Below are positions 1 through 64,000 of a stretch of DNA of 64,000 bases, piece after piece. Origin of the DNA: Candidatus Daviesbacteria bacterium. Its GTDB lineage: Bacteria; Patescibacteriota; Microgenomatia; Daviesbacterales; UBA10151. The DNA is taken from contig JACOXG010000012.1 of assembly GCA_016176405.1 (NCBI GenBank), positions 2,217 to 66,216 of the forward strand, read 5' to 3'. The position numbers and the translations under genes were made by a program. The notes below the pieces were generated by a model. It worked only from the letters and a program-made list of their open reading frames with translations. It was not told where the DNA came from and made no database searches. How positions within the stretch are numbered: the first letter of the stretch is position 1; the number at the start of each line of letters is the position of its first letter.

Positions 1-3000
1 ATTTGTGATAAATGTGGAGTGGAAGTAACTCAATCCAAGGTGAGAAGGGAGCGGATGGGACACATTAATTTGGCCTCCCCAGTTGCTCATTCTTGGTTTG
101 TTAAGGGTGCTCCTTCAAAGTTATCCTTAATTTTGGATATTTCTCCTAAAAATTTGGAATCAGTGGTTTATTTTGCCTCTTACTTGATAACTGGTATAGA
201 TTCAGAGGGTAAAACAGCTGCCTTAAATAAATTAGAGGAAGATTTAAAGGAAAAGGTTAAAGAATTGGAAAAAGAATTGGATAAAAATATTAAAGGTATG
301 GAAGTACTTGTTAAAAAAGATCTTTCCCAGTTGAAAAAACGCACTAATAAAGAAAGTTTTGAATTGGAGGCAGCTGAGGTAGAACTGAAAAACAGACAGG
401 AGATACAAAAATTAAGAGATAATTTGGTGGTGGAGCAAGGTCAGCTGGAGGGTATTTTTAAGGTAGTATCTGAGCTGGTTAAGGCCACCGTGCCCTCAAA
501 GCTTTTATCAGAAGAAGAATATTCTAAGTTATCAGAGTATGGAGTTTCCGATTTTGTGACAGTGGACATGGGAGCAGAGGCCCTCTTGGAGGTTTTACAG
601 AAGTTGGATTTGGATAAGTTATCTGCTAGCTTAAGAGATGAGGTTCGCAAATCATCTGGCCAAAAACATATAAAGGCCACCAAAAGACTGAGAGTAATAG
701 AGGGGATGCGCTCTGCTGGGATCTCTCCCCAATGGCTGATTATGCGAATTTTGCCGGTGATTCCACCTGACCTTCGGCCAATGGTGCAGCTGCCAGGAGG
801 AAGATTTGCCACCTCTGATTTGAATGATTTATACAGAAGAGTAATCAACAGAAACAACCGCTTAAATAGACTAATTAATTTAGGAGCCCCAGAGATAATT
901 TTAAGAAATGAAAAAAGAATGTTACAGGAAGCTGTTGATGCTTTGATTGATACTTCATCACGCTCTTCAAGACGTGGTGGACCGGTAGTTTCTCATATGC
1001 TCAGATCTTTATCTGATATGTTGCGGGGGAAACAAGGAAGATTTAGACAGAATCTTTTGGGAAAAAGGGTTGATTATTCAGGTAGATCAGTGATTGTGGT
1101 TGGTCCAAATTTAAGATTGGATCAGGTCGGTTTGCCTAAGGAGATGGCGTTGGAAATGTTTAAACCATTTGTTTTGCGGGAAATGATTGCCAGGGGTTTA
1201 GCCTCCAATGTTAAAGGAGCCAAAAATGTTTTGGAAATGAGGCCTTCTGAGGTGTGGGATATTTTGGAAGAGATTATTACCGGCCACCCGATTTTGATTA
1301 ATCGAGCACCAACTCTTCATAGATTGGGTATTCAGGCTTTCTTCCCAGTTTTAGTTGATGGTAATGCTATCCAAATTCATCCTTGTATTTGTGCAGGTTT
1401 TAATGCTGATTTTGATGGAGATCAGATGGCAGTTCATGTACCCTTATCTCAAACTGCTCAAGATGAGGCCAAAAAATTGATGATGGCTCAGGAAAATATC
1501 TTTGGACCTGCCAATGCTCAACCAATTACTGTGCCAAATAGGGAAATGGCCTTAGGTTGTTATTATCTGACCCAGATTTTTGAATCTGACGAAAATATTA
1601 AATTTTTTATCAGTGAGGATGAGGCAATTATTGCTTTCAAGATTGGAAAGGTAGGTTTGCAGCAAAAAATTAAAATAAAAATAAATGGAGAAATTTTGGA
1701 AACAACTGTTGGTAGGATTATCTTCAATCAAGTTTTACCTGCGCAGTTGAGATTTATTAATAACCCCATCAAAGGTTTGACCATTAGAGACATTATTTTA
1801 AAAGCTTGTGAAATTTTAGATAAAGATCAGGTTACCAAGCTTGTTGATGATATAAAAACCATCGGTTTTTGGGGAGCAACCATGGCGGGTATTTCCATCT
1901 CCATTTTTGATGCCAAAATTGTGCCTGATAAGCAAAAATATCTGGATGAAGCAGAAAAAGAGATTCAAAAGATTGAATCTAATATGAATAAAGGCTTGAT
2001 TACTCCGCAAGAAAAATCACAGCTTTCACAGATGGTTTGGATTAAAACTACTGAAGATTTAGCCAACGCTACCTGGGATTATTTGGGAGTTGATAACCCC
2101 ATCAGAATGATGGTGGAGGCAGGAGCAAGAGGATCTCGGGATCAAGCTAAGCAACTATCTGCCATGAGAGGACTATCCACAGATCCAACTGGAAAAATCG
2201 TGGAACTACCTACCAAATCAAATTATCGCCAAGGTTTATCTGTTTTTGAATACTTTACTTCAGCCCGGGGAGCTCGTAAGGGTGTGGCTGATAAAGCCTT
2301 AAAAACTGCCGACGCTGGATACTTGACTAGAAGACTGGTTGATGTAGCTCACGATGTGATCATTAGGATTGAGGATTGTGGGACTAAAGAAAAATTGGAA
2401 TACTCAATTGCCAAAGCCACATTTACCCATGGTAGAGAAAAACTTTTGGGCAGAATGGTAAGTGATAATATTTTAGATCCTAATAGTAGAAAGGTAATTG
2501 TTAAATCTGGCGCCATTTTGATGGAGGAAGAGGTTGAAGATTTGATCAAAGCAGGGGTAGACACTGTCAAAGCCCGTTCTCCTCTTACTTGTGAGGCTAA
2601 GTTTGGTATTTGTGCTAGCTGTTACGGAGCAGATTTAACCACCAGACAGTTAGTGGAAATCGGTACACCTGTTGGAGTGGTAGCTGCTCAGGCCATTGGT
2701 GAACCAGGCACACAACTGACCATGAGAACTTTCCATACAGGAGGAATTGTGGGATTGGATATTACCCAAGGTTTGCCTAGAGTGGAGGAATTATTTGAAG
2801 TGAGAACTCCCAAGATAGTGGCACCTGTTTCAGAGATTGCTGGTAAAGTAGCTATTTTAGAAACTGAAACGGGAGTAAGGGTCAGAGTGAGAACAACTCA
2901 AAAACCTCATGAGGAAAGAGAATATCTGATCCCTGCCACCTCTCAGCTTTTGGTGGAAGAAGATCAGTTGATTGATGCAGGTACAGTTTTAGCCTCAGGT

Positions 3001-3468
3001 CATATCGACATCAAAGAAATTTTAAGAGTACAGGGATTAAAAGCTGCGCAGCGCTATATTGTGGATGAGGTTAGAACAATTTATGAGTCTCAGGGTGTAC
3101 CTATTAATGAGAAACATTTTGAGGTGATTGTTAGAAAAATGTCTGATAAAGTTAGGATTGAGACACAAGGAGATACTAATCTTTTACCAGGAGAGGTAGT
3201 TGATAAGATTCGTTTTGAAGAAGAAAATTTGCGAGTTTTAGCTTCAGGTGGGGAACCTTCCACTGCTGAGGTGGTAATTTTGGGAATTACTAGGGCCTCA
3301 CTTTTGACTGAAAGCTTCTTATCTGCTGCATCATTTCAGGAAACAACAACAGTATTATCTGATGCTGCCATCTCAGGTAAAGTGGATAGGTTGTTAGGAC
3401 TTAAAGAAAATGTTATTATTGGACGTCTGATACCCACTAGCAGTGAAAGGGCTAAGGTAGAATCATAA
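1..3468 (+). CDS. rpoC: DNA-directed RNA polymerase subunit beta' (5'-truncated by the window edge)
   Basis: Frame is open from nt 1 (ICDKCGVEV... N-terminal zinc-binding region). Motifs NADFDGDQM, GxKQGRFRQNLLGKRVDYSGRSVIVVGP and SFQETT tail are present. Length and order match rpoC followed by rpsL. Confidence 0.95.
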   Translation: MCDKCGVEVTQSKVRRERMGHINLASPVAHSWFVKGAPSKLSLILDISPKNLESVVYFASYLITGIDSEGKTAALNKLEEDLKEKVKELEKELDKNIKGMEVLVKKDLSQLKKRTNKESFELEAAEVELKNRQEIQKLRDNLVVEQGQLEGIFKVVSELVKATVPSKLLSEEEYSKLSEYGVSDFVTVDMGAEALLEVLQKLDLDKLSASLRDEVRKSSGQKHIKATKRLRVIEGMRSAGISPQWLIMRILPVIPPDLRPMVQLPGGRFATSDLNDLYRRVINRNNRLNRLINLGAPEIILRNEKRMLQEAVDALIDTSSRSSRRGGPVVSHMLRSLSDMLRGKQGRFRQNLLGKRVDYSGRSVIVVGPNLRLDQVGLPKEMALEMFKPFVLREMIARGLASNVKGAKNVLEMRPSEVWDILEEIITGHPILINRAPTLHRLGIQAFFPVLVDGNAIQIHPCICAGFNADFDGDQMAVHVPLSQTAQDEAKKLMMAQENIFGPANAQPITVPNREMALGCYYLTQIFESDENIKFFISEDEAIIAFKIGKVGLQQKIKIKINGEILETTVGRIIFNQVLPAQLRFINNPIKGLTIRDIILKACEILDKDQVTKLVDDIKTIGFWGATMAGISISIFDAKIVPDKQKYLDEAEKEIQKIESNMNKGLITPQEKSQLSQMVWIKTTEDLANATWDYLGVDNPIRMMVEAGARGSRDQAKQLSAMRGLSTDPTGKIVELPTKSNYRQGLSVFEYFTSARGARKGVADKALKTADAGYLTRRLVDVAHDVIIRIEDCGTKEKLEYSIAKATFTHGREKLLGRMVSDNILDPNSRKVIVKSGAILMEEEVEDLIKAGVDTVKARSPLTCEAKFGICASCYGADLTTRQLVEIGTPVGVVAAQAIGEPGTQLTMRTFHTGGIVGLDITQGLPRVEELFEVRTPKIVAPVSEIAGKVAILETETGVRVRVRTTQKPHEEREYLIPATSQLLVEEDQLIDAGTVLASGHIDIKEILRVQGLKAAQRYIVDEVRTIYESQGVPINEKHFEVIVRKMSDKVRIETQGDTNLLPGEVVDKIRFEEENLRVLASGGEPSTAEVVILGITRASLLTESFLSAASFQETTTVLSDAAISGKVDRLLGLKENVIIGRLIPTSSERAKVES

Positions 3469-3592
3469 AATTCGAATTTCGAATATCGAAGCTCTAAACA
3501 AATTCAAAATTCGAATGTTTAAAATTTTGAAAATTTGAATTTAGATATTGTTTCGGATTTCTTATTTCGAATTTACGACTGAAAAGGAGTAT

Positions 3593-4060
3593 ATGCCAAC
3601 CATTAACCAATTAGTCAGAAAAGGCAGAAAAAAGATCTATAAAAAAGTTAAAGCAACTGCCTTAAGAAGGAGCTTTAATGCTAAAGATCGAAGATACACT
3701 CTTGAGTTTAATCCCCAAAAGCGGGGAGTGGTCACTTTGGTTAAAACCATGACCCCCAAAAAACCTAATTCAGCTTTAAGAAAAGTAGCCAGAGTCAGAT
3801 TATCTAACAAAACTGAGGTGACTGCTTATATTCAAGGTGAAGGTCATAATTTGGCAGAACACGGCATAGTTTTGGTCAGAGGTGGTAGAGTTAAAGATTT
3901 ACCAGGTGTAAAATATCATCTGATTAGGGGTAAGCTTGATTTGGAAGGAGTGGTGGGTAGGAAAAAGGGCAGATCAAGATATGGTACTAAAGCAGGCGGA
4001 CCTGCAGCCGTACCAAGACCAGTGGCTCAACCTGCTCCAGCTCCGGAGGCAGCGTCATAG
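3593..4060 (+). CDS. rpsL: 30S ribosomal protein S12, with a ~20-aa Pro/Ala-rich C-terminal extension
   Basis: [12 protein letters not shown]...[19 protein letters not shown] is canonical S12. The ATG at 3593 sits 5 nt after a GAAAAGGAG SD. The upstream TTG at 3548 was rejected. The tail [20 protein letters not shown] is atypical. Confidence 0.9.
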
Positions 4061-4061
4061 T

Positions 4062-4535
4062 ATGCGTAGTGGTAAAGTAGAAAAAAAGGTACTTCCTTTG
4101 GACCCAATTTATAATTCCAGATTGGTCACTAGAGTAATTAATAAAGTGATGAGGGATGGTAAAAGGAGTATTGCTCAAAAATTAGTTTATATGGTTTTGG
4201 AGCAAATCAAGCAAACTAAACAAGATCCCATTGCTGTTTTGGAAAAAGCTATTTTGAATGTTTCCCCTAAAATGGAGGTCAGACCAAGAAGGGTGGGAGG
4301 AGCATCTTATCAGGTGCCATCTGAGGTGAGAGGTGATAGGAAAGAAGCTTTGGCTATTAGGTGGATTTTGGAGGGAGCCAAAAAAAGAGCCAATAGAGAG
4401 TTTCATACTTTTGATAAAAAGTTAATGGCAGAATTACTAGATGCAGCAAATAATACAGGAGCAGCTATCAAAAGAAGAGATGATATGCAAAAAGTAGCAA
4501 ATGCTAACCGTGCATTCAGTCATTTCCGCTGGTAA
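4062..4535 (+). CDS. rpsG: 30S ribosomal protein S7
   Basis: MRSGKVEKKVLPLDPIYNSRLVTRVINKVMRDGKRSIAQKLVY matches the S7 N-terminus. The ATG lies 1 nt after the rpsL stop. The longer ORF starting at 3936 overlaps rpsL in another frame and was rejected. Confidence 0.9.
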   Translation: MRSGKVEKKVLPLDPIYNSRLVTRVINKVMRDGKRSIAQKLVYMVLEQIKQTKQDPIAVLEKAILNVSPKMEVRPRRVGGASYQVPSEVRGDRKEALAIRWILEGAKKRANREFHTFDKKLMAELLDAANNTGAAIKRRDDMQKVANANRAFSHFRW

Positions 4536-4555
4536 ATCTTTGGTAAGATATAATC

Positions 4556-4798
4556 ATGATTTCTGATATTGTAGGTTGGATTGGGGCTGGTTTAGTAATT
4601 TCAGCTTATTTTTTAGTATCAACCAAAAAGCTCCCCCCCATCTCTGTGACTTATCAGCTTATGAATTTATTTGGTGCGTTAGGAGTGGGAATTAATGTTT
4701 TGGTGCAGGAAGCTTATCCTTCCTTGGCAATTCAAATACTTTGGGCAATGATAGCAGTATATGGTTTGTATAAAGCCTTCAAAACACGGACTTCTTGA
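4556..4798 (+). CDS. small hypothetical membrane protein (2-3 predicted TM helices)
   Basis: 80-aa ORF with hydrophobic segments (IVGWIGAGLVISAYFLV; LFGALGVGINVLV; AIQILWAMIAVYGLY). It is inserted between rpsG and fusA, where these genes are normally adjacent. Confidence 0.45.
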   Translation: MISDIVGWIGAGLVISAYFLVSTKKLPPISVTYQLMNLFGALGVGINVLVQEAYPSLAIQILWAMIAVYGLYKAFKTRTS

Positions 4799-4826
4799 CA
4801 GTACAACACTGTGCCACTATCATTTA

Positions 4827-4844
4827 AAATGATTCAAATCATTT
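4827..4844. promoter_or_regulatory. 18-bp inverted repeat AAATGATT-ca-AATCATTT (candidate operator), copy 1, overlapping the start codon of the YerC-like gene
   Basis: Two perfect 8-bp arms with a 2-bp spacer. The identical 28-mer ttaaaatgattcaaatcatttaaacaaa recurs at 5301-5328. Confidence 0.5.
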
Positions 4845-4850
4845 AAACAA

Positions 4851-5300
4851 ATGACACAGGTCTCAAGATACCCAATTTCCAAAGAGGTTTATGAAAGATG
4901 CTGGGAAATATTTGTAAAGACTTTAATAGGGATTCACAATGTCAAAGATGCTGAGATAGTTATTAATGATTTGCTAACCCCTACCGAACGGATCATGTTA
5001 GTAAAAAGATTAGCAACAGCATTACTTTTAATGCAGGGATATGAATATCGAGAAATTAGCAAAGTTTTAAGAGTCAGTCTGCCAACCATATCCGCAGTTA
5101 ACAGATCTTTAAGATATGGCAGTAATGGTTACAATAAAGCACTTTCTAAAATCTTAAAAGATGAACAGTTTGCAGAATTTCTTAATAAAATGATCCAAGG
5201 CATAATTGCTCTGCCAGCTCGAGGGGGGATAGGCTCGGGAACGTATAGGTATCTTAGACAAGAACTCCAGAAAAGGTCAAAAGACAGAAAAGCCTTCTAG
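4851..5300 (+). CDS. YerC/YecD (TrpR-like) family HTH DNA-binding protein
   Basis: LLTPTERIMLVKRLATALLLMQGYEYREISKVLRVSLPTISAVNRSL matches the Trp-repressor-like YerC family signature. The gene is bracketed by identical 28-bp repeats at 4824-4851 and 5301-5328. Confidence 0.6.
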   Translation: MTQVSRYPISKEVYERCWEIFVKTLIGIHNVKDAEIVINDLLTPTERIMLVKRLATALLLMQGYEYREISKVLRVSLPTISAVNRSLRYGSNGYNKALSKILKDEQFAEFLNKMIQGIIALPARGGIGSGTYRYLRQELQKRSKDRKAF

Positions 5301-5303
5301 TTA

Positions 5304-5321
5304 AAATGATTCAAATCATTT
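5304..5321. promoter_or_regulatory. 18-bp inverted repeat AAATGATT-ca-AATCATTT (candidate operator), copy 2, upstream of the histidine-phosphatase gene
   Basis: Identical to copy 1. It lies immediately after the YerC-like stop codon and 17 nt before the next ATG. Confidence 0.5.
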
Positions 5322-5338
5322 AAACAAAGTGAAAAAAA

Positions 5339-5878
5339 ATGATTGCCATAATATTTGAAGCGCATGGGACTTCTTTTGATAATGAGAATAATCTCTCTTC
5401 TGGACATTTTGATGTAGAACTATCCCCTTTAGGCATTAAACAAGCCAAAGAATTAGGAGAACGCTACAAAAATGAGCATTTTGAGGCTATTTTTGTGTCT
5501 GATTTACAAAGATCATATAAAACTGCAGAAATTGCTTTTGGAAATAAATTTCCTATTAGAAAAGATAAGAGACTTCGAGAATGTGATTACGGGGATTTAA
5601 CCAGACACCCAAGCAGTGAAGTGGAATCACTTAAAGTAAAGCATATTACAAAACCATTTCCAAATGGAGAATCTTATAAAGATTGTTTAAAAAGGATAAA
5701 GGACTTTTTAGATGAGTTAAGACAAAAATACCACGGCCGTGGGAAAAATGTTTTAATTATTGGTCACAGAGCAACTCAATATGGACTAGAACATTGGATA
5801 AATGGAATTGATATAAAAACTTTACTAACCACCCCCTTTAAATGGCAACCAGGTTGGAAGTATGAATTTGACTTTTAG
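5339..5878 (+). CDS. histidine phosphatase superfamily (phosphoglycerate-mutase-like) protein
   Basis: 179 aa. N-terminal IIFEAHGTS resembles the RHG motif, with E where the catalytic R is expected. A later IIGHRATQ histidine is present. Family assignment rests on motif resemblance only. Confidence 0.45.
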   Translation: MIAIIFEAHGTSFDNENNLSSGHFDVELSPLGIKQAKELGERYKNEHFEAIFVSDLQRSYKTAEIAFGNKFPIRKDKRLRECDYGDLTRHPSSEVESLKVKHITKPFPNGESYKDCLKRIKDFLDELRQKYHGRGKNVLIIGHRATQYGLEHWINGIDIKTLLTTPFKWQPGWKYEFDF

Positions 5879-5904
5879 GAGCAAAAAAATTAATATATAC
5901 TTCT

Positions 5905-5932
5905 GGCCTCCCAAATTCGAGGGAGGTTTTTT
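5905..5932 (+). terminator. Rho-independent terminator
   Basis: GGCCTCCC-aaattcga-GGGAGG followed by TTTTTT, directly after the phosphatase gene. Confidence 0.7.
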
Positions 5933-5953
5933 AAATTAAGGTAAAATTTAGAT

Positions 5954-6181
5954 ATGGACAAGAAATTGAGACAGGAAAAACTTAAAATGTGGAAGGAGAA
6001 TTTGGCAAAGCTGGAAAAAGAGCTGGAAGATGTCATGCTTAAAAAAGGAGAAGCAGCTCAGCAGGGAGATTTATCTGAAAATGCAGCCTATACCATGGCT
6101 GGGGAAGATGCAGAAACATATAGGGTACAGATAGAACAGGTGAAGAAAATTATTGGGGATTTAGAGAAAGGAGCAAATTAA
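5954..6181 (+). CDS. stand-alone GreA/GreB N-terminal coiled-coil domain protein (no FKBP-like C-terminal domain)
   Basis: 75 aa. LEKELEDV...GDLSENAAY...IEQVKKIIGDLE matches the GreA N-terminal coiled-coil signature (GDLxENAEY). An AGG-rich sequence lies upstream. The ORF ends after the coiled coil. Confidence 0.5.
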   Translation: MDKKLRQEKLKMWKENLAKLEKELEDVMLKKGEAAQQGDLSENAAYTMAGEDAETYRVQIEQVKKIIGDLEKGAN

Positions 6182-6256
6182 GAGATACGTAATACGTGAT
6201 AAGTGAGATGTTAGAAACTTATCTCATATCACATATCTCGTATCACAATTATCACC

Positions 6257-8368
6257 ATGGCAGTACTTAAGACTAAAAGAGACTTTCCCTTAGATAGAAT
6301 CCGCAACATGGGCATTATTGCTCACATTGATGCTGGAAAAACTACCACTACTGAGAGAATCCTTTTTTACACAGGTAGAACCTATAAAATTGGAGATATT
6401 GATGAGGGCACAACAGTCACAGATTGGATGGAGCAGGAAAGAGAAAGAGGAATTACTATTGTTTCTGCAGCCATTACCACTTTTTGGAAAGATACCAGAA
6501 TTAATTTGATTGATACCCCAGGTCATGTTGATTTTACAGCTGAGGTAGAAAGAAGTTTGCGTGTTTTGGATGGAGGAGTGATTGTTTTAGATGCCTCATC
6601 AGGAGTCCAATCTCAAACAGAAACTGTGTGGAGACAGGCCAATAAATATAAAGTACCACTTATTGCTTTTGCCAATAAAATGGATGTGGTAGGGGCAGAT
6701 TTTATGGGCACAATTAAATCTGCCAGGGATAAACTTGGTGCTAATGCTTTGGCCTATAACCTGCCTATTGGTAAAGAGAATGATTTTAAAGGAGTTGTAG
6801 ACCTTTTAACCCAGAAAGCTTTTATTTGGGAAGGGGATGAAACAGGAGCTAAATTTAGTGAGATAGAGATCCCCTCAGATATGGCTTCGCAAGTAAAAGA
6901 AGCCAGGGAAAAATTGGTTGAGGAAATTTCTGGCACAGATGATCAATTAATGGAAAAATTCTTGGGTGGACAGGAAATTTCCATAGAAGAGCTTAAAAAG
7001 GCTTTAAGAAAAGCAGTGATTGAGAATAAAATTGTGCCTGTTTTAGCAGGATCCTCTTTAAGAAATAAAGGTGTTCAACCAATGTTAGATTGCGTGGTGG
7101 AATATTTACCATCGCCTCAAGATATTGCTGAGGTAGTTGGCCAAAACCCTAAGACTTCTGAGCAAGAAACAAGAAAGGCTGATCCGGCTGCATCTTTGGC
7201 TGCCCTTTCTTTTAAAATTCAAGTTGATCCACATGTGGGAAAACTAACCTATATCAGAGTTTATTCAGGAACATTAAAGAGTGGTTCCTATGTTTACAAT
7301 GCCACCAAACAAATTAAAGAAAGAGTGGGCAGACTACTTTTAATGCATGCCAATGATAGGGAGGAAATTGAGGAGGCTTTTGCTGGTGAGATTGTGGCAG
7401 CAGTAGGTTTGAAAGATACTGTTACTGGGGACACTCTCTGTGATGAAAATGCGCCAATTATTTTGGAATCTATTACTTTTCCTGATCCGGTGATTTCTTT
7501 AGCCATTGAACCCAAAACAAAATCTGATCAGGAAAAATTGGGTTATGCTTTAAATAGATTATCTGAGGAAGATCCGACTTTTAGAGTCAAATCTGATGCC
7601 GAGACTGGGCAAACAATCATTGCTGGCATGGGTGAGCTGCAATTGGAAATTTTGGTGGAGCGGATGAGAAGAGAATTTAAGGTGGAGGCCAATGTTGGTC
7701 AACCCCAGGTGGCTTATAAAGAAACCATTACCCAAAATGCAGAGGGTGAAGGTAAATATATCAGACAGACTGGGGGAAGAGGACAATATGGTCACTGTTT
7801 GCTTCGAATTGAACCTTTACCTCGGGGACAGGGAAGAGAATTTGTCTCAGAAGTGGTTGGCGGTGCTATTCCCAGAGAATTTATTCCTCCAATTGAAAAA
7901 GGAGTGATTGAAAAAGAAGATACGGGAATTTTGGCTGGATATCCGGTGACTGATATAAAAGTAGTAGTTTATGATGGTTCTTTCCATGATGTTGATTCAT
8001 CAGAAATTGCTTTCAAAATTGCTGCTTCTTTAGGTTTATCAGAGGCTGCTAAAAAAGCAGAGTTAATACTTCTTGAGCCTATTATGAAGGTGGAGGTGAC
8101 TACTCCTGAGGATTTTATGGGAGATATTATTGGAGATTTGTCCTCAAAAAGGGCTCAGATTTTAGGGACAGAAAAAAGAGGAAATTACACAGTCATTTTA
8201 GCTTTAGTACCCTTGGCAGAAATGCATGGATATGCTACAGCTTTAAGATCAATGTCCGAAGGAAGAGCCTCATATTATATGGAAGCAGATCATTATGAAA
8301 CAGTGCCCCAAAATATCACTCAAAAAATAGTTGAGTCCTCAGGCTTTACAGGTAGAGTAGAAAGGTAA
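6257..8368 (+). CDS. fusA: elongation factor G
   Basis: 703 aa. [31 protein letters not shown] GTPase motifs and domains II-V are conserved. Confidence 0.95.
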
Positions 8369-8424
8369 GAGTTAACGCTTGCACTTTAACTGCGGCAATT
8401 ACTAAAGTTTTAGCCTCTAAAGGC

Positions 8425-9486
8425 ATGGCAGAGGAGAGAAGCGTTGATCAAATTGACAATGCTCCTGAGGAAAAAGCCCGCGGTATTACTATTAATATTT
8501 CTCACCAAGAATATGAAACACCATCTAGACATTATGCTCACATCGACATGCCAGGTCACGCAGATTACATCAAAAATATGATCACTGGTGCTGCTCAGAC
8601 TGATGGAGCAATTTTGGTGGTGTCTGCTCCAGATGGTCCCATGCCTCAAACCAGAGAACATCTTTTACTGGCTCGCCAAGTAGGAGTGCCAGCCATTGTG
8701 GTTTATCTCAATAAAATTGATCAGGTGTCTGATCCAGAGTTGATTGATTTAGTTGAGGAAGAAATTAGAGATTTACTAAAAAAATATGAATATGATCCGC
8801 AATCTCCTATTATTCGAGGTTCAGCTTTGAAAGCTTTGCAAGGTGATGCTGAGGCTGTCAAATCAATTGAGGAACTGATGGCCAAAGTGGATGAATGGAT
8901 TCCCACCCCAGTAAGGGATGTGGATAAGCCATTTTTGATGGCGGTAGAGGATGTTTTCTCAATCAAGGGTAGAGGAACAGTAGTCACTGGAAGAATTGAA
9001 AGAGGTAAGGTTAAAATTAATGAGGAAATAGAAATTGTGGGAATTAGACCTACCAAAAAGAGTGTGGTAACCGGAATTGAGATGTTTCATAAACTTTTGG
9101 ATGAAGGTCAGGCAGGAGATAATGCCGGAATTTTACTAAGAGGAATTGAAAAAGATGATGTGGAAAGAGGGCAAGTTTTGGCCAAACCTGGTTCAATTAC
9201 TCCCCACTCAGAGTTTGAAGCAGAAGTTTATGTGTTAAGTAAAGAAGAGGGTGGAAGACACACTCCATTTTTCAAAGGTTACAGACCACAATTTTATATT
9301 AGAACTACAGATGTGACTGGTGAGGTGCAATTGCCAGAAGGTGTGGAGATGGCCATGCCAGGAGATACTGTAAAGGTAGTGGGAAAATTAATTACCCCAG
9401 TGGCTATGGAAGAAGGATTAAGATTTGCTGTTAGAGAAGGTGGAAAAACAGTTGGAGCTGGAGTTATTACCAAGATAATAGCTTAA
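8425..9486 (+). CDS. tuf: elongation factor Tu, N-terminally truncated (G1/P-loop GHVDHGKT absent). Possible pseudogene or assembly artefact
   Basis: The frame upstream of the first ATG reads [47 protein letters not shown]. Homology begins at EF-Tu residue ~26, downstream of the P-loop. No in-frame start or GHVDHGKT occurs in any frame between the fusA stop (8368) and 8425. The remainder (DxPGHADY, NKID, domains II-III) is intact. Confidence 0.85.
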
Positions 9487-9512
9487 AGTGGTAAAATAGT
9501 TAGCACATTAAT

Positions 9513-9821
9513 ATGCCAAGAGGGAGAATTCGTGTCAAACTGAAAAGTTATGATCACCGAGTGCTGGATAGCACTTGTGAATCCCTTTTGGATACCGCCC
9601 TTAGAACCGGTGCTAAAATTGTTGGTCCCATTCCCCTTCCTACTAAAATTGAAAGAATTACAGTTTTAAGATCTCCTCATACAGATAAAAATTCCAGAGA
9701 AGCTTTTGAAATTAAAACTCACAAAAGATTGGTAGATATTGTTGAACCCACCCAAAAAACCATCGATTCCCTAATGCATTTAGAAATCCCAGCAGGAGTT
9801 GATATTGAAGTTAAGATGTAG
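9513..9821 (+). CDS. rpsJ: 30S ribosomal protein S10
   Basis: [19 protein letters not shown]...[38 protein letters not shown] is canonical S10. Confidence 0.93.
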
Positions 9822-9986
9822 CCTTGCATTCAGCCTCGAACTTGTGTTAAAATTCTGTAAGAACATGTTAATTACTTAAAGTTTATCTTTAAGAACTATC
9901 AGTAGATCGCGCGTCGGGGAACGATACGGCGAATCTTTAAGCGAGATACTGAGTGAGCGCTCCAGAAATGGGCCTCACTCTTTTTA

Positions 9987-10832
9987 ATGGGAAAAAACAT
10001 GATTAATACATTATTAGGAATTAAAAAAACTATGACTAGTACATATGACTCCCGCGGTAGAAGGGTAGGGGCAACTGTGGTTGAAATGAGTCCCAATTTT
10101 GTAACTCAAATAAAAACTATGGATGGGAAAGATGGCTATAATGGAGTTCAACTTGGGTTTGGCACAAAAAAATCTGTTAAGAAACCCCAACTTGGACTAG
10201 GGAAAAAACTAGGAATAGAAAAACCAATCAGATGGTTTAGGGAAGTAAGAATTAAGGGTGAAGGGGAAAGCGTAAAGGGTGAAGAAATGAAACCTGGAAC
10301 AGAAATGAGCAAGCTCTCTCCTGGACAGGAGATAAAACTGGACCAGGTTTTTTCAATTGGAGATGAAGTTAAAGTAACAGGAACTTCCAAAGGCAGAGGA
10401 TTTGCCGGAGTGGTTAAAAGACACGGCTTTCATGGAGGTCCTAAAACTCATGGTCAATCAGATAGACATAGAGCTCCAGGTGCTATTGGTTCTGGAACAA
10501 CTCCGGGTAGAGTTTATAAAGGTAAAAAAATGGCAGGGCATATGGGAAATGTTCAAGTTTCTACTAGGGGTTTAGAGGTAGTGGGAATAGATAAAGAAAA
10601 AAATTTATTAACAATTAAAGGAGCAGTTCCTGGAGCAACTGGGGGGTTAGTTACGGTTACCAAATTAGGCAGAATTAAGGGCTATACTCCACCTCCGGAG
10701 GAAAAGGTGGAAGAAAGTGATGAGGGAGAAGTGCAAAGTGCAAAGTCAGAACCAGCTGAATCAAATGAAGCACCGAAAGAGGCGCCTTCGCCAGAGGCTA
10801 CGGCGCCCGAAGGAGGAAAAGATGCCAGTTAA
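9987..10832 (+). CDS. rplC: 50S ribosomal protein L3 with an acidic ~60-aa C-terminal extension
   Basis: GIKKTMTSTYDSRGRRVGATVVE...GFAGVVKRHGFHGGPKTHGQSDRHRAPGAIGSGTTPGRVYKGKKMAGHMG matches L3. Alternative start ATG at 9999. The tail EESDEGEVQSAKSEPAESNEAPKEAPSPEA is lineage-specific. Confidence 0.9.
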   Translation: MGKNMINTLLGIKKTMTSTYDSRGRRVGATVVEMSPNFVTQIKTMDGKDGYNGVQLGFGTKKSVKKPQLGLGKKLGIEKPIRWFREVRIKGEGESVKGEEMKPGTEMSKLSPGQEIKLDQVFSIGDEVKVTGTSKGRGFAGVVKRHGFHGGPKTHGQSDRHRAPGAIGSGTTPGRVYKGKKMAGHMGNVQVSTRGLEVVGIDKEKNLLTIKGAVPGATGGLVTVTKLGRIKGYTPPPEEKVEESDEGEVQSAKSEPAESNEAPKEAPSPEATAPEGGKDAS

Positions 10833-11574
10833 AAAGAAAGTAATAAATAATAAGCGAAGCTTTCCTTCTACTAACGTAGAACGTAAGAAACAAGTAACAA
10901 GTAAAAAAGTTACCCCAAAAGCTAGTGGATTATCTATACCAGTGTATTCTCTAGCAGGCAGAGCATCTGGAAAATTATCTTTACCAAAAGAAATTTTTGG
11001 GCAAAAAGTTAATAAAACTTTACTGGCTCAAGCTTTAAGAGTTTATATGGCCAATGTAAAAGGTCATTTTGGATCAACCAAAACTCGGGGTGAAGTTAGA
11101 GGTTCCACTGCCAAAATTTACAGACAAAAAGGAACTGGTCGAGCCAGACACGGTGCAATCAGGGCACCGATTTTTGTAGGTGGAGGAATTACTTTTGGTC
11201 CAAAACCGCGCAAAGTTAGATTAGATCTGCCCAAAAAAATGAAAAAAGCAGCTTTAGTTTCTGCTTTATCTTCCAAAATAGCAGATAAACAAGCCATTGG
11301 TTTAACTGGTATAGATAAAGCTTCTGGTAAAACTAAGGAATTTGTCAGTCTTTTAGATAAAGTGAGGGGTAAAGGAAAAAATATCAGCTCTCTAATTGTG
11401 ACTGGAGACAAAACAGATAATGTGGTCAGGGCTGTGAGAAATATTCCAGGAGTGGATGCATTACCCATTAATTTAATAAATACTTATGAGGTGTTGAAGC
11501 ATGACATGTTGCTTATCACAAAAGAGGCAGTTGATATTTTAAGCGGAAAGGGTAAAGCGGAAAGGGTAAAGTAA
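10822..11574 (+). CDS. rplD: 50S ribosomal protein L4 with a basic N-terminal extension
   Basis: The ATG at 10822 lies 6 nt after an AGGAGG SD and overlaps the rplC stop. ...TKTRGEVRGSTAKIYRQKGTGRARHGAIRAPIFVGGG is the L4 core. The longer ORF starting at 10717 overlaps rplC and was rejected. Confidence 0.88.
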   Translation: MPVKKKVINNKRSFPSTNVERKKQVTSKKVTPKASGLSIPVYSLAGRASGKLSLPKEIFGQKVNKTLLAQALRVYMANVKGHFGSTKTRGEVRGSTAKIYRQKGTGRARHGAIRAPIFVGGGITFGPKPRKVRLDLPKKMKKAALVSALSSKIADKQAIGLTGIDKASGKTKEFVSLLDKVRGKGKNISSLIVTGDKTDNVVRAVRNIPGVDALPINLINTYEVLKHDMLLITKEAVDILSGKGKAERVK

Positions 11575-11576
11575 AT

Positions 11577-12011
11577 ATGCATATTGTTCTTAAAAGACCA
11601 CTTATTACAGAGAAATCAATGAAATTGGCAGATAAACATCTGTATACCTTTGAAGTGGATAAAAATGCTACCAAAGATGCTATTGCTAAGGCCGTTACAG
11701 ATAAATTTAGTGTCAAAGTTGTTGGAGTTAAAACAATCAATGTTAAGGGGGAGAGAAAATCTCAAAGAAGGGTCAGAAAGTTTTATCACACTACTGGTTT
11801 CAAAAAGGCTATTGTCCAGGTGGGTAAAACGCAAAAGATTGCCCTTTTTGAAACACCAAAAGAAGAGGAAGTGACTGTTACGACTGCCGAAGGAGAGCCA
11901 ATTAAATTAAAAGAGAAAAAAGATCTTTTGGGAAGAACCAAAGTGAGGGTTGAGAAAGGTGGAGCAGGCGCTGCTCCTACAACTCAGAGAAAGGTGATCA
12001 CAGGTAAGTGA
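11577..12011 (+). CDS. rplW: 50S ribosomal protein L23 with a C-terminal extension
   Basis: MHIVLKRPLITEKSMKLADKHLYTFEVDKNATKDAIAKAVTDKFSVKVVGVKTINVKGERK matches L23. About 50 extra C-terminal residues. Confidence 0.88.
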   Translation: MHIVLKRPLITEKSMKLADKHLYTFEVDKNATKDAIAKAVTDKFSVKVVGVKTINVKGERKSQRRVRKFYHTTGFKKAIVQVGKTQKIALFETPKEEEVTVTTAEGEPIKLKEKKDLLGRTKVRVEKGGAGAAPTTQRKVITGK

Positions 12012-12012
12012 T

Positions 12013-12768
12013 ATGGAACAAATGATGGCACCCAAAAACTTAAGAACTATTTTAAAAAAGCATTCAGGCAGAAGCCATGGTCAGGTGACTGTTAGAGCTC
12101 AGGGTGGAAGACACAAAAGATATTTTAGAGATATTGATTTTAAAAGAGATAAATTTGGGGTGGAGGGTGAGGTAGTTGGGTTGGAATATGACCCTAATAG
12201 AAATGTGGATATTGCCTTAATTAAATATGCTGATGGTGAATATAGATATATTTTGGCTCCTTCGGGGTTAAAAATTGGCGATAAAGTCATCTCAGATGAA
12301 AAAGTGGAGATTAAGGTGGGTAATGCCCAGAAATTGAAAAATATCTCAATTGGGACCATTGTTCATAATGTGGAACTGATTCCAGGAATGGGCGGCAAAT
12401 TGGGCAGAAGTGCCGGAGTAGGGATACAGGTTTTAGCCAGAGAAGGTGGTTTTGTCCATCTGAAAATGCCATCCTCAGAAATAAGAATGGTACCGGAAGA
12501 TAGTTTGGCCACGATTGGAAAATTGGGTCATGAAGAATTTATGCAAAGAGTTTTGGGTAAAGCTGGGCGTTCCAGACACATGGGGATAAAACCAACAGTC
12601 AGAGGAGTGGCGCAAGATCCTCATTCTCACCCACATGGTGGCGGAGAGGGTAGATCTGGAATTGGAAGAAAGCGGCCAATGACAGTTTATGGAAGGCCAG
12701 CGGTGGGGAAAACCAGAGCTAAAGATAAATGGACCAGTAAGTTTATTTTGAAAAGGAGAAAAGTCTAA
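12013..12768 (+). CDS. rplB: 50S ribosomal protein L2
   Basis: ...[17 protein letters not shown]...[23 protein letters not shown]...[25 protein letters not shown] is canonical L2. Confidence 0.93.
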
Positions 12769-13052
12769 TGTCCAGAAGTACAAAAAAGGGTCCGTATATT
12801 GATGAAAAATTGATGAAAAAGGTGCAAGCTCAAAAAGCTTCTGGCAAAAAGGAGCCAATTAAAACTTGGGCTAGATCCTCGCAGATTCCGCCAGAGTTTG
12901 TTGGTCATACTTTTTTAGTCCATCAGGGCAAAAATTTTGTTTCTGTATATGTCTCTGAATCTATGGTCGGACAAAGATTGGGAGAATTTGCCCCAACCAG
13001 AATTTTTAGAGCACATGGAAAAGTGACAGAAAAATCTACGGCGAAGACGTAA
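12768..13052 (+). CDS. rpsS: 30S ribosomal protein S19
   Basis: [19 protein letters not shown]...[30 protein letters not shown] is canonical S19. Confidence 0.93.
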
Positions 13053-13061
13053 GATTTATAA

Positions 13062-13116
13062 GGACCTGATGCCCTCGCAGTATGGGATATTATACTGCTC
13101 GGTCATCAGAACCTTG
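13062..13116 (+). repeat. family-2 hairpin repeat, copy A (intergenic rpsS-rplV)
   Basis: ggaCCTGATGccctCGCAGTATgggatattATACTGCtcggtCATCAGaacctt. Nested perfect inverted repeats. Shares termini ggacctg...cagaacctt and loop atatt with copy B. Confidence 0.7.
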
Positions 13117-13137
13117 TAATTTTGTAGGAACAAAATT

Positions 13138-13494
13138 ATGGAAGCACAAACAATACAAAAATATATACACAGTAGCCCTCGGAAATTGAGGTTAGTAGCA
13201 GATATGGTGAGAGAAATAGAGCCCGCAAGGGCTTTGGATATTTTAACAATCACCCCAAAATCTGCTGCCAAAGATTTGTCTTCTGCCATCAGAACTGCTT
13301 TGGCCAATGCTAAACAAAAGGGTTTAGATGAAAGTAAAGTCACTTTCAAAAAAATTGAGATTAATGAAGGAACCAAGATGAAAAGGTATCGAGCTGGTGC
13401 CAGAGGAAGGGCTAAACCATATGCTAGAAGAATGAGCCATATCAAAATAGTGTTGAGTGATGAGAAAGGAGAAGTAGGTGGGACAAAAGATTAA
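13138..13494 (+). CDS. rplV: 50S ribosomal protein L22
   Basis: MEAQTIQKYIHSSPRKLRLVADMVRE...ALANAKQKGLDESKVTFKKIEINEGTKMKRYRAGARGRAKPYARRMSHIKIVL matches L22. Confidence 0.92.
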   Translation: MEAQTIQKYIHSSPRKLRLVADMVREIEPARALDILTITPKSAAKDLSSAIRTALANAKQKGLDESKVTFKKIEINEGTKMKRYRAGARGRAKPYARRMSHIKIVLSDEKGEVGGTKD

Positions 13495-14119
13495 CCCGGT
13501 TGGTTTTAGAATGGGCATTGGTACAAGCTGGCAATCACGCTGGTTTGCTACTGATAATAAATACAAAGAATTTATTGCTGAAGATCTAAAAATTAGAGAA
13601 CTGTTGATGAAAAAACTTCGTCCAGCAGGGATTGGCAAGATAGAAATAGAAAGGTCAAGCAATAAAGTGAAAATAATTATTCATGTGTCTCGCCCAGGAG
13701 TATTGATTGGTAGAGGAGGTACTGGACTGGAGGAACTGAAAAATTTCTTGATGAAAAATTTAAACATTAAAGATAAGAATTCTTTGGAGGTAGTGCCTAT
13801 GGAAATTAGAGCTTCTGATTTATCTGCATATCTGGTGGCTCAATCAGTGGCTGAACAACTGGCCAAAAGAATGCCTGCTCAAAGGGTAATGAATCAAACT
13901 GTAGAAAGAGTAATGAGAGCAGGAGCCAAAGGAGTGAGGGTGGTTTTATCCGGCCGTATTGGTGGAGCAGAAATAGCCAGACGTGAGTGGAAGGCCAGAG
14001 GGACCATGCCCCTCCATACTTTAAGAGCAGATATTGATTTTGCTGTATATCCTGCCCTGACCAAATCCGGTTATGTGGGAGTAAAGGTTTGGATTAATAA
14101 GGGTGAGGTTGAGATATGA
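13478..14119 (+). CDS. rpsC: 30S ribosomal protein S3
   Basis: GTG start after an AAAGGAG SD. MGQKINPVGFRMGIGTSWQSRWFA...KH domain...LIGRGGTGLEELK. Overlaps the rplV 3' end by 17 nt. Confidence 0.92.
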   Translation: MGQKINPVGFRMGIGTSWQSRWFATDNKYKEFIAEDLKIRELLMKKLRPAGIGKIEIERSSNKVKIIIHVSRPGVLIGRGGTGLEELKNFLMKNLNIKDKNSLEVVPMEIRASDLSAYLVAQSVAEQLAKRMPAQRVMNQTVERVMRAGAKGVRVVLSGRIGGAEIARREWKARGTMPLHTLRADIDFAVYPALTKSGYVGVKVWINKGEVEI

Positions 14120-14182
14120 TAACCTCACCCTTGCCTTTTTGGCTTCGCCAAAAACGTAAAGGAGAGGTAGAAAGGTAAAATT

Positions 14183-14599
14183 ATGGCTTTATTGCAACCA
14201 AAAAGAACTAAATACAGAAAAACTTTTAAAGGTGTCAGAACTGGGATAGCCACCCGTAGTAATAAATTGGCCTTTGGTACTTTTGGCCTCAAAGTAATGG
14301 AAGCTGGTTGGATCTCAGCCAGACAACTAGAGGCAGCAAGAAGAGCCATGGCTCACTTTACTCAAAGAGGTGGACGTATTTGGATTAGAATTTTTCCTGA
14401 TAAACCCATTACCAAACATCCAGCAGAAAGTAGAATGGGTTCTGGTAAAGGTGATGTGGAAGGGTATGTGGCTGTGGTCAAAAGAGGACAATTAGTTTTT
14501 GAAATGGGAGCAATTGATAGAGGGGTAGCTCAGGAAGCATTAAGGTTGGCTGCCCATAAATTACCGGTAGCTACTAAATTTATTGAGAAAGGTGAGTAA
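14183..14599 (+). CDS. rplP: 50S ribosomal protein L16
   Basis: [56 protein letters not shown] matches L16. Confidence 0.93.
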
Positions 14600-14603
14600 T
14601 TTT

Positions 14604-14888
14604 GTGAAAAAACGAGAATTGACACAAATTAAAAGTTTACCAGTCAAAGAGCTAATTTTAAAAGCAAAAGCCATCAAAGGAGAAATAGCAAATTTAGTGA
14701 TTGATAAAAATATCAAAAAGTTAAAAGATACCAGATCTATTTTTAAAAAAAGAAAAGATTTGGCTCAGGTTTTAACAATTATCAGGCAAAAACAATTACT
14801 TGAAAAATTAGAATCTAGAGTCGAGAGTCAAGAGTCTAGTAAAGAAGTGTCAAAAGCTGAAACAAGAAAGGAGAAAACTAGTCTCTAG
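14604..14888 (+). CDS. rpmC: 50S ribosomal protein L29 with a C-terminal Lys/Glu/Ser-rich extension
   Basis: ELTQIKSLPVKELILKAKAIKGEIANLVID...LAQVLTIIRQK matches the L29 fold. A GTG start at 14604 follows a GAGAAAGGTGAG SD. An alternative TTG at 14583 overlaps rplP. Its tail contains a 35-nt repeat shared with recX. Confidence 0.75.
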   Translation: MKKRELTQIKSLPVKELILKAKAIKGEIANLVIDKNIKKLKDTRSIFKKRKDLAQVLTIIRQKQLLEKLESRVESQESSKEVSKAETRKEKTSL

Positions 14889-14911
14889 ACTCTAGCGACT
14901 AGTCACTACTT

Positions 14912-15307
14912 ATGATTGGTAGAGTTGTTTCAATAAAATCAAAATCAACTGCTACTGTTTTAGTGGAAAGACAATCCATGAGCAGATTATATGGGAAAAC
15001 TTTTGTGAGAAGTAAAAAATATTTAGTAGATGATCCGCTTAGAGTTAAAGATGGAGATATGGTAGAGATTGAACAAAGTCGGCCTCAGTCAAAAAGAAAA
15101 CATTGGAGAATCATTAAAGTTTTGGGGAAAAATATAGCTGAACTTGCTAAAGCTCATTTAAAGAAAAAGGGTGAGGAAGCGATTGCCCAAGTTATGCCAG
15201 AAGAAAAGGAGACTGAAGAGTCATCAGAACTCAGTCGTCAGACGGAAGGTGAAGTGAATAAGAAACAAAGAAAATCTAAGGTAAGAAAGGAGAAGTCTGA
15301 AAGCTGA
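14912..15307 (+). CDS. rpsQ: 30S ribosomal protein S17 with a C-terminal extension
   Basis: MIGRVVSIKSKSTATVLVERQSMSRLYGKTFVRSKKYLVDDPLRVKDGDMVEIEQSRPQSKRKHWRI matches S17. About 45 extra K/E-rich residues. Confidence 0.9.
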   Translation: MIGRVVSIKSKSTATVLVERQSMSRLYGKTFVRSKKYLVDDPLRVKDGDMVEIEQSRPQSKRKHWRIIKVLGKNIAELAKAHLKKKGEEAIAQVMPEEKETEESSELSRQTEGEVNKKQRKSKVRKEKSES

Positions 15308-15325
15308 TAGCTGAAGACTAATTTC

Positions 15326-15694
15326 ATGGTACAACATCGAACAATGTTAACTGTTGCTGATAATAGCGGAGCAAAAATATTGCAGGTTATTCAACCACTC
15401 GGTGGCTCTGGTAAAAGAAAAGCCAAGGTTGGAGAAATAGTTGTTGCAGTTGTTAAAGGAGCTGATCCAAATGGGCAAGTTAAAGATCATGAAAAAGTTA
15501 AGGTAGTAATTGTCAGGTGTAAAAAAGAGTTAAGAAGAGATGATGGATCATACATTAAATTTGATGATAATGCTGGTGTGGTTATTGATGATGAGAAAAA
15601 TTTACGAGCCACCCGTATTTTTGGCCCAATTGCCAGAGAAGTTAGAGATGTGGGGTTTTCCAAAATAGTTTCTTTAGCCCAGGAGGTATGGTAA
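15326..15694 (+). CDS. rplN: 50S ribosomal protein L14
   Basis: [44 protein letters not shown]...[12 protein letters not shown] is canonical L14. Confidence 0.93.
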
Positions 15695-16002
15695 AGGTGA
15701 AAATTAAAAAGGGAGATAAAGTCAAAATTTTATTAGGTAAAGATCGGGGAAAAGAGGGTACTGTTGAGTATGTCATGGCTAAGGATCAAAAGGTATTTGT
15801 AGGAGGGGCGAATATCTATAAAAGACATGTTAGGAAAATGGGTAACAGAGAGGGGGGTATTATTGATCTGCCTAAACCCTTGGATGTTTCTAATGTGGCC
15901 CTAATTTGCCCAAATTGCAAAAAGGTGACCAGGGTAGGTTTTAAAATGGTGGATAATGAGAAATCAAGAATTTGTAGAAAATGTGGAAAGGAGTTTAAAT
16001 GA
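15688..16002 (+). CDS. rplX: 50S ribosomal protein L24 with a C-terminal C4 zinc-ribbon
   Basis: [22 protein letters not shown] (KOW motif) followed by CPNC...CRKC. Confidence 0.88.
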
Positions 16003-16020
16003 GTTGAGCGGACTCATGAA

Positions 16021-16090
16021 GGAGATCCTTCGACTCGCTTCGCTCGCTCAGGATGACAACAAAAGTTTAGAAATTATACTTTTGTTGTCA
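16021..16090 (+). repeat. family-1 palindromic repeat element, copy 1 (intergenic rplX-rplE)
   Basis: ggagatccttcgactcgcttcgctcgctcaggatgaca + hairpin TGACAACAAAAGT-ttagaaattata-ACTTTTGTTGTCA. It ends 1 nt before the rplE start. See 22077-22181 and 47786-47854. Confidence 0.8.
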
Positions 16091-16091
16091 A

Positions 16092-16637
16092 ATGACCATG
16101 AACAGACTTAAAGACAAATATCTAAAAGAAGTACAGGCTAAATTACAACAAGAACTGGGACTAAAGAACAGATTGGCCATACCCCGTTTGGATAAGATAG
16201 TCATCAGTATAGGTCTGGGAGAGGCCAAAGACAACAGTGGCATTTTAGATAAAGTTAAAATTTATTTGGCTGCTCTGGTTGGACAACAACCTGTTATAAC
16301 TTATGCTAAAAAATCTGTTGCTACTTTTAAAGTTTCTAAAGGTCAACCTATTGGGATGATGGTGACTTTAAGAGGTGATAAAATGTTTGCCTTCTTGGAT
16401 AAGTTAATTAATATTGTTTTACCCAAGGTGAGAGATTTTAAAGGTATCTCGGAAAAGTCCTTTGATACTCAAGGGAATTTAAATATTGGACTAAAAGAAC
16501 AGATTATTTTTCCTGAGGTAGATTATAAAGCAATTGATAAAGTGAGAGGTCTGGCTGTTACCATTACCAGCACTGCCAAAAATAAAGAGGAAGGGAGAAA
16601 ACTTTTAGAGGCATTGGGAATGCCGTTTAGGAGTTAA
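16092..16637 (+). CDS. rplE: 50S ribosomal protein L5
   Basis: [42 protein letters not shown]...[31 protein letters not shown] matches L5. Confidence 0.93.
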
Positions 16638-16641
16638 AACC

Positions 16642-16821
16642 ATGGCTAAGGTTTCGAATATTGTTAAAAAGAAATTTAAATATGAAGTTCAAAAAAGAAA
16701 CAGGTGTATGCGCTGTGGTAGATCTAGAGCCTATCTTAGAAAATTTGGTCTTTGTAGATTATGCTTTCGGGAATTTGCTCATAAAGGGCAATTGCCTGGA
16801 GTAAAGAAAGCGAGTTGGTAA
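16642..16821 (+). CDS. rpsZ: 30S ribosomal protein S14, zinc-binding type Z (59 aa)
   Basis: Manual translation gives [59 protein letters not shown]. It is shorter than the ORF-track cutoff. It carries the CxxC...CxxC ribbon and sits in the canonical position between rplE and rpsH. Confidence 0.85.
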
Positions 16822-17195
16822 TGGATCCAATAGCAGATGCATTAATCAGAGTTAAAAATGGTTATCTGGTTGGTAAAAGTCAGGTAACTTTAAAATATTC
16901 AAAATTAATCCTGACACTAATGAAACTTTTGCAAAAAGAGGGCTTTATCTCGGAAGTTTCGAAAAAAGATAAAGAAATTATTGTCAGCTTAAAATATGTC
17001 TCAAGAAAACCTGCTTTAACAGATGTTAAAAGAGTATCAAAACCATCTCTAAGAATATATAAAGGAGTCAGGTCAATACCTCAAGTTTTAAATGGTCTAG
17101 GAATCGCCGTTATCTCAACACCCAAAGGAATTATGACTGATAAGCAAGCAAGAAAAGCCAATGTGGGAGGGGAGGTATTAGCACTAGTTTGGTAG
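16821..17195 (+). CDS. rpsH: 30S ribosomal protein S8
   Basis: [43 protein letters not shown] matches S8. The ATG overlaps the rpsZ stop (taATGg). The track's upstream TTG at 16815 was rejected. Confidence 0.9.
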   Translation: MDPIADALIRVKNGYLVGKSQVTLKYSKLILTLMKLLQKEGFISEVSKKDKEIIVSLKYVSRKPALTDVKRVSKPSLRIYKGVRSIPQVLNGLGIAVISTPKGIMTDKQARKANVGGEVLALVW

Positions 17196-17217
17196 ATCAG
17201 TGAGTTTAAAATAATCA

Positions 17218-17787
17218 ATGAGTAGAATAGGCAATTTACCAATTAATATACCTGATGGAGTGACCGTTAAGAAAGATGGGAATATTGTTGTGGTTAATGG
17301 CTCAAAAGGAACTTTGAAGATGGAGGTAACTCCAGCAATCAAGATAGAAATAGAAAATAACCAAGTAATTGTTAAAAGAAAAAATGACGAAAAGGCGATT
17401 AAATCTTTACATGGTTTAACAAGAAGTTTGATTGACAATATGATCAAAGGTGTAACCGCGGGTTGGGAAAAAAATTTAGAACTCTCAGGGGTCGGTTTTA
17501 GGGGCCAAACAAGTGGAGAGAAACTAATTTTAAATGTGGGTTTTTCTCATCCGGTGGAAATTGCTGCCCCAGCAGGAATTACTTTTGAGGTAATAGATAA
17601 TACCAAGATAAAAGTTTTAGGAATTAATAAGGAGTTAGTAGGACAAGTGGCAGCCAATATTAGAAAAGTGAAAGTGCCAGATGTTTATAAAGGTAAGGGA
17701 ATAAAATATGAAGGTGAGTATATCAGAAAGAAGGTAGGTAAGACTGGTAAGATAGGAGCCATGGGAGCAGCAGGAGGAGGAAAATGA
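17218..17787 (+). CDS. rplF: 50S ribosomal protein L6
   Basis: MSRIGNLPINIPDGVTVKKDGNIVVVNGSKGTLKMEV matches L6. Gly-rich tail. Confidence 0.92.
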   Translation: MSRIGNLPINIPDGVTVKKDGNIVVVNGSKGTLKMEVTPAIKIEIENNQVIVKRKNDEKAIKSLHGLTRSLIDNMIKGVTAGWEKNLELSGVGFRGQTSGEKLILNVGFSHPVEIAAPAGITFEVIDNTKIKVLGINKELVGQVAANIRKVKVPDVYKGKGIKYEGEYIRKKVGKTGKIGAMGAAGGGK

Positions 17788-17820
17788 GGGAAAAGCGATC
17801 CCCTTTTCACTAATTAATAT

Positions 17821-18156
17821 ATGAACAAAAGCTTGAGAGTCAAGAGACATAAAAAAATAAGGAAAAAGATTATGGGAACTAAAGATAGACCAAGGTTATC
17901 AGTTTTTAGATCCGGCAAACATATCTTTGCTCAGATTATCAATGATGCTGAGTCTAAAACGTTAGTCTCTGCCTCTGATTTAAACTTAGATAAATCAACC
18001 AAGAGCCAAAAAGCGTACGAGGTAGGGAAAAAATTAGCAGAAAAAGCTCTCAAGAAAAAGATCAAAGCAGTGGTATTTGATCGGGGAGGTTATCTTTATC
18101 ATGGTAGAGTATTAGAGCTAGCCAAAGGTGTCAGAGAAGGAGGGTTGGAATTTTAG
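17821..18156 (+). CDS. rplR: 50S ribosomal protein L18
   Basis: [39 protein letters not shown]...[27 protein letters not shown] matches L18. Confidence 0.92.
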
Positions 18157-18165
18157 GATAAGAAT

Positions 18166-18654
18166 ATGAACAATAAAAGACAAAACAAAGGATTGGAATA
18201 TAAAGGAGAAGAATCTGAATACTTTGAACGAGTAGTGCAAGTTAACAGGGTTTCTAAGAAAACCAAAGGAGGAGATAGAAGATCTCTTTCAGTGATTGTG
18301 GTGGTGGGGGATAGAAAGGGTAAAGTGGGAGTAGGTTTAGGTAAAGCTCAAGAAGTCCAATCAGCTGTCAAAAAGGCTACCAATTATGCCAAAAGACATA
18401 TGATAGATGTACCGTTAAAAGGGAGAACCATCCCACATCATATATTAGTTAAACTTGGGGCAGCCAGAGTCTTACTTAAACCTGCACCTGAGGGAACAGG
18501 AGTAATTGCAGGTGGGGCTGTCAGAGTGGTGGTTGAGGCAGCAGGAATTCATGATGTGGTTTCTAAAATTTTGGGTACAGAAAACCAGGCCTCAAATGTT
18601 TATGCCACACTAGAGGCTTTAAAAAGACTTAAAAAGGTAGAGGAGGTTGGATGA
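18166..18654 (+). CDS. rpsE: 30S ribosomal protein S5
   Basis: ERVVQVNRVSKKTKGGDRRSLSVIVVVGDRKGKVGVGLGKAQEV matches S5. It is followed directly by rplO with no L30 gene. Confidence 0.93.
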   Translation: MNNKRQNKGLEYKGEESEYFERVVQVNRVSKKTKGGDRRSLSVIVVVGDRKGKVGVGLGKAQEVQSAVKKATNYAKRHMIDVPLKGRTIPHHILVKLGAARVLLKPAPEGTGVIAGGAVRVVVEAAGIHDVVSKILGTENQASNVYATLEALKRLKKVEEVG

Positions 18655-19085
18655 AACTACATGAGGTAATCAAAGTAACTAGTAAACCTAAAAAACGTCT
18701 TGGCCGGGGGATAGGTTCTGGTAGAGGCAAAACTGCTGGTCGGGGCACCAAAGGACAAAAGGCGCGAGGCAAAATCCCTTTAAGATTTGCCGGTGGTTTA
18801 TCTTTATATAAAAAATTACCCTTAAGAAGAGGTTTGGGTAATCCTAAGCGCTCCCCTAGATATCATCTAATCACACTGAGCGATTTAAATTCATTTAAAA
18901 ATAAAGAAGTGGTGGGGATTGATGAACTGATCAAATCCAAAATAGTCAGTTCCAAAGAAGCAAAAAAGGGTGTTAAAGTTTTAGGAGTTGGAGAGATTAA
19001 AACCTCTTTAACTGTTAGACTGCCAGTGTCAAAAAGCGCCCAGGAAAAGATTGAGAAAAAAGGAGGCAAGATTGAATATGCCTAG
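18651..19085 (+). CDS. rplO: 50S ribosomal protein L15
   Basis: [40 protein letters not shown] matches L15. Confidence 0.92.
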
Positions 19086-20373
19086 TATATTACAACCAAT
19101 TTTAACTGCTTTTAAAATTGCCGAACTAAGAAGAAAAATTTTTATCACTATTTTGATTGTGGTAATTTTCAGAATTGTGGCTCATATTCCTGTTTCAGGA
19201 ATTGATTTGGTGGGACTGCAAGCGCTGTTTGCTTCTAATCAACTGCTAGGGCTTTTAGATATTTTCTCAGGTGGTACTTTGGTCAACTTTTCAGTAATTT
19301 CTTTAGGGCTTAATCCCTACATTAATGCTTCTATCATCATGCAACTTTTAACCATGATTATGCCCAAGCTGGAAGCTTTATCCAAAGAGGGAGAATATGG
19401 CAGACAAATTATTACTCAATACACCAGATATTTGACAATACCTTTGGCAGCTATTCAATCAATTGGGATGTTTGTACTTTTGAGAAATCAGGGATTACTA
19501 CCGGAAGTTTTACCTATTCAGATTGCGGCAATTGTGGTAGGGATGACTGCGGGAACTATTTTTTTAATGTGGTTAGGGGAACTTATCACTGAATATGGAA
19601 TTGGTAATGGCATTTCACTTTTAATTTTTGCAGGAATTGTCACCAGAATTCCAGTTGTTTTGACCCAGACTGCCACAGTTTTTGACCAGACTCAACTGTT
19701 TAACATTTTACTTTTTGCCATCTTTTCTATTTTGGTGATTGCCGCAGTGGTTTTTATTAATGAAGGCAGAAGACAAATTGCCGTGCATTATGCCAGAAGA
19801 TTTATGAGCGGTCGAGAGGGTATTGGTGATAAGACTTATTTGCCACTACGAGTTAATCAAGCTGGAGTCATCCCAATTATTTTTGCTGTTTCTTTGGTAT
19901 TAATCCCCTCGTTTGCAGGATCATATCTTGCTCAACTTCCCACCACTCAACTTAATTTTTTGGGAAGATGGCTCTCTCAAAACTTTACCCCCGATGGCTT
20001 CACTTATAATTTAGTTTACTTTTTATTAGTAGTTGGTTTTACCTTCTTTTATACGGCAGTCATTTTTAATCCGGCTAAAGTTTCTGAGGAAATTAAAAAA
20101 TATGGCGGATTTATACCCGGTATCAGACCGGGTACCCAGACAGCTGCTTTTCTAAGTTATATTATGGTCAGAATTACCTTGGCAGGAGCTTTATTTTTGG
20201 GCGCAATCGCCATCCTACCTTCAATTGCGGCTGGTCTGACTGGGGTAACAACTTTAATTTTAGGAGGAACAGGGCTTTTGATTGTGGTGTCAGTGATTAT
20301 GGATACTGCTAAACAATTTGAAAGTAAACTTGTGGAGAAAAGTTATGAAGTTTTTGCCAGAAGAAGGTTATAA
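19078..20373 (+). CDS. secY: preprotein translocase subunit SecY
   Basis: The ATG at 19078 lies 10 nt after an AAAGGAGG SD and overlaps the rplO stop. [26 protein letters not shown]. Ten TM segments. Plug motif [27 protein letters not shown]. Confidence 0.92.
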
Positions 20374-20406
20374 GGACTAAAGTCTTTGCGATCCTTCGGA
20401 TCTAAA

Positions 20407-20468
20407 GGACCTGCTCGCACTTCACTATGGAATATTATAGTTCGTGCTCGCAGAACCTTGCCTTTTTA
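20407..20468 (+). repeat. family-2 hairpin repeat, copy B (intergenic secY-adk)
   Basis: ggacctgCTCGCACTTCACtatggaatattataGTTCGTGCTCGCAGaaccttgccttttt. Matches 13062-13116 and the reverse complement of 49591-49645. Confidence 0.7.
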
Positions 20469-20507
20469 ATTCTAAGGCAATTATATTTTTAAGGAGGAAT
20501 TAAAAAC

Positions 20508-21038
20508 GTGAAAATACTTTTTATTGGTCCGCAAGGTTCAGGGAAATCAACTCAAGCCAAACTATTGGCTAAATATTTAAAGATTACTTATCTCTCAACT
20601 GGGGATATTTTCCGAAAGATATCTTTGGAGAAAAGTAGCGCAGAAGGACAAAGAATTAGACATCTTTTGGAATCTGGTCATTTGGTTGACGATGAAACAA
20701 CGGCTGAGATTGTTAAAAAAAGAGTCACAGAGGAAGATTGTCAAAATGGGTTTATTTTAGATGGTTATCCTAGAAATTTAAATCAAGTTCAGTTATTTGA
20801 TCCGGGTTTTGACCAAGCCATTTTTTTAAATGTACCAGCAGAACAAGTAATAGAGAGATTAACCAAAAGAGGAAGAGCAGATGATACCCCAGAGCTAATT
20901 AAAAAAAGATTAGAGCTATACTTTAATGAAACCCAACCTATCTTAAATTATTATCGAAAGCTAGGCAAGTTAATTGAGATTGATGGTCAAGGAGAAATAG
21001 ATCAAATACAAAATAAGATTAGAGATGAAATCTCGTAA
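20508..21038 (+). CDS. adk: adenylate kinase (short form without zinc LID)
   Basis: GTG start after an AAGGAGG SD. ILFIGPQGSGKSTQAKLLAKYL...FILDGYPRNLNQVQ. Confidence 0.9.
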   Translation: MKILFIGPQGSGKSTQAKLLAKYLKITYLSTGDIFRKISLEKSSAEGQRIRHLLESGHLVDDETTAEIVKKRVTEEDCQNGFILDGYPRNLNQVQLFDPGFDQAIFLNVPAEQVIERLTKRGRADDTPELIKKRLELYFNETQPILNYYRKLGKLIEIDGQGEIDQIQNKIRDEIS

Positions 21039-21780
21039 TAAGTATGAATTAAATTTGATGAGGAAAAGTGGTCTAATTTCGGCAAAAGCTTTAAAGAAGG
21101 TTTTGGATAATATCAGATTGGGAATCAGTGGACTTGAGTTGGATCGGGTTGCTGAAAAAACTATAACTCAATTGGGAGGGGAGGCATCTTTTAAAACAGT
21201 GCCTCAGTATCATTGGACGTCTTGTATCACCATCAATGAACAAGTGGTACACGGTATCCCCACTGAAAGAAAGATTAACAAGGGAGATTTGGTCAGTATT
21301 GATTTGGGAGCAGTCTATAAAGGTTGGCACACGGACTGCGCCTGGACAGTATTGGTGGGAAAGGATGGGCAAGAAAAAAGGAAATTTTTACAAGTAGGAG
21401 AGCAGGCTTTATGGGATGGAGTAGAACAAGCAGTAGATGGAAAAAGAATTGGTGATATTTCATCTGCAATTCAAAATAGGGTAGAAAGTGCAGGATATTT
21501 TGTAGTAAGAGCATTGGTAGGGCATGGAGTGGGAAAAAGTTTACATGAAGAACCAGAGGTGCCAGGTTATGGAAGTCAAGGAACGGGTCTTAAATTAAAA
21601 AAGGGGATGAGTTTGGCAATTGAGACCATTTATGCTAAAGGTACCTCGGAGGTAGTTTTAGAAAAGGATGGATGGACTTATTCTTCTGCGGATGGCTCTT
21701 GGGCAGGACTTTTCGAGATGACGGTGATTGTAGGGAAAGAAAGGGGGGAAGTTTTAACAGATTGGCGAAACATCCCATAG
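21025..21780 (+). CDS. map: type I methionine aminopeptidase
   Basis: CITINEQVVHGIP...DLVSIDLGAVYKGWHTDCAWT...HGVGKSLHEEPEVP...ETIYA are metal-ligand motifs. Confidence 0.9.
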   Translation: MKSRNKYELNLMRKSGLISAKALKKVLDNIRLGISGLELDRVAEKTITQLGGEASFKTVPQYHWTSCITINEQVVHGIPTERKINKGDLVSIDLGAVYKGWHTDCAWTVLVGKDGQEKRKFLQVGEQALWDGVEQAVDGKRIGDISSAIQNRVESAGYFVVRALVGHGVGKSLHEEPEVPGYGSQGTGLKLKKGMSLAIETIYAKGTSEVVLEKDGWTYSSADGSWAGLFEMTVIVGKERGEVLTDWRNIP

Positions 21781-21825
21781 TTGACGGATTGAACATAATT
21801 TGTTAAACTAACAGTTTATAAATAA

Positions 21826-22068
21826 ATGATACAAGATGTAATTGAAATAGAGGGTAAGGTTGTGGAAGTTTTACCTAATACTTTATTTAGAGTTGAAATT
21901 GAGGAAAGTCGCGATCTGCCTGAACTGGTAGGCAGAGTCATCTTGTGTCATATATCAGGCAAGATGAGAATGCACTATATTAGGCTTTTGGAAGGAGATA
22001 AAGTTAGAATAGAGATGAGTCCGAAATATGATTTGGATAAAGGAAGGATAACATTTAGAATAAAGTGA
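21826..22068 (+). CDS. infA: translation initiation factor IF-1 (with a ~12-aa internal insertion)
   Basis: [18 protein letters not shown]...[36 protein letters not shown]. An [12 protein letters not shown] insertion lies in the S1-like fold. Confidence 0.88.
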
Positions 22069-22076
22069 CACGAAGT

Positions 22077-22181
22077 GTCATCCTGAACGAAGTGAAGGAT
22101 CTGATTACGAGGGAGATCCTTCGACTCGCTTCGCTCGCTCAGGATGACAGAAAAATTTAAGAAATTATAATTTTTCTGTCA
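22077..22181 (+). repeat. family-1 palindromic repeat element, copy 2 (intergenic infA-rpmJ), long form with extra inverted arm
   Basis: tgtcatcctgaacgaagtgaaggatc ...gatccttcgactcgcttcgctcgctcaggatgaca + hairpin TGACAGAAAAATT-taagaaattata-AATTTTTCTGTCA. Confidence 0.8.
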
Positions 22182-22188
22182 ACTAACA

Positions 22189-22305
22189 ATGAAAGTACAA
22201 GCAAGTATTAAAACAAGATGTAAGTTTTGCAAAATCGTTAAACGCGAGGGTATCTTGTACGTGATCTGTCCAAGAGATCCAAGACACAAGCAGAGACAAG
22301 GATAA
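22189..22305 (+). CDS. rpmJ: 50S ribosomal protein L36
   Basis: Manual translation gives [38 protein letters not shown] (38 aa). It is below the ORF-track cutoff. Canonical position between infA and rpsM. Confidence 0.88.
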
Positions 22306-22340
22306 AATACTTGTCCTGAGCGACTGAAAGGAGTCGAAGG

Positions 22341-22802
22341 ATGGCTAGAATTGCAGGAGTTGATTTACCAGAAAATAAAAGAGTTGATATTGGTTTAACC
22401 TATATCTTTGGGATAGGTAGATCCAATGTGATTCAGATTATAAAAAAAACAGGTATTGATGAAACAAAAAGAGTAAAAGATTTAACAGAGGAAGAAATTA
22501 ATAAATTACAAAAGGCTGTTGAGGAATTTAAAGTAGAGGGAGATTTATCCAGAGAAATTGAGCAAAATATTAAGAGATTAGAAGAAACTGGAAGCTATAG
22601 GGGAATCAGACATAGAAGGGGATTACCTGTCAGAGGGCAAAGGACTAAATCTAATGCTAGAACAAAACGAGGTAAAAGAAAAACAGTTGGGACAGTCAGG
22701 AAAGAGGCTGCGGCCAAAATGGGCGCTCCATCTGTTGTAGCTGGACCGACTAAAGAGGCTCAACCTCAAGTGAGCAAAGAAGTGGCCAAGGAAGGGGTAT
22801 AA
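22341..22802 (+). CDS. rpsM: 30S ribosomal protein S13 with a C-terminal extension
   Basis: [30 protein letters not shown]...[24 protein letters not shown] matches S13. The RBS and ATG are embedded in a family-1 repeat arm. Confidence 0.92.
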
Positions 22803-22848
22803 TCGCAAGATTACATCTTGCTCTTGTAACTCAGAAAGTTATAAAACT

Positions 22849-23241
22849 ATGGCAAAAAAAATAAAAAAGATAACTAAAAAGGTAGGAGAGAAAAAACTCA
22901 CATCAGGTAGAGTCTATGTAACAGCTACCTTCAACAATACCCTGGTCACTTTAACAGATAGTGCTGGAAATACTCTGGCTTGGGGATCTTCTGGAAACTC
23001 CGGTTTTAAAGGGGCCAGAAAAGCCACTCCATTTGCTGCAATTTCTGCCATGGAAAATGTCGCCCAAAAAGCTAAGGGTTTAGGCATGAATAGTTGTGAA
23101 GTTTATATTAAGGGACCAGGACCTGGACGAGATGCCACTATTAGGGCTTTAAGAAGTGCTGGTATTAATATTACCATGATTGCTGATGTGACACCTATTC
23201 CGCATAATGGTCCCAGACCTAAGAAAAGGAGACGCGTCTAA
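22849..23241 (+). CDS. rpsK: 30S ribosomal protein S11
   Basis: GRVYVTATFNNTLVTLTDSAGNTLAWGSSGNSGFKGARKATPFAA...GPGPGRDATIRAL matches S11. Confidence 0.93.
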   Translation: MAKKIKKITKKVGEKKLTSGRVYVTATFNNTLVTLTDSAGNTLAWGSSGNSGFKGARKATPFAAISAMENVAQKAKGLGMNSCEVYIKGPGPGRDATIRALRSAGINITMIADVTPIPHNGPRPKKRRRV

Positions 23242-23843
23242 TGGCCCGCTACATCGGTCCAAAAAGAAGATTATCTAGAAGAGAAGGATTGGCTCTTTTT
23301 GGAAAAGATGCCAAGATCTTAGAGAGAAAAGGAGCTATTCCACCTGGTCAACACGGACTGCGAACAAGAAGAAGAGTATCAGAATATGGTTTGCAACTTC
23401 GGGAAAAACAAAAGGCCAAAAGAATGTTTGGTATTTTAGAAAAACAATTTAAGAAATATTTCAATGAGGCCTCCCGCTTTAGAGGGTCAACCGGCTTGAA
23501 AATACTTGAGCTTTTGGAAAGTAGATTGGATAATATAGTATATAGGTTGGGATTTACCCAAAGCAGAATGCAAGCCAGACAGCTGATTTCACACGGGCAT
23601 ATTAGATTAGACGGCAAGAAAATCAATATTCCCTCTCATCATGTTAAAGAGGGACAAACTATTGCATTATCCGAGAAATTAAGCGATAATACACAGATTA
23701 AAAAGGCTCTTTCGGATAATCAAACCTTGCCAGAGTGGCTAAAAAGAGAAGCTACTTTAGGCAAGGTTTTAAGAATGCCTGAAAGGAGCGAGATGGAACA
23801 ATCAATTGATGAACAGTTGATTGTAGAATATTATTCTCGTTAA
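23241..23843 (+). CDS. rpsD: 30S ribosomal protein S4
   Basis: MARYIGPKRRLSRREGLALFGK...LDNIVYRLGFTQSRMQARQLISHGHIRLDGKKINIPSH matches S4. Confidence 0.93.
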   Translation: MARYIGPKRRLSRREGLALFGKDAKILERKGAIPPGQHGLRTRRRVSEYGLQLREKQKAKRMFGILEKQFKKYFNEASRFRGSTGLKILELLESRLDNIVYRLGFTQSRMQARQLISHGHIRLDGKKINIPSHHVKEGQTIALSEKLSDNTQIKKALSDNQTLPEWLKREATLGKVLRMPERSEMEQSIDEQLIVEYYSR

Positions 23844-23848
23844 TTATT

Positions 23849-24751
23849 ATGTTTAAAATTAAGACAGAAAACGAAAAAGAAAATTATGCCAAACTTTCAA
23901 TTGAACCTTTAGAGGCGGGTTTTGGTCATACTTTGGGAAATAGTTTAAGACGAGTGCTCTTAACAGCCCTGCCTGGCTCAGCGGTTACCTCAGTCAAAAT
24001 TGATGGAGTAGCCCACCAGTTTTCTACTATTGAGGGAGTTTTGGAAGATGTGATAGGAATAATTTTGAATATTAAAAAAATCAGACTGAATGTTTTTTCG
24101 GATGAACCAATTAAATTAGTACTGAAAGCTTCTGGCAAAAAAGAAATTAAGGCTAAAGATTTTGATATTGTAGGTGATGGTGAAATTGCCAATCCCGAAT
24201 CTCACATAGCCACTTTGACAAATTCTTCATCAAAACTAAATATGGAACTAACCGCAGAAAAAGGTAAAGGATATTCCATATCTGATGAGCGAAAAGGAGG
24301 AGAGATAGGAGTGATTGCAGTCGATGCCCTATTTACTCCGGTTACGGCTGTCAATTATGCAGTAGAACCAACCCGGGTGGGTAGAAGAAGTGATTTTGAT
24401 AAACTAATTTTGGAAATTACCACTGATGGAACTATTACTCCACAGGATGCTTTAAATGAGGCTTCGAAAATTTTATCTGAGACCTTCCATAAGGTTTATG
24501 AACCAGATAAGGAAGAAGAAGTTGAAGCAGCTCCAAAAATTTCCGATGAAGTTTTGAAATTGACAGTTGAAGAACTTGATCTACCGGTTAGAATTACCAA
24601 TGCCTTAAAAGCCATTGAAATAAATTCTGTGGAAGATTTAATCAATATTCCAAAAAGCCAACTTTTGAAGGCCAAAAATTTGGGTGTCAAATCTTTAAGT
24701 TTAATCTCCGAAAAGCTTTTGGAGAGGGGGTTGTCTTTGCGTGAGGCATAG
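23849..24751 (+). CDS. rpoA: DNA-directed RNA polymerase subunit alpha
   Basis: IEPLEAGFGHTLGNSLRRVLL NTD and alpha-CTD ...LDLPVRITNALKAIEINSVEDL. Confidence 0.93.
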   Translation: MFKIKTENEKENYAKLSIEPLEAGFGHTLGNSLRRVLLTALPGSAVTSVKIDGVAHQFSTIEGVLEDVIGIILNIKKIRLNVFSDEPIKLVLKASGKKEIKAKDFDIVGDGEIANPESHIATLTNSSSKLNMELTAEKGKGYSISDERKGGEIGVIAVDALFTPVTAVNYAVEPTRVGRRSDFDKLILEITTDGTITPQDALNEASKILSETFHKVYEPDKEEEVEAAPKISDEVLKLTVEELDLPVRITNALKAIEINSVEDLINIPKSQLLKAKNLGVKSLSLISEKLLERGLSLREA

Positions 24752-25247
24752 AGTTTATGGCAAAAAACTTGGCAGAAATAAAGATGAAAGAGATACACTA
24801 TTTAAAAGTTTAGTGCGCTCCCTTTTTACCTACGGAACTATTCAAACATCTGAAACTAAAGCAAAAGCCATTAAAGGATTAGTTGATAAGGTGATTAATT
24901 TGGCAAAGGAAAAAAATGAGCAAAGGCTTCAATCCTTTTTAATAGATAAAAACTTAAGGGAAAGACTCATTAAAGAAATTGTCCCCAAGGTTGGGAATCG
25001 TTCTTCAGGTTATACTTCTTTGGTGAAATTGGGTACTAGATTAGGAGATCAAACCATGATGGTGAAAATGAGTTTGATTGGAGTAGAGGAATTGGAGCCA
25101 GTTAAGGTAGAGGTATCAAAGGAAACAAAGGTATCAAAAGTATCAAAGGTGAAATCAGTTAGCAAATCGTCTAAAGAAAAGGTAGAAAAACAAAAAATAA
25201 ATAATAGAAAACCTATGAAAAGAGTTGCAAAAAGGATTAAAAAATAA
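24741..25247 (+). CDS. rplQ: 50S ribosomal protein L17 with a Lys/Val/Ser-rich C-terminal extension
   Basis: MRHRVYGKKLGRNKDERDTLFKSLVRSLFTYGTIQTSETKAKAIKGLVDK matches L17. The tail KVSKVSKVKSVSKSSKEK is encoded by tandem gtatcaaag repeats. Confidence 0.9.
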   Translation: MRHRVYGKKLGRNKDERDTLFKSLVRSLFTYGTIQTSETKAKAIKGLVDKVINLAKEKNEQRLQSFLIDKNLRERLIKEIVPKVGNRSSGYTSLVKLGTRLGDQTMMVKMSLIGVEELEPVKVEVSKETKVSKVSKVKSVSKSSKEKVEKQKINNRKPMKRVAKRIKK

Positions 25248-25250
25248 AAT

Positions 25251-25679
25251 ATGGGAACTAATGTATTTTCAGCAAAAGATATAAAAAGAGGGTGGTATCT
25301 GATTGATGCTAAAGACCAAATATTGGGCAGGTTAGCCACACAAGTAGCCCGCCTTTTGATGGGCAAACAAAAACCCCAGTTCGTCCCCTATTTAGATACT
25401 GGTGATTTTGTGGTGGTGGTGAATGCAGGTAAAGTTAAGGTGAGTGGTAAAAAGGCCATGCAAAAACAATATGTTCACCATTCAGGCTATCCAGGTGGCT
25501 TAAAACAAGAGAGTTTTGATAAACTTCTTCAAAGAAAACCCAACTTTATTATAGAACATGCTGTTAAAGGGATGTTACCTAAAAATAAATTGGGAAAAAA
25601 AATGATAAAAAAGTTAAAGGTTTTTGCAGATGAAAATCATCCCTTTAAAAAACAACTGGAATTAAAGGAGAATAAGTAA
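25251..25679 (+). CDS. rplM: 50S ribosomal protein L13
   Basis: [54 protein letters not shown] matches L13. Confidence 0.93.
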
Positions 25680-26098
25680 TGGAAGAAGTTAAAAAAATCA
25701 AAAACAATGGAGAGATTGTATATGCTGTAGGAAGGAGAAAAGAGGCTTTGGCTAGAGTCAGATTGTCAAAGGGTAATGGCCAAATTATGGTTAATGGTAA
25801 ACCAATTGGTGAATATTTTTCCTCTTTTATTTCTCAAAAAATTTACTCAAAACCTTTAGAGATTACCAAAACTTTAAATAAGTATCATATTTCTATTAAA
25901 GTTGAAGGTGGGGGAAGGAATGCTCAGTTGGAAGCAGTAGTTCATGGAATTTCCAGAGCTTTATCCAAAACAGATGGCAGTTTAAGACCAATTCTTAAAA
26001 AAGAAAAGTTTCTAACCAGAGATGCCAGGGTTAAAGAAAGAAGAAAATATGGTAATGCAGGAAAAGCCAGGGCCAAAAAACAATCTCCAAAACGTTAA
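25679..26098 (+). CDS. rpsI: 30S ribosomal protein S9
   Basis: YAVGRRKEALARVRLSKGNGQIMVNGKP...GGGRNAQLEAVVHGISRAL...RDARVKERRKYG matches S9. Confidence 0.93.
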   Translation: MEEVKKIKNNGEIVYAVGRRKEALARVRLSKGNGQIMVNGKPIGEYFSSFISQKIYSKPLEITKTLNKYHISIKVEGGGRNAQLEAVVHGISRALSKTDGSLRPILKKEKFLTRDARVKERRKYGNAGKARAKKQSPKR

Positions 26099-26129
26099 TC
26101 GAACTTCATGGTAAAATAAATAGCAATCT

Positions 26130-27542
26130 ATGGATTTACCCCCTGAGAAGATTTTTAAAAGTTATGATATTAGAGGAATTTATCCTGATCAGTTAAATGA
26201 ACAATTTGCCATCCCCATTACCAAAGCCATTTATAAACTTATTTCTGATCAACTAAATACCACTAAACCTCTCACTATTGCCGTAGGACGTGATATGAGA
26301 TTATCTTCTCCTGCTATTTTTGAGGCAGTTTCTAAAACTTTGGTGGAATTAGGTACAGAAGTGATTGATTTAGGAATTGTTTCCACCCCCACTTTTTATT
26401 TTGCAGTTTATAAATTTGGATATGACGGTGGGATTCAAATCACTGCCTCGCATAATCCCAAAGAGTATAACGGTTTAAAGATTGTTAGAAAATCGAAAAG
26501 TGGACTTATCAAAATTGGTAAAAATACTGGTATGGAAGATATTAAGAAAATGAGTAGAGAAGGGGTGGATATTGTTGCTCGAGGAAAAGGCAGTATTACC
26601 AAAAAAGAAGGGGTAGCTGAAGAAGAGGTACAAAATGCTTTAAAAATTGCAGGCTATCCTAATATTAAAAAATTTAAAATTGTGGCGGATGCAGCAAATG
26701 CCTTAGGAGCTTTATATATTGATGCTTTATTTAAAGCTATCCCTGGGGATTTAATAAAAATGAATTTTGAGCTAGATGGTACTTTTCCAGCTCACCCGGC
26801 AGATCCACTTATACCAGAAACTTTAAAAGATTTACAAAAAAAAGTTTTGGAGGAAAAAGCAGATTTTGGACTGGCCCCGGATGGAGATGGGGACAGATTA
26901 ATTTTTATTGATGAAAAAGGCCAAATCATTCCTGCCTCTTTGATCACTGCTTTGGTGGCCAAAGAGATACTATCCGAGAAAAAAGGGGAAACTATTCTTT
27001 TTGATATTCGCTATATTTTAACTCCTAAAAAAATTGTTGAGGAATACCAAGGTAAATATGAAATTACCAAAGTGGGACATGCTTTTATTACAGAAAAAAT
27101 GCACCAAACAGGTGGGATTTTTGCCGGTGAATCATCCGCCCATTATTTTTTTAGAGAGACTGGTAATGCTGAATCACAACTACCAATAATTTTAATAGTT
27201 CTTAAAGTAATGAGCCGCGAAAATAAATTAATTTCAGAGATTGTCGGATCGCTAAAGAGGAGTCATGAATCAGGGGAGATTAATTTCAGGGTGAAAAATG
27301 GCTTGGAAATAATCGAGGCTTTAAAGGAGAAATATTCGGATGCAGAAATTAGTGAATTGGATGGGATAGCAGTATCTTATAAAGACTGGCGATTTTCCAT
27401 TAGAACATCTAACACCGAACCATTGCTTCGTCTTAATGTTGAACATATTGGAAAAGAAGATTTGGAGGGTAAAACTCAAGAGATAATTGAGGAAATCAAA
27501 AAGCATGCAGTGTTTGAGGGTCCTTCGACAAACTCAGGATGA
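26130..27542 (+). CDS. phosphoglucomutase/phosphomannomutase family protein
   Basis: YDIRGIYP...ITASHNPKEYNGLKIV (active-site Ser)...APDGDGDRLIFID...GESSAHYFF. The last 8 codons and the stop lie inside a family-1 repeat copy. Confidence 0.88.
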   Translation: MDLPPEKIFKSYDIRGIYPDQLNEQFAIPITKAIYKLISDQLNTTKPLTIAVGRDMRLSSPAIFEAVSKTLVELGTEVIDLGIVSTPTFYFAVYKFGYDGGIQITASHNPKEYNGLKIVRKSKSGLIKIGKNTGMEDIKKMSREGVDIVARGKGSITKKEGVAEEEVQNALKIAGYPNIKKFKIVADAANALGALYIDALFKAIPGDLIKMNFELDGTFPAHPADPLIPETLKDLQKKVLEEKADFGLAPDGDGDRLIFIDEKGQIIPASLITALVAKEILSEKKGETILFDIRYILTPKKIVEEYQGKYEITKVGHAFITEKMHQTGGIFAGESSAHYFFRETGNAESQLPIILIVLKVMSRENKLISEIVGSLKRSHESGEINFRVKNGLEIIEALKEKYSDAEISELDGIAVSYKDWRFSIRTSNTEPLLRLNVEHIGKEDLEGKTQEIIEEIKKHAVFEGPSTNSG

Positions 27543-27560
27543 CGAATTAGGAAATTTGTC
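27516..27560 (+). repeat. family-1 repeat element, short copy overlapping the pgm 3' end
   Basis: gagggtccttcgacaaactcaggatgacgaattaggaaatttgtca. Hairpin TGACGAAT/ATTTGTCA. The stop codon TGA lies within the conserved caggaTGAca. Confidence 0.65.
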
Positions 27561-27597
27561 ACTTGCCAAAATAATTTGATTATGATTTAATAATAAA

Positions 27598-27700
27598 TAC
27601 ATCAAGAGTTCCCGCACCAAACTGGTGCGGGACGGCAACCGGAAAGTAACGGTGCCAAATTCCAACTGCCAATAGGCAGAACGAGAGGAAGATGTGTCCC
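27598..27700 (+). ncRNA. SAM-I-family riboswitch aptamer (possibly a SAM-I/IV variant)
   Basis: AUCAAGAG...P2 hairpin CCCGCACC-aaac-UGGUGCGGG...GGCAACC-loop-GGUGCC AAAUUCC ...P4 CUGCC-aaua-GGCAG ...AGAUG. The P3/J3-4 core matches the SAM-I consensus GGCAACC...GGUGCCAAUUCC. Sits upstream of metK. Confidence 0.6.
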
Positions 27701-27725
27701 GAGCTTGTCGAGGGAAAACTTTAAG

Positions 27726-27748
27726 CCTCTCGATTAGAGAGGTTTTTT
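27726..27748 (+). terminator. riboswitch expression-platform terminator
   Basis: CCTCTC-gatta-GAGAGG followed by TTTTTT, 2 nt before the metK ATG. Confidence 0.65.
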
Positions 27749-27750
27749 AA

Positions 27751-28863
27751 ATGATAAAAAACGGTAATACATCTTTCACTTCCGAATCAGTCTGCGCTGG
27801 TCATCCAGATAAAATTTGTGACCAAATCTCTGATGCTATATTAGATGCAGTTTTAACTCAAGATTCTCAAGGCAGAACTGCCATTGAATGTTTAGCAGGA
27901 CATAATAGACTAATTATTGCCGGAGAAGTAGGTGCCAAAGCCAAAATCAATTTTAAAAAAATTGCCAGAGATCAAATAAAAAGATTAGGTTATACTAATT
28001 CTGAATTTAATTTTTCAGACAAATCTCCAATAGAGGTATTTGTTCACGAACAATCCCCGGAAATTGCTGTTGGGGTAAAGAAAAAAGGAGCAGGGGATCA
28101 GGGAATGATGTTTGGTTTTGCCTGTAAGGAAACTGACTCACTGATGCCTCTTCCTATTACTATTGCCCATGCCTTAGTTAAAAGAATGGATCAAGTCAGG
28201 GAGGAAAAAATTGTTAAATATTTAAGGCCTGATGGGAAATCGCAGGTCACTGTGGAATATAGAAATGGCAAGCCCTATCGAGTAACTCAAGTTGTAATAG
28301 CAATACCACATGAAGAATCAGTGGATCTAAGTCAGGTGAAAGATGATGTATATAAAAATATTGTCATACCAGTTTTGGATGTTTTTGGATTTAAAATAAA
28401 AAAGGATCAATTAATTGTAAATGGTACAGGTATCTGGCATAACGGAGGGCCGGCATCAGATTGCGGGTTAACTGGTAGGAAAATTGTGGTTGATACTTAT
28501 GGAGGTATGAGTAGGGTAGGTGGTGGTTGTTTTTCTGGAAAAGAACCTTCAAAAGTTGATAGGGGAGGAGCATATGCTGCCAGATTTTTGGCCAAAAATA
28601 TTGTGGCTTCTGGTTTGGCTGATAAAGCAGAAGTGAGACTAGCCTATTTTATTGGGGCTAAAAAACCAACCATGCAAGATGTGGAAACATTTGGTACTGC
28701 TAAAAAATCTCATAAAATTATACTTTCTTTTATGAATAAAATTTTAGATACTTCAGTTTCAGGGATTTTACAAGGATTAGATTTACAAAGACCAATATAT
28801 TTACCAACAGCCTCATATGGACATTTCGGTAGAGAAGAATTCCCTTGGGAAAGAATAGTTTAA
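27751..28863 (+). CDS. metK: S-adenosylmethionine synthetase
   Basis: SESVCAGHPDKICDQISDAILDA...GAGDQGMMFGFA...GGGCFSGKEPSKVDRGGAYAARF are MAT signature blocks. Short 370-aa form. Confidence 0.88.
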   Translation: MIKNGNTSFTSESVCAGHPDKICDQISDAILDAVLTQDSQGRTAIECLAGHNRLIIAGEVGAKAKINFKKIARDQIKRLGYTNSEFNFSDKSPIEVFVHEQSPEIAVGVKKKGAGDQGMMFGFACKETDSLMPLPITIAHALVKRMDQVREEKIVKYLRPDGKSQVTVEYRNGKPYRVTQVVIAIPHEESVDLSQVKDDVYKNIVIPVLDVFGFKIKKDQLIVNGTGIWHNGGPASDCGLTGRKIVVDTYGGMSRVGGGCFSGKEPSKVDRGGAYAARFLAKNIVASGLADKAEVRLAYFIGAKKPTMQDVETFGTAKKSHKIILSFMNKILDTSVSGILQGLDLQRPIYLPTASYGHFGREEFPWERIV

Positions 28864-28870
28864 ATATAAC

Positions 28871-29734
28871 CTAAAGATATTTTTCAAAAAATTCTTCAAT
28901 TAATTTTTGATAATTAGTACCAGATAAATATCCGTGAGGCCCTCGGTCTAAAATTACTACTTGAGAATTTTTATTATTTTTTAAAACCTCTTTAAACCTT
29001 TGACTGTTTTTAATTGAGACTACATCATCAGCTGGGCTGGCAATTATCAAAATAGGTGTTAATAAATTTGCAAGAATTCTATCTGGGGCAGCATCCTTTG
29101 CATCTAAATTATAAATTAATTTTGCCCAAAATTTAGTAAGGGACATTAAAGGTTTTTGTAAATATGGAAGATGACCATAATAAACCTCTCCCATTAAATC
29201 TAAATTAGCAAAGGCAGAATCTGCAACAGAAGCTTTAACATCTTGAGTATGTGGTAGTGTTAAAAGCCCCACCGATCCTCCAAAAGAAAAGCCCATCAAC
29301 CCAATGCTTTCTATCTTTTTATTCTCCTTTAAAAATTTTATAGCTGCTAAAACATCTTTTGTTTCATTTACTCCTAAAGTAGTGTAGGCACCCTCGCTTC
29401 TACCAAAATATCTAAAGTCTATAAATAAAAGATGATACTTTTCCTTTAGAAAGGCTGACCAATCTAGCAAATCTCCTTTATCTGCAGGATAACCATGAAG
29501 TAAAATCACAGCTTTGTTACTACTTTTATCATCTGATAATACAAACCAAGTAGAAAGTTTGACAGAATCTGAAGTTTTTAGAGTAATTTCCTCAAACTGC
29601 CAGCCTAGATCTTTAGGGCTAACTCTAGAGATAATTTTAGGAGGGTGAGTGGCTTGCCAAAATCCTAAAAAAGAAATCACAAGCATTAGAATAACAGGAG
29701 TTAAAATAAGGTAAACTAACATTCTTGTTTTCAT
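28871..29734 (-). CDS. alpha/beta hydrolase (membrane-anchored; GxSxG nucleophile GFSFGG)
   Basis: N-terminal TM helix. VILLHGYPADKGD...GLMGFSFGGSVGLL...D...H pattern. Confidence 0.6.
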   Translation of the reverse strand: MKTRMLVYLILTPVILMLVISFLGFWQATHPPKIISRVSPKDLGWQFEEITLKTSDSVKLSTWFVLSDDKSSNKAVILLHGYPADKGDLLDWSAFLKEKYHLLFIDFRYFGRSEGAYTTLGVNETKDVLAAIKFLKENKKIESIGLMGFSFGGSVGLLTLPHTQDVKASVADSAFANLDLMGEVYYGHLPYLQKPLMSLTKFWAKLIYNLDAKDAAPDRILANLLTPILIIASPADDVVSIKNSQRFKEVLKNNKNSQVVILDRGPHGYLSGTNYQKLIEEFFEKYL

Positions 29735-29742
29735 TTTACAAT

Positions 29743-30012
29743 CTATCTAATATAAAAATCAGAAAAGTTTTGCACCTTACCTTCATTTACCAAAACAGAT
29801 TCCACATTTGCTAAATTAGGGCCTTCATGGCACCAGCTTAAAAATTGGTCTAATTTATTCTCCTCTCCTTCAATCTCAATATAAACCGAACCATCCGGCA
29901 TATTTTTGGCAAAACCAGTTAAATTTAGCTTGTCAGCCTCTTCCTTGCTACTTACTCTAAAAAACACTCCCTGAACACTACCATAAATTTTTATATTTAA
30001 ATGTTTGTACAC
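29743..30012 (-). CDS. acyP: acylphosphatase
   Basis: IYGSVQGVFFRVSSKEEADKLNLTGFAKNMPDGSVYIEIEG matches the V-x-G-x-VQGV-x-FR signature. 89 aa. Confidence 0.8.
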   Translation of the reverse strand: MYKHLNIKIYGSVQGVFFRVSSKEEADKLNLTGFAKNMPDGSVYIEIEGEENKLDQFLSWCHEGPNLANVESVLVNEGKVQNFSDFYIR

Positions 30013-30060
30013 TTTATTGGCAAAATATGTTGTTTAAATGATTTAAATCAATGGAACAAT

Positions 30061-30654
30061 TCAATGTCGCCATTTAATAGAACAACCGATACTGGGTTTC
30101 TGATTGGATGCGGGTAATTGGCCGGATAAAATGGCATCAATTGCGGCCCTCAAGTCTTTACCTGTGACAGGAATATTATTTCCTGGTCTTGAATCATCAA
30201 GTTGTCCTCGATAAACTAACTTTCTATCAGCATCAAAGAGAAATAGATCAGGAGTGCAGGTAGCTGAATAATCTTTGGCTACCTCTTGAGTTCCGTCATA
30301 CAAATAAGGAAAGATAAACATTAACTTAGTAGCTTGTTCTTTCAAGGATTCCGGAGCATCCTCAGGATAAGAGGTTATATCATTTGAAGAAATTGCCACA
30401 ATTGCTATATCTTTTTCCTGATAATCTTTACCAATTTGGGAAAGTTCTTTTTGAACATGCTGAACATAAGGGCAATGTCTGCAGATAAACATAATAAGAA
30501 ATGCTTTTTTATTTTCAAAATCAGAAACTGAAACAGTAGTGCCTGAGGTAACATCAGTCAATGAAAAGTTTGGAGCTTTAGTCCCCAGTGGTAACATTGA
30601 AGATTCAACAGCCATAGAAGAATAAATATTATTCCAAATATTAGGAAAATTCAA
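30061..30654 (-). CDS. thioredoxin-fold thiol-disulfide oxidoreductase (CxxC: CRHC)
   Basis: KAFLIMFICRHCPYVQHV...DIAIVAISSND. Confidence 0.55.
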   Translation of the reverse strand: MNFPNIWNNIYSSMAVESSMLPLGTKAPNFSLTDVTSGTTVSVSDFENKKAFLIMFICRHCPYVQHVQKELSQIGKDYQEKDIAIVAISSNDITSYPEDAPESLKEQATKLMFIFPYLYDGTQEVAKDYSATCTPDLFLFDADRKLVYRGQLDDSRPGNNIPVTGKDLRAAIDAILSGQLPASNQKPSIGCSIKWRH

Positions 30655-31429
30655 GGATTATGGGTAGATGATCAGAAATTTGAATATTGGGTACTTGGAA
30701 GTTTTTAACTTCAATACCTTTTGAGACAAAGGTATAATCAGCAAACTTTTGAAAATCAGAGCTTTTAAAATAAGGACTTAAATTACTTCTGGTTCTTTTT
30801 ATGTTAAACTCTTTAATTAAATTCCTAAAATCTTTTTCTAATGTTTTAATTAAATATGTATTTGGCAATAAATTAAAATCTCCCACCAATATTTTGGCCC
30901 CCATTGTTCTGTTAAGAATGCTCCATACCCTTTTTGCTTCCCTTAAGCGATTATCTGAATCAAGTTTATCTGGAGGATAAGCAGAACCATGAAAATTAAA
31001 AATATGGAAATTTTTGCCATTGATACTAATTTGGACATGATGGAGGGGAGTGGCTAAATTTGAAAAATCTTTTTTAAGAAAATATAGCGACTTAGGTTTA
31101 TAAATAAAATAATTTTTATAATCTGCTATTTTAATATGATTCTTAAGAAAAATGGCTATTCCATAAGATAAATCAAAGTTAACTTTCTTTGCTTCATCAT
31201 CAAATCCAAACAGGGTGGGAAAATAAAATACTTGAAAATCTTTTAAGATATTTTTAAGTTCATCTAAAAGATTAGCCCTAATAATATTTTTATATTGTTT
31301 AACATTAGAATTAGTATCATAAATTTCTTGTAAACAGAAAATATCTGTGTCATCAGCCTGACTTTGAATAAATTCTATTAAAGGTTCAAAAACTTTGCCA
31401 CCCCAGGTATTTAGAGATATAAGTTTCAT
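30641..31429 (-). CDS. endonuclease/exonuclease/phosphatase (EEP) family protein
   Basis: ISLNTWGG...DIFCLQEI...ILVGDFN...SDHLPIILEF are EEP catalytic motifs. Confidence 0.7.
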   Translation of the reverse strand: MKLISLNTWGGKVFEPLIEFIQSQADDTDIFCLQEIYDTNSNVKQYKNIIRANLLDELKNILKDFQVFYFPTLFGFDDEAKKVNFDLSYGIAIFLKNHIKIADYKNYFIYKPKSLYFLKKDFSNLATPLHHVQISINGKNFHIFNFHGSAYPPDKLDSDNRLREAKRVWSILNRTMGAKILVGDFNLLPNTYLIKTLEKDFRNLIKEFNIKRTRSNLSPYFKSSDFQKFADYTFVSKGIEVKNFQVPNIQISDHLPIILEFS

Positions 31430-31501
31430 ATTTAGTTTATCACTTGATTCTATCTGAATAAATTAAGTCATTCAACTACAGAAAGATGCTATGATTAAAT
31501 T

Positions 31502-32713
31502 ATGCAAAAAGGTTTCACGCAAATTATTTTTATTATAATAATTCTCCTTGCTTCTGGTGGTATTGTTGTTGGATCATATCTGATTAAAAATAATTTAAAG
31601 AATGTTTCTTCTAATAGTGCTAAAAATGTTGAGTTCAATCACCAACAAACTTCCCAGAAAACTCCAGAAAGAATTGATTTTGATAGTTCTTGTTTTCCCC
31701 AAGATATTTATAAGGATAAAGCTGTTTGTATAGATGAGGCAGGACAAGTTAATTTATTAGAATTACCTTCTATGAAGAAGACCCAAATTACTAATGTTAC
31801 TTCAAGGAAATATTTTGCTCAAATTGAAGGAAATTATATAGCCTGGTTAGATGAACGAGCACAAGTTGTAGGTAGTACATCAACTAGAAATGGAGTTAGT
31901 GGTCCAGTTCGACAAGATAGAATAGGACAAGATATCTTTCTATATAATTTAACAACTAAAGAAGAAAAGAAAATAACTACCACACCCGCAACAAGAACTG
32001 AACTTCAACTAAATGAAAACTATATTGTCTGGACTGAACAAAGAGGCGATATAACTTTAGAGAACTATAGAAAGAATGAAATTCACATCTTTGATATTTC
32101 ACTATCAAAAGAGATTTTTTCTTCTACAGTAAGTAGCACTAAAAAACAGTTGCGTTTATGGAAAGATAAACTGGTGTGGGCTGATAGTAGGAATGGAAAA
32201 GATACTGGTTGTGATAATTGTGCAAACAATAGATTTGATATTTATTTATATGATTTTAAAACTGGTCAGGAAAAAATTTTAGTAGAAGGTCCTTATCTTA
32301 AAATAGATCCTGATATAGAAGAAAATAGCTTAGTATGGATAGATTACAGAAACAAAATGTCAGATGTTTACTTAATGGATATTTCTACTGGTAAGGAAAA
32401 GCAAATTACTAATGCTAATGACAATGAGGTGAATTCACGAATAGAAAATGGTAGGGTATTTTGGTCTGTCAGATGGGCATGTGATGTTGGGCCCATTAAA
32501 ATTGCCACTGGATCGGGGTCACAAATAAAATCCCCCAGCTCCCAATTTGGCGATTTGGATACTGGTGTATATGTTTATAATTTGTCTACTCAAGAGAAAA
32601 AGAAACTGACAGATTATGTAGAACCATCATTTATAGTTTCTGGTAACTTAGTGGTTATTGGGGAAGGTTGTCATGGTGTTAAGCCCAAAGTTTATGGAAT
32701 ATATGTAGATTAA
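31502..32713 (+). CDS. secreted/membrane-anchored PD40 (TolB-like) beta-propeller repeat protein
   Basis: N-terminal TM helix. Repeated Y-I/V-x-W-x-D/E-x-R blades (YIAWLDERAQ, YIVWTEQRGD, KLVWADSRNG, SLVWIDYRNK, GRVFWSVRW). Confidence 0.45.
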   Translation: MQKGFTQIIFIIIILLASGGIVVGSYLIKNNLKNVSSNSAKNVEFNHQQTSQKTPERIDFDSSCFPQDIYKDKAVCIDEAGQVNLLELPSMKKTQITNVTSRKYFAQIEGNYIAWLDERAQVVGSTSTRNGVSGPVRQDRIGQDIFLYNLTTKEEKKITTTPATRTELQLNENYIVWTEQRGDITLENYRKNEIHIFDISLSKEIFSSTVSSTKKQLRLWKDKLVWADSRNGKDTGCDNCANNRFDIYLYDFKTGQEKILVEGPYLKIDPDIEENSLVWIDYRNKMSDVYLMDISTGKEKQITNANDNEVNSRIENGRVFWSVRWACDVGPIKIATGSGSQIKSPSSQFGDLDTGVYVYNLSTQEKKKLTDYVEPSFIVSGNLVVIGEGCHGVKPKVYGIYVD

Positions 32714-32822
32714 ACTTCGTTCAGTTGACCTTTTTAAAAAAATCCGACTCACATTAGGTTAAATTGGCTATTTATTTTCAGATGGAATTATATTTTCCCT
32801 GATGATAAAATACCACAAGTTA

Positions 32823-32894
32823 CGGGGATTAGTTCATCGGTAGAACGCTCGTATGGGGTACGAGAAGTAAAGAGTTCAATTCTCTTATCCCCGA
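32823..32894 (+). tRNA. tRNA-Pro (anticodon GGG), no encoded CCA
   Basis: Manual fold. Acceptor CGGGGAT/ATCCCCG (7 bp). U8. D stem GTTC/GAAC. Anticodon stem CTCGT/ACGAG with loop aT-GGG-Gt. T stem AAGAG/CTCTT with loop TTCAATT. Discriminator A. Confidence 0.7.
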
Positions 32895-33017
32895 CTATAG
32901 GATCTTAAGAGGATAATTCTCTACCCTATCTTTATAACTTATGATGTATGGATACATCCAAACAAGAAGCTATTTTGGGGTATTGACATTCGGTAAATAT
33001 ATGGTTATAACACTTGT

Positions 33018-34079
33018 ATGGTTCAAGATAATGGTGATGCAAAAAAGGCAGCAATCTCCGCAGCTTTAGCTCAAATTCAAAAACAATATGGTATGGGTTC
33101 AATCATGAGGCTGGGTGAGAGAACAGAGAAACTAACTATGCAGGTTATTCCTACAGGTTCCATAGCCTTGGATCTTGCTTTAGGAGTTGGGGGTCTGCCC
33201 AAAGGTAGAATTGTAGAAATTTTTGGCCCTGAGGCATCAGGGAAAACCACAGTTTGTCTTCATATTATTGCTGAGGCTCAAAAAAAAGGAGGAGTGGCAG
33301 CCTTTATTGATGCAGAACATGCCCTAGATCCCCAAAGAGCTCAAAAAATAGGAGTTAATTTAGATGATTTACTTATTTCTCAACCAGATACCGGCGAGCA
33401 AGCATTAGAGATTGCTGAAGCTTTGATTAGATCAGGAGGAATTGATGTTTTGGTAATAGATTCGGTGGCAGCTTTAGTACCAAGGGCGGAACTGGAAGGT
33501 GAGATGGGAGATGCTGTTATGGGAATGCAAGCAAGGCTTATGTCTCAAGCTTTACGTAAGTTAACAGGTGCAGTTTCCAATACTAACACGATTATTATTT
33601 TTACCAATCAGCTCAGACAAAAAATTGGAGTGATGTTTGGAAATCCAGAGACTACTCCCGGTGGATTGGCCCTAAAGTTTTATACTTCCATCAGATTAGA
33701 TATTAGAAAAATTGAAAATATTAAGTCAGCGGACATAGTCGTTGGGTCAAGACACAGAGTAAAAGTTGTTAAAAATAAAGTTGCTCCCCCATTTAGAATT
33801 GCTGAGTTTGATATGGACAATCAAGGTATTTCTCACGAAGGAGAACTGTTGGATGTAGGGATTGAACTGGGGATTATCCAAAAGAGCGGAGCATTTTTAA
33901 AGTGGAATGATGTCATGTTAGGGCAAGGTAGAGCTGCAGCTATAGAATATCTGAAGACCAATAAAAAAGATGCCCTGGCTTTGGAAAAAGAAATCAGAAA
34001 CTCCTGGGGAAAAGAGAAAAAATCTGATATGGTGGTGGGTCAAGAAGAAGACGCAGGAGCAATTCAAGAAGCAGTTTAG
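33018..34079 (+). CDS. recA: recombinase RecA
   Basis: [29 protein letters not shown] (Walker A)...[10 protein letters not shown]...L1/L2 loops. Confidence 0.95.
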
Positions 34080-34096
34080 TTTATGTAACTTTTTAG

Positions 34097-34774
34097 ATGC
34101 CCAAAATTACCTCAGTTGAACCTCAGAAAAAAACCCTTAGACTTCGCTCAGGGCAAGGTCCGCACAGATTTAATATTTTTTTAGATGGAGTGTTTGCTTT
34201 TGGGGCAGATGAGGATTTGGTGGTAGAAAATAGGTTAGTGGAGGGAAAATTACTTGACACATCCGATGTGGAACAGCTGTTATTTGAGGCAGAGGTAGGA
34301 AAATTGATGGAGAAGATGTATGGACTTTTTAATATCAGACAAAGATCTGAAAGAGAAGTCAGGAATTATTTTAGAGTCAAGAATCTAGAATCTAGAATCA
34401 AGGGTAAAGAAGAAATAAGCGATTTAGCAATTGAGTTAGTTATTAAAAAGTTAAAACAAAAAAATCTAATAAATGATGAGGAATTTGCCAAAGCTTGGGT
34501 AGAATCAAGATCCAGAAAGTATGGCATAAATAGAATAAAACAGGAACTTTTTCAAAAAGGGATTAATAGAGAAATTATAGAGGAAGTGACTAGAGTCGAG
34601 AGTCTAGAGTCTAGTGAAGAAGTGGCCCAACAACTTTTGGAAAAGAAGATGAGAGTATGGAAAGATTTACCAATTTTAGAATTTAAAAAGAAAGCTTATG
34701 AGTTTTTAATGAGAAGGGGTTTTGAGTTTGAAGTAGTTAAGGCTGTTGTTGAAAAATATCTTAAAAAAGAGTAA
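34097..34774 (+). CDS. recX: recombination regulator RecX
   Basis: Lies immediately downstream of recA. Three-helix repeat architecture ...INDEEFAKAWVESRSRKYGINRIKQELFQKGINREIIEEV...KAYEFLMRRGFEFEVVKAV. Confidence 0.75.
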   Translation: MPKITSVEPQKKTLRLRSGQGPHRFNIFLDGVFAFGADEDLVVENRLVEGKLLDTSDVEQLLFEAEVGKLMEKMYGLFNIRQRSEREVRNYFRVKNLESRIKGKEEISDLAIELVIKKLKQKNLINDEEFAKAWVESRSRKYGINRIKQELFQKGINREIIEEVTRVESLESSEEVAQQLLEKKMRVWKDLPILEFKKKAYEFLMRRGFEFEVVKAVVEKYLKKE

Positions 34775-34887
34775 AATATTTATAGAGAATCACAAAAAGA
34801 GTGAGCGAAATTATGAAGAAACTATTCTTCCAAATTAAACTTTCTCCCAGCTTCGAGTAATCGAAGTTTTTTCTGATTCTCCAAAAA

Positions 34888-35742
34888 ATGGCACAGCACT
34901 CATTTGGTCCTAAAAATTTTGGTTCCCAACCCAGCCAGTCTTCCAGTGGAGATTTCTCAAGTAGTGAAGCAGAACTTGCCAAAAGAGAGGGAATTTTAGA
35001 GGAAAGAGAAAGGCAAATTTCAGAAAAACAAAAGCTAGTTGATGAAAAGTTGGAACAACTGGAAAAGACAAGAAAAGATTTAGTTGCAAAATTAGAAAAG
35101 TCTGCCAAGATGTCTTCTGATGATGCAGGTAAGATTCTTTTAGAACAAGTAGAAAAAGATTTAGCAGTTGAAATATCTAAAAAGATTACAGAGGCAGAAG
35201 AGGAGATAAAAGTTACTGTAGCTGAGAAAAGTAAGGAAATATTGGCAGATGCAATAGTACACGGATTTACAGACTATATTTCAGAATTTACCACCTCCAG
35301 AATAAATTTACCTGATGAAGAAGTGAAAGGGAGAATTATTGGTAAAGAAGGTAGAAATATTAGGACATTTGAACAAGCCACTGGGGTGGATGTCATTATG
35401 GATGATGAAATTCCCAACAGTTTAATTTTATCATCTTTTGATTCTGTCAGAAGAGAGATTGCCAAAGTTTCTTTGGAAAGACTTATGCTTGATGGTAGGA
35501 TTCAGCCACAAAGAATTGAGGAAATTGTTAAAAAAACCGAGGAAGATTTTGAAAAATTGATGCTGGAAGCAGGAGAAAAACTTTGTCGGGATGCAGGAGT
35601 GTTTAATCTGCCGGCAGAATTGGTTCAGATTTTAGGCAGATTCAAATATAGATTTTCCTTTGGGCAAAACTTAATTCAACATACACTGGAGGAAACCAGA
35701 ATTGGAGTGGCTTTAGCAAAAAATGATTGGAGCAGATGCTAA
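34888..35742 (+). CDS. rny: ribonuclease Y, N-terminal fragment (KH domain), interrupted by a frameshift
   Basis: GKEGRNIRTFEQATGVDVIMDD (KH)...GRFKYRFSFGQNLIQHTLEETRIGVALAK, then a stop. The continuation is in the +1 frame at the A6 tract (35718-35723). Confidence 0.75.
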   Translation: MAQHSFGPKNFGSQPSQSSSGDFSSSEAELAKREGILEERERQISEKQKLVDEKLEQLEKTRKDLVAKLEKSAKMSSDDAGKILLEQVEKDLAVEISKKITEAEEEIKVTVAEKSKEILADAIVHGFTDYISEFTTSRINLPDEEVKGRIIGKEGRNIRTFEQATGVDVIMDDEIPNSLILSSFDSVRREIAKVSLERLMLDGRIQPQRIEEIVKKTEEDFEKLMLEAGEKLCRDAGVFNLPAELVQILGRFKYRFSFGQNLIQHTLEETRIGVALAKNDWSRC

Positions 35743-36235
35743 TATTGTTCGTTTAGGGTGTTTATTACATGATGTTGGTAAAGTGGTCACTGAAGGTGAT
35801 GAGGGCACACATGTAGAAAAGGGTGTGCAAATTGCCAAAAAATTTAAGATGCCGGAGGAGGTTGTTAATTGTATTGCCGAACATCATGAAGATAAACCAT
35901 TCTCTTCTGTTGAGTCAGTTTTAGTATATGTGGCAGATGCTATTTCCGGTGGCAGACCTGGAGCCAGACATGAAAATGTGGAGGATTACATAAAGCGGTT
36001 GGATGACATAGAAAAAATTGCCACCTCTTTTGAGGGAGTGGATAGGGCTTTTGCAGTTCAAGCCGGTAGAGAAGTTAGAGTGATAGTGACACCTGAGAGA
36101 ATCTCTGATGATGAGTTGCCAAAATTAGTTCATGATATTGGGGAGCGGATTTCTAAAGAAGTGATGGTACCGGGAGCTGTTAAAATTACAGCGGTCAGAG
36201 AAACCAGAGCCACAGAGACAGTCATGAGCCAGTAA
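35723..36235 (+). CDS. rny: ribonuclease Y, C-terminal fragment (HD domain)
   Basis: LLHDVGKVVTEGDEGTHVEKGVQIAKKFKMPEEVVNCIAEHHED...VADAISGGRPGARHE...FAVQAGREVRVIV matches the RNase Y HD domain. Confidence 0.75.
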   Translation: MIGADANIVRLGCLLHDVGKVVTEGDEGTHVEKGVQIAKKFKMPEEVVNCIAEHHEDKPFSSVESVLVYVADAISGGRPGARHENVEDYIKRLDDIEKIATSFEGVDRAFAVQAGREVRVIVTPERISDDELPKLVHDIGERISKEVMVPGAVKITAVRETRATETVMSQ

Positions 36236-36293
36236 AAAAGCAAAATGCGAAATGGGTCTTTACAAAAGCCTAAACTTCTGCTAAGTTGGTTTC

Positions 36294-36566
36294 ATGACTA
36301 AAAACGAGTTGATAGAAAAGGTTGCTAAGAAAGCTAATTTAACCAAAAGAGCCTCAGCTGATGCAGTTAATTCTACATTTAATTTAATCAGGGATGGATT
36401 AATTAGAGGAGAAAAAGTAGTTATAACAGGTTTTGGGACCTTCTTAATAAGATCTAGAGCAGCAAGAAGAGGTAGAAATCCACAAACCGGAGAAACAATC
36501 CAAATCCCTAATAAAAAAACTCCAGGTTTCACAGCAGGTAAAACCCTTAAAAGATTAATTAAGTAA
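36294..36566 (+). CDS. hup: DNA-binding protein HU
   Basis: MTKNELIEKVAKKANLTKRASADAVNSTFNLIRDGLIRGEKVVITGFGTFLIRSRAARRGRNPQTGETIQIP matches HU. Confidence 0.92.
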   Translation: MTKNELIEKVAKKANLTKRASADAVNSTFNLIRDGLIRGEKVVITGFGTFLIRSRAARRGRNPQTGETIQIPNKKTPGFTAGKTLKRLIK

Positions 36567-36598
36567 TCTCCAATAATAGTTTGTGATATATTTATTAT

Positions 36599-36850
36599 AT
36601 GAGCAAAAAAGCTTTTATAATTATTTTAATTTTAAGTGTGGTGGTAACATATGGAGCATCATTGCTAGATGCATTGATGGGTAACACTCTGCTTGCAGGT
36701 GAGTCTGGAATTCCATTTAAATACAGCAGGAGCACTTTATTTGGAAGGGGAAGTATAAACTATACGATGATGTTACTAAATATAGCATTCTGGTCTGTGG
36801 TTATTTGGGGAGCTTGGAAAGTTTTACAGAAGGTTATATCTAGAAGATAA
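36599..36850 (+). CDS. small hypothetical membrane protein (2 TM)
   Basis: 83-aa ORF with two hydrophobic helices. No recognisable family. Confidence 0.35.
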   Translation: MSKKAFIIILILSVVVTYGASLLDALMGNTLLAGESGIPFKYSRSTLFGRGSINYTMMLLNIAFWSVVIWGAWKVLQKVISRR

Positions 36851-39433
36851 TTAGTTACTATCACTTTGATCATGAGGAACAATAACTTCTTGGGTAGATA
36901 GCGAGGTATTTCCTGCTAAATCTGTAACTAATATTTTTATTATATATTTTCTTCCATCTTTATCCCCTCCTTTTCTTGATGCCTCTAACTGAATAATCTG
37001 ATTAATATTTGTTTGATTTAAAATTGTAACCTCAGGTTCTACTAAGTTATATTCATCATCAACAATAATTTTTGTTAAATATGGATTCTCATCATTAATA
37101 TTACCGGTTACATTAACATCAACCAGCTTCCCATTAGGTGGCCAGATAGTTTTAGGAGTTACATCAAATGAGATATCCGGAGGAGTATGGTCATAATTTG
37201 CATTTCCTTCTAAAATACTGAAATTATTTACATTAAAATCAATTATTCCATCTCCATTTTCATCAACCTCTATAATTGGTGATTGAGTTGATCCCGTATC
37301 AAAAGTTGTTTCTGCTTTTGTATCATTTGTTAAAGGCACCTCTTTATATAAAATAGTTTGAGTAATTTCATCATTTTCATATTTTCTAATTTTAAAATCA
37401 AAACTACCCTCTCCGGTTGCATTAAATTTAATAGTATAAACACCATCCTCTGGAAGAAAGGTAAATTTGGCATCATCTAAAGTATTATAAGAACTGCCAG
37501 GAATATTGGTTTCAAAATGTCCATCTTCTGTTGGCCCAGTATGATTACCACCTTCATCATATACATGAAGATTCACTGGTGAATGGACAGATAAAATATG
37601 GCCTCTCAATTTGCAGGGTTGATTGTAAGTTCCCTCAGGAAGTTGATTATTCCCATCCAAAATATTTTTAGTCAAATTTAAAGCCGGACCATCAGATACT
37701 AATCCACCATGCTCAGAATTCGCATAATATATTTTGGCATCGCCTAAAAGTGACAAGTTCTTGTGAGTATCAACAAGTGAAGCACTCAATAATGGTACAG
37801 TTCCATCTCCATTGATATTAATTTCATCTTTATAAATCCTATTGCCATTAAAACTACTAACAGTTTTTTCAACAATTTGACCTAAAGTTTCAATACCACA
37901 CCCTGCAATAACAGTAATATCCACCCCATTTGTACTTAAAAGAGAGTTATCCAAATTATGAAAGGTTTCACTAGGCATAAAAAGAGAAGTATTATGCCCG
38001 AAATTTGTAAGAAGACTTTTAATTTCACCATAATTTAAAGATCCTTTTTCAGTTCTGTAAGGATAGGGATGAAAGTTATCTTCATCTGAATAGAAATTAA
38101 AATATTCTTGGGATGGAGCTAATTCATAACCACCAATCATATTCTGAATAACATCCTTCACTTCAGAATTAGCTAGGCCAATACAGACTGGTAGGTTTTT
38201 GAATTCAGGTTTAGTAAAACATCCTCCATATCTCAAGAATTTTAAAAATTCTACTGCCCCTAAATGAGGAGTTCCTAAGGTGAATAATTTTCTGACATTT
38301 TGGGCTCTATCTATATCTGCTATATAATTTCTGGCAACTAGTCCTCCCATGGAATGAGAGACTATATCTACCTTTTCTGCTCCTGTTTGAGATTTTATTT
38401 CACTGATCTTTTGGTCTAAAAGAGAAGCTGTTAAAGAAATATCTTTTCTCCAGTCATATGGAAAGACGAATAAATCTTGGTTTAAGCTATAACCATTGGT
38501 AGTAAAAAAATCTATCATTGGCTGATATGCCCCCGCATATAAACTTCCAGTAGTTTCAATATTTGCTTCCGAATTTATTCCATCTGTTTTCATCCTTAAC
38601 ACATCAAAATAATCATCATCCCCCGGGTTTCCTGCTTCTCCTTCATTAACCCAAACTTTTTCGTCCTTTGCATATGCCCTGGTATATACTCCACCATGCC
38701 CATCCTCTTTGGACCAAAAAGTATCTTCTGCAACTTTAAACTCTGATCCACCTATTCCCGGAATTAAAATTAAGGGGGTTTTTAAAGATTTTACCCTAAC
38801 ATAATCCACATTAAATTTAGTCCAATCACCTGCAGGCACTGTTACATAATTACCCATCCAAATATATTTAACTTTAGTTTCAGTATCCTCTGAGGTAAAA
38901 ACTAAAACATCATCTAAATAAACCAAATATTTTAACCCCCTCCTATCTACTTTAAAGACATGACTATCTAAATTAATAGGGATAGTAAAAATAATTTGGC
39001 CAAAATATTCCAGCCTCATATTAGTTAAAAACAGGTCCTGCCAGACATTAATCCGAATCAGCTCCGGAGCAGTGGGGTCTTGGATGGGATCTTTATCAGT
39101 TAAAGCTATCCCCGTACCATAACCTGTGATTTGGGTATATTGAAATTTAATATCTGTTACCCAATCACCATTTGGAAAAACTTGACTGTTGGAAATGACA
39201 AAGGGGAATTTATCAGCAGTTACCTGAGATAGAATTAAATTTCCTCCAGTTTCTTGTATGGTAGTTATCCCAGAAGAATTATTTGGATAAACATTCCATT
39301 TATTAGTATCCAAAGTATTTGCCGCTCTTTCTTGATTAAATTCCTCCTGAAAATAGTATTCCTCTGCAAAGATAGGACTATTGAAAGATAGAAAAACTAT
39401 AGACCATGTAAGTGTAGAAATGATTAATCTCAT
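36851..39433 (-). CDS. large secreted multidomain protein with a class-2 lipase-like alpha/beta-hydrolase core (nucleophile elbow SHSMGG)
   Basis: Signal peptide MRLIISTLTWSIVFLSFNSPIFA. LILIPGIGGSEF...VDIVSHSMGGLVARNY...LGTPHLGA resembles the Bacillus LipA AHSMGG family. N-terminal lectin/jelly-roll-like domain and C-terminal Ig-like beta domains. Start placed at the internal Met (39433). The upstream Met at 39481 would abut the divergent gene. Confidence 0.55.
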   Translation of the reverse strand: MRLIISTLTWSIVFLSFNSPIFAEEYYFQEEFNQERAANTLDTNKWNVYPNNSSGITTIQETGGNLILSQVTADKFPFVISNSQVFPNGDWVTDIKFQYTQITGYGTGIALTDKDPIQDPTAPELIRINVWQDLFLTNMRLEYFGQIIFTIPINLDSHVFKVDRRGLKYLVYLDDVLVFTSEDTETKVKYIWMGNYVTVPAGDWTKFNVDYVRVKSLKTPLILIPGIGGSEFKVAEDTFWSKEDGHGGVYTRAYAKDEKVWVNEGEAGNPGDDDYFDVLRMKTDGINSEANIETTGSLYAGAYQPMIDFFTTNGYSLNQDLFVFPYDWRKDISLTASLLDQKISEIKSQTGAEKVDIVSHSMGGLVARNYIADIDRAQNVRKLFTLGTPHLGAVEFLKFLRYGGCFTKPEFKNLPVCIGLANSEVKDVIQNMIGGYELAPSQEYFNFYSDEDNFHPYPYRTEKGSLNYGEIKSLLTNFGHNTSLFMPSETFHNLDNSLLSTNGVDITVIAGCGIETLGQIVEKTVSSFNGNRIYKDEININGDGTVPLLSASLVDTHKNLSLLGDAKIYYANSEHGGLVSDGPALNLTKNILDGNNQLPEGTYNQPCKLRGHILSVHSPVNLHVYDEGGNHTGPTEDGHFETNIPGSSYNTLDDAKFTFLPEDGVYTIKFNATGEGSFDFKIRKYENDEITQTILYKEVPLTNDTKAETTFDTGSTQSPIIEVDENGDGIIDFNVNNFSILEGNANYDHTPPDISFDVTPKTIWPPNGKLVDVNVTGNINDENPYLTKIIVDDEYNLVEPEVTILNQTNINQIIQLEASRKGGDKDGRKYIIKILVTDLAGNTSLSTQEVIVPHDQSDSN

Positions 39434-39503
39434 AGTGATCACGTAAGTGCTTATATTAGAATGACATTTAGATAAAGTCAAGTTGATGTGTTACTATTTC
39501 CCT

Positions 39504-40484
39504 ATGGCTGTTATCTTAGTTAAAAATTTAAAAAAATATTACCGGGTTAATCAAAAAGAGCCAGGGCTCTGGGGATCAATCAAATCTTTAATTGCCAGAA
39601 AATATTACGATGTCAAAGCAGTTAATGGGATTTCTTTTGAAATTAAAGAGGGGGAACTGGTGGGTTTTATTGGACCAAATGGGGCTGGTAAAACTACCAC
39701 CTTAAAAGTTTTATCAGGACTTCTCTATCCCACATCAGGTAGTGTGAGAGTTTTAGGATATGAACCATTTAAGCGTCAAAGTATTCTTCAAAAACAATTT
39801 TCTCTAATTATGGGACAAAAAAATCAACTCTGGTGGGATTTACCGCCTTTGGAAAGTTTTCTACTTAATAAAGAAATCTATGAAATAGAAGATAGTCAGT
39901 TTAAAAAAAAAGTCAATGAACTTTCTGAAATGTTGGAAGTTTCGGATATTTTAAAAATCCAAGTGAGAAAATTATCTTTAGGACAAAGAATGAAATGTGA
40001 ATTGATTGCTGCTTTGCTTCACTCACCAAAGGTTTTATTTTTGGATGAACCAACCATTGGACTGGATGTGGTGGCTCAAAAAACTATGAGGGATTTTATC
40101 AAAGAATATAATAAAAAATTTAAGGCCACCATAATTTTGACTTCTCATTATATGGGTGATGTTAAAGAATTGTGTAAAAGAGTGATTATCATCAATCAGG
40201 GAAAGATTGTCTATGATGGACTTTTGGAAAAAATAGTTAACAGGTTTGCTCCTTTTAAAGTCATCAGTATTGATTTTGAAAAAATGGCAGAAAAAGAGGA
40301 ATTGGCAGAATTTGGTAAATTAGATGAGTTTGATGGGATTCATGCCAAGATTCAAGTTAATAAAGATGAAGTTCCTGATAAGACTTCCAGATTGCTGTCT
40401 AAGTTTGAGGTGGCAGATCTAACTATAGAAGATCCCTCGATTGAAAGTATTATTAGAGAAGTTTTTAGTAATGGGAGGGTGTGA
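39504..40484 (+). CDS. ABC transporter ATP-binding protein
   Basis: GPNGAGKTT (Walker A), LSLGQRMK (signature), LFLDEPTIGLD (Walker B), H-loop. Alternative start at 39483/39486. Confidence 0.88.
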   Translation: MAVILVKNLKKYYRVNQKEPGLWGSIKSLIARKYYDVKAVNGISFEIKEGELVGFIGPNGAGKTTTLKVLSGLLYPTSGSVRVLGYEPFKRQSILQKQFSLIMGQKNQLWWDLPPLESFLLNKEIYEIEDSQFKKKVNELSEMLEVSDILKIQVRKLSLGQRMKCELIAALLHSPKVLFLDEPTIGLDVVAQKTMRDFIKEYNKKFKATIILTSHYMGDVKELCKRVIIINQGKIVYDGLLEKIVNRFAPFKVISIDFEKMAEKEELAEFGKLDEFDGIHAKIQVNKDEVPDKTSRLLSKFEVADLTIEDPSIESIIREVFSNGRV

Positions 40485-40658
40485 TAATATTGTATCCATA
40501 CATAGGATTAATAGCTTATAACCGCTTCGCCAAAACCCCGCTTCTTTAGAGCGGGGATGAAGGCGAAGTAGGTTACACACTTTTGCGATTAATGAGCTGC
40601 GAAGCGGATGTAAACTTAAGATGAAAGAAAACCGCGGCTTTTCAAGCCGCGGAAGTTT

Positions 40659-40925
40659 ATGAGTAAACCAACCAGAGATAAAAATATTCAAATACCTGCT
40701 GACATTTTAAAAGATCTCTTGACTGTTTCAGAATGGCGCATGTTAAAAAATCGTTTCCAAATAATGAATCTTTTAGAGGAAGGGTTACCAATTAGGAAGG
40801 TGGCGGAAAAAGTCAGGGTGGGAACTGATACTGTAGTCAGAGTTGCCAGAATGGTCAAAACTTCTCCCAAAGTCAAAAGAATTAAAACTTCAACTCCCTG
40901 GATCTTTGGTAAATCCGATGAGTAG
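40659..40925 (+). CDS. YerC/YecD (TrpR-like) family HTH protein embedded in the ABC transporter operon
   Basis: LTVSEWRMLKNRFQIMNLLEEGLPIRKVAEKVRVGTDTVVRVARMV. Same family as the regulator at 4851-5300. Confidence 0.55.
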   Translation: MSKPTRDKNIQIPADILKDLLTVSEWRMLKNRFQIMNLLEEGLPIRKVAEKVRVGTDTVVRVARMVKTSPKVKRIKTSTPWIFGKSDE

Positions 40926-41715
40926 TAAATATTGGGCTGTTTTTAAAATTTCTTGGGAAAATGGTTTGGTCTATAGATTAAATTTTACTCTTTGGAGGGT
41001 CAGATCAGTACTTCAACTTTTATTGGTTTATTTTATCTGGTGGACAGTGTTTCAAACTCAGGATCAGATTTTTAACTATACTAAAGTTTCTATTTTAACT
41101 TATGTGATGGTGGCTTCTTTAATTAGGGCCATTATCTTATCATCAAGAGCAGTTGACGTTTCAGCTCAAATCAATGATGGTTCAATTGTTAACTTTCTGG
41201 TTAAACCGTTAGGCTTTATTAAATATTATTTTGCTAGAGATTTAGCTGATAAATTACTCAATATTTCTTTTGTAATTTTTGAGATCATACTACTGGTTAT
41301 AATTCTCAAACCACCCCTACTCATACAGCAAAATTTTGAAATTTTGCTATTCTTTACTTTAGCAACTATCTTAGGTTTATTTTTATATTTTGCCATGGCT
41401 TTTTGTATTGGCATGCTGGCCTTTTGGGTGGAGAATGCCTGGGGTCCGCTATTTTTGGTGACGATCATTTTAGAGGGATTTGGTGGGGGACTTTTTCCAA
41501 TCGATATTTTACCCAAAAATATTTATGATTATGTCATGTTGACTCCCTTCCCCTATTTAATTTATTTTCCCGCTAAATTATATTTGGGAAACTTACCTAC
41601 CATGGAAATTTTTAAAGGTTTCATCATTTTAATTAGTTGGGTTTTTATTGGTTGGTATTTAATGATGGCCATATTACAGCAAGGATTAAAAAGGTATACA
41701 GCCTTTGGGTATTAG
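40918..41715 (+). CDS. ABC-2 type transporter permease
   Basis: Six hydrophobic helices. The start overlaps the stop of the HTH gene (gATGagTAG). Confidence 0.7.
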   Translation: MSSKYWAVFKISWENGLVYRLNFTLWRVRSVLQLLLVYFIWWTVFQTQDQIFNYTKVSILTYVMVASLIRAIILSSRAVDVSAQINDGSIVNFLVKPLGFIKYYFARDLADKLLNISFVIFEIILLVIILKPPLLIQQNFEILLFFTLATILGLFLYFAMAFCIGMLAFWVENAWGPLFLVTIILEGFGGGLFPIDILPKNIYDYVMLTPFPYLIYFPAKLYLGNLPTMEIFKGFIILISWVFIGWYLMMAILQQGLKRYTAFGY

Positions 41716-41717
41716 AA

Positions 41718-42500
41718 ATGAAAAAATATTTTTTAGTCTGGTTAAAATTTGCCATCTTAGGTTTTCAAACTCAACTAGCTTTGCCTTCTGCCCTATTTAT
41801 TTTTCTTTTGGGAAAATTGTTAAGATTTTCAGTTTTCACCTTTTTTATAATTATTTTGGTTGATAAAACAAAGGCTCTAGCAGGCTATAATTTGGATCAA
41901 ACAATTTTTTTCTTTTTAAGTTTTAATTTAATAGATACTGTTTCTCAGCTTTTATTTAGAGAGGTTTATCGTTTTAGACAGGCCGTGGTCTTGGGAAATT
42001 TTGACTTTTACTTAATTAAACCAATCCATCCACTTTTTAGGGCTTTGATGGGAGGACCTGATTTAATTGATTTTATAACATTAATTCCTTTAGTTTTGGC
42101 AACTATTGTTTTCATGAATCGTCTCGAAATAAATAATTTGTTGAGTATCATGATTTATATTTTGCTTTTGATATCTGGCTTTATTATTGCCCTAGCATTT
42201 CATATCTTGGTTTTAGCACTAGCTGTTATCACCACAGAAATTGATCATGCTATTATGATGTATCGAGATGTGGTAGGAATGGGAAGATTTCCAATCGATA
42301 TTTATAGAGAACCCTTAAGGGGGTTTTTAACTTTTATTATTCCGGTTGGGATCATGATGAGTTTTCCTACAAAAGCCATCTTGGGTTTATTGTCTTGGCA
42401 GGCCATTGTTTATGCTTTGATTTTTTCTCTAATAATGCTCTATTTATCATTTAAAGTTTGGGATTATTCATTAAAACAATATTCATCTGCCTCTTCTTAA
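41718..42500 (+). CDS. ABC-2 type transporter permease (second subunit)
   Basis: Polytopic. The ATG lies 2 nt after the previous stop. The track start at 41637 overlaps the upstream permease. Confidence 0.7.
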   Translation: MKKYFLVWLKFAILGFQTQLALPSALFIFLLGKLLRFSVFTFFIIILVDKTKALAGYNLDQTIFFFLSFNLIDTVSQLLFREVYRFRQAVVLGNFDFYLIKPIHPLFRALMGGPDLIDFITLIPLVLATIVFMNRLEINNLLSIMIYILLLISGFIIALAFHILVLALAVITTEIDHAIMMYRDVVGMGRFPIDIYREPLRGFLTFIIPVGIMMSFPTKAILGLLSWQAIVYALIFSLIMLYLSFKVWDYSLKQYSSASS

Positions 42501-43708
42501 AAAGGATTTTTGGTAAAATTCGTTGCAAAGAAAAGATTGACAAATTGTTTAGGGATATGGATGGCAGTTAAGAATGGAAAAATAAAAATAAAACTTAGGA
42601 TAATTAAGATCACTAATGCTATGGCCAACTTTTTGGTTTGTCGATCTGACAAAGCTTTACTTAGCTGATAACCTAGGGAGAGTGCCAAAAAAGGGATCGA
42701 GGGAGCATAGTGGTATAAAAACATAATTCTGGGGGAGATAGACCAAGGCAGCCAAAAAATTAAAAATCCCAAAACAATAATGGTTAAATTTCCAGCCCTT
42801 TTCTTAGCTGCCTCCCAAAAAGTTAATAACAAACTGGCTGCTCCCATCCAAAAAAGTGCTGGATTTCCTGAAGCGAAAATGTTGGCTATGGTGTTTTCTC
42901 CATAATCAACGAAATACCAAACAGGTTTTAAATTAATAGGCCAAGACCACCAAGCTGAAGTATAATCATGAGTGGCTTTAAGTCCGGTATGATACCACCA
43001 CATTTGTTGTTGCACTTCAATAAATTGCAAGGGAGTATGACCCAATAAGAAAAATGGGATATAAGTTAACAAATAAATTATGGGTGCAACAATTACAAAA
43101 AAAGACAGTTTGATCAGTTGCTTATCTTTAAAGAGTAATACGGCATACATAGCAATTAGATAGATGGCTGCCCATTTACTAGAAATAGATAATCCAAAAA
43201 AAATTGCTGATATAAAAAATTTTTTATTTAAGAAAAATAATAGGCTTAACAGCATAAAAGTTATAAAATAAATATCATTCATGCCTATTCTTGATTGAAC
43301 AAAATTTAAGCCATCTAGAGAAAAAATAAAGCTACTTAGAAGTGAGATAAGTTGATTGTTAAAAAGCTTCATCCCAATAAGATAAATTAGATAAATTGAT
43401 AAAACCCCCAATAGAGCTCCGGGTAATCTCCAAGCCCAACCATCTTCTGAGCGAAATGTAAACATAGAAGAAGCCATGATCTCTTTAGCCAAGGGAGGGT
43501 GAGTCCATTCATAAGCTACTCCAGGTGGAGGAGTGGTCCAATATTCCCAAGCCTCTTTTGATCCATGAAGATATTCTTTGGCAGTGAAAGCATGATAAAC
43601 TTCATCGAAGATAAATTTGTTTGGGTAATCAATACGAAAAAGCCTTAGAAATAAAGCGAGAACCAAGATAGTAATTAATAGATATGTTGGTTTAATTTTT
43701 AGAGACAT
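42497..43708 (-). CDS. GT-C fold glycosyltransferase, PMT/GT39-like (dolichyl-phosphate-mannose protein mannosyltransferase family)
   Basis: N-terminal loop FDEVYHAFTA (DE motif of PMT/ArnT-type GT-C enzymes). About 11 TM helices. Confidence 0.65.
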   Translation of the reverse strand: MSLKIKPTYLLITILVLALFLRLFRIDYPNKFIFDEVYHAFTAKEYLHGSKEAWEYWTTPPPGVAYEWTHPPLAKEIMASSMFTFRSEDGWAWRLPGALLGVLSIYLIYLIGMKLFNNQLISLLSSFIFSLDGLNFVQSRIGMNDIYFITFMLLSLLFFLNKKFFISAIFFGLSISSKWAAIYLIAMYAVLLFKDKQLIKLSFFVIVAPIIYLLTYIPFFLLGHTPLQFIEVQQQMWWYHTGLKATHDYTSAWWSWPINLKPVWYFVDYGENTIANIFASGNPALFWMGAASLLLTFWEAAKKRAGNLTIIVLGFLIFWLPWSISPRIMFLYHYAPSIPFLALSLGYQLSKALSDRQTKKLAIALVILIILSFIFIFPFLTAIHIPKQFVNLFFATNFTKNPF

Positions 43709-44930
43709 CTTTATTCTTAATAATATAAAAAGTGATTATAACAAACAAAATGGTTGAAATAAGAGAGAGAATTTTGGTTTGAGCCTCTAATAGACTATAA
43801 AGAATTGCATTATATAAAATTTTTGCTGAATTTAAATAAAGCTCATTATAGTAAACATAGACGTGATAAAGATTTAAAAGATGAATAAGGTTTAAAACGA
43901 TCAAAGCTACTAAAAATATTTTGGATTTTATTTGTGGCAAACATAAAATGAGAAAAATTAAGGCGGGATATAGATATCTTTCATGAACACGGGTTGGTAA
44001 AAAGAAAAAACTTAAGGTAGCCAAAGCTGCCAGAGAATAAATAGATAATCCTTTATGCGTAAATAATACAATTAGCCAAAAAATTCCCAGTAAAATTAAA
44101 CCAAAGCTTTGGTATGAGAATGAAAACCATTGATCGCTATCGGAAATCCAAAACCCTACTATCCCCCAAAGATTATAAGCAAAAGCTGAAGTATAAGAAT
44201 AATCACTGATCATTTTTAAAATTAATTCCAAAATTCCCCTGATAGGAGTACTAACAAAAAAGGGCAAGGATAATAAAAAGACTATTAGGATAGTTGGTAA
44301 ACTAAGTTTTAGAAGATTAGTCACTGAAAATTTTTTTATTAAAATTAATACCACAACAGGTAAAATAGCGATTGCTTGAGGCTTTATTAAGAATGCTAAT
44401 CCCAAAAATATTGAAGATAAAATTGATCTCTTTTTATTTAAATAATAAATTGTCAATAACATAAATAAAGTTAATAAGCCGTCTATCTGTCCCCAGACAG
44501 CACTATTAAAAATAAAAGCGGGATTTAGTAACACTAAAGCGGCTGAAAATCTGGCTGTAAATATCGAATAATTTTTTCGCACTAAGCAGTAAATAAAGTA
44601 CCCAAGAATTATTTCGGAGAAAATTGCAGGGAGCTTTAGAATTAGATAGAAAATTTGATCAGGAAATTTAAGAAGGTTTTTTAGAAATCCTAAGATTTTT
44701 AAAATATATAAATATCCAGGAGTATAATTTGTCCATATTTGATCAGAGTAAAATTGAGAAAGTCCAACTTCATTTAACCTAATGGCCCAGGCAAACCAAG
44801 TGCCAATATCAAATTTAAAGCCAGGTAAAAAGGATAGATAGATACGGATAAAAAAACCTAGTAAAATTATAATTAAGAAAATGTTATCCAAATTAGTAAT
44901 TCCCTTTTTGATTTTTTCAATTACTTGCAT
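43692..44930 (-). CDS. GT-C fold membrane glycosyltransferase-like protein
   Basis: 412 aa, polytopic. FKFDIGTWFAWAIRLNE periplasmic loop. No closer family call possible. Confidence 0.5.
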   Translation of the reverse strand: MQVIEKIKKGITNLDNIFLIIILLGFFIRIYLSFLPGFKFDIGTWFAWAIRLNEVGLSQFYSDQIWTNYTPGYLYILKILGFLKNLLKFPDQIFYLILKLPAIFSEIILGYFIYCLVRKNYSIFTARFSAALVLLNPAFIFNSAVWGQIDGLLTLFMLLTIYYLNKKRSILSSIFLGLAFLIKPQAIAILPVVVLILIKKFSVTNLLKLSLPTILIVFLLSLPFFVSTPIRGILELILKMISDYSYTSAFAYNLWGIVGFWISDSDQWFSFSYQSFGLILLGIFWLIVLFTHKGLSIYSLAALATLSFFFLPTRVHERYLYPALIFLILCLPQIKSKIFLVALIVLNLIHLLNLYHVYVYYNELYLNSAKILYNAILYSLLEAQTKILSLISTILFVIITFYIIKNKDVSKN

Positions 44931-46047
44931 AGTTTATTTTTTGTCTTCACCAGGAGAGACTCACTATAACTATTTTACTAGATTATCAGATAGCATGGTT
45001 AAGGGAAGATTATATCTTACTGAAAACCCTCCTCATCTGAATGAATTAATACCAATTGGGGATAAGTATTTTGTAGTCTATCCGCCAATGCCCGCCATAT
45101 TAATGATCCCATTGGCTGCTATTTTGGATAATAATCAATTTCAAACTAGAGTCTCAATAATATTGGGGGCGCTTAATGGAGTTTTGGTATATTTACTTTT
45201 TTTAAAAATGGGTTTTTCTCAAAAAATTTCGATACTTATTACTATATTGTTTGCCTTTGGTACAAACCACTGGTATTTAGCATCTGTTGGATCAGCTTGG
45301 TTTATAGCTCACATAGTAGCTATTTTTTTTATGCTACTAGCTTTGCTGGAAACATTTGGTAAACAAAGATTATTTCTGATTGGATTTTTAATAGGTTGTG
45401 CATTTTGGGCTAGAAGTACTACCATTTTTACATTGCCATTTTTTTATATCATTTTGGGGAAACAGCTTTGGCCAATCAGTAAAAAAAATGTTTTAAAGTT
45501 TGTCTTATTAAATATGGGGATTGGGATTTGGATTCTAATAGATATTTGGTATAACTTTGTAAGATTTGGTAGCCTAAATCCCTTAATACCTTATCATTTG
45601 ATTCCTAATATAGATAGGGACCTTGTTTTTAAGGATGGATTTATGAGTATTAAATTTATCCCAAGACACATCGAGGCAGCATTTTTAAAGTTACCAATCT
45701 TTTCAGATCGCTTTCCTTATATTTTACCCTCCCTTTATAGCTTGGCTATTTGGTTTACTACGCCAGCCATATTTTATATTTTTAAAGCCAAAAAATCCTT
45801 ATTAGTCTTGGCATCATGGGCAGCCATTTCAACTACTTTTTTTGTCATCATGTTATGGGCAGGTGTTGGATACTCCCAGTATGGTTATAGATTTGTCCAG
45901 GATTTTATACCTTTTATATTAATCTTAATATCAATCGGAATTGGATCTAAACCTAATATAATGGCTTATTTATTAATAATTTTAAGTATTATTGTTAATT
46001 TATGGGGGATAGTGATGATTAATAAATTAAATACTTGGGTGATTTAA
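44881..46047 (+). CDS. GT-C fold membrane glycosyltransferase-like protein (paralog of 46056-47231)
   Basis: 388 aa, polytopic. GDKYFVVYPPMPAILMIPLAAI resembles DGKYFWPQGPFPSLILIPFQLIYG of the neighbouring gene. Confidence 0.5.
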   Translation: MLSKLVIPFLIFSITCIVYFLSSPGETHYNYFTRLSDSMVKGRLYLTENPPHLNELIPIGDKYFVVYPPMPAILMIPLAAILDNNQFQTRVSIILGALNGVLVYLLFLKMGFSQKISILITILFAFGTNHWYLASVGSAWFIAHIVAIFFMLLALLETFGKQRLFLIGFLIGCAFWARSTTIFTLPFFYIILGKQLWPISKKNVLKFVLLNMGIGIWILIDIWYNFVRFGSLNPLIPYHLIPNIDRDLVFKDGFMSIKFIPRHIEAAFLKLPIFSDRFPYILPSLYSLAIWFTTPAIFYIFKAKKSLLVLASWAAISTTFFVIMLWAGVGYSQYGYRFVQDFIPFILILISIGIGSKPNIMAYLLIILSIIVNLWGIVMINKLNTWVI

Positions 46048-46055
46048 AGCAATCC

Positions 46056-47231
46056 TTAATTTTTAAAGGTAAAAAATTTCCCTATTAATAAATATATATT
46101 CAGAAGAGAGCTTAAAATAATAAATATGATTTGATTTTGAGTGAGTCTCGGAGCCTTTAAACTCACCAAGAGCAACAAATACAGTATTGGCATCACATCG
46201 GATAAAAAACGGGGACCGAATTGGACCCAACCATTACTATAATAAGAGAGCAGAATTAACAGAGTCAGTAAAATTACTAACCAATAAAGTCTGATTATTA
46301 TTTTTTGGCTTTTAAGACTTTTAAATGCATATAAGAAAAAGGGAGCCACAATAAAAAAACTTAGGCCATATGGACTATATGTTAAAAAAGGATAAACTAA
46401 ATGGGTTGAATATCCTATGACCGGTTGTACAGAAATAAGAAAATAGTAATAAAAGTTAGAGGGGATATGTTGAATACTAAATACTCCGATATTTCTTAAT
46501 CCCGCTAAATAATCACCAACATTATTTGTAGCATAGCCGTTATCAAAAGGATTTTGAAAGCGGACCTGATTAAATATTAACAGTAAAAAAATTGACAAAA
46601 GTATGGGGTTTATAAAAAGTGTGATATTCATAAATCTGGAAGTATTATTATTTTTGGAATAGAAATAATAAATTATGGGTATAAAAATTAGACTGGCAGA
46701 AATTCTGGTGGCTATAATTGCCGCGAGTAATAATCCTAAAAATAGTGGTCTTTTTTTGCTTTCAAACTCCAGCAAAAGGGCAGTTAATAAAACCATGGTG
46801 ACAACATGAGCAAAATAGGAATAACAAGGTTCTACGATGATGCGGACTATTTGTGAGGCAAATAAAAAGACATATGTTAAAAAAATTGCACTTGATGGTT
46901 CAAAATTCTTTAGCCGAGCTAATTGATATAACAGTAGGCTAAGTATTATTACTAAAATTGGTTGCATGACAAATTGATCAAAATTAGGACCATAAATAAG
47001 CTGGAAAGGAATTAAAATAAGGGAGGGGAATGGTCCCTGGGGCCAAAAATATTTACCATCTTTATAAACTGTATCCCAATATGCTGAGATATCTAATTTG
47101 CCACCTATAAAGCTTTGAGCTTGTTGGGAAAATTGTTGACAATAATTTGAGGGCATATGAATATAGATTAAAATGGATAAAAAAATTACAGCCATGGGGA
47201 CAAATATTTTAAAAATCTTTAAAGAAATCAT
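46056..47231 (-). CDS. GT-C fold membrane glycosyltransferase-like protein
   Basis: 391 aa, polytopic. Paralogous to 44881-46047. Confidence 0.5.
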   Translation of the reverse strand: MISLKIFKIFVPMAVIFLSILIYIHMPSNYCQQFSQQAQSFIGGKLDISAYWDTVYKDGKYFWPQGPFPSLILIPFQLIYGPNFDQFVMQPILVIILSLLLYQLARLKNFEPSSAIFLTYVFLFASQIVRIIVEPCYSYFAHVVTMVLLTALLLEFESKKRPLFLGLLLAAIIATRISASLIFIPIIYYFYSKNNNTSRFMNITLFINPILLSIFLLLIFNQVRFQNPFDNGYATNNVGDYLAGLRNIGVFSIQHIPSNFYYYFLISVQPVIGYSTHLVYPFLTYSPYGLSFFIVAPFFLYAFKSLKSQKIIIRLYWLVILLTLLILLSYYSNGWVQFGPRFLSDVMPILYLLLLVSLKAPRLTQNQIIFIILSSLLNIYLLIGKFFTFKN

Positions 47232-47233
47232 GA

Positions 47234-48226
47234 GTGAATACTAAAATATTAACTATTTTAGGTCCTACTGCAACAGGTAAAACTGACCTAGCCTTAATGG
47301 TGGCAAAAAAATTTAATGGAGAGATTATTTCTTGTGATTCCAGACAAGTTTATAAGGGCTTGGATATCGGCACGGGAAAAATGCCAAATGCCAAATTACA
47401 AATTACAAAAGGAGATAGCTTTTGGGAAATAAACAGCATAAAAGTTTGGATGTATGATATGGTGGATCCAAAAAAAATATATTCTGTGGCGGATTATGTT
47501 AAAGATGCAAATAGGGTAATTGGGGAAATTAAGGATAGAGGAAAGTTGCCAATTATAGTTGGAGGTACAGGACTTTATTTAAGAGCCTTACTGGAAGGAT
47601 TAGATAGTCTTTCAATACCAATTGATAAAAAATTAAGAACTGAGCTACAAAAACTTTCATTAGTTGAGCTTCAAGAAAAATTACAGGAGGTAGATGCTAA
47701 AAAATGGAAGAAAATGAATGACTCTGACAGACAGAACCCAAGAAGGTTGGTAAGAGCTATTGAATTGGCTTTGTCAAATCATGTGGGAGATCCTTCGGTC
47801 GCTACGCTCCCTCAGGATGACAAACTGCGTTTAGAGATTATACGCAGTTTGTCAAATGTGCTAAAGGTTGGTCTAACTGCGCCAAGAGATGTCCTTTATA
47901 AAAGAGTTGATGAGCATGTGGTTTTTAGAATTAACCAAGGCATGATTGATGAGGCAAAAAGACTTTATAAAAATAGTTTAAGTTTAAAAAGGATGAGACA
48001 GCTTGGTTTGGAATATGGAGTTTTGGCAGATTATTTAGAGGAAAAAATTAAAAGTAAAGAGGGCCTAATTAAAATCTTGCAGCATAAAATTCATGGCTAT
48101 GTCAGACGTCAACTGACTTGGTTTAAAAAAGAAAAAGAGGTAAATTGGTTTGATATTTCTGATCAAGATTATATTAAGAAAATAGAAAAATTAGTCAGCA
48201 TTTGGTATGATCAATCCATAGAATGA
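47234..48226 (+). CDS. miaA: tRNA dimethylallyltransferase, carrying an in-frame family-1 repeat insertion
   Basis: LTILGPTATGKTDLALMVAKKFNGEIISCDSRQVYKGLDIGTGK P-loop. Residues GDPSVATLPQDDKLRLEIIRSLSN are encoded by repeat copy 3. Confidence 0.88.
   Translation: MNTKILTILGPTATGKTDLALMVAKKFNGEIISCDSRQVYKGLDIGTGKMPNAKLQITKGDSFWEINSIKVWMYDMVDPKKIYSVADYVKDANRVIGEIKDRGKLPIIVGGTGLYLRALLEGLDSLSIPIDKKLRTELQKLSLVELQEKLQEVDAKKWKKMNDSDRQNPRRLVRAIELALSNHVGDPSVATLPQDDKLRLEIIRSLSNVLKVGLTAPRDVLYKRVDEHVVFRINQGMIDEAKRLYKNSLSLKRMRQLGLEYGVLADYLEEKIKSKEGLIKILQHKIHGYVRRQLTWFKKEKEVNWFDISDQDYIKKIEKLVSIWYDQSIE
47786..47854 (+). repeat. family-1 palindromic repeat element, copy 3, in-frame inside miaA
   Basis: ggagatccttcggtcgctacgctccctcaggatgaca + hairpin TGACAAACTGCGT-ttagagattata-ACGCAGTTTGTCA. 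The stem is fully compensated relative to copies 1 and 2. Confidence 0.8.
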
Positions 48227-49191
48227 TCAAAAAAATTGATATTTCTCACAGGACTATTATATTTGTAACAATCTTTTTAATTGGTCTTTGGTTACTTTAT
48301 TTAATCAGAGATCTAATCTTAATTCTATTCGTGGGACTGATTTTAATGTCTGCTTTAAATCCTTTAGTCAATTTATTTGCCAGAGTGAAAATTCCTAGAT
48401 CCTTAGGTATCGCCATTACTTACATTATTATAATAGGAATAATCTCCGGCATGTTAGCAATCATTTTGCCACCTTTGGTGGAACAAACTACTAGACTAGT
48501 GGTGGCTATGCCTCCTGTGATTGGACAAGTTTTTAATATTACTGGAATTGATAAGTCCATCTTTCAATCACAACTGGCTGATCTCTCCACCAACCTCTTT
48601 TCTATTACCTTATCAATCTTTGACAATATTTTAACACTGATTTTTCTTTTAGTTCTGACCTTTTATCTACTTTTAGAGCGTGATAATTTGGAAAATCGTG
48701 CAGCTATCTTATTGTTAGGAAGAGAGGCTAGAATGAAACAGCTAATTACCAAGATAGAAGAAAAATTGGGAGCTTGGCTAAGAGGACAGATGCTTTTAAG
48801 TTTAATTATTGGTTTAGTCACCTACATTGGACTGTTAGCTTTAAATATCCCCTATGCCTTATCATTGGCTGTGATTGCGGCGATTTTAGAAGTAATTCCA
48901 GTGATCGGACCAATCATTGCCGCCTTACCTGCCATTGTAGTAGCACTGACTATTTCTCCTATTTTGGGTTTGGGAGTCACTGCCATGTATTTTGTAATAC
49001 AACAGCTGGAAAATCATTTGATAGTGCCACAGGTGATGAAGCGGGCAGTTGGTTTAAATCCACTGGTGGTAATTTTGGCAATTGCCATCGGTTCACGTTT
49101 GTTAGGAATAGCAGGAGCACTACTGGCTGTGCCTATTGCGGTGGTTTTACAAATTGTGGTGACTGAGATAATTGAAGAAAGAAAAATTTAG
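48223..49191 (+). CDS. AI-2E family transporter (PerM/UPF0118)
   Basis: 8 TM. ...QQLENHLIVPQVMKRAVGLNPLVVILAIAIGSRLLGIAGALLAVP matches the family signature. Confidence 0.75.
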   Translation: MIKKIDISHRTIIFVTIFLIGLWLLYLIRDLILILFVGLILMSALNPLVNLFARVKIPRSLGIAITYIIIIGIISGMLAIILPPLVEQTTRLVVAMPPVIGQVFNITGIDKSIFQSQLADLSTNLFSITLSIFDNILTLIFLLVLTFYLLLERDNLENRAAILLLGREARMKQLITKIEEKLGAWLRGQMLLSLIIGLVTYIGLLALNIPYALSLAVIAAILEVIPVIGPIIAALPAIVVALTISPILGLGVTAMYFVIQQLENHLIVPQVMKRAVGLNPLVVILAIAIGSRLLGIAGALLAVPIAVVLQIVVTEIIEERKI

Positions 49192-49206
49192 ATGTATAAT
49201 GAGTGA

Positions 49207-49565
49207 GCCTAGGAAGAAGGATGATCACCCCGCACCAATCTGGTGCGGGGAGGAAAGTCCAGACAGCACAGGGCAGGGTGGTTCGGGTAACCGGACTCGG
49301 GTAACCGCAAGTAAAGAGTAACAGAGACGATCTGGGTGACGCCAGGTGAAACGACCAAGTGACTGGGTATTCGATAAGCAAAGGGCTATCAGTCCTGAGC
49401 GAAGTCGAAGGACAATCCTCCCCGCTGCAATCCTAGAAACAATCGAGCTGCTCGCTCAATGATTGAAGTCAGGAGCAGTCGCCTAAGGCGACTCAGGATG
49501 ACAAAAATCATACTGAAGATAAATGATCATCTAGAAACAGAATCTGGCTTACTTTTTTCCTAGGC
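49207..49565 (+). ncRNA. rnpB: RNase P RNA (bacterial type A-like)
   Basis: P1 GCCTAGGAAG...CTTTTTTCCTAGGC. P3 CCCCGCACC-aatc-GGTGCGGGG. P4 GGAAAGTCC. ACAGGGCAGGGTG. ...ACAGAATCTGGCTTAC 3' P4 strand. Contains a ~130-nt segment with family-1-like arms. Confidence 0.75.
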
Positions 49566-49590
49566 AATTTTTTTGCCGACGGAAAAAAGC

Positions 49591-49645
49591 AAAGTTCTGC
49601 GAGCGTGAAGTAAAATATTTAATACTGAAGCGCGAGCAGGTCTTT
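49591..49645 (-). repeat. family-2 hairpin repeat, copy C (minus orientation, downstream of rnpB)
   Basis: The reverse complement aaagacctgctcgcgcttcagtattaaatattttacttcacgctcgcagaactttgc aligns with copies A and B. Confidence 0.65.
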
Positions 49646-49700
49646 ACTATCTTCCTAGGCATTCGCATTAGGTTTAGCGCTGCCCCGTATATACTACTCA

Positions 49701-51230
49701 ATGTTAGCCAAGATTTTTTCTGGAGCCAATATTGGCTTAGACAGTATACCTATCACCGTGGAGGTAGATGTTTCAGCCACGGGTTTACCCTCTTTTATCA
49801 TTGTGGGTTTGGCTGATCGGGCAGTTGAGGAAAGTAAGGAGCGGGTTCGCTCTGCCATTAAAAATTGCGGGGCAGAATTTCCAGATCATAAAATTACCAT
49901 AAATTTAGCACCAGCAAATTTGCCCAAAGAAGGACCAATTTTTGATTTACCAATAGCCCTTGGATTACTTTTGGCATCAGGACAAATTCCCCAAAAACAA
50001 TATCTTGATTTGAATGATACTTTAGTGGTGGGAGAACTGGCTCTAGATGGTCAATTAAGAAGAACTAATGGTATCTTACCCCAGGCGTTACTTACCAAAA
50101 AATTAAATTTTAAAAATATGATTGTGCCCAAAGACAATGGAGGAGAAGCCAGTATTGTTGATGATATAAAAATTTTTGCTCCCGCCACTTTACAAGAAGT
50201 AATGGAAGTATTAATTGGTCAAAAAGAGTTGAAGAAAGTTAAAAAAACCACTATCAATTTAGAGGAAGAAATAGATTATGAATATGATTTTGCTCAGATT
50301 AAAGGACAAGAACAAGCCAAAAGAGCTTTAGAGATTGCTGCTGCAGGTGGACATAATGTTTTATTAAAAGGTCCACCTGGTGCAGGTAAAACTTTACTGG
50401 CTAGATCTTTCTCCTCAATTCTACCTCCCTTTAGTTTGCAGGAAGCTTTAGAAGTGACCAAGATTTATTCCATTGCTGGACTGTTACAAAATGGGCAGGC
50501 TTTAATTACCCAACGCCCATTTCGCTCACCTCATCATTCAGCCTCCCACATTGGGCTTTTGGGTGGAGGTAACTCGATTCGGCCCGGAGAGATTTCCTTA
50601 TCACACCGAGGGATCTTGTTTTTGGATGAATTGCCGGAATTCCCCAGGCAAGTTTTGGAAGCTTTGCGTCAACCCTTGGAAGATCATAAAATTACCATTT
50701 CCCGGGCTTCTGGCTCTTTAACTTTTCCGGCTCAATTCACACTTTTGGCTGCCCAAAATCCCTGTCCTTGTGGATTTCTAGGAGATAGAAGAAGGAATTG
50801 TTCTTGCATGCCAGGACAGATTGCCAAATATAAAAGAAGAATCTCTGGACCACTTTTGGATAGAATTGATATTTATTTGGAAGTTCCGGCAGTAGAGGTG
50901 GATAAATTGGCGCAAACCACAGCTGCCGAAAATTCAAAAAATATCAGAGATAGAGTTATTAAGGCTAGAAAGATTCAAATAGGTAGATTTAAGGGAAAAA
51001 TTTTATCCAATTCCGAAATGACTAATCAGGATATCAAGCAGTTTTGTGCCGTGACTGCCGATGGTTTAGAACTTTTAAAAATGGCCATCTCTTCTTTGAA
51101 TTTATCTGCCAGAGGTTATCACAGAGTTTTAAAGGTATCTAGAACTATTGCTGATTTGGCTCACTCTGAAAATATTTTAACAGAACATATTGCTGAGGCT
51201 TTGCAGTATAGATCTAGAGAGGAACTCTAG
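49701..51230 (+). CDS. comM: YifB/ComM family Mg-chelatase-like AAA+ ATPase
   Basis: N-terminal Lon-like domain. LLKGPPGAGKT Walker A. ILFLDELPEF Walker B. C-terminal ComM helical domain. Confidence 0.85.
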   Translation: MLAKIFSGANIGLDSIPITVEVDVSATGLPSFIIVGLADRAVEESKERVRSAIKNCGAEFPDHKITINLAPANLPKEGPIFDLPIALGLLLASGQIPQKQYLDLNDTLVVGELALDGQLRRTNGILPQALLTKKLNFKNMIVPKDNGGEASIVDDIKIFAPATLQEVMEVLIGQKELKKVKKTTINLEEEIDYEYDFAQIKGQEQAKRALEIAAAGGHNVLLKGPPGAGKTLLARSFSSILPPFSLQEALEVTKIYSIAGLLQNGQALITQRPFRSPHHSASHIGLLGGGNSIRPGEISLSHRGILFLDELPEFPRQVLEALRQPLEDHKITISRASGSLTFPAQFTLLAAQNPCPCGFLGDRRRNCSCMPGQIAKYKRRISGPLLDRIDIYLEVPAVEVDKLAQTTAAENSKNIRDRVIKARKIQIGRFKGKILSNSEMTNQDIKQFCAVTADGLELLKMAISSLNLSARGYHRVLKVSRTIADLAHSENILTEHIAEALQYRSREEL

Positions 51231-51381
51231 CTCTCTTTTTTGAAAAAAAGAACGTTAAAGAGAGGAACTCTAATTCCAGGGTGAACTCAAATATTATATT
51301 CCACGAAAATCCCGCACCGCATGGTGCGGGACTATCGAGAATGGTGAAACGATCACCATAAAATTTTCTATTAAGCAGATT

Positions 51382-51519
51382 TTAGCCGCCAATCTTAAAC
51401 ATTTTGGTGCCGCAAACTGGGCAAGTTCCTTTTGAAGCTTTTTTACCATTTTTCATGGTGACTTCTTCAACGTTTTCAGCATCTCTCTTGGTACGGCATT
51501 TGACACAATACATTTGCAT
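51382..51519 (-). CDS. small zinc-ribbon protein (45 aa, CxxC...CxxC)
   Basis: Manual translation gives MQMYCVKCRTKRDAENVEEVTMKNGKKASKGTCPVCGTKMFKIGG. A GGGAGGTG SD lies 7 nt upstream. A hairpin terminator CCCGCACC-atgc-GGTGCGGG lies downstream on the minus strand. Confidence 0.5.
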   Translation of the reverse strand: MQMYCVKCRTKRDAENVEEVTMKNGKKASKGTCPVCGTKMFKIGG

Positions 51520-51538
51520 TTTATAGATTCACCTCCCT

Positions 51539-51868
51539 TCAGAATATATTTATTTTTAAAAGATTGTTTTGCATGAGAAAAAATAAGATGATTTGAGCTC
51601 CGAAGGCCAATGCGGCCAGCATGGTAATTTTGGTCAGGTCTTGACGAAGATAGGTGATATCGGTTCGGAAAGACTGAGAGTTTGATGTGGGATGTAAGAC
51701 GTGAGACGTGAGATTTTGAGATGAGAAGTTAGATTTTTCACTTCCCATTTCTTTTTCCATCTTCTCATTTCTCACTTCCCATTTCTTTCCTGTTCCGTAA
51801 ACTTGCAGTCTAAGTAGCCTTAAGCGTTTTTCCAGATCCGATTGTTTTTTGGTTTGTTGGATAGCCAT
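51539..51868 (-). CDS. hypothetical protein with a C-terminal hydrophobic tail (low-complexity middle encoded by short direct repeats)
   Basis: 109-aa ORF, weak SD. The region contains a 2x tcacttcccatttcttt direct repeat and a gacgtgagacgtgag tandem. May be spurious. Confidence 0.25.
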   Translation of the reverse strand: MAIQQTKKQSDLEKRLRLLRLQVYGTGKKWEVRNEKMEKEMGSEKSNFSSQNLTSHVLHPTSNSQSFRTDITYLRQDLTKITMLAALAFGAQIILFFLMQNNLLKINIF

Positions 51869-51976
51869 ACGAGCTCAACAAGCGTAAAACTCTACGCTCA
51901 ATTGAGCCTAACACGCACGAGCACGCTTGTCAAGCACCAATTGAACCTAAAACTATGGGGTGGAAATTAATTGTGG

Positions 51977-52006
51977 TTGACAAAGTTTGTGCGTATCAAT
52001 TATGAT
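51977..52006 (+). promoter_or_regulatory. sigma70-like promoter (TTGACA-18-TATGAT) for the DUF4446 gene
   Basis: Perfect -35 hexamer at 51977-51982 and TATGAT at 52001-52006, 14 nt before the ATG at 52020. Confidence 0.5.
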
Positions 52007-52019
52007 AAAAGAGTAACTT

Positions 52020-52487
52020 ATGTATTCGGATTGGTCCGTCTTGACCTTAGGATTGGCAGCGACGGTTTTTATTTGGCTGGGAATTTTAACAATCATTATT
52101 TGGAAGCAGGGAAATTTTATAAAATCTCTTTTTCCAAAATCTGGGGAGAGGGATATCAGAAAAAAATTTGAAGAGGTTATTGAAACTGTTGATAAGTTTA
52201 ATTTAAGTTTAGATAAGTTACACTCTAAACTTAATCATTTGGAGGGGGCTTCTTTGGGCCACATCCAAAGAATAGGACTTATTCGTTTCAATCCTTATGA
52301 AGATACCGGGGGAAATATTAGCTTTTCAATAGCATTATTAGATCAAAAAGGAAACGGGCTGGTTTTGACTAGTCTACATGGTAGAGCTGGCACTAGAGTT
52401 TTTGCCAAAGGGGTAGTTGAGGGGAAGGCACAAAAATATGAGCTGTCTAAAGAGGAGATAGAGGTGGTTAAGAAAGCAATGGAGTAG
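52020..52487 (+). CDS. DUF4446-family membrane protein
   Basis: N-terminal TM then GLIRFNPYEDTGGNISFSIALLDQKGNGLVLTSLHGR...RVFAKGV, typical of DUF4446 proteins. Confidence 0.5.
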   Translation: MYSDWSVLTLGLAATVFIWLGILTIIIWKQGNFIKSLFPKSGERDIRKKFEEVIETVDKFNLSLDKLHSKLNHLEGASLGHIQRIGLIRFNPYEDTGGNISFSIALLDQKGNGLVLTSLHGRAGTRVFAKGVVEGKAQKYELSKEEIEVVKKAME

Positions 52488-52503
52488 AGAAGTTTCAAAA
52501 ATT

Positions 52504-53700
52504 ATGACAAATACATTAAATAATATTTCACAAACATATTCAAACTTAACCAATTTACAGAGAATTTTGGTTTTAATTATTGTGGCTGTGGTAACTTACA
52601 GTTTATCCACCTCTGCCTCCTTCTCATTATTTTCCCGCTCAATCGGTGGTCCGACTTCTTTAGGAGAAGATGGTGCCCCAGCTCTACCTGGTCCCTCAAC
52701 TGCTTTTGAAGAAGACCCCAATGAGCCCAGAACTGAAGAGTGTCCTTTGGATGGAGATAAACATACCAAAAAAGCTAAAGAATTTTGGGAAAAAAGACGA
52801 CCGCTGGCTATAATGATTGAAAATCATCAGGAAGCCAGGCCCCAGTCAGGTTTATCCTATGCGGATATTATTTATGAGGCAGTGGCTGAGGGAGGAATTA
52901 CCCGTTTTATGGCCATTTATTATTGTAATATGTCGGATGCTCAGGTGGGGCCGGTTAGATCTGCCAGGACCTATTATTTAGATTGGTTATCTGAATATGA
53001 TGCCCTCTATGCTCATGTTGGTGGAGCCAATACTCCAGGACCTGCAGATGCACTCAGTCAAATTATCAAATATGGCATTAAAGATTTAAATCAATTCTCA
53101 ATCGGTTATCCGGTCTTTTGGAGAGACTATCAAAGATTAGGTCATCCGGTAGCCACAGAACACACCATGTATTCCACCACCCAAAAGCTTTGGGCAATCG
53201 GTGAAAAAAGAGGTTGGACAGCCAAAGATGAGGATGGCATTGCTTGGGATAAGAATTTTATTCCCTGGAAGTTTAAAGACCCAAAGCCAAGCGGTCAAAC
53301 AACCAATATCAAGGTCAGTTTTTGGAGTAATCAACCCAACTATGATGTGGCATGGGCTTATGATTCATCAACTAATTCATATAAAAGAAAAAATGATGGA
53401 GAGGATCAGAAAGATTTAAACAATAATATTCAACTGGCTCCTAAAGTGGTGATTGTACAATTTCAGAGAGAATCAAATGCCAATGATGGATATCCTGGTA
53501 ATGTCCATCTACTTTATGGAACAACTGGTTCTGGCAAAGCTTTAGTCTTCCAAGATGGCCAGGTGGTTGAAGGAAGATGGATCAAATCCTCAAGAGTGGC
53601 CAGGACAAAATTTGTTGACCAAAACAGTAAAGAAATAGAACTGAACAGAGGTCAAATTTGGATCCAGACTGTCCCGGAGGGGTCCAAGGTTGAATATTAA
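52504..53700 (+). CDS. DUF3048 (YerB-like) secreted/lipoprotein-type protein
   Basis: Signal/TM. ...RPLAIMIENHQEARPQSGLSYADIIYEAVAEGGITRFMAIYY... matches DUF3048 N- and C-domains. Confidence 0.5.
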   Translation: MTNTLNNISQTYSNLTNLQRILVLIIVAVVTYSLSTSASFSLFSRSIGGPTSLGEDGAPALPGPSTAFEEDPNEPRTEECPLDGDKHTKKAKEFWEKRRPLAIMIENHQEARPQSGLSYADIIYEAVAEGGITRFMAIYYCNMSDAQVGPVRSARTYYLDWLSEYDALYAHVGGANTPGPADALSQIIKYGIKDLNQFSIGYPVFWRDYQRLGHPVATEHTMYSTTQKLWAIGEKRGWTAKDEDGIAWDKNFIPWKFKDPKPSGQTTNIKVSFWSNQPNYDVAWAYDSSTNSYKRKNDGEDQKDLNNNIQLAPKVVIVQFQRESNANDGYPGNVHLLYGTTGSGKALVFQDGQVVEGRWIKSSRVARTKFVDQNSKEIELNRGQIWIQTVPEGSKVEY

Positions 53701-53747
53701 ATCTTCTGCCTGAAAGGTGGTGAACAGACAAAGGTCTGTCCAAAAAA

Positions 53748-54335
53748 ATGTTAGAAGAACTTTTTGTATCACGTGTCCGGGTTAAAATACTGCAACTTTT
53801 TTTAACTTCGGAAGATTCACTTTTTCATGTCCGTGAGATAGTCAGGCGAGTTGATGAGGAAATTAATGCTGTCAGACGTGAGCTGGCTCGGATGGAAAAA
53901 TATGACATGGTTTCCTCGGAATGGCGGGCCAACAGAAGACTTTATAGATTTAGAAAGGATTATATTTTTTACCGGGAACTTCTAGGGTTGGTGGCTAAAA
54001 CCTCTGGATTGGGAGGTAATATTATCAAAAATCGCGCTAAGCTTGGTAGAATAAAATTTGCTTTTATATCAACGAGATTTCTAAAAGGAGGGCAAGCAAC
54101 AGCCTCTGATGTTGATTTGCTTTTAGTTGGCAGTTTAATATTGCCAGAACTGCAATCCGTCATTGCAGATGAACAAGCCAAAAGGGAAACAGAAATAAAT
54201 TATTCATATATGGATGAGGCGGAATTTAAATTTAGAGTGAAAAGGCGCGATCCGTTTATTTTAAGAGTTTTAATTCAACCGAAAGTGATGCTTTTGGGAG
54301 ATGAGGATGAGCTGTTGGAGGGAGTAATTGCTTAA
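53748..54335 (+). CDS. winged-helix DNA-binding domain fused to a minimal nucleotidyltransferase (Pol-beta-like) domain
   Basis: N-terminal wHTH (RVKILQLFL...LFHVREIVRRV). C-terminal GRIKFAFISTRFLKGGQATASDVDLLLVGS (GS...SDxDLL NTase motif). Confidence 0.45.
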   Translation: MLEELFVSRVRVKILQLFLTSEDSLFHVREIVRRVDEEINAVRRELARMEKYDMVSSEWRANRRLYRFRKDYIFYRELLGLVAKTSGLGGNIIKNRAKLGRIKFAFISTRFLKGGQATASDVDLLLVGSLILPELQSVIADEQAKRETEINYSYMDEAEFKFRVKRRDPFILRVLIQPKVMLLGDEDELLEGVIA

Positions 54336-55633
54336 TGCGTTCCAGGTATGTTTTATGGATTATTGTCATCCTCACTCTTTTGGCGATACTGATCGACTCT
54401 CCCAAACTCCCTGCCCTAAATTTATTGGGCAAAACATATCAGCTGGAATTTCCTCTTAAATTAGGTTTAGATCTGCAAGGTGGCACTCAACTAATCCTGT
54501 CAACTGAGATGGATCGGATTGATTCTGAAAATAGAGATACGGCCTTGGAATCAGCTAGAGAGGTGATTGAAAGAAGAGTCAATTTATTTGGAGTATCTGA
54601 GGCGCAGGTGATATCTTCCAAAATTGGGGAACAAAGAAGGATTGTGGTGGAACTGCCAGGACTTCAGGATGCATCAGCTGCTGCCGAGCTGGTGGGTAAG
54701 ACCGCCCAACTTGATTTTAGGGAAATGGTGGGAACTCCTTCGGCTGAGGCCACCCAATCAGCCCAGGCTCTTTTTGATACATTTAAACCAACAGGGTTGA
54801 CTGGGGCAGATTTGAATAAAGCCCAAGTCACTTTCGGTGCAGTACAAGGTGGCAGAAGTGGTCCTCAGGTGGCCATAGAATTTACTGCTGAAGGAGCTGA
54901 AAAGTTTGCAGAAATAACTAAAAGAAATGTTGGTAAACCTTTGGCCATGTTTTTGGATGACGTACCAATCAGTTGGCCACCTCCCACAGTAGAACAAGAG
55001 ATCGTTGGAGGCAGTGCAGTGATTACTGGACAATTTAGTGCAGAGGAGGCCAAGAATTTGGCTGTGCAACTTAATGCGGGAGCCTTACCAGTACCTATCA
55101 AAATCTTAGAACAGCGTCATATTGGACCAACTTTAGGTCAGGAGTCTGTCAACAAATCTCTGATAGCAGGAGGTATTGGGTTGCTGGTGGTGGTAATTTT
55201 TATGGTTTCATATTATGGTTTATTGGGACTGACAGCATCTGCAGCTTTAGTTATTTATACACTTTTGGTCTTGGCCATTTTTAAAACCGGTCTTTTTATT
55301 TTGCCACCTATTACCTTAACTTTGGCAGGAATTGCCGGATTTATTTTATCAATTGGTATGGCAGTTGATGCTAATATCTTAATTTTTGAAAGAATGAAAG
55401 AAGAAATCAGATGGGGTAAAGGTAAGATGGTGGCTTTGGAGTTAGGATTTAAAAGAGCCTGGACTTCTATTTGGGCTTCAAATGTTTCATCACTTATTAC
55501 AGCAATCATTTTATATACGCTTGGAACATCAATAGTACGTGGTTTTGCCGTTACTTTGGCAATTGGGGTGTTAGTATCAATGTTTACAGCTTATGTGGTG
55601 ACCAGAACATTTTTGCGATTGATTATTCGTTGA
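54335..55633 (+). CDS. secD: protein translocase subunit SecD
   Basis: LGLDLQGGTQLIL...periplasmic P1 head...six C-terminal TM helices with MAVDANILIFERMKEE. Confidence 0.88.
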   Translation: MRSRYVLWIIVILTLLAILIDSPKLPALNLLGKTYQLEFPLKLGLDLQGGTQLILSTEMDRIDSENRDTALESAREVIERRVNLFGVSEAQVISSKIGEQRRIVVELPGLQDASAAAELVGKTAQLDFREMVGTPSAEATQSAQALFDTFKPTGLTGADLNKAQVTFGAVQGGRSGPQVAIEFTAEGAEKFAEITKRNVGKPLAMFLDDVPISWPPPTVEQEIVGGSAVITGQFSAEEAKNLAVQLNAGALPVPIKILEQRHIGPTLGQESVNKSLIAGGIGLLVVVIFMVSYYGLLGLTASAALVIYTLLVLAIFKTGLFILPPITLTLAGIAGFILSIGMAVDANILIFERMKEEIRWGKGKMVALELGFKRAWTSIWASNVSSLITAIILYTLGTSIVRGFAVTLAIGVLVSMFTAYVVTRTFLRLIIR

Positions 55634-55648
55634 AAGAGGAGTTAAAAG

Positions 55649-56548
55649 ATGAAATTTAAATCCAGAAAGCCACATTATGAACATTTAAGAAAAAAATGGA
55701 TTGCCCGCCATAGAGCAATTCAAAATCAGCTTTGGACCAAACATAAGTCATCTTTGGAGTGGTTAGGTAAAAATATTTCGCCTAAACAGCTGGCCTTGGG
55801 ATCTCTGGGAGGGCTCTTACTGCTATCAGCTCCTGCTCAACCAACTTTACCACAACCAACATTGGCACAAAACAGGGATGATATTTTGGCAGGCTTTGAT
55901 CAAAATATTATTTTGGCTGAGCAACTGCAAAAAATACTGCCCAAGGAAGTGAGATCATTAGGTCCAACCGAGGAAAGTGAGATTACCAATATACTCTCTC
56001 AAAATTTTGGTTTTAAGGTGACGGCCCAAATTGAAGGAATTAGGCTGAATAGAAACTATGGCTTAATCGGAGGGGAGCAACATTTATATCGTTATCCGGG
56101 CGATCATTTATATGCCCATGCTGACAATACTGCTGAATGGGCCAAGTATGGTTCTTCTGGGATTGCTCCGGGCTTAGGAGCATGGGGATATTTTGCTCCC
56201 TCAAAAGCAGACTTTAGTGAGAAAGATAAGATTAGAGAAAAATATTATCTGGCCATCCAAACTTTTTTAGCTCCAGGATTTGCTGAAAATGTAGGAAAAT
56301 ACAGAGATTTTTTTAAGTATAGAAAGATGTTGGTGGTTAATCCAAAAACTGGTCAGGCTGTGGTGGCAGTAATTGGTGATGCAGGGCCTGCTTGGTGGAC
56401 AGGTAAACATTTGGGAGGCTCACCCGAGGTCATGGATATACTTGGACTGGCCACTGGTCCCAGAAAGGGAGAGGTATTATATTTTTTTATTGATGATCCA
56501 AATGATCCAATTCCTTTGGGTCCAGTGACCGTACAATCTAAAGCATAA
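55649..56548 (+). CDS. membrane-anchored RlpA-like double-psi beta-barrel (DPBB) domain protein
   Basis: TM anchor. C-terminal LVVNPKTGQAVVAVIGDAGPAWWTGKHLGGSPEVMDILGL resembles the RlpA/3D DPBB signature. Confidence 0.45.
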   Translation: MKFKSRKPHYEHLRKKWIARHRAIQNQLWTKHKSSLEWLGKNISPKQLALGSLGGLLLLSAPAQPTLPQPTLAQNRDDILAGFDQNIILAEQLQKILPKEVRSLGPTEESEITNILSQNFGFKVTAQIEGIRLNRNYGLIGGEQHLYRYPGDHLYAHADNTAEWAKYGSSGIAPGLGAWGYFAPSKADFSEKDKIREKYYLAIQTFLAPGFAENVGKYRDFFKYRKMLVVNPKTGQAVVAVIGDAGPAWWTGKHLGGSPEVMDILGLATGPRKGEVLYFFIDDPNDPIPLGPVTVQSKA

Positions 56549-56567
56549 GGACTATGAGGAACAAATT

Positions 56568-56900
56568 ATGAAAAAACAATTTTACACACATTTAGTTGAG
56601 ATAGAATCTATCATAGTTGAATTAGATAAAATGGATTTATCTGAGGAAGAAAAGATGCACCTTGCATCTTTGGTTGATTCCTCTCTGCATCACACAATTT
56701 TGGATGCCATACTTTCTGAACTCTCTGAGGATGATAAAAAAATATTTTTAAGACATGTTCATGAAGATGATCATCAAAAAATTTGGCAGTTTTTAAATGA
56801 AAAAACAAATAATATTGAGGAAAAAATTAAAAAAGCAGCAGATGATTTAAAAATAGAACTTCACAAAGATATTAAAAGAGCAAAACAGGAAAAAGGATAA
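56568..56900 (+). CDS. hypothetical acidic helical protein
   Basis: 110-aa ORF between secD and secF. No family recognised. Confidence 0.35.
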   Translation: MKKQFYTHLVEIESIIVELDKMDLSEEEKMHLASLVDSSLHHTILDAILSELSEDDKKIFLRHVHEDDHQKIWQFLNEKTNNIEEKIKKAADDLKIELHKDIKRAKQEKG

Positions 56901-56904
56901 ACAC

Positions 56905-57789
56905 ATGAACTTAATGAAATACAAACTATTTTATTTTGTATTCTCAATGCTATTGATTTTACCAGGGCTATATTTTTTGTTGACTTCAGGACTGAAGCTG
57001 GGAATAGATTTTACAGGAGGGGCATTACTGGAATATAAATTTGAAAAAAGTTTAGATAAAAATGAATTAAGAGAGGTGGTTGAAAAAAATGGGGTGGAGG
57101 TGGGGCAGATAAATGATAGTGGAGATAAGACCTATATTATCCGGACCAAGCCTTTAGATCAAGAAAAAATTAAAGAAATTAAAAAAAGTTTGAATGATAA
57201 TTTTGGAAAACTAGAGGAAAGGAGAGAAGAGTTTGTCGGCCCCGTGATTGGAAGCGAAGTTTCTCAAAAGGCCATTTATGCCTTGGCTTTGGCGTCTTTA
57301 ATGATAGTTTTGTATATAACTTTTTCTTTTAGAAAAGTACCCAAACCTGCCTCATCTTTCAGGTTTGGTATTGCTGCTATTGTAGCATTATTACATGATG
57401 TATTATTGGTAATTGGGGTTTTTGCCATACTGGGAAAATTTTTAGGTGTAGAAGTAGATACTCTTTTTGTGACAGCTCTTTTAACAATTATTGGATTCTC
57501 GGTTCATGATACTATTGTGGTCTTTGATAGAATCAGAGAAAATTTTTTAAAAAATTTGGGAGGAAAATTTGAAACTGTGGCCAATATTTCAGTTACCCAA
57601 ACTTTAGCCAGATCTTTAAATACTTCTTTAACAGTAGTATTTGTGTTGGTGGCTTTACTTTTATTTGGAGGGGAAACTATTAAGTGGTTTGTGGTAGCAC
57701 TTTTGGTAGGAATAATTTCTGGAACTTATTCTTCAATCTTTAATGCTACAGCTCTCCTGGTATGGTGGGAAGAAAAATTAGGACATTAA
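56905..57789 (+). CDS. secF: protein translocase subunit SecF
   Basis: LGIDFTGGALLEYKFEKS...six TM...VHDTIVVFDRIREN. Confidence 0.88.
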   Translation: MNLMKYKLFYFVFSMLLILPGLYFLLTSGLKLGIDFTGGALLEYKFEKSLDKNELREVVEKNGVEVGQINDSGDKTYIIRTKPLDQEKIKEIKKSLNDNFGKLEERREEFVGPVIGSEVSQKAIYALALASLMIVLYITFSFRKVPKPASSFRFGIAAIVALLHDVLLVIGVFAILGKFLGVEVDTLFVTALLTIIGFSVHDTIVVFDRIRENFLKNLGGKFETVANISVTQTLARSLNTSLTVVFVLVALLLFGGETIKWFVVALLVGIISGTYSSIFNATALLVWWEEKLGH

Positions 57790-59132
57790 ATTTGCTTAAT
57801 TCTCTCCAATAAATATTTCTGATTATTCTTACTAGAATCTTCTAAGACTTCTTCAAAAAGTTTTTGGAGGATTTCACCGATCTTTGGTCCTGATTTGATT
57901 TTGAGTTCTTTCATGACATCGTTGCCATTAACTTTTAAATCAGTGATAGAAAAGGGTTTTTTTAGAACTTCCTTAATTCTTTGCTGAAACTTTTCCATTC
58001 TCCAGGAAGTTTCTGTTTGAGTACCACCACCTAATCTATCACCAATTCTTACTGCCGTCATATCCTCAATGTTCTCTAATCCGACATTTTTTATAAACCT
58101 TCTGATAGCTGAATCTGTTTGGTCTTCTGAAACTGTAAACATATGCCACCTGACTAATTTATATAATTTATCAGTTTGTTTTTTGGATAAATTAAACCTT
58201 TTAGCAATATCTAAAACAATTTTTCCCCCAGCTACATCGTGATTATAAAAAGTGACATTTTTATCTGCTTGGGTAGCTACTGTATCTGGCTTGCCCACAT
58301 CGTGAAGTAGGGCAGCAAACCTGACTAAGGGATCCTCAGATGGCGTATGTTTTAGGGTGAGTAGAGAGTGCTCTCCAATATCATAAATTCGATCATGTTT
58401 AGGGCCTTCTTGTTGTAATCCAAAGCATCTTTCTAACTGAGGTAAAATAATTTGTAGTATCCCCGACTCCCTAAGTTTTATTATACCCATGTATGGATTC
58501 ATAGATTCAAGTATTTTAAAAAGTTCATCTCTGATTCTTTCATTGGCAATTTTTTTAATTAATGAAGCATTTTTTTTAATAGCCTGAAATGTTACCGCAT
58601 CTGTTTTAAATTCCAATTCTGTGGCAAATCTGATAGCCCTAATCAGACGTAGGGCATCTTCTTGAAATCTTTTGGTAGGATCACCCACAGCTTTGATCAG
58701 TTTATGATCTAAATCGTCTTGACCTTGGAATGGATCAACAATCTGACCATCTTCAGACAAGGCCAGGGCATTGATGGTAAAATCACGACGAGCCAAATCA
58801 TCTTCAATTTGATTGGTCCAAGAAACTTTGGTGGGGTGGCGAAAGTCTTTGTAGACCCCTTCCTTTCTCATGGTGGTAATTTCAAAAATGCCATCACCTA
58901 CTGCTAAACCAACAGTGCCAAATTTATTGTCATAAAATCCCTCAGGAATAATTTTTAAAATCTCCTCAGGTTTAGCATCAGTGGTAAAATCCCAATCCTT
59001 GACCTCTTTACCCATTAACAGATCACGCACTGCCCCTCCCACAATATAAATTTGATGTTGGGCTTTTTGAAATTTATCTAAAATAATTTTTACCTCATTG
59101 GGTAATTGATACTTCATGGTGACATTGTACAC
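57786..59132 (-). CDS. cca: CCA-adding tRNA nucleotidyltransferase (PolyA-pol head + HD domain)
   Basis: IYIVGGAVRDLLMGKEVKDWDFTT...RDFTINALA...HD domain ALLHDVGKP. Confidence 0.85.
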   Translation of the reverse strand: MYNVTMKYQLPNEVKIILDKFQKAQHQIYIVGGAVRDLLMGKEVKDWDFTTDAKPEEILKIIPEGFYDNKFGTVGLAVGDGIFEITTMRKEGVYKDFRHPTKVSWTNQIEDDLARRDFTINALALSEDGQIVDPFQGQDDLDHKLIKAVGDPTKRFQEDALRLIRAIRFATELEFKTDAVTFQAIKKNASLIKKIANERIRDELFKILESMNPYMGIIKLRESGILQIILPQLERCFGLQQEGPKHDRIYDIGEHSLLTLKHTPSEDPLVRFAALLHDVGKPDTVATQADKNVTFYNHDVAGGKIVLDIAKRFNLSKKQTDKLYKLVRWHMFTVSEDQTDSAIRRFIKNVGLENIEDMTAVRIGDRLGGGTQTETSWRMEKFQQRIKEVLKKPFSITDLKVNGNDVMKELKIKSGPKIGEILQKLFEEVLEDSSKNNQKYLLERIKQI

Positions 59133-59160
59133 TTAAAGATGTGGTGGTACAATTGCGCCC

Positions 59161-60732
59161 ATGCAATGGAAAATTCTGCCTAAAAGATCTGATGATTTAG
59201 TAGAACAACTTTTATTTAATCGTGGTATTAAGGATAAAGAACAATTTTTTCACCCCAAACTTTTAGATTTTAAAAGAGATTTAGAAATCACCGGAATAGA
59301 AAAAGCTCAAAAGAGAATTCATCAAGCTATTAGAGATAATGAACTAATTATAATTTATGGGGATTATGATGTGGATGGAATTTGTGGGTCTGCCATTTTA
59401 TATAAAGCTCTTACATCATTAGGTGCTAAAGTTTTACCCTATATTCCACACCGACAAAAAGAAGGCTATGGCTTATCAAAAATTGGTTTAGATGCTGTTA
59501 AAAATTCTGGAGCATATTTGGTTATCACTGTTGATAATGGCATTGTGGCCTTAGAGCAAGCAAAATATGCTAAAGAGATTGATTTGGATTTAATTATTAC
59601 TGATCATCATCTGCCTTTGGATAAAAAACCAGATGCTTTGGTAATTGTTCATTCCACCAAAATGTGTGGAGCAGCGGTAGCTTGGTGTCTGATCAGAGAG
59701 ATGGTGAAAAGGGAAATCAAAGAGGAGTTATTGCAGTTTGTGGCACTGGCTACTGTTTGTGATTTAATTCCACTGATTGGTTTGGGTAGAGCATTTGTTT
59801 CAGAAGGTTTAAGAGTTTTAAACAGAACGTCTAATATTGGATTGCTTTGTTTAATTAATGAAGCAGGTTTAATGCTTGGTCATATTGACACTTACGATAT
59901 TGGTTATATTATTGGACCAAGATTAAATGCTATTGGTAGATTAGAACATGCTATTGATGCTTTAAGGTTACTTTGTACAAAGGATGTTGTCAAAGCCAAA
60001 AAATTGGCAAGGTTTTTATCAGAAACAAATACCACTCGTCAGCAAATGACAACTGATGCCATAGAACAAGCAAGGGTAATGGTAGATTCTAAAAAAAAGA
60101 TTCATATTTTAACTTCGCATGATTGGTCACCAGGAATAATTGGTCTGGTGGCTGGCAGAGTTTGTGAGGAATACTCAAGACCTGTAATTGCTATCTCAGT
60201 GGGTGAGGAAATTTCTAAAGGATCTGCCAGATCTGTTGATGGGATAAATATAGTTGAAGTGATTAGAAAATGTTCTGATTTTTTAGTAGATGTAGGAGGT
60301 CATCCAGGGGCAGCAGGATTCTCTATCAAGACTAAAAATATAGATAAGTTTAAAAAAAGATTAGAGGAATTAGTGATAACTTTGCCAGACGAGGTGGAAT
60401 CTGTTTTAGAAATTGAGGCAGCAGTGGATGGAAACAGATTAATTAAAGATTTATTAGAGGATTTAGAAAAATTTGAACCATTTGGGTTTGGAAATCCTAG
60501 GCCAGTTCTGGCCACATATAATATGGAAGTTACAGATATTAGAACTGTAGGAGAGGGTAAGCATTTAAAATTTAAGGCAAATAACATTGATGCCATTGCC
60601 TTTGGTATGGGAGATGTAAAAGATTTACTCCAAAATGGTCAACTAATTAGTCTAGCTTTTACTCCAGAATTAGATATTTACAATGGCTTTGAAAAATTAC
60701 AATTAAAGGTAAAAGATATTAAGTTAATTTAA
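59161..60732 (+). CDS. recJ: single-stranded-DNA-specific exonuclease RecJ
   Basis: DHH domain IIYGDYDVDGICGSAILYKAL...ITDHH...DHHA1 GGHPGAAGFS. Confidence 0.85.
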   Translation: MQWKILPKRSDDLVEQLLFNRGIKDKEQFFHPKLLDFKRDLEITGIEKAQKRIHQAIRDNELIIIYGDYDVDGICGSAILYKALTSLGAKVLPYIPHRQKEGYGLSKIGLDAVKNSGAYLVITVDNGIVALEQAKYAKEIDLDLIITDHHLPLDKKPDALVIVHSTKMCGAAVAWCLIREMVKREIKEELLQFVALATVCDLIPLIGLGRAFVSEGLRVLNRTSNIGLLCLINEAGLMLGHIDTYDIGYIIGPRLNAIGRLEHAIDALRLLCTKDVVKAKKLARFLSETNTTRQQMTTDAIEQARVMVDSKKKIHILTSHDWSPGIIGLVAGRVCEEYSRPVIAISVGEEISKGSARSVDGINIVEVIRKCSDFLVDVGGHPGAAGFSIKTKNIDKFKKRLEELVITLPDEVESVLEIEAAVDGNRLIKDLLEDLEKFEPFGFGNPRPVLATYNMEVTDIRTVGEGKHLKFKANNIDAIAFGMGDVKDLLQNGQLISLAFTPELDIYNGFEKLQLKVKDIKLI

Positions 60733-60781
60733 CTAGATCAAAGGCACCTCACCTTAGGTTCTTCCTTTTGGACATCCTCCG

Positions 60782-61003
60782 TTATTGATTGCCATTATGT
60801 ATTATATCTTTTGTTCCATAAATAGATTGATTAGGTTCCACCTGGATACTCATACCACCATATTCGATTGTTCTACCAATTGGATGATTAGCTTCTTGAC
60901 CCAGATCCATGTCCCATCTGGAACGATTCACAACTTTTTCCATAGTTGCCTGATCACCATTTCGTGCAGCTCTTGCAACAATATCAGCAATTTTTTCGAC
61001 CAC
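60782..61003 (-). CDS. hypothetical small protein
   Basis: 73 aa. GTG start with an AGGAGGTGAAG SD. Confidence 0.4.
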   Translation of the reverse strand: MVEKIADIVARAARNGDQATMEKVVNRSRWDMDLGQEANHPIGRTIEYGGMSIQVEPNQSIYGTKDIIHNGNQ

Positions 61004-61034
61004 TTACTTCACCTCCTCTCATAAATTTTCCATT

Positions 61035-61062
61035 AAAAAACCTCCCTTGTGGGAGGCTTATT
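61035..61062 (-). terminator. Rho-independent terminator (minus-strand orientation; stem CCTCCC/GGGAGG)
   Basis: The minus-strand transcript reads GCCTCCC-acaa-GGGAGG then TTTTTT. Sits downstream of the 61223-61591 gene. Confidence 0.6.
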
Positions 61063-61222
61063 CCTTTCTTTTCTAGGTTAAATTTTACCTAAAAAGACCT
61101 CCCTAAAAACGCTCCTAAAAGGAGCACCAAAAGGAGGCCTAACAAGCTTTCAATTTTTCTTAAATCTAATGCTTCCAGTTTTGACATATATTATGGGGCA
61201 GCTCCTATTAGTATAAAACTAA

Positions 61223-61591
61223 TTATTTAACTTTGTCAACTGGAGCTTTGGGCACTTGAATAGTGAATTCATTACATACCACACAAGGACCCAGAGTTGG
61301 ACCTTTTATTCCTCGATCTTGCTTTAACCATTGTAGATTAGCAGGAAGTAGTGAAGTCAAATCATAAGCTTGATAAGTAAAGTTTTGGATGGTGCATGTG
61401 GGATTATTACAACATACATCTACCAATTCACTAAGAGGTTTTTTCAGTTCTTCTCGAAGAGAACGATTCCACCAAATCTCATGTCCCTTCCTTCTTAAAT
61501 AATCAGGAATCTCAAGGGGTGATCTGATAGGTAATTCCATTCCATGGAAAGACCAAATACTTTTTGTTTCAGTTTTAATTTCTATTGCCAT
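61223..61591 (-). CDS. hypothetical Cys-rich protein
   Basis: 122 aa. AGGAGG SD upstream. C-x-C...CxxC pattern. Confidence 0.45.
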   Translation of the reverse strand: MAIEIKTETKSIWSFHGMELPIRSPLEIPDYLRRKGHEIWWNRSLREELKKPLSELVDVCCNNPTCTIQNFTYQAYDLTSLLPANLQWLKQDRGIKGPTLGPCVVCNEFTIQVPKAPVDKVK

Positions 61592-61801
61592 ATTTCCTCC
61601 TTTCTAACCCACTAAAAAACCTCCGCTTCATAAAAATCTACGGAGGTTAGCTTATTTAGTTAGTTTTTATCAACAAAAACCAACCTCCGCTTTAAGCGAA
61701 GGTAAAGAAGAACTTAAATGTTCTACTTGGTTTTTGCATACTTTGAAAATATATCAATTATTCTCATTCTTGTCAACTGATGAACTTCCCTGCTATTATT
61801 C

Positions 61802-63193
61802 ATGAAGATGAAAAACCGTACCCTTATCCTAGATTGCACTAAAAAAATTGGGGAGAATGTCACCATTTATGGGTATATTCAAACCAGGAGAGACCATGGA
61901 AAAATTTTATTTTTGGATGTTTTAGATAGATCAGGCTTAATTCAGGTGGTAGTTTCCAAAGGTGCACACCTCCGAGGTGTGGGCCAGACGGAATCTAAGT
62001 CTCACCTCGGAGGTGAAATAAGCCCCCAAGATGTAGTCACAATTTCAGGTAAAGTTAATAAGAGGCCCCCAAATTTAGTTAACAAAAATATTCCCACAGG
62101 TGAAATAGAAATTGCTGCAGAAAAGATTGAGGTTTTATCAAAAGCAGAAGAGTTGCCTTTTGATATGGGAGGTAAAGATTTAGATTTACAACTCCCAACG
62201 CTTCTAGATTATCGTTCACTTACTCTTCGTCATCCTAAAGTTAAACAAATTTTTAAAGTTCAAGCAACAATTTTAGAAGGCTTTCGTAAAATTTCTAAAG
62301 AATTAGGTTGTGTTGAGGTGGTTGTTCCAGAGATTGCTGTATCTTCAACCGAAGGAGGTGCAGAAGTTTTCAAAGTTGATTATTTTGATCATAAGGCATT
62401 CCTTACCCAATCACCACAACTTTATAAACAAATGTTAGTCCCTGTTTTTGAGCGGGTCTTTACAATAGCCCACGCATATCGCGCAGAGCCTTCTGTTACC
62501 ACAAGACACCTGGCAGTTGCAACGCAACTGGATTGTGAGTTTGGATTTGTAGATTTTGAGGAGCTTTTAGATCTTTTGGAAAAAGCTGGTACAGAAACCT
62601 TAAAATTTGCCGAAGCAGAAAGTAAAGATGTATTTAAAGAATGGAATTTGGAAACTATTGCTTTTGGCTCGTCTCGCGGAGCGGGCGAAGCGGGAAAGAT
62701 TCCTAGACTGACCTTAAGAGAAGCCCAGGAGCTAATTTTAAAAGAATTTAAAAGAGATAATACTAAGGAGAAAGATTTAACTCCCCAAGATGAGATAGAT
62801 TTGTGTACATGGGCAAAAAATGTGCACAAGAGTGATTTTGTAACTATTACTCATTTTCCCACTCAAGCCAAACCATTTTATACAATGCCTGATCCAAAAA
62901 ATTCTGAGTACTCATTAAGCTATGATCTTTTATTTAGAGGGGTAGAGGTAATGAGTGGTTCTCAAAGGATTAATGATTATTTTCAACTTGTGGACTCAAT
63001 AAAATCTAGGGGAATGGATCCTAAAAATTTTGAAATGTATCTTCAGGCATTTAAATATGGAATGCCTCCTGAAGGCGGATTTTCTTTTGGGTTAGAGAGA
63101 ATGACAATGCATGTTTTTAAACTTGCCAACATTAGGGAAGCAGCACTTTTTCCCAGAGATATGGAAAGAGTGGATATCAGATTAAATAAATAA
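61802..63193 (+). CDS. class IIb aminoacyl-tRNA synthetase (archaeal/eukaryal-type aspartyl- or asparaginyl-tRNA ligase)
   Basis: N-terminal OB anticodon-binding domain. Motif 2 FRAEPSVTTRHL. Motif 3 GGFSFGLERMTM. 463 aa. Confidence 0.8.
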   Translation: MKMKNRTLILDCTKKIGENVTIYGYIQTRRDHGKILFLDVLDRSGLIQVVVSKGAHLRGVGQTESKSHLGGEISPQDVVTISGKVNKRPPNLVNKNIPTGEIEIAAEKIEVLSKAEELPFDMGGKDLDLQLPTLLDYRSLTLRHPKVKQIFKVQATILEGFRKISKELGCVEVVVPEIAVSSTEGGAEVFKVDYFDHKAFLTQSPQLYKQMLVPVFERVFTIAHAYRAEPSVTTRHLAVATQLDCEFGFVDFEELLDLLEKAGTETLKFAEAESKDVFKEWNLETIAFGSSRGAGEAGKIPRLTLREAQELILKEFKRDNTKEKDLTPQDEIDLCTWAKNVHKSDFVTITHFPTQAKPFYTMPDPKNSEYSLSYDLLFRGVEVMSGSQRINDYFQLVDSIKSRGMDPKNFEMYLQAFKYGMPPEGGFSFGLERMTMHVFKLANIREAALFPRDMERVDIRLNK

Positions 63194-63211
63194 TTTTCAC
63201 AAATACTTTTA

Positions 63212-64000
63212 ATGGAAATTTCAAAATATCATATTTATTCTGGAATACTTATCCTGATTGCCATTGTAATTTCCAGCTTGACCAGCCAATTGATTAATTC
63301 TGCTGATCCCTTCCTCGCCAGTCTACAGATTCCTCAAAATAGCTCCAATGTAGCAGGAATTCAAAAATATAACCGTCCTCCTGCTTCTCAGAATTTAGCT
63401 GTTCCAGAACTTTCAGCTCGGGCTATTTTAATCAAAGATCTTTCCACAGATACCATACTTTATGAAAAATATGCCAGTATTGCTTTACCAATTGCCTCCA
63501 CCACCAAAATTATGACTGCCCTGGTGTCTTCTGAATATTTTAAACCTAATTCTCCTTTAACAGTCAAAGAGGGATCTAATATATCGGGAGCCAGAGTAGG
63601 ATTATCTTTTGGAGAAAATTTATCTTTTAGATCTTTACTTTATGGCATGCTGCTCTCTTCTGGAAATGATGCTGCTTATGCTATTGCCGAAAACTATCCT
63701 GGTGGAGTTTTGGGATTTGTTTCTGCCATGAACAAAAAAGCAGATGATTTGAAACTAATTAATACTCATTTTGATAATCCGGCAGGTTTTGATTCTCCTA
63801 ATCATTTTTCTTCAGCTGCGGATTTGGCAAAGATTACCGAGCGAGCCCTCAAAGATTATCAACTGGCTAGGATTTTTGCCACCAAAGAAACCAGTATCGT
63901 CTCTTTAGATAAGAAATATAATCATGAAGTATTAAATCTAAACAAACTTTTATCTTCTGTTAAGGGAGTGTTGGGAGTAAAAACAGGTTATACAGAGGGA
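63212..64000 (+). CDS. D-alanyl-D-alanine carboxypeptidase (PBP5/DacA-like), 3'-truncated by the window edge
   Basis: Signal/TM, SxxK (ASTTKIM), SGN (LLSSGNDAA). The open frame continues to nt 64000. Confidence 0.75.
   Translation, partial: MEISKYHIYSGILILIAIVISSLTSQLINSADPFLASLQIPQNSSNVAGIQKYNRPPASQNLAVPELSARAILIKDLSTDTILYEKYASIALPIASTTKIMTALVSSEYFKPNSPLTVKEGSNISGARVGLSFGENLSFRSLLYGMLLSSGNDAAYAIAENYPGGVLGFVSAMNKKADDLKLINTHFDNPAGFDSPNHFSSAADLAKITERALKDYQLARIFATKETSIVSLDKKYNHEVLNLNKLLSSVKGVLGVKTGYTEG

Follow-up and report, generated by a model that had tools for sequence, protein, structure and literature searches.

By definition, repeats of the REP class end on one side in a conserved tetranucleotide, GTAG or CGTC (PMC3733652). 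Some REPs lie in open reading frames (ORFs), and REPs can supply stop codons (PMC3733652). In the hairpins of REPINs, compensatory changes are common (PMC3116915). Rickettsia palindromic elements (RPEs) occur in a reduced genome, where they invade intergenic DNA, ORFs (in frame) and RNA genes (PMC1166351).

We describe here a family of palindromic repeats in a 64-kb window (the whole stretch of 64,000 nucleotides that was analysed) from a contig of Candidatus Daviesbacteria. The assignment of this MAG agrees with its MiaA protein, which is identical to an NCBI entry under that name. A repeat finder run on the window returned a single family of three 85-nt copies, and reading of the sequence gives the three a common layout, GGAGATCCTTCG..CTCAGGATGACA followed by TGACA-N8-11 nt loop-N8'-TGTCA. 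Each full copy consists of a 38-nt block and a hairpin, with all 13 bp of the stem paired and 11 nt in the loop (3/3 in the window). A scan of the 64 kb for perfect hairpins of 11 bp or more gave only five, compared with 0-2 in shuffled sequence, and three of the five are those of the full copies. The hairpins of the copies are far more stable than shuffles, whether folded as RNA or as DNA (z -3.6 to -7.7). Eighteen family members were used to build a covariance model, which was run on the window without filters. It scores the full copies at 71-77 bits, and its only extra matches are two collapsed derivatives, at 27531-27569 (+) and 22058-22089 (-). The repeat census of the window stands at three full copies, two collapsed copies and several block-only fragments (Table 1). 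An earlier note, made from the sequence alone, had claimed a repeat family with at least three full copies here, and both the repeat finder and the covariance model bear this out.

Table 1. Copies, parts of copies and fragments of the repeat family, with positions in the 64-kb window.
Feature	Positions	Strand	Context and evidence
Full copy 1	16018-16102	+	repeat finder and sequence reading; rplX-rplE spacer
Copy 1, 5' extension GGACTCATGAA	16010-16020	+	also in the orthologous L019 copy
Copy 1, GC-rich block GGAGATCCTTCGACTCGCTTCGCTCGCTCAGGATGACA	16021-16058	+	rplX-rplE spacer
Copy 1, hairpin TGACAACAAAAGT / loop TTAGAAATTAT / ACTTTTGTTGTCA	16054-16090	+	perfect-hairpin scan
Mini hairpin TGACAC-GAA-GTGTCA	22066-22080	.	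tail of inverted partner block
Inverted partner block GTCATCCTGAACGAAGTGAAGGATCT	22077-22102	-	head-to-head doublet with the 22112-22149 block
Full copy 2	22109-22193	+	repeat finder and sequence reading; infA-rpmJ spacer
Copy 2, block	22112-22149	+	infA-rpmJ spacer; identical to copy 1 block over 38 nt
Copy 2, hairpin TGACAGAAAAATT / TAAGAAATTAT / AATTTTTCTGTCA	22145-22181	+	perfect-hairpin scan
Block-only fragment TCCTGAGCGACTGAAAGGAGTCGAAGGA	22314-22341	-	reverse orientation, upstream of rpsM
Collapsed copy, short block GTCCTTCGACAAACTCAGGATGAC and 8-bp hairpin TGACGAAT-TAGGAA-ATTTGTCA	27520-27561	+	
Full copy 3	47782-47866	+	repeat finder and sequence reading; inside miaA ORF, in frame
Copy 3, parts	47776-47854	+	5' extension AAATCATGTGG, block 47786-47822, hairpin 47818-47854 (stem AACTGCGT)
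Block-like hairpin GTCCTGAGCGAAGTCGAAGGAC	49392-49413	-	RNase P RNA gene, expanded P13/P14 region of Rfam alignment
Exact block end CTCAGGATGAC	49492-49502	+	RNase P RNA gene, expanded region near P18; without hairpin after it

Copies 1 and 2 abut gene starts, as had been said, although the distances differ from those first given: the copy 1 hairpin ends 7 nt upstream of the likely rplE ATG at 16098, and the copy 2 hairpin ends 7 nt upstream of the rpmJ ATG at 22189. Copy 2 is a composite in which a mini hairpin, an inverted partner block, a spacer, a forward block and the full hairpin follow in this order. The segment 22077-22102, previously taken for part of the 5' block, is the inverted partner, and the TGA at 22066-22068 of the mini hairpin is the stop codon of infA. 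Two supposed degenerate copies (27516-27560 and 22306-22343) do hold family sequence, in the form of a collapsed copy and a block-only fragment respectively. The collapsed copy contains, in GGATGAC, the TGA (27540-27542) that ends the ORF 26130-27542, and the fragment carries the sole SD-like AAGGAG upstream of rpsM. A supposed partial copy at 49383-49514 comes down to the two block-like pieces in the RNase P RNA gene. The idea that the hairpin displaces a needed Shine-Dalgarno (SD) site was dropped, as an SD motif is found in only 19/59 window genes. Assembly chimerism was rejected because the miaA copy is identical across three independent Logan assemblies, and orthologous copies are present in other MAGs. 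With these and the further copies described below, the repeats are neither chimeras nor coincidental palindromes confined to this contig, both of which the earlier note had raised as doubts.

The family resembles REPs, REPINs and BIMEs in having palindromic units of 20-40 nt that are repeated head-to-head or tail-to-tail. As in REPs and REPINs, the hairpin shows compensatory changes, copies lie in ORFs and stop codons are supplied. The GTAG/CGTC tag, however, is absent in 34/34 copies, the ends of which are (A)GGAGATCC, GATGACA and TGTCAAAT. REPs and REPINs belong to Proteobacteria and are associated with a cognate RAYT (Y1/HUH transposase) gene, which the repeats usually flank, whereas tblastn with the IS608 and IS200 TnpA proteins (validated Y1_Tnp) found nothing in 423 kb of Daviesbacteria-type loci and 1.13 Mb of block-bearing contigs. 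The Daviesbacteria element also differs in its build, a generic GC-rich block with an AT-rich hairpin that has a conserved 11-nt loop, in its host, which has a CPR genome of roughly 1 Mb, and in the position of its copies in ribosomal-protein operons, directly before start codons.

The likeness to RPEs proposed by the earlier note holds for the positions near gene starts, the in-frame miaA copy, the block-like pieces in an RNA gene (that of RNase P) and the presence or absence of copies at orthologous sites, but not for the CGTC tag, which is missing. In both cases the repeats are small palindromes in a reduced genome, and the inserted peptide lies in a variable protein segment, presumed to be a surface loop. 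RPEs form single families of 100-150 nt, whereas in Daviesbacteria, itself a different host, a generic block gains or loses a hairpin module of 37 nt. The sequence appears unrelated to that of RPEs.

Correia elements (NEMIS/CREE) of Neisseria are miniature palindromic insertions near gene starts, which carry promoter-like hexamers and form an RNA hairpin when co-transcribed. The Daviesbacteria element likewise lies near gene starts and has promoter-like hexamers. The 26-bp terminal inverted repeats, the TA target duplication and the IHF site of Correia elements were not seen in the Daviesbacteria element, the copies of which have no clear terminal inverted repeats. The ends of IS200/IS605 elements and other HUH substrates offer an analogy only: a conserved loop and foot with a free stem interior would suit recognition by structure-specific single-strand DNA enzymes. 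These systems differ from ours in that no tnpA or HUH gene was found in the loci searched, and no guide or cleavage-site pairing was identified. No insertion sequence was seen in the loci examined. Neither copies 1 and 2 nor the miaA alleles support the ideas that N8 is copied from the sequence 3' of the element or that it serves as a guide to the target.

The family was sought elsewhere with patterns that a match could satisfy without complementary arms. The first, GGATGACA-N8-T-N5-ATTAT-N8-TGTCA with N8 free, was run on a set of genomes with one per GTDB species. This gave 16 loci. Fifteen of them belong to the family, and every one of these comes from a Daviesbacteria or Microgenomates MAG; the sixteenth, from Clostridium, has 5/8 positions paired. 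Three of the MAG records, with seven loci between them, carry the label 'Gammaproteobacteria', and in the two of these with the ribosomal operon in their loci the ribosomal proteins are approximately 80% identical to those of the window. A scan of JGI metagenomes for TGACA-N8-T-N3-A-N-ATTATA-N7-TGTCA did not require the block and thereby provided an internal control. Among its 48 matches, 17 have at least six of eight N8 pairs, and all but two of these follow ..CTCAGGA, the block end. The remaining 31 are paired at chance level, and many resemble ordinary promoters. Because the block-free matches pair at chance level, the hairpin is found only attached to the block. In all there are approximately 31 family members beyond the window, every one in Daviesbacteria or Microgenomates. 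The strict pattern gives only 3-5 copies per genome, with 4-5 in each of two other genomes.

Covariation was tested on 18 copies obtained with patterns that leave both N8 and N8' free. Standard pairs fill 97.4% of the stem cells. Shuffling lowers this share to 75%, and sliding the partner to 31-44%. Changes on both sides are seen at 7/8 variable pairs. When 34 distinct copies are pooled, 257/272 variable stem pairs are Watson-Crick, and there are at least 17 different perfect stems, joined by single-pair steps. The claim that the stems are kept complementary by paired changes is upheld. The stems do not differ completely, as had been stated: the TGACA/TGTCA foot (five pairs) and the loop-closing T-A are constant, and between copies 3-5 of the eight inner pairs vary. 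The repeat observation is real and statistically well supported.

The block has a much wider distribution. The pattern GATCCTTCG-N(3-30)-CTCAGGATGAC has at least 181 exact matches in at least 120 IMG/VR contigs, with GC contents of 0.34-0.70, so that the description of the 5' block as a novel family does not hold. The block is a generic and very widespread palindromic module. Its interior, X, is variable and is often a small perfect hairpin. Among the IMG/VR matches listed, 87% of blocks have an A after GATGAC, and therefore the left foot of the hairpin, TGACA, is the block's own end. A head-to-head inverted partner lies within 150 nt of 40% of the blocks listed (background 2.7%), and a tail-to-tail partner is found for 11% of them. 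The head-to-head doublet seen at 22077-22149 has counterparts at five other loci of our set (L007, L008, L011, L013 and L018). REP doublets and BIMEs are organised in this way. Since the block occurs in contigs with GC contents from 34 to 70%, it may well represent a repeat superfamily that is much larger and as yet unnamed. No Rfam family covers the block arrays in ten block-rich contigs, and a literature search by sequence strings and by topic found no description of the block or of the hairpin. PLSDB plasmids gave two weak matches and INPHARED phages none.

Orthologous sites were compared in three related genomes with the same ribosomal operon and in four more with an identical RpmJ. The infA-rpmJ junction is empty in L189 and L192, where the genes overlap in TAATG, and measures 11 nt in L190. 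L191 has the left inverted block only, with a mini hairpin (TGACGC-TTT-GCGTCA) that differs from that of the window by a compensated change, L017 has the right block and hairpin only, and the window has both the left block and the right block with hairpin. The rplP-rpmC junction is filled in L019 and empty in the window; rplM-rpsI is filled in L015 and empty in the window and L017. At rpmJ-rpsM the window has 32 nt more than L015, exactly between TAAAAT and the rpsM ATG. No target-site duplication is present at this one precise empty/filled pair, and none is demonstrable overall. Copies 1 and 2 of the window share an identical block over 38 nt and differ at three pairs of the stem, and the two copies of L019 have the stem and 3' flank in common and differ in their blocks. 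Such mosaics within a genome suggest that copies are templates for one another, through copying or short-tract conversion. Gain, loss and exchange of copies proceed by modules. Their landing sites are gene junctions and permissive coding loops where one open frame is translated, and they can supply stop codons. Three derivatives have lost their centre yet remain palindromic (22066-22080, the L191 mini hairpin and 27540-27561). From what is known of palindrome instability, these would be the expected product of hairpin-tip processing in DNA.

Copy 3 is read in frame within the miaA ORF (47234-48226), where it encodes ..NHVGDPSVATLPQDDKLRLEIIRSLSN... In an alignment of 120 homologues, MiaA has a hypervariable segment between NPRRLVRAIE and (V/I)LKIGLTAPR, and in many lineages this segment contains repeat-derived peptides. 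The hairpin is in frame in four lineages. The DNA of these four alleles has three different stems, all perfect: AACTGCGT in the window and L194, ATTTGGGT in L004 and AAGTGCTT in L195. A fifth allele, in L193, has the block only and is shorter by exactly 33 nt (11 codons). The TGTCAAAT repeat that flanks the miaA copy is similar to TCRAATCATG, with which the element itself begins at its 5' side elsewhere in the family. The family is a concrete source for the hypervariable, repeat-derived peptide segments of CPR proteins.

Four-fold degenerate sites, which are close to saturation, served as the neutral benchmark for conservation in place. Between the window and the L017 and L019 genomes 26-47% of these sites are identical, and between the window and L194 57%; the random expectation is 28%. 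Copy 2 is identical to its L017 orthologue at 68/70 positions (p ~1e-21 at 45% identity), with 36/37 in the hairpin, and the hairpin of copy 3 is identical to that of L194 at 34/37 positions. Conservation of the orthologous copies thus far exceeds that of neutral sites. A simple selfish element that inserts and decays would not predict this, and therefore either conversion or re-insertion refreshes the copies, or selection acts at the site through a host function.

We read the family, with about an even chance of being right, as Daviesbacteria-specific mobile palindromic DNA of the REP/REPIN and RPE kind, probably non-autonomous. Both the family and the host group are new for a kind of element that is already known. 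The element is made of two modules, the generic GC-rich block, GAGATCCTTCG-X-CTCAGGATGACA, of a repeat class that many uncultivated bacteria carry, often as inverted doublets, and a Daviesbacteria-specific AT-rich hairpin that folds back onto the terminal TGACA of the block. The hairpin would form in single-stranded DNA and would be recognised through its fixed loop (T.RGAAATTAT) and fixed foot (TGACA/TGTCA). Because the middle of the stem would only have to pair, only perfectly Watson-Crick stems would persist or be copied. Spread may be by transposition or by short-tract gene conversion. An outward sigma-70-like promoter, or a compact fold that couples neighbouring genes, is a possible side effect.

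The mismatches bear on the level at which pairing is kept. On the plus strand of the element there are 15 in the 272 pairs of the 34 copies, among them two G.T and seven A.C. G.T is thus rarer than A.C, which favours a Watson-Crick constraint at the level of DNA over mRNA structure, although the numbers are small.

That the hairpins are instead a host-level RNA element is doubtful, though of the alternatives this one survives best. The hairpins would fold in polycistronic mRNA, and selection in situ would keep their stems paired. The composite at 22066-22181, folded as a single strand, gives three contiguous helices with no linkers. With the helices abutting in the infA-rpmJ spacer, the stop codon of the first gene would come to lie close to the start codon of the next, which would preserve translational coupling, or would stabilise or process the mRNA. 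Approximately 16/34 copies end no more than 20 nt, and often 6-10 nt, before a co-oriented start codon, and the conservation of orthologous copies far above neutral sites would also be accounted for. A selected mRNA hairpin, however, should tolerate G.U and disfavour A.C, the reverse of what the mismatches show. In co-directional gene contexts 14 copies are sense and 5 antisense, with 2-3 more in frame, one of them (L013) possibly in a spurious ORF. This preference for the sense strand would also fit a role at the level of RNA. At least 5-8 copies are nevertheless antisense to flanking genes, and half of these are still perfect. Where a copy is antisense, it overlaps with the opposite gene at the 3' end and can provide the stop codon of that gene. 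The hairpin is also perfect inside the miaA ORF, where it has to be unwound, and an RNA role leaves the conserved loop sequence unexplained. Rfam gave no match to the element (the window at gathering score, the locus at E-values up to 10, and the block arrays); only RNase P and tRNA-Pro were matched, and the rest was at chance level. Selection on RNA structure, to which the earlier note had given a place, is for these reasons of pairing and orientation not favoured.

The hairpin could also be more than selfish DNA, namely a conserved, structure-specific signal. A Daviesbacteria protein would read it through the loop and foot, and purifying selection would hold it at orthologous sites in essential operons and in miaA. 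It might act there as a single-strand DNA site, or as a portable cassette of promoter and hairpin. The block would then belong to a pan-bacterial, unnamed REP-like superfamily (..CCTGAGCG-X-CGAAGG..) and would be the source of the spurious peptides 'ILRxAQDD', 'SLRMT' and 'VILSEAKDL'. We consider this combined proposal unlikely.

It is quite unlikely that the repeat is kept as a portable promoter that drives the next gene. Such a promoter can be predicted from ATGACA (-35, the block end), a 16-nt spacer and TATAMT (-10, the loop end and the first stem bases), and it would be as promoter parts that foot and loop are conserved. Between 15.5 and 23 kb of the window, the sites most like those of sigma-70 are in the hairpins of copy 2 (ATGACA-16-TATAAT, 11/12) and copy 1 (ATGACA-16-TATACT, 10/12), and chance metagenome matches of the loop-and-foot pattern look like TTGACA-17-TATAAT promoters. 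The first A of the right arm is invariant although one pattern left it free. With an SD motif in 19/59 window genes, the host seems to use SD-less or leaderless starts, and recA has TTGACA-17-TATAAC, 6 nt before its ATG. A promoter does not explain the covariation, however, since it has no need of a spacer complementary to the initial transcribed region. The -7T is present in only 22/34 copies. ATGACA is simply what the generic block ends in, whatever the GC content of the genome. Some copies, moreover, lie within ORFs or run antisense to genes, and some interrupt ribosomal operons. By orientation, 19 copies point at a co-oriented downstream gene and 9 do not, and at least two lie inside ORFs. 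As a side-activity of the hairpin, a predicted promoter is plausible.

Template switching is an established mechanism at the quasi-palindrome hotspots of E. coli. Mutational self-correction, in which such switching during replication copies a change from one arm to the other without selection, is very unlikely here: it fits the pairing, which is strictly Watson-Crick and without preference for wobble whatever the context or orientation, the dinucleotide TC where GA is expected in two copies (L041 and L020) and the centre-deleted derivatives, which suggest that hairpins form in DNA, but it explains neither the conservation of loop and foot at orthologous sites where neutral sites are saturated nor the constant seating of the hairpin on the block.

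CPR bacteria have very small, compact genomes. If the family is mobile DNA, as we favour, its insertions between coupled ribosomal-protein genes, in the RNase P RNA gene and, in frame, in miaA mean that even such genomes harbour mobile or selfish DNA. The allelic series (empty, block only, block with hairpin, doublet), together with the conservation above neutral, makes this a tractable case in which to ask whether REP-like hairpins are kept by element-level selection, by gene conversion or by host function. The repeats also help to explain spurious ORFs and contig breaks in MAGs. The block class may be the source of the 'ILRxAQDD', 'SLRMT' and 'VILSEAKDL' peptides that are common in spurious ORFs. 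Peptides of this type occur in MiaA homologues.

The MiaA segment running from NPRRLVRAIE to (V/I)LKIGLTAPR (window 47770-47860) is hypervariable across Daviesbacteria, as seen on comparing the window's protein with 120 homologues (P0001-P0120). In many lineages the segment contains peptides such as ILSGAKDL, LLRFARND, IPAYAGMT and FDFAQDHLRG, which are typical of palindromic repeats. The filling of this segment by repeat-type peptides in so many lineages indicates that it is a hot spot for palindromic-repeat insertions.

The RNase P RNA of the window is without a normal P13 and has two expansions, one of 51 nt and one of 37 nt. Block-like sequences sit within these expansions, at 49392-49413 and at 49492-49502. 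They are possibly a repeat insertion tolerated in the ribozyme.

Coordinates of repeats and other local features in the window
Feature	Positions	Strand	Remark
28-nt repeat	4824-4851		
28-nt repeat	5301-5328		
28-nt repeat	30033-30060		
Perfect 12-bp hairpin AAGGGTGAGGTT-GAGATATGAT-AACCTCACCCTT	14099-14132		overlaps rpsC end, upstream of rplP
Third repeat family	14794-14907		
Third repeat family	34364-34405		
Third repeat family	34569-34624		
Second repeat family	20405-20467	+	fills secY-adk spacer
Second repeat family	49583-49645	-	directly after RNase P RNA gene
Block-like sequence CTTAGACTTCGCTCAGGGCAAGG	34137-34165		near N-terminus of ORF 34097-34774
RNase P RNA	49209-49567		Rfam 116.6 bits

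A second repeat family is present as two copies of 63 nt that are 83% complementary, with the consensus AAAGACCTGCTCGCRCTTCA..ATATT.TA..TTC..GCTCGCAGAAC.TTGC. The secY-adk spacer occupied by one of them is 0-6 nt long in three related genomes. Units of a third family have the form CTAGAGTCGAGAGTC(A/T)AGAGTCTAG. One copy lengthens both rpmC, at the 3' end of its ORF, and the spacer that precedes rpsQ, and two lie in frame within the ORF downstream of recA. The block-like sequence in this same ORF reads as the peptide LRLRSGQG and looks like a further member of the wider block class within a coding region. The 12-bp hairpin is unrelated to the main block and hairpin family.

Beyond the window, the block GATCCTTCG-X-CTCAGGATGACA, where X is its variable interior, is abundant in viral-labelled IMG/VR contigs (L068-L187) with GC contents of 0.34 to 0.70. 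In one such contig (L156) several repeat families are densely packed, and REP-like units with a GTAG tag (..GCCGCCCCTAC) are among them. A related Daviesbacteria genome (L191, 1322-1771) has an additional 149-aa ORF inserted between rpmJ and rpsM, for which no Pfam hit was recorded.

Upstream of recA (window 32985-33020) TTGACA, a 17-nt spacer and TATAAC are followed after 6 nt by the ATG; this arrangement suggests that the recA mRNA would be leaderless. A -10-like hexamer is found 6 nt 5' of the ATG in several further window genes (e.g. 31502 and 46056), and an SD-like motif is present in only 19 of the 59 window genes.

The 28-nt repeat TTAAAATGATTCAAATCATTTAAACAAA occurs as two exact copies and a third at 79% identity. 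Within it lies the palindrome AAATGATT-C-AAATCATTT, and an operator role is possible; the consecutive genes at 4851 and 5339 each have one of the exact copies immediately 5' of them.

Follow-up and report, generated by a model that had tools for sequence, protein, structure and literature searches.

A REP-like repeat unit probably co-opted as the translation-initiation region of rpsM in Candidatus Daviesbacteria

The segment that separates rpmJ from rpsM in a Candidatus Daviesbacteria genome is probably a singlet of a REP-like repeat that was co-opted, and has been kept by selection, as the translation-initiation region of rpsM. The repeat, called Family-1 in the initial annotation of this DNA, is not peculiar to Daviesbacteria but is a REP-like unit that recurs nearly unchanged in many phyla. 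The analysis started from a stretch of 64,000 nucleotides (hereafter the window) from Candidatus Daviesbacteria (Patescibacteria/CPR), the S13 protein of which is 100% identical to an NCBI Candidatus Daviesbacteria S13 sequence (PF00416).

The unit between rpmJ and rpsM

The S10-spc-alpha ribosomal superoperon is located at 9.5-26.1 kb of the window, in the order ...rplX, rplE, ..., secY, adk, map, infA, rpmJ, rpsM, rpsK, rpsD, rpoA, rplQ (Pfam labels from orthologous loci). The rpmJ stop codon is at 22303-22305 and the rpsM ATG at 22341-22343, leaving a spacer of 35 nt (22306-22340) that reads aatacttgtcctgagcgactgaaaggagtcgaagg; positions 22310-22344 read cttgtcctgagcgactgaaaggagtcgaaggATGg. 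Translation from this ATG gives the same N-terminus as in all homologues. An AAAGGAG-N7-9-ATG signal like that of rpsM is common to other genes in the window, namely rpsS, rpsD, rpsI and adk.

Table 1. Position, strand and basis of the features in the window
Feature	Position	Strand	Basis
rpmJ (L36), upstream gene	22189-22305	+	Pfam Ribosomal_L36 in orthologous loci
rpsM (S13), gene initiated from the repeat unit	22341-22802	+	100% match to NCBI Daviesbacteria S13; PF00416
Single degenerate repeat unit, left-arm orientation	22312-22343	+	25/29 repeat match; score 38 vs null maximum 26
Shine-Dalgarno AAAGGAG of rpsM	22327-22333	+	7 nt before the ATG, in the variable middle of the unit
Predicted RNA stem-loop of the rpsM unit	22313-22342	+	fold MFE -12.6 kcal/mol
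Copy 1, rplX-rplE spacer	16022-16091	+	right unit 16022-16058, degenerate left remnant before it; hairpin 2 16055-16089 followed by TGTCAA
Copy 2, full inverted dimer, infA-rpmJ spacer	22076-22149	.	left unit 22076-22102, right unit 22114-22149
Hairpin 2 attached to copy 2	22146-22182	+	promoter-like score; compensatory pairs
Copy 3, right unit and hairpin 2, in frame in the miaA ORF (47234-48226)	47787-47855	+	
Short single unit, 3' end of a phosphomannomutase-like ORF (pmm)	27521-27544	-	nhmmer E 0.002

The unit consists of a TGTC tag (22312-22315), an outer box CCTGAGCGA, a variable middle and an inner box GTCGAAGGAT, whose last two letters are the A and T of the rpsM ATG. A repeat finder paired 22314-22342 with the right arms at 16025-16053 and at 22116-22144, to each of which it is 86% (25/29) complementary, and a gapless local alignment with the copy-2 right arm in reverse complement scored 38. 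For comparison, the whole window was shuffled 200 times with its dinucleotides preserved, and the best score anywhere on either strand was recorded for each shuffle. These scores had a mean of 21.0, a standard deviation of 1.7 and a maximum of 26, and the match of the rpsM unit is thus well beyond chance. In the alignment, CTGAGCGA-GCGAAGCG-AGTCGAAGGATC of the copy-2 right arm (reverse complement) corresponds to CTGAGCGA-CTGAAAGG-AGTCGAAGGATG of the rpsM unit. The two differ in the 8-nt middle, where GCGAAGCG is replaced by CTGAAAGG and four changes create GAAAGGAG; in addition, the last C is replaced by G, and the outer box has lost 3 nt and reads TGTC-CCTGA instead of TGTCATCCTGA. Allowing at most one mismatch, the 13-mer GAGTCGAAGGAT occurs within the window only at copies 1 and 2 and in the rpsM unit. 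Written as a sequence pattern, the unit is CCTGAGYGACTGAAAGGAGTCGAAGGATG. A pan-bacterial model of the arm (nhmmer) recovered it at 22314-22342 with a weak score (11.3 bits, E 0.12), owing to the 3-nt deletion and the enlarged middle.

The initial annotation had placed an arm between rpmJ and rpsM by its likeness to the left arm of copy 2 and to a sequence in rnpB. The repeat unit itself is real, as judged from the 25/29 match and the score of 38, but the left arm quoted in support scores 21, which is the mean of the shuffle null. The resemblance in rnpB turned out to be weak (nhmmer E 0.15-0.26, score 24), and we did not count it as a copy: the two arm-like stretches fall in different parts of the RNase P alignment and have noise-level scores. 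The Shine-Dalgarno (SD) sequence does lie in the variable middle, as had been proposed, inside the 8-nt divergent stretch. Formation of the ATG by the conserved end of the arm holds for the A and T, which coincide with ...GAAGGAT, but not for the G, which replaces a C. The unit and the start codon share these 2 nt by coincidence (1 in 16), which is weak support for an origin of the codon from the element.

The RNA of the unit is predicted to fold into two stems separated by a small internal loop. In the predicted outer stem, 22313-22317 (GUCCU) pairs with 22338-22342 (AGGAU, including the A and U of the AUG), and in the predicted inner stem, which is lengthened to 5 bp, 22321-22325 pairs with 22332-22336 (CGACU/AGUCG). 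The terminal loop, GAAAGG (22326-22331), is enlarged to 6 nt, and the SD is half in this loop and half in the inner stem. The predicted fold agrees in part with the stem-loop of the repeat, the 5' AT being deleted and the loop enlarged. With a z score of -1.4 the hairpin is not exceptionally stable, and for the related locus L141 the minimum free energy structure is another fold, in which UUGUCCU pairs with the rpmJ stop region AGGAUAA. About 10 nt separate the rpmJ stop codon from the 5' strand of the outer stem, which is near the limit of unwinding by a terminating ribosome. A hammerhead-like core (CUGA...GAA) was also considered, but by inspection its conserved positions do not fit. We further observed that the purine-rich strand of the unit (GAGCGAAGCGAAGGA) is easily turned into an SD.

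Comparison with related genomes

Relatives were collected by way of homologues and one metagenome scan, and 19 Daviesbacteria-like ones had a measurable rpmJ-rpsM spacer. It was 2-3 nt long in 11 of the 19, where an AGGA immediately before the ATG comes from the rpmJ codons ...CAAGGATAA, and in the others it was an unrelated sequence of 5-53 nt, AT-rich and with a GGAGG-type SD where 30 nt or longer. The sequence with the nominally closest S13 (P0007, 88% identity) was rejected for its mis-called start, which overlaps rpmJ.

Among the measured relatives, the unit was present only in L141 (Ga0209542_10001719), where the sequence is ...ggataaatacttgtcctgagTgactgaaaggagtcgaaggATG. The spacers of the window and L141 are identical at 33 of 34 positions and differ additionally by one 1-nt indel. 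The nucleotide identity of infA, rpmJ and rpsM in the same comparison is 73-83%, and that of third positions of identical codons 62-65%. At a neutral identity of 0.63, we calculated the chance of 33 or more matches in 34 positions to be about 3e-6. The rpsM unit is thus inferred to be under selection, since it is 33/34 identical while the flanking silent sites are at about 63%. The sole substitution in L141, C22321 to T, converts a predicted C-G pair to U·G, and the pair is kept. A recent recombination or gene-conversion tract was considered as the source of the 97% spacer identity and rejected, the flanking 27 and 30 nt being no more alike in L141 than in other relatives.

The two carriers are not close relatives. 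Their proteins are 71.9% identical over 17 proteins, the window being no closer to L141 than to nine other lineages, and both are located near the base of the group in a neighbor-joining tree, not resolved as sisters. Two carriers fit both a single gain in a clade of the window and L141 and vertical inheritance with one loss. From these sequence comparisons we conclude that the unit was probably gained once, and that it appears to be functional and constrained over its whole length. At the neighbouring junction, the infA-rpmJ spacer of L141 is without an element (gaaataattatATG); another relative, L004, has an element upstream of rpmJ and no rpsM unit.

Architecture, other copies and spread of the repeat

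Each arm of the repeat is a REP-like stem-loop: the tag (C/T)GTC is followed by a stem that begins with AT and contains a tandem G·A, and the loop is short. To describe it we aligned 231 distinct arms from the matches listed, representing many phyla, to an HMM, with 181-203 arms contributing per position. Among these matches, the five outer pairs A-T, T-A, C-G, C-G and T-A were nearly always kept (181-196 arms), the tandem G·A/A·G was nearly invariant (198/198 and 196/198 arms), the two inner pairs covaried (GC to AT 20 times, CG to GC 11 times) and the consensus loop was about 4 nt. In copy 2 the TGTC tag is at 22076-22079; the outer ends of right arms have GACA, and in paired copies from other phyla CGTC or TGTC precedes ATCCTGA. 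The units end with ...GGATCTC or GGATCTG, and in the rpsM copy the G of the ATG occupies the place of the tail. A mixed dimer in locus L101 has ATTCC...GGAAT beside ATCCT...AGGAT, each arm with its own complementarity. Because arms in mixed dimers stay self-complementary, the unit of repetition is the arm and not the dimer.

Of five robust copies in the window, three lie between ribosomal protein genes and immediately precede start codons. Copy 1 takes up the whole distance from the rplX stop to the rplE start and copy 2 that from infA to rpmJ, and the fold of 22066-22190, which covers copy 2, is very stable (-46.5 kcal/mol, z = -6.4). A second hairpin is attached to both, consisting of GACA, a variable stem, a loop (TTTAGAAATTAT in the general layout, TTAAGAAATTAT at copy 2), the complementary stem and TGTCAA. 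Comparing four copies of this hairpin 2, we counted 7 compensatory and 0 broken pairs out of 13. The hairpins upstream of rplE and rpmJ also contain the two best sigma-70-like sites on the + strand of the 14 kb scanned (putative promoters ATGACA-16-TATAAT and ATGACA-16-TATACT), and the former of these, at copy 2, was the top match with 11/12 positions. The start codons of rpmJ and rplE follow TGTCAA at a distance of exactly 6 nt, and neither gene has an SD; the true start of rplE is probably 16098, since homologues begin MNRLKDKY. The initial annotation had reported copies abutting these two genes. The spacers are filled up to the start codons as described, but the part adjoining the start is hairpin 2 and not the arm. 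The composite copies, one of three being inside miaA, have no SD but a promoter-like site and, at a fixed distance of 6 nt, an ATG, whereas the rpsM unit presents an SD and an ATG without a promoter-like site.

Other copies are located within genes. The IPPT domain and the alignments to PDB MiaA structures span both sides of copy 3, and the linker of PDB MiaA at this site is of nearly the same length, with a net difference of about 7 aa. The phosphomannomutase-like gene ends in the short unit, from which it takes its last eight codons and its stop, the TGA being within ...CTCAGGATGAC. In the relative L142, a complete dimer constitutes a 24-aa in-frame insertion in Map (methionine aminopeptidase). 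A single unit in L004 (3486-3520) has its GAAGGA box 6 nt before the rplR ATG. Copies were rare across 725 kb of related operons (21 nhmmer matches at E<=10, 10 at E<=0.1), and the 11 other Daviesbacteria operons examined were mostly without any copy.

To survey the arm more broadly, we scanned one genome per species, 596 Gb, with the pattern ATCCTTC-N4-21-TCAGGATGAC. At least 120 stretches across phyla matched; the matches listed were from Chloroflexota, Acidobacteriota, Bacteroidota, Omnitrophota, Patescibacteria, Planctomycetota, Verrucomicrobiota, Gemmatimonadota, Nitrospirota, Clostridia, Legionellales and others, and the unit was also present in viral contigs. Single matches to the pattern prove little, because about 1250 are estimated to occur by chance over 596 Gb. 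Among the matches listed, however, strict inverted pairs less than 200 nt apart were present at 21 loci, most other matches had a variant partner arm, and the HMM identified 31 inverted pairs among 148 elements. No recurrent neighbour gene or transposase was detected in an all-against-all BLAST of 3468 ORFs from 120 listed loci, where no cluster occurred in more than 10 loci, which is a weak test with flanks of 8 kb. Rfam searches at the gathering threshold and at E<=10 gave nothing meaningful over the element or the rpsM leader, and full-text literature searching for the arm yielded unrelated primers only, with no paper that quotes its sequence.

Proposed origin, alternatives and known systems

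In the explanation that we favour, the source would be a repeat tagged by (C/T)GTC that usually occurs as inverted dimers, corresponding to the two 'arms' of the initial annotation. One unit would have lodged in the rpmJ-rpsM junction of an ancestor common to this genome and L141, where the two genes were probably coupled in translation and no more than 2-3 nt apart. Selection would keep the unit because it now serves as the translation-initiation region of rpsM, the enlarged central loop carrying the SD and the 3' stem strand AGGAU running into the AUG. From the predicted fold, we infer that a modest mRNA hairpin would base-pair the AGGAU at the start of rpsM with the nucleotides 10-14 nt past the rpmJ stop, and that ribosomes ending rpmJ would help to open the rpsM start, such that coupling would be kept as with the 2-3 nt spacer of the relatives. 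The alternative fold in L141 hints, speculatively, at a two-state arrangement. The co-option would have been opportunistic, with the repeat inserting wherever it is tolerated and not seeking start sites.

The initial annotation had suggested that the elements in Daviesbacteria are recruited as, or target, initiation regions. Recruitment is supported, since the unit makes up essentially the whole initiation region of rpsM, is kept in L141 and has a parallel at rplR in L004. Targeting is not supported, and we consider it quite unlikely that the elements preferentially insert at, or are systematically recruited as, initiation regions of the superoperon. The placement of three of the five robust copies, two more in L004 (upstream of rpmJ and rplR) and the exact 6-nt distance from TGTCAA to the start codon at copies 1 and 2 speak for such a preference. 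Yet by our own calculation the presence of three of five copies in 26% of the window does not reach significance (binomial p about 0.11), and with operon spacers of 0-30 nt in the window, intergenic copies must abut starts, while they abut or include stops as well. The copies in frame inside miaA and Map, the one across the pmm stop and the mostly empty operons of the 11 other Daviesbacteria also argue against it, as does the placement in other phyla. In a crude, ORF-based survey of low-GC loci among the matches listed, 16 of 25 co-directional intergenic copies were nearer to the upstream stop and 8 to the downstream start, with one tie (median distances of 76 nt to the stop and 124 nt to the start), and 6 copies were located between convergent and 4 between divergent genes. 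It is exceedingly improbable, on the other hand, that a purine-rich SD region merely resembles an arm by chance or convergence. The inner box GAAGGA is itself SD-like, the 3' end of rpmJ (CAAGGATAA) is also similar and the general arm model gives just E 0.12, but none of the 200 shuffles scored above 26 against the observed 38, and the similarity extends to the non-SD parts, including the TGTC, CCTGAGCGA and the 13-mer GAGTCGAAGGAT.

The remaining alternatives concern what the RNA might do. The copy-2 right arm (22116-22144) could pair across rpmJ with 22314-22342, the segments being 25/29 complementary and 169 nt apart, which would sequester the SD and AUG of rpsM in competition with the left arm of copy 2 itself. 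We regard this as highly improbable given that L141 keeps the rpsM unit with no element between infA and rpmJ, that L004 has the upstream element and no rpsM unit, and that copy 2 folds so stably on itself. An autoregulatory leader, in which a binding site for S4 or S13 controls rpsM-rpsK-rpsD-rpoA-rplQ and the likeness to the repeat is secondary, would account for the conservation of all 34 nt and not of the SD alone, and rpsD is in the same block. In E. coli, the alpha-operon leader (Rfam RF00140) forms an S4-binding pseudoknot at the start of rpsM, where S4 exerts its control, and the segment studied here resembles it in being a predicted structured RNA over the rpsM SD and AUG at the head of the same five genes. 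Unlike that leader, it is a simple two-stem hairpin that is absent from most relatives, whose spacers of 2-3 nt hold no such leader; the Rfam Alpha_RBS model scores 10.6 bits against a gathering score of 38 (E 6.7) and no pseudoknot partner was found, making autoregulation of this kind very unlikely.

A more far-reaching interpretation is that the rpsM unit is a structured switch and more than a kept SD, that the units are a module for a universal factor and that the hairpin-2 composites are mobile cassettes; taken jointly, these proposals are rather unlikely. In the switch, UUGUCCU may pair with either the rpmJ stop region (AGGAUAA) or the rpsM start (AGGAUG), which would fit the fact that all 34 nt are almost fixed at about 72% protein identity. 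If true, the switch would couple or regulate the synthesis of the S13-S11-S4-RpoA-L17 block. The (C/T)GTC-AT...tandem-GA...AT unit, nearly constant from Patescibacteria to Acidobacteriota, could be a module for a universal cellular factor, and the hairpin-2 composites could be mobile promoter/start cassettes for compact CPR operons.

The REP, BIME and REPIN elements of E. coli and Pseudomonas have a GTAG tag, a species-specific sequence and linked RAYT transposase genes. The repeat described here is similar to these in consisting of short GC-rich stem-loops that occur as singlets and inverted doublets, mostly extragenic and often nearer to the 3' ends of genes. It differs in its (C/T)GTC tag, its near-identical sequence in many phyla and the lack of a recurrent neighbour in the 120 listed loci.

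A closer similarity is to the CGTC-tagged REPs, a superfamily that includes RPE-4/RPE-6 of Rickettsia and dRS3 of Neisseria. These are described as having a CGTC or TGTC tag (CCTC being another variant), stems of 8-9 starting with AT, loops of 4-5 and a tail that fits CCA; they are mostly inverted dimers, have no dedicated transposase, are often in frame in proteins and were reported from five phyla (Di Nocera et al. 2013, PMC3733652). The repeat in the window shares with that description the terminal tag, the A/T-first stem, the short loop, the inverted dimers, the occurrence across phyla without a linked transposase and the location in frame in housekeeping proteins and at ORF ends. Unlike the elements described in PMC3733652, its stem has an invariant tandem G·A/A·G, its tail is CTC/CTG and not CCA, and its range also includes Patescibacteria, Chloroflexota, Acidobacteriota, Omnitrophota and others. 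The peptides given there for CGTC-1 to -4 are VIPAKAGI, DGRVKPGHD, VILDGRNIEF and RHSELVSGS (PMC3733652, Additional file 3), and those encoded by our repeat are of the VILSEAKDL / SLRMT type, which differ from the listed ones. Back-translation of the listed CGTC-2 peptide RHSELVSGS to CGTCATTCTGAAC... suggests a shared outer box.

The closest precedent for a repeat that supplies initiation signals, by analogy, is Neisseria REP2, which like the IR repeats of Borrelia carries a promoter, RBS and ATG immediately upstream of genes (Delihas 2011, PMC3184786). The 85-nt composite in the window (an arm, hairpin 2 with the promoter-like ATGACA-16-TATAAT and an ATG at a fixed 6 nt) has a layout like that of REP2, its promoter being putative. 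There is no sequence relationship to either repeat, however, and in contrast to REP2 the rpsM copy is a single arm unit without the promoter-like module, and one composite copy is within a coding region (miaA), which is not described for REP2. RPE and REP units also sit in frame in proteins or extend their ends (PMC3184786; PMC3733652).

The case is thus well supported but not unprecedented, repeat-borne RBS/ATG signals and in-frame REP/RPE insertions being already documented, and it does not overturn current understanding. The points of novelty are modest: the host belongs to the CPR and the site to the core ribosomal operon, the co-opted unit is almost fully conserved between distant lineages, and nearly the same unit is shared by a broad range of phyla. 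On comparative evidence, the case shows how a new ribosome-binding site arises in a tiny and compact CPR genome: a unit of a selfish palindromic repeat probably filled a junction of formerly 2-3 nt and was then held almost unchanged by selection. Two essential proteins, Map and MiaA, tolerate the unit within their sequence, and genes can acquire stop codons, SDs and perhaps promoters from it. In annotation, such units explain recurrent spurious peptides and odd insertions or extensions in CPR proteins.

The hairpin 2 module and single units near start codons

Hairpin 2, the second module attached to the right arm of the palindromic repeat, is preceded by this arm in all four copies, three of which are located in the window and one in the Daviesbacteria relative L004. 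The constant parts are the ends, GACA...TGTCAA, and the loop TTTAGAAATTAT. The inner stem is different in each copy, yet all 13 of its 13 base pairs are retained, 7 of them through compensatory changes. The module also scores higher than any other sigma-70-like promoter of the region (ATGACA-16-TATAAT), and the start codons of rplE and rpmJ are both positioned exactly 6 nt on its 3' side. Hairpin 2 may represent a putative promoter/start cassette borne by the repeat. A long imperfect hairpin, cctgatgccctcgcagta-TGGGATATTATA-ctgctcggtcatcag, with a loop similar to that of hairpin 2, was also observed in the 85-nt spacer ahead of another ORF.

Single units are likewise found close to start codons. 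In L004, a second unit of this kind (cttcatcctgaggaggtactaagcagacgaaggatctattATG), left in orientation, is placed between rplF and rplR, with the rplR ATG 6 nt after its GAAGGA box. The 5' end of the unit in the rpmJ-rpsM spacer, UUGUCCU, has two possible partners, AGGAUAA in the rpmJ stop region or AGGAUG at the rpsM start, and the predicted minimum free energy structure in L141, the relative that shares this unit, is the upstream pairing with the rpmJ stop region.

Coordinates of repeat units and related features
Feature	Sequence	Coordinates	Location
Hairpin 2, copy 1	window	16055-16091	rplX-rplE
Hairpin 2, copy 2	window	22146-22182	infA-rpmJ
Hairpin 2, copy 3	window	47819-47855	miaA
Hairpin 2	L004	7795-7831	
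Right arm + hairpin 2	window	47787-47855	within miaA ORF 47234-48226
Imperfect hairpin spacer	window	13052-13138	ahead of ORF 13138-13494
Single unit	L004	3486-3520	rplF-rplR
Alternative UUGUCCU pairing	window	22300-22317	
Alternative UUGUCCU pairing	L141	7960-7977	
Inverted dimer	L142	1232-1314	methionine aminopeptidase gene
Short single unit	window	27521-27544	end of phosphomannomutase-like gene
rnpB (RNase P RNA alignment)	window	49209-49567	
63-nt repeat	window	20405-20467	secY-adk spacer (134 nt)
63-nt repeat	window	49583-49645	immediately 3' of rnpB
Short repeats, first place	window	14794-14849, 14877-14907	
Short repeats, second place	window	34364-34405, 34569-34624	

Repeat copies in coding regions

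The miaA ORF reads in frame through the right arm and hairpin 2 (…GDPSVATLPQDDKLRLEIIRSLSNVL…) at a poorly conserved linker of MiaA. Since this linker is only about 7 amino acids shorter in the PDB homologues, the event may have combined an insertion with a deletion instead of being a pure insertion. A full inverted dimer in the methionine aminopeptidase of another relative, L142, forms a clean in-frame insertion of 24 amino acids (…GHPEQSEGSVANATSNKLRDPSSSTQDD…), analogous to the RPE insertions of Rickettsia. In the phosphomannomutase-like gene, both the TGA stop and the codons that close the reading frame (…EGPSTNSG) come from a short single unit, and the repeat therefore donates stop codons besides start signals.

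Arms in other phyla and in viral contigs

In loci from other phyla (L016, L032, L040, L102, L115 and L117), many right arms are followed at their outer end by 2-3 tandem partial repeats of ...GCTCAGGATGACA, a pattern that points to slippage, or to iterated binding sites, at the tagged end. The arm pattern was also identified in IMG/VR viral contigs (L210-L289 and more among the matches listed), several of which contain 2-3 copies each. Phages or prophages may accordingly harbour the repeat, a possible route of spread across phyla. For single matches the chance expectation is not negligible.

Arm-like stretches in rnpB and other repeats

When rnpB is aligned to the RNase P RNA family model, the section of the model from the GGUGAAA motif to the return strand is unmatched and replaced by a 51-nt stretch, and a further stretch, of 37 nt, lies before the AGAUAAAUG segment. 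These two places contain the stretches GTCCTGAGCGAAGTCGAAGGA and GACTCAGGATGACA. The former has the blocks GTCCTGAGCGA...GTCGAAGGA in common with the rpsM unit, but statistical support for its membership of the repeat family is weak.

Two further repeats were observed in the window. One is a separate 63-nt repeat with two sites in inverted orientation that are 83% complementary. The other consists of short CTAGAGTCGAGAGTC(A/T)AGAGTCTAGT repeats, both direct and inverted, which occur in two places far apart and are partly located within ORFs at the rpmC/rpsQ junction.

Follow-up and report, generated by a model that had tools for sequence, protein, structure and literature searches.

Insertion of a repeat that reshapes the 3' end of a gene is an event type already known for small bacterial repeats. 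Correia/NEMIS and ERIC elements are short repeats with promoter-like hexamers that alter neighbouring expression or gene ends and have defined terminal inverted repeats, to which Correia elements add a TA duplication and an IHF site. A given REP sequence is usually specific to one species, and Rickettsia palindromic elements (RPEs) insert into RNA genes as well as into coding sequence. QMITE1 and QMITE2 of Coxiella burnetii are small non-coding repeats that provide the last amino acids and/or the stop of functional genes, favour 3' ends, barely alter protein size, and form stable stems beside the stop; RNA genes and, in frame, ORFs are further targets (PMC5896051). REP/BIME elements include GTAG- and CGTC-tagged superfamilies with a conserved tetranucleotide at one end (PMC3733652). 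For RPEs, tolerated in-frame insertion into protein-coding genes of a reduced genome has been described (PMC10969869).

The locus considered here lies in a 64-kb stretch of Candidatus Daviesbacteria DNA (the window), and it is best explained, at a probability of roughly 0.8, by insertion of a hairpin-forming, interspersed non-coding repeat into the last codons of a PGM/PMM-family gene. The repeat family itself appears to be undescribed. Literature searches with its core DNA strings, variants and translated peptides gave no hits other than unrelated primers, and searches of the literature on CPR/Patescibacteria repeats, MITEs and REPs yielded no account of the family.

The gene end with and without the repeat

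The features of the locus are as follows.

26130..27542, + strand: PGM/PMM-family gene, 470 aa (ORF list; Pfam PGM_PMM_I-IV)
27520..27560, + strand: inserted repeat element, 41 nt, GTCCTTCGACAAACTCAGGATGACGAATTAGGAAATTTGTC, missing from orthologous loci
27521..27539, + strand: hairpin-1 module TCCT-TCGAC-AAA-CTC-AGGA, the conserved 5' block, found across phyla
27540..27542, + strand: new stop TGA, part of the family-invariant CTCAGGATGAC (27533-27543)
27540..27561, + strand: hairpin 2, TGACGAATT (27540-27548), loop AGGA, AATTTGTCA (27553-27561); nine pairs, one of them G-T
27561..27574, + strand: displaced native gene end ACTTGCCAAAATAA, once (D)LPK-stop, with the old TAA at 27572-27574
27594..27731, + strand: SAM-I/IV riboswitch aptamer upstream of metK (Rfam RF01725)

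The PGM/PMM protein has a 100% identical NCBI entry, annotated in Candidatus Daviesbacteria, and ends in KKHAVFEGPSTNSG (...FEGPSTNSG); its final codons are GAG GGT CCT TCG ACA AAC TCA GGA TGA, of which the last seven sense codons and the stop are supplied by the repeat element. A sequence-only reading of this DNA had proposed that the 5' block of a repeat encodes the last codons of the ORF, that the TGA lies within the conserved repeat block, and that a hairpin follows the tail directly. The quoted codons and the family match were both confirmed, the TGA does fall within CTCAGGATGAC, and the stem of hairpin 2 begins at the stop codon itself. When the C-terminus was compared with 120 homologues, which have ...KHAVFE in common and continue in most cases with DLPK, the window protein departed from them precisely at the repeat boundary, the first altered codon being GGT as against GAC, and the EGPSTNSG tail was found in 0 of the 120. 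The change from DLPK (4 aa) to GPSTNSG (7 aa) is a net gain of three residues; alignments of the protein to solved PGM/PMM structures end at residues 447-459, and the altered tail is predicted to lie outside the enzyme fold. TGA is a genuine stop in this genome, as infA terminates at TGA where a relative has TAA at the same codon.

At the DNA level, close Daviesbacteria orthologues read TTTGAGG followed directly by ACTTGCCAAAATAR (FEDLPK-stop), whereas the window reads TTTGAGG, the 41-nt insert and then ACTTGCCAAAATAA. Alignment with seven orthologous loci gave a clean contrast between empty and filled sites, and eight empty-site loci, L177 among them, read TTTGAGG directly joined to ACTTGCC. 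The insert entered between G27519 and A27561, 13 nt before the native stop, and comparison of the empty and filled alleles showed no target-site duplication. As ACTTGCCAAAATAA survives untranslated directly downstream of the insert, the native end was displaced and not deleted; the earlier proposal that it had been replaced therefore stands for the protein but not for the DNA. The GAGG at the 5' junction is common to the element's usual 5' flank (GAGGGAGATCC), an overlap that could instead mean microhomology-mediated capture or template switching.

The filled allele is present in one assembly only, and there is no independent contig on record that encodes an identical MetK or PGM protein. Among its nearest relatives (84-86% identical) all but one have a native-type tail, and that one carries a different insertion. 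In the unrelated lineage L006 the right junction is the same, but the family member found there is another one. Its FEK tail was considered as one event with that of L178, and this was rejected: L178 simply lost the riboswitch, its PGM stop overlapping the metK start. A further allele, in L179, has the tail FDQV and a 15-nt palindrome with a 7-nt duplication (TTTTTGA) on either side; the palindrome has GACTTG in common with the adjacent native sequence and looks templated.

The comparison thus shows an ancestral end ...TTT GAG GAC TTG CCA AAA TAA (FEDLPK-stop) that received the 41 nt; translation now continues through seven element codons (GPSTNSG) and stops at the TGA of CTCAGGATGAC, and the old end stays downstream as untranslated DNA. 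The insertion presumably persisted because the folded part of the enzyme ends before the altered tail, because the element gives an in-frame stop almost at once, and because the ACTTGCCAAAATA box over the native last codons was left intact. Its effect on the PGM/PMM gene is probably near neutral, and three residues added outside the fold probably matter very little. Termination may possibly be slowed, since the stop codon is also the first triplet of a stem, and in read-through transcripts it is possible that the insert could pair with the riboswitch hairpin. In E. coli, REPs lying less than 15 nt from a stop codon are reported to reduce expression or to provoke tmRNA tagging.

At 36.5 bits (E = 2e-4) the riboswitch match falls short of the gathering score of 41.1, and a pattern search identified its terminal hairpin at 27697-27715 (TCCCGAGCTTGTCGAGGGA) as a reverse-orientation hairpin-1 module. 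The displaced native end overlaps a conserved box upstream of the riboswitch and metK, with TTGCCA at 27563-27568. Orthologues keep this box both as coding sequence (L001, L002 and others) and beyond the stop codon (L005), and the latter position indicates constraint at the DNA level. The ACTTGCCAAAATA box, with its TTGCCA, is probably the -35 of the riboswitch-metK promoter, and the FEDLPK tail would be conserved in orthologues because its codons appear to double as this promoter box; a consensus promoter scan picks instead TTGTCA, at the end of the element, with a 16-nt spacing to GATTAT. With TTGCCA as the -35, metK transcription would be predicted to begin about 7 nt 3' of TTTAAT (27586-27591). 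No terminator-like site was found within 27400-27800, and hairpin 2 is AT-rich and followed by CTTGCC, as opposed to the GC-rich stem and T run of an intrinsic terminator.

Structure and dispersal of the repeat family

The full element consists of two hairpins. Hairpin 1 (19-45 nt) has a variable, covarying stem around an invariant TCGAC...CTC core, with conserved flanks (G)GAGATCC/CAGG... and ...GGATGAC, and hairpin 2 is lineage-specific (TGAC-stem-loop-stem-GTCA). The flanks of hairpin 1 were complementary in 122 of 997 cases, against 0-5 in controls, and the covariation score of its stem was 0.444 as opposed to 0.202 +/- 0.026, a value reached by 0 of 500 shuffles, with slid controls at 0.11-0.17. 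On the reverse strand the module becomes an invariant GAG/GUCGA core, with the RNA form UCCUGAG...GUCGAAGGA. Analysed by hand, this strand reads stem-GA-(loop or extension)-GA-stem (UCCU GA GCUUGUC GA AGGA), which has the format of a K-loop, a motif with tandem sheared G-A pairs beside a 3-nt bulge or loop and a canonical stem; the one line of evidence for that format is the greater stability of the reverse strand, and the long forms can also pair bulge-free.

Within the window, the 11-mer CTCAGGATGAC occurs five times, always on the + strand (0.00 expected), and TCCTTCGAC occurs five times (0.17 expected; 0 of 100 shuffles reach five). The long copies at 16018, 22109 and 47782 grouped as one family (D1) in a repeat search, whereas at 27516 the family is represented by a short variant with only AAA in its variable middle. 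A 32-mer from this copy matched nothing but itself with up to three mismatches allowed, and because the middle is variable the family becomes visible only with gapped patterns. Hairpin 2 at the PGM site is likewise a shortened form of the 13-bp-stem hairpin of the long copies, and against shuffled sequences the short copy alone folds only slightly better (z = -1.5), with z = -3.2 to -3.9 for the long copies. In each of the five composite copies hairpin 2 has its own stem, perfectly paired, beside a nearly identical 5' block and loop, a pattern that simple copying from a master element does not account for. Long copies also carry sigma-70-like hexamer pairs on both strands, such as ATGACA-16-TATAAT with 11 of 12 matches.

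At least nine hairpin-1 copies lie in the window, in either orientation within transcripts. In addition to those at the PGM-metK locus, they include the following.

16018..16102, + strand: long composite copy in the spacer upstream of the L5 gene
22066..22193, no single strand: infA-rpmJ spacer cluster, a reverse partial copy (22066-22101) plus a long composite copy (22109-22193)
22305..22340, - strand: reverse hairpin-1 copy that fills the rpmJ-rpsM spacer
47782..47866, + strand: long composite copy in frame inside miaA (...GDPSVATLPQDDKLRLEIIRSLSN...)
49354..49410, approximate, + strand: RNase P RNA insertion 1, with the reverse hairpin-1 module GTCCTGAGCGAAGTCGAAGGAC at 49391-49412
49479..49515, approximate, + strand: RNase P RNA insertion 2, carrying CTCAGGATGAC at 49492-49502

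The names L24/L5 at the first of these are our reading of operon order and N-terminal sequence. The reverse partial copy at 22066-22101 overlaps the infA stop TGA, and the copy at 22305-22340 provides AAGGAG just 5' of the rpsM ATG; in L177 the infA-rpmJ spacer is an unrelated 39 nt without the repeat copies, and TTT alone separates the rpmJ stop from the rpsM start. At the rpmJ-rpsM copy, GACAAG of the rpmJ end pairs with CTTGTC of the insert, suggestive of a templated arm. At the PGM site, templating of a hairpin-2 arm from the target flank is not supported, as the empty allele has neither arm. The RNase P RNA gene was identified by Rfam RF00010 (116.6 bits), and both of its insertion blocks are missing in three related RNase P RNA genes. 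Among miaA orthologues the module turns up in different frames and also inverted, a 67%-identical orthologue has kept the module stem, and overall three reading frames are represented among the module copies in protein linkers. A 10-nt direct repeat (TTTGTCAAAT) borders the miaA copy, and AAATGA borders the 16018 copy; both direct repeats overlap the element's conserved 3' end (GTCAAATG) and may not be duplications.

Elsewhere, at least 138 copies of hairpin 1 were found, and the GC content of their contigs ranges over 29-68%. Many unrelated contigs have the module in its generic short form, TCCTTCGACAAGCTCAGGA, some contigs hold satellite-like tandem arrays, and of 35 copies on contigs with at most 50% GC, 30 lie between genes. 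Rfam searches returned only RNase P and a tRNA above the gathering score across the whole window, nothing relevant to the repeat at E <= 1 for 27400-27850, and nothing relevant at E <= 0.1 for 11 copy-rich metagenome loci. BLAST of family members against plasmids and phages gave no match.

Proposed mobility and alternative explanations

We lean slightly towards a non-autonomous mobile element as the nature of the family; it would be moved in trans, probably in the form of a single-stranded hairpin as for REP or IS200/IS605-derived elements. Such mobility would fit the PGM site because there are neither terminal inverted repeats nor a target duplication there, and for the same reasons classical cut-and-paste MITE transposition is not supported. 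No transposase-like domain was found in 20 non-ribosomal ORFs of the window, each ORF tested being housekeeping, and no RAYT (Y1/HUH) gene was found within the window.

A broader reading, and an unlikely one, is that hairpin 1 is an undescribed cross-phylum nucleic-acid module that propagates by nesting. Apparently it nests into its own loop (L001 riboswitch, L181 miaA), into peripheral loops of essential structured RNAs (RNase P RNA, SAM riboswitch) and into protein linkers. The hairpin-2 stems, unique to each copy between near-identical neighbours, would suggest that stems are perhaps made anew at each insertion, which, if true, would imply either an uncharacterised, hairpin-templated way of moving or an equally uncharacterised host factor, ubiquitous and specific for the core.

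The proposal that the repeat is a selected functional motif as opposed to selfish DNA, whether a protein-binding or stabilising RNA hairpin, a PGM-riboswitch insulator or a portable promoter, is considered rather improbable. An invariant core across 29-68% GC with a covarying stem is a signature of structural constraint. Hairpin-2 stems that vary yet stay perfectly paired around a conserved loop, the stem kept in the 67%-identical miaA orthologue, the good sigma-70-like hexamer pairs on both strands of long copies and the reverse-strand form in RNase P RNA and a riboswitch point the same way. However, close relatives differ in whether a given site has a copy, which means that the copies do not act as conserved regulators of the adjoining genes. 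They occur in both orientations within transcripts and in satellite-like arrays on some contigs, they have neither a T-run terminator nor an Rfam family, and their survival in protein linkers in three frames is as expected from tolerance.

Marginally less probable again is a local origin, in which template switching or an inverted duplication would have copied the block in reverse from the riboswitch terminal hairpin, 156 nt further downstream, or a quasi-palindrome-templated replication error would have produced it. Positions 27521-27539 and 27697-27715 are near-perfect reverse complements (duplex -28.4 kcal/mol, reached by 1 of 1000 shuffles), and the templated appearance of the L179 FDQV allele at the same site, with FDQV/FDRV recurring across several clades, would be consistent with such a process. 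However, the insert has the family-specific CTCAGGATGAC and hairpin 2, neither of which the riboswitch hairpin possesses, continuing instead with GGGACACA, and its hairpin-2 loop resembles that of the long copies (TTAGGAAAT vs TTTAGAAATTAT). Likeness to the riboswitch hairpin is in any case expected for any two members, because TCCTTCGACAAGCTCAGGA is the generic form of the module.

An assembly artefact, with reads of another repeat copy threaded into the PGM locus, is very improbable. Repeats are a classic cause of misassembly and a single assembly has this PGM protein, but the 41-nt insert is shorter than a read with collinear native sequence on both sides, no chimera donor is visible since the insert differs from every other copy in the window, and the unrelated L006 has its own family member at the same right junction. 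That EGPSTNSG is the native conserved C-terminus, its likeness to the repeat being coincidental, is refuted by the homologue tails and the DNA alignment: the ends FEEGPSH, FEDGPTH or FEEGSTH of some homologues, superficially like FEGPST, come from more distant clades (~70-73% identity) and the DNA of L004 and L016 differs there, all close relatives read GAGGACTTGCCAAAATAG and the window keeps exactly that end 3' of the insert, and the stop sits in an 11-mer that matches the family exactly (0.00 chance occurrences expected).

Comparison with known systems

Read as an insertion of a dispersed repeat, the locus is an unusually clean before-and-after case of how a small repeat can remodel the end of a coding sequence, since there are orthologues with an empty site and the native end is still there beside the insert. 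CPR genomes are small and gene-dense, and this one tolerates hairpin insertions in ribosomal-operon spacers, RNase P RNA, a riboswitch and a tRNA-modification enzyme. Such repeats create spurious or altered ORF ends with odd tails such as GPSTNSG, FDFAQDD and VILSGAKDL, which metagenome annotators should recognise, and the core module, present over contigs of widely differing GC and without an Rfam entry, may deserve a survey of its own.

Several structured elements were set aside by eye, namely the hammerhead ribozyme, C/D-box, T-loop, 11-nt tetraloop receptor and group II intron domain 5, since essential positions are missing; TIGR arrays were ruled out because the copies are dispersed and not arrayed with spacers. 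The window copies resemble Correia and ERIC elements in their promoter-like hexamers but are without the terminal inverted repeats, TA duplication and IHF site of those elements. The miaA copy at 47782-47866 is a tolerated in-frame ORF insertion of the kind known from RPEs. However, RPEs are approximately 100-150 bp, confined to Rickettsia and read in one conserved peptide frame, whereas the Daviesbacteria module is 20-45 nt and occurs in several frames and both orientations, within an element of 41-85 nt in a Daviesbacteria host and with a core found in many GC classes.

Hairpin 1 agrees well with the properties of REP/BIME elements, which are imperfect palindromes of 20-40 nt with conserved unpaired positions and many copies in either orientation, mainly extragenic, sometimes paired or clustered, and inserted without target duplication. 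The GTAG or CGTC tag is not consistently present in the copies, and a further difference from REP is that the core occurs on contigs of very different GC, with copies also in coding and structural RNA genes.

As regards MITEs, neither the insert ends (GTCCTTCG... and ...AATTTGTC) nor those of the long copies (GAAGGAGATCC... and ...GTTGTCAAATG) are inverted repeats, complementarity being within two separate internal hairpins. QMITEs are 100-300 bp or longer with terminal inverted and direct repeats (PMC5896051), whereas the Daviesbacteria element is 41-85 nt with two internal hairpins. In what it does to genes, however, the element is QMITE-like, supplying residues and a stop at a 3' end and having copies in RNA genes and in frame within an ORF.

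Insertion at the 3' end of the phosphoglucomutase-family gene

The product of the ORF at 26130-27542 (+), 470 aa long and containing all four Pfam domains of the PGM/PMM family, ends ...KKHAVFEGPSTNSG before a TGA at 27540-27542 and is identical to a protein in NCBI annotated for a Candidatus Daviesbacteria genome (Microgenomates, CPR). The sequence-only reading held that a repeat element supplies this C-terminus and stop codon and appears to have replaced the native 3' end. Its description of 27516-27560 is exact, and the final codons do belong to a repeat, TCCTTCGAC and CTCAGGATGAC each occurring five times in the 64-kb window against 0.17 and 0.00 expected occurrences, respectively. The hairpin said to follow was also found (TGACGAATT, loop AGGA, AATTTGTCA), with its stem beginning at the stop codon. 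A repeat search of the window grouped three long copies (16018, 22109, 47782) as one family; the one that ends the PGM gene is a shorter variant, and for this reason a full-length mismatch search matched it to itself alone.

For the ancestral state, 120 homologues were compared, together with 56 orthologous loci taken from genomes that represent their species. The motif ...KHAVFE is shared by nearly all Daviesbacteria homologues, with DLPK as the end after it in most, and the GPSTNSG end was present in none of the 120 collected. In the DNA of orthologous loci L001, L002, L007, L010, L011, L013, L014 and L177, ...TTTGAGG is followed directly by ACTTGCCAAAATAR, then by a conserved spacer (..TATGGTTTACTA..), after which a riboswitch begins (CATCAAGAG). 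In the window the sequence is ...TTTGAGG[GTCCTTCGACAAACTCAGGATGACGAATTAGGAAATTTGTC]ACTTGCCAAAATAA, and the same spacer and riboswitch come next. As the orthologues are empty and the window is filled directly after TTTGAGG, a 41-nt element (27520-27560) has been inserted 13 nt upstream of the native stop. The PGM reading frame enters the element for seven codons and stops at the element's TGA, changing the tail from DLPK to GPSTNSG, and divergence from the orthologues begins exactly at the repeat boundary, as had been anticipated, in both the 120 homologues and the DNA of the orthologous loci. The tail and stop are thus element-derived, but the native end has been displaced rather than replaced: it survives intact downstream, including the old TAA at 27572-27574, and is now untranslated. 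The DNA shows each of these directly: the insertion, the changed tail with its stop, and the survival of the native end. Solved PGM/PMM structures align to the protein only as far as residues 447-459, so residues 464-470 would form a free tail; the tail change is probably close to neutral. The position of the stop codon as the first triplet of a stem may affect termination.

Neighbouring putative promoter, riboswitch and alternative alleles

Directly upstream of metK (27751-28863), positions 27594-27731 match the SAM-I/IV riboswitch at 36.5 bits, under the gathering score of 41.1 (E = 2e-4). The riboswitch region is closed by a hairpin and T-run at 27726-27748, 2 nt before the metK start codon, which the terminator scan did not report. 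Orthologues that keep the riboswitch carry a box, ACTTGyCAAAAwTA, at a fixed distance upstream of it, and in L005, where the gene ends earlier (EDGSGH-stop), the box sits 3' of the stop codon, indicating constraint as DNA rather than as peptide. TTGCCA and TTTACT/TTTAAT stand 17 nt apart, the latter preceded at one base's distance by TG in orthologues (TGA at that place in the window), an arrangement that looks like a -35/extended -10 promoter. A consensus promoter scan does not accept this pair, as the second hexamer lacks an A at position 2, and instead reports TTGTCA (the element's own end)-16-GATTAT. The insertion would then have landed in the few bases of overlap between the PGM coding sequence and the neighbouring putative promoter, leaving the box of the latter untouched. 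The insert is further predicted to be able to pair with the riboswitch terminal hairpin in read-through transcripts (duplex -28.4 kcal/mol, reached by 1 of 1000 shuffles); transcripts from the metK promoter would be unaffected, as that promoter lies between the insert and the hairpin.

This gene end has been altered repeatedly, and other alleles occur there. In L006 (71% identical protein) the family member at this place is another and longer one, which joins the native sequence on its right side at the same point (...CGTC followed by ACTTGCC), and the tail is FEK. In L179 (11395-11416) a 7-nt duplication (TTTTTGA) lies on either side of a palindrome of 15 nt, CCAAGTCTGACTTGG, giving the tail FDQV, with the native GAGGACTTGCCAAAATAA kept downstream. 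Palindromes of this type, with the tail FDQV/FDRV, recur in several clades (proteins P0012, P0013, P0060, P0088), and the similar CCAAGTGACTGGG is found inside the first RNase P insertion of the window. L178 (1905-1920) no longer has the riboswitch or the promoter; the PGM stop and the metK start consequently overlap (ATGA), and metK in that lineage has lost its control by SAM. The nearest relatives of each altered allele (84-92% identical over the first 455 residues) have a native-type tail, and the altered tails represent either independent events or recombinational exchange of a short 3' segment.

Distribution of the repeat family

Family members follow the plan (GGAGA)TCCT-TCGAC-[3-14 variable nt]-CTC-AGGA-TGAC[stem]-loop-[stem]GTCA, comprising hairpin 1 (the TCGAC...CTC core with its flanking stem) and, in composite copies, a second stem-loop 3' of it, hairpin 2.

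Copies of the family in the window, and the RNase P RNA
16018-16102, long composite copy in the spacer upstream of the L5 gene (names L24/L5 read from the operon)
22066-22101, reverse, partial copy overlapping the infA stop codon
22109-22193, long composite copy in the infA-rpmJ spacer
22305-22340, reverse, hairpin-1 copy filling the rpmJ-rpsM spacer
47782-47866, miaA copy, read in frame
49209-49567, RNase P RNA (116.6 bits)

L177 has an unrelated 39-nt infA-rpmJ spacer and only TTT at the rpmJ-rpsM site, and the infA-rpmJ copy is recent, being absent from both L177 and L179. Alignment of the RNase P RNA with three other Daviesbacteria revealed two extra blocks in the window, one of ~57 nt holding GTCCTGAGCGAAGTCGAAGGAC and one of 37 nt holding CTCAGGATGAC, both peripheral and at positions where the relatives have nothing. 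The MiaA linker RAIEL-LKIGL is hypervariable across 120 homologues, and the module recurs in many of these linkers, translated in the window's frame (GDPS...QDDKLRLxIIRSLSN), in a different one (RRSSFDFAQDHLRG) or in the opposite orientation (VILSGAKDL); in L181 miaA the orthologous copy shares its hairpin-2 stem with that of the window and holds a further module nested within its middle part. The riboswitch terminal hairpin (27697-27715) is itself a reverse module, in which the stem TCCC/GGGA replaces TCCT/AGGA, and is doubly nested in L001.

Several further features were observed. Daviesbacteria RNase P RNAs appear minimal, L181, L182 and L183 being without the regions of the two extra blocks, and private insertions occur per lineage, such as a ~33-nt block in the first hairpin of L181. 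The RNase P RNA 3' end (..CTTACT..TTCCTAGGCA) is present twice in the window (49540-49670), ~100 nt apart, which may represent another insertion with a long target duplication; in L183 (~5780-5866) an inserted block is likewise bracketed by a duplicated AACAGAATCTGGCTT. A second, unrelated repeat family of CTAGAGTCGAGAGTCAAGAGTCTAG-like units at 14794-14849 and 34364-34624 (sites 94% identical) also fills the infA-rpmJ spacer of L179 (5810-5870). An exact, partly palindromic 28-nt direct repeat, TTAAAATGATTCAAATCATTTAAACAAA, at 4824-4851 and 5301-5328 lies immediately upstream of consecutive ORFs 4851-5300 and 5339-5878, probably rpsL and rpsG, with a third copy (79% identical) at 30033.

Hairpin 2, a 13-bp perfect stem with loop TTAGAAATTAT, is found 3' of the core only in window copies and one relative, L178, and is lineage-specific. 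The five composite copies have nearly identical 5' blocks and loops and five different stems (ACAACAAAAGT, ACAGAAAAATT, ACAAACTGCGT, ACGAATT, ACAAATTGAT). Although the infA-rpmJ copy is recent, its stem is unlike any other seen; either the donor may lie beyond the 64 kb, or stems may arise during insertion. Good sigma-70-like hexamer pairs occur on both strands of the long copies (e.g. ATGACA-16-TATAAT, 11/12 matches), as a result of the geometry: each stem end looks like a -35 box, and the loop like a -10 box. Those at 16053-16091 and 22144-22182 are directly upstream of the L5 gene and rpmJ, and by this consensus match the long copies may have promoter activity.

Hairpin 1 is a structural module spread across phyla. 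A metagenome scan with TCCTTCGAC-N0-25-CTCAGGATGAC identified at least 120 loci and at least 138 copies; among the matches listed, contig GC ranged from 29 to 68% and sub-families carried their own flanks. With TCGAC...CTC fixed, the flanking 4-mers were perfectly complementary in 122 of 997 matches versus 0-5 with scrambled motifs, and 33 of the 122 had other stems (including CCCT/AGGG, TGGT/ACCA, GGCT/AGCC, CACT/AGTG, TTCC/GGAA and GTTC/GAAC). Across 52 sequences for which stem sequence was not a selection criterion, the covariation score was 0.444 versus 0.202 +/- 0.026 for shuffles (0/500 reaching the observed value) and 0.11-0.17 for slid controls. Of 95 distinct cores, 89 fold better as the reverse strand, the orientation seen in RNase P RNA and the riboswitch; by hand analysis this strand can form tandem G-A pairs. 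On contigs of <=50% GC, 30 of 35 copies were intergenic, two lay over stop codons and three inside ORFs. Some contigs contain satellite-like tandem arrays; soil contig L109 (~58% GC) shows such amplification at 165-753, with 4.2 tandem copies of a 143-nt unit containing two hairpin-1 modules each.

Two relatives, L177 (17114-17149) and L179 (18045-18073), have a related hairpin, GATCCTTCGTCGGCTTAATGCC(T/C)(T/C)CTCAGGACGAAG, at corresponding positions 3' of the RNase Y gene; here a similar motif may serve a conserved role instead of being mobile. RNase Y is encoded by one gene of 444-457 aa in relatives, but in the window (34888-36235) an A6 run (GCAAAAAATGATT) around 35720-35726 contains a +1 frameshift that leaves two overlapping ORFs, 284 and 170 aa long; the cause is a slippage site, decay to a pseudogene or an error in sequencing.

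Proposed mobility and relation to known systems

Presence/absence differences at four or more sites, together with dispersed, mostly intergenic copies in either orientation, suggest a mobile DNA element. Terminal inverted repeats are lacking, as is a target duplication at the PGM site, which speaks against a classical DDE-type MITE and is in keeping with hairpin elements that transpose in single-stranded form (REP/RAYT or IS200/IS605-derived); however, no transposase of that kind was found within the window. A 4-nt microhomology (GAGG) at the 5' junction leaves room for template switching. Searches of Rfam (window, PGM region and copy-rich metagenome loci), of plasmid and phage databases, and of a searchable literature library for the sequence or its translated peptides returned no match to the element, and the repeat family appears undescribed.

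The phenomenon itself is already known, and the present case is a well-supported example. In Coxiella, the small repeats QMITE1 and QMITE2 supply C-terminal residues and stop codons (PMC5896051), and in Rickettsia palindromic elements lie in frame within genes (review PMC10969869). Some added interest comes from the covarying core, which occurs across phyla, the insertions in RNase P RNA and a riboswitch, and the unexplained copy-specific stems. The element works like MITE, REP and RPE elements, yet cannot be filed under any one family. The closest structural analogy is with REPs (PMC3733652), but their GTAG and CGTC heads are missing; MITEs would have the inverted termini and the target duplication that are lacking here, and RPEs differ in size and host.
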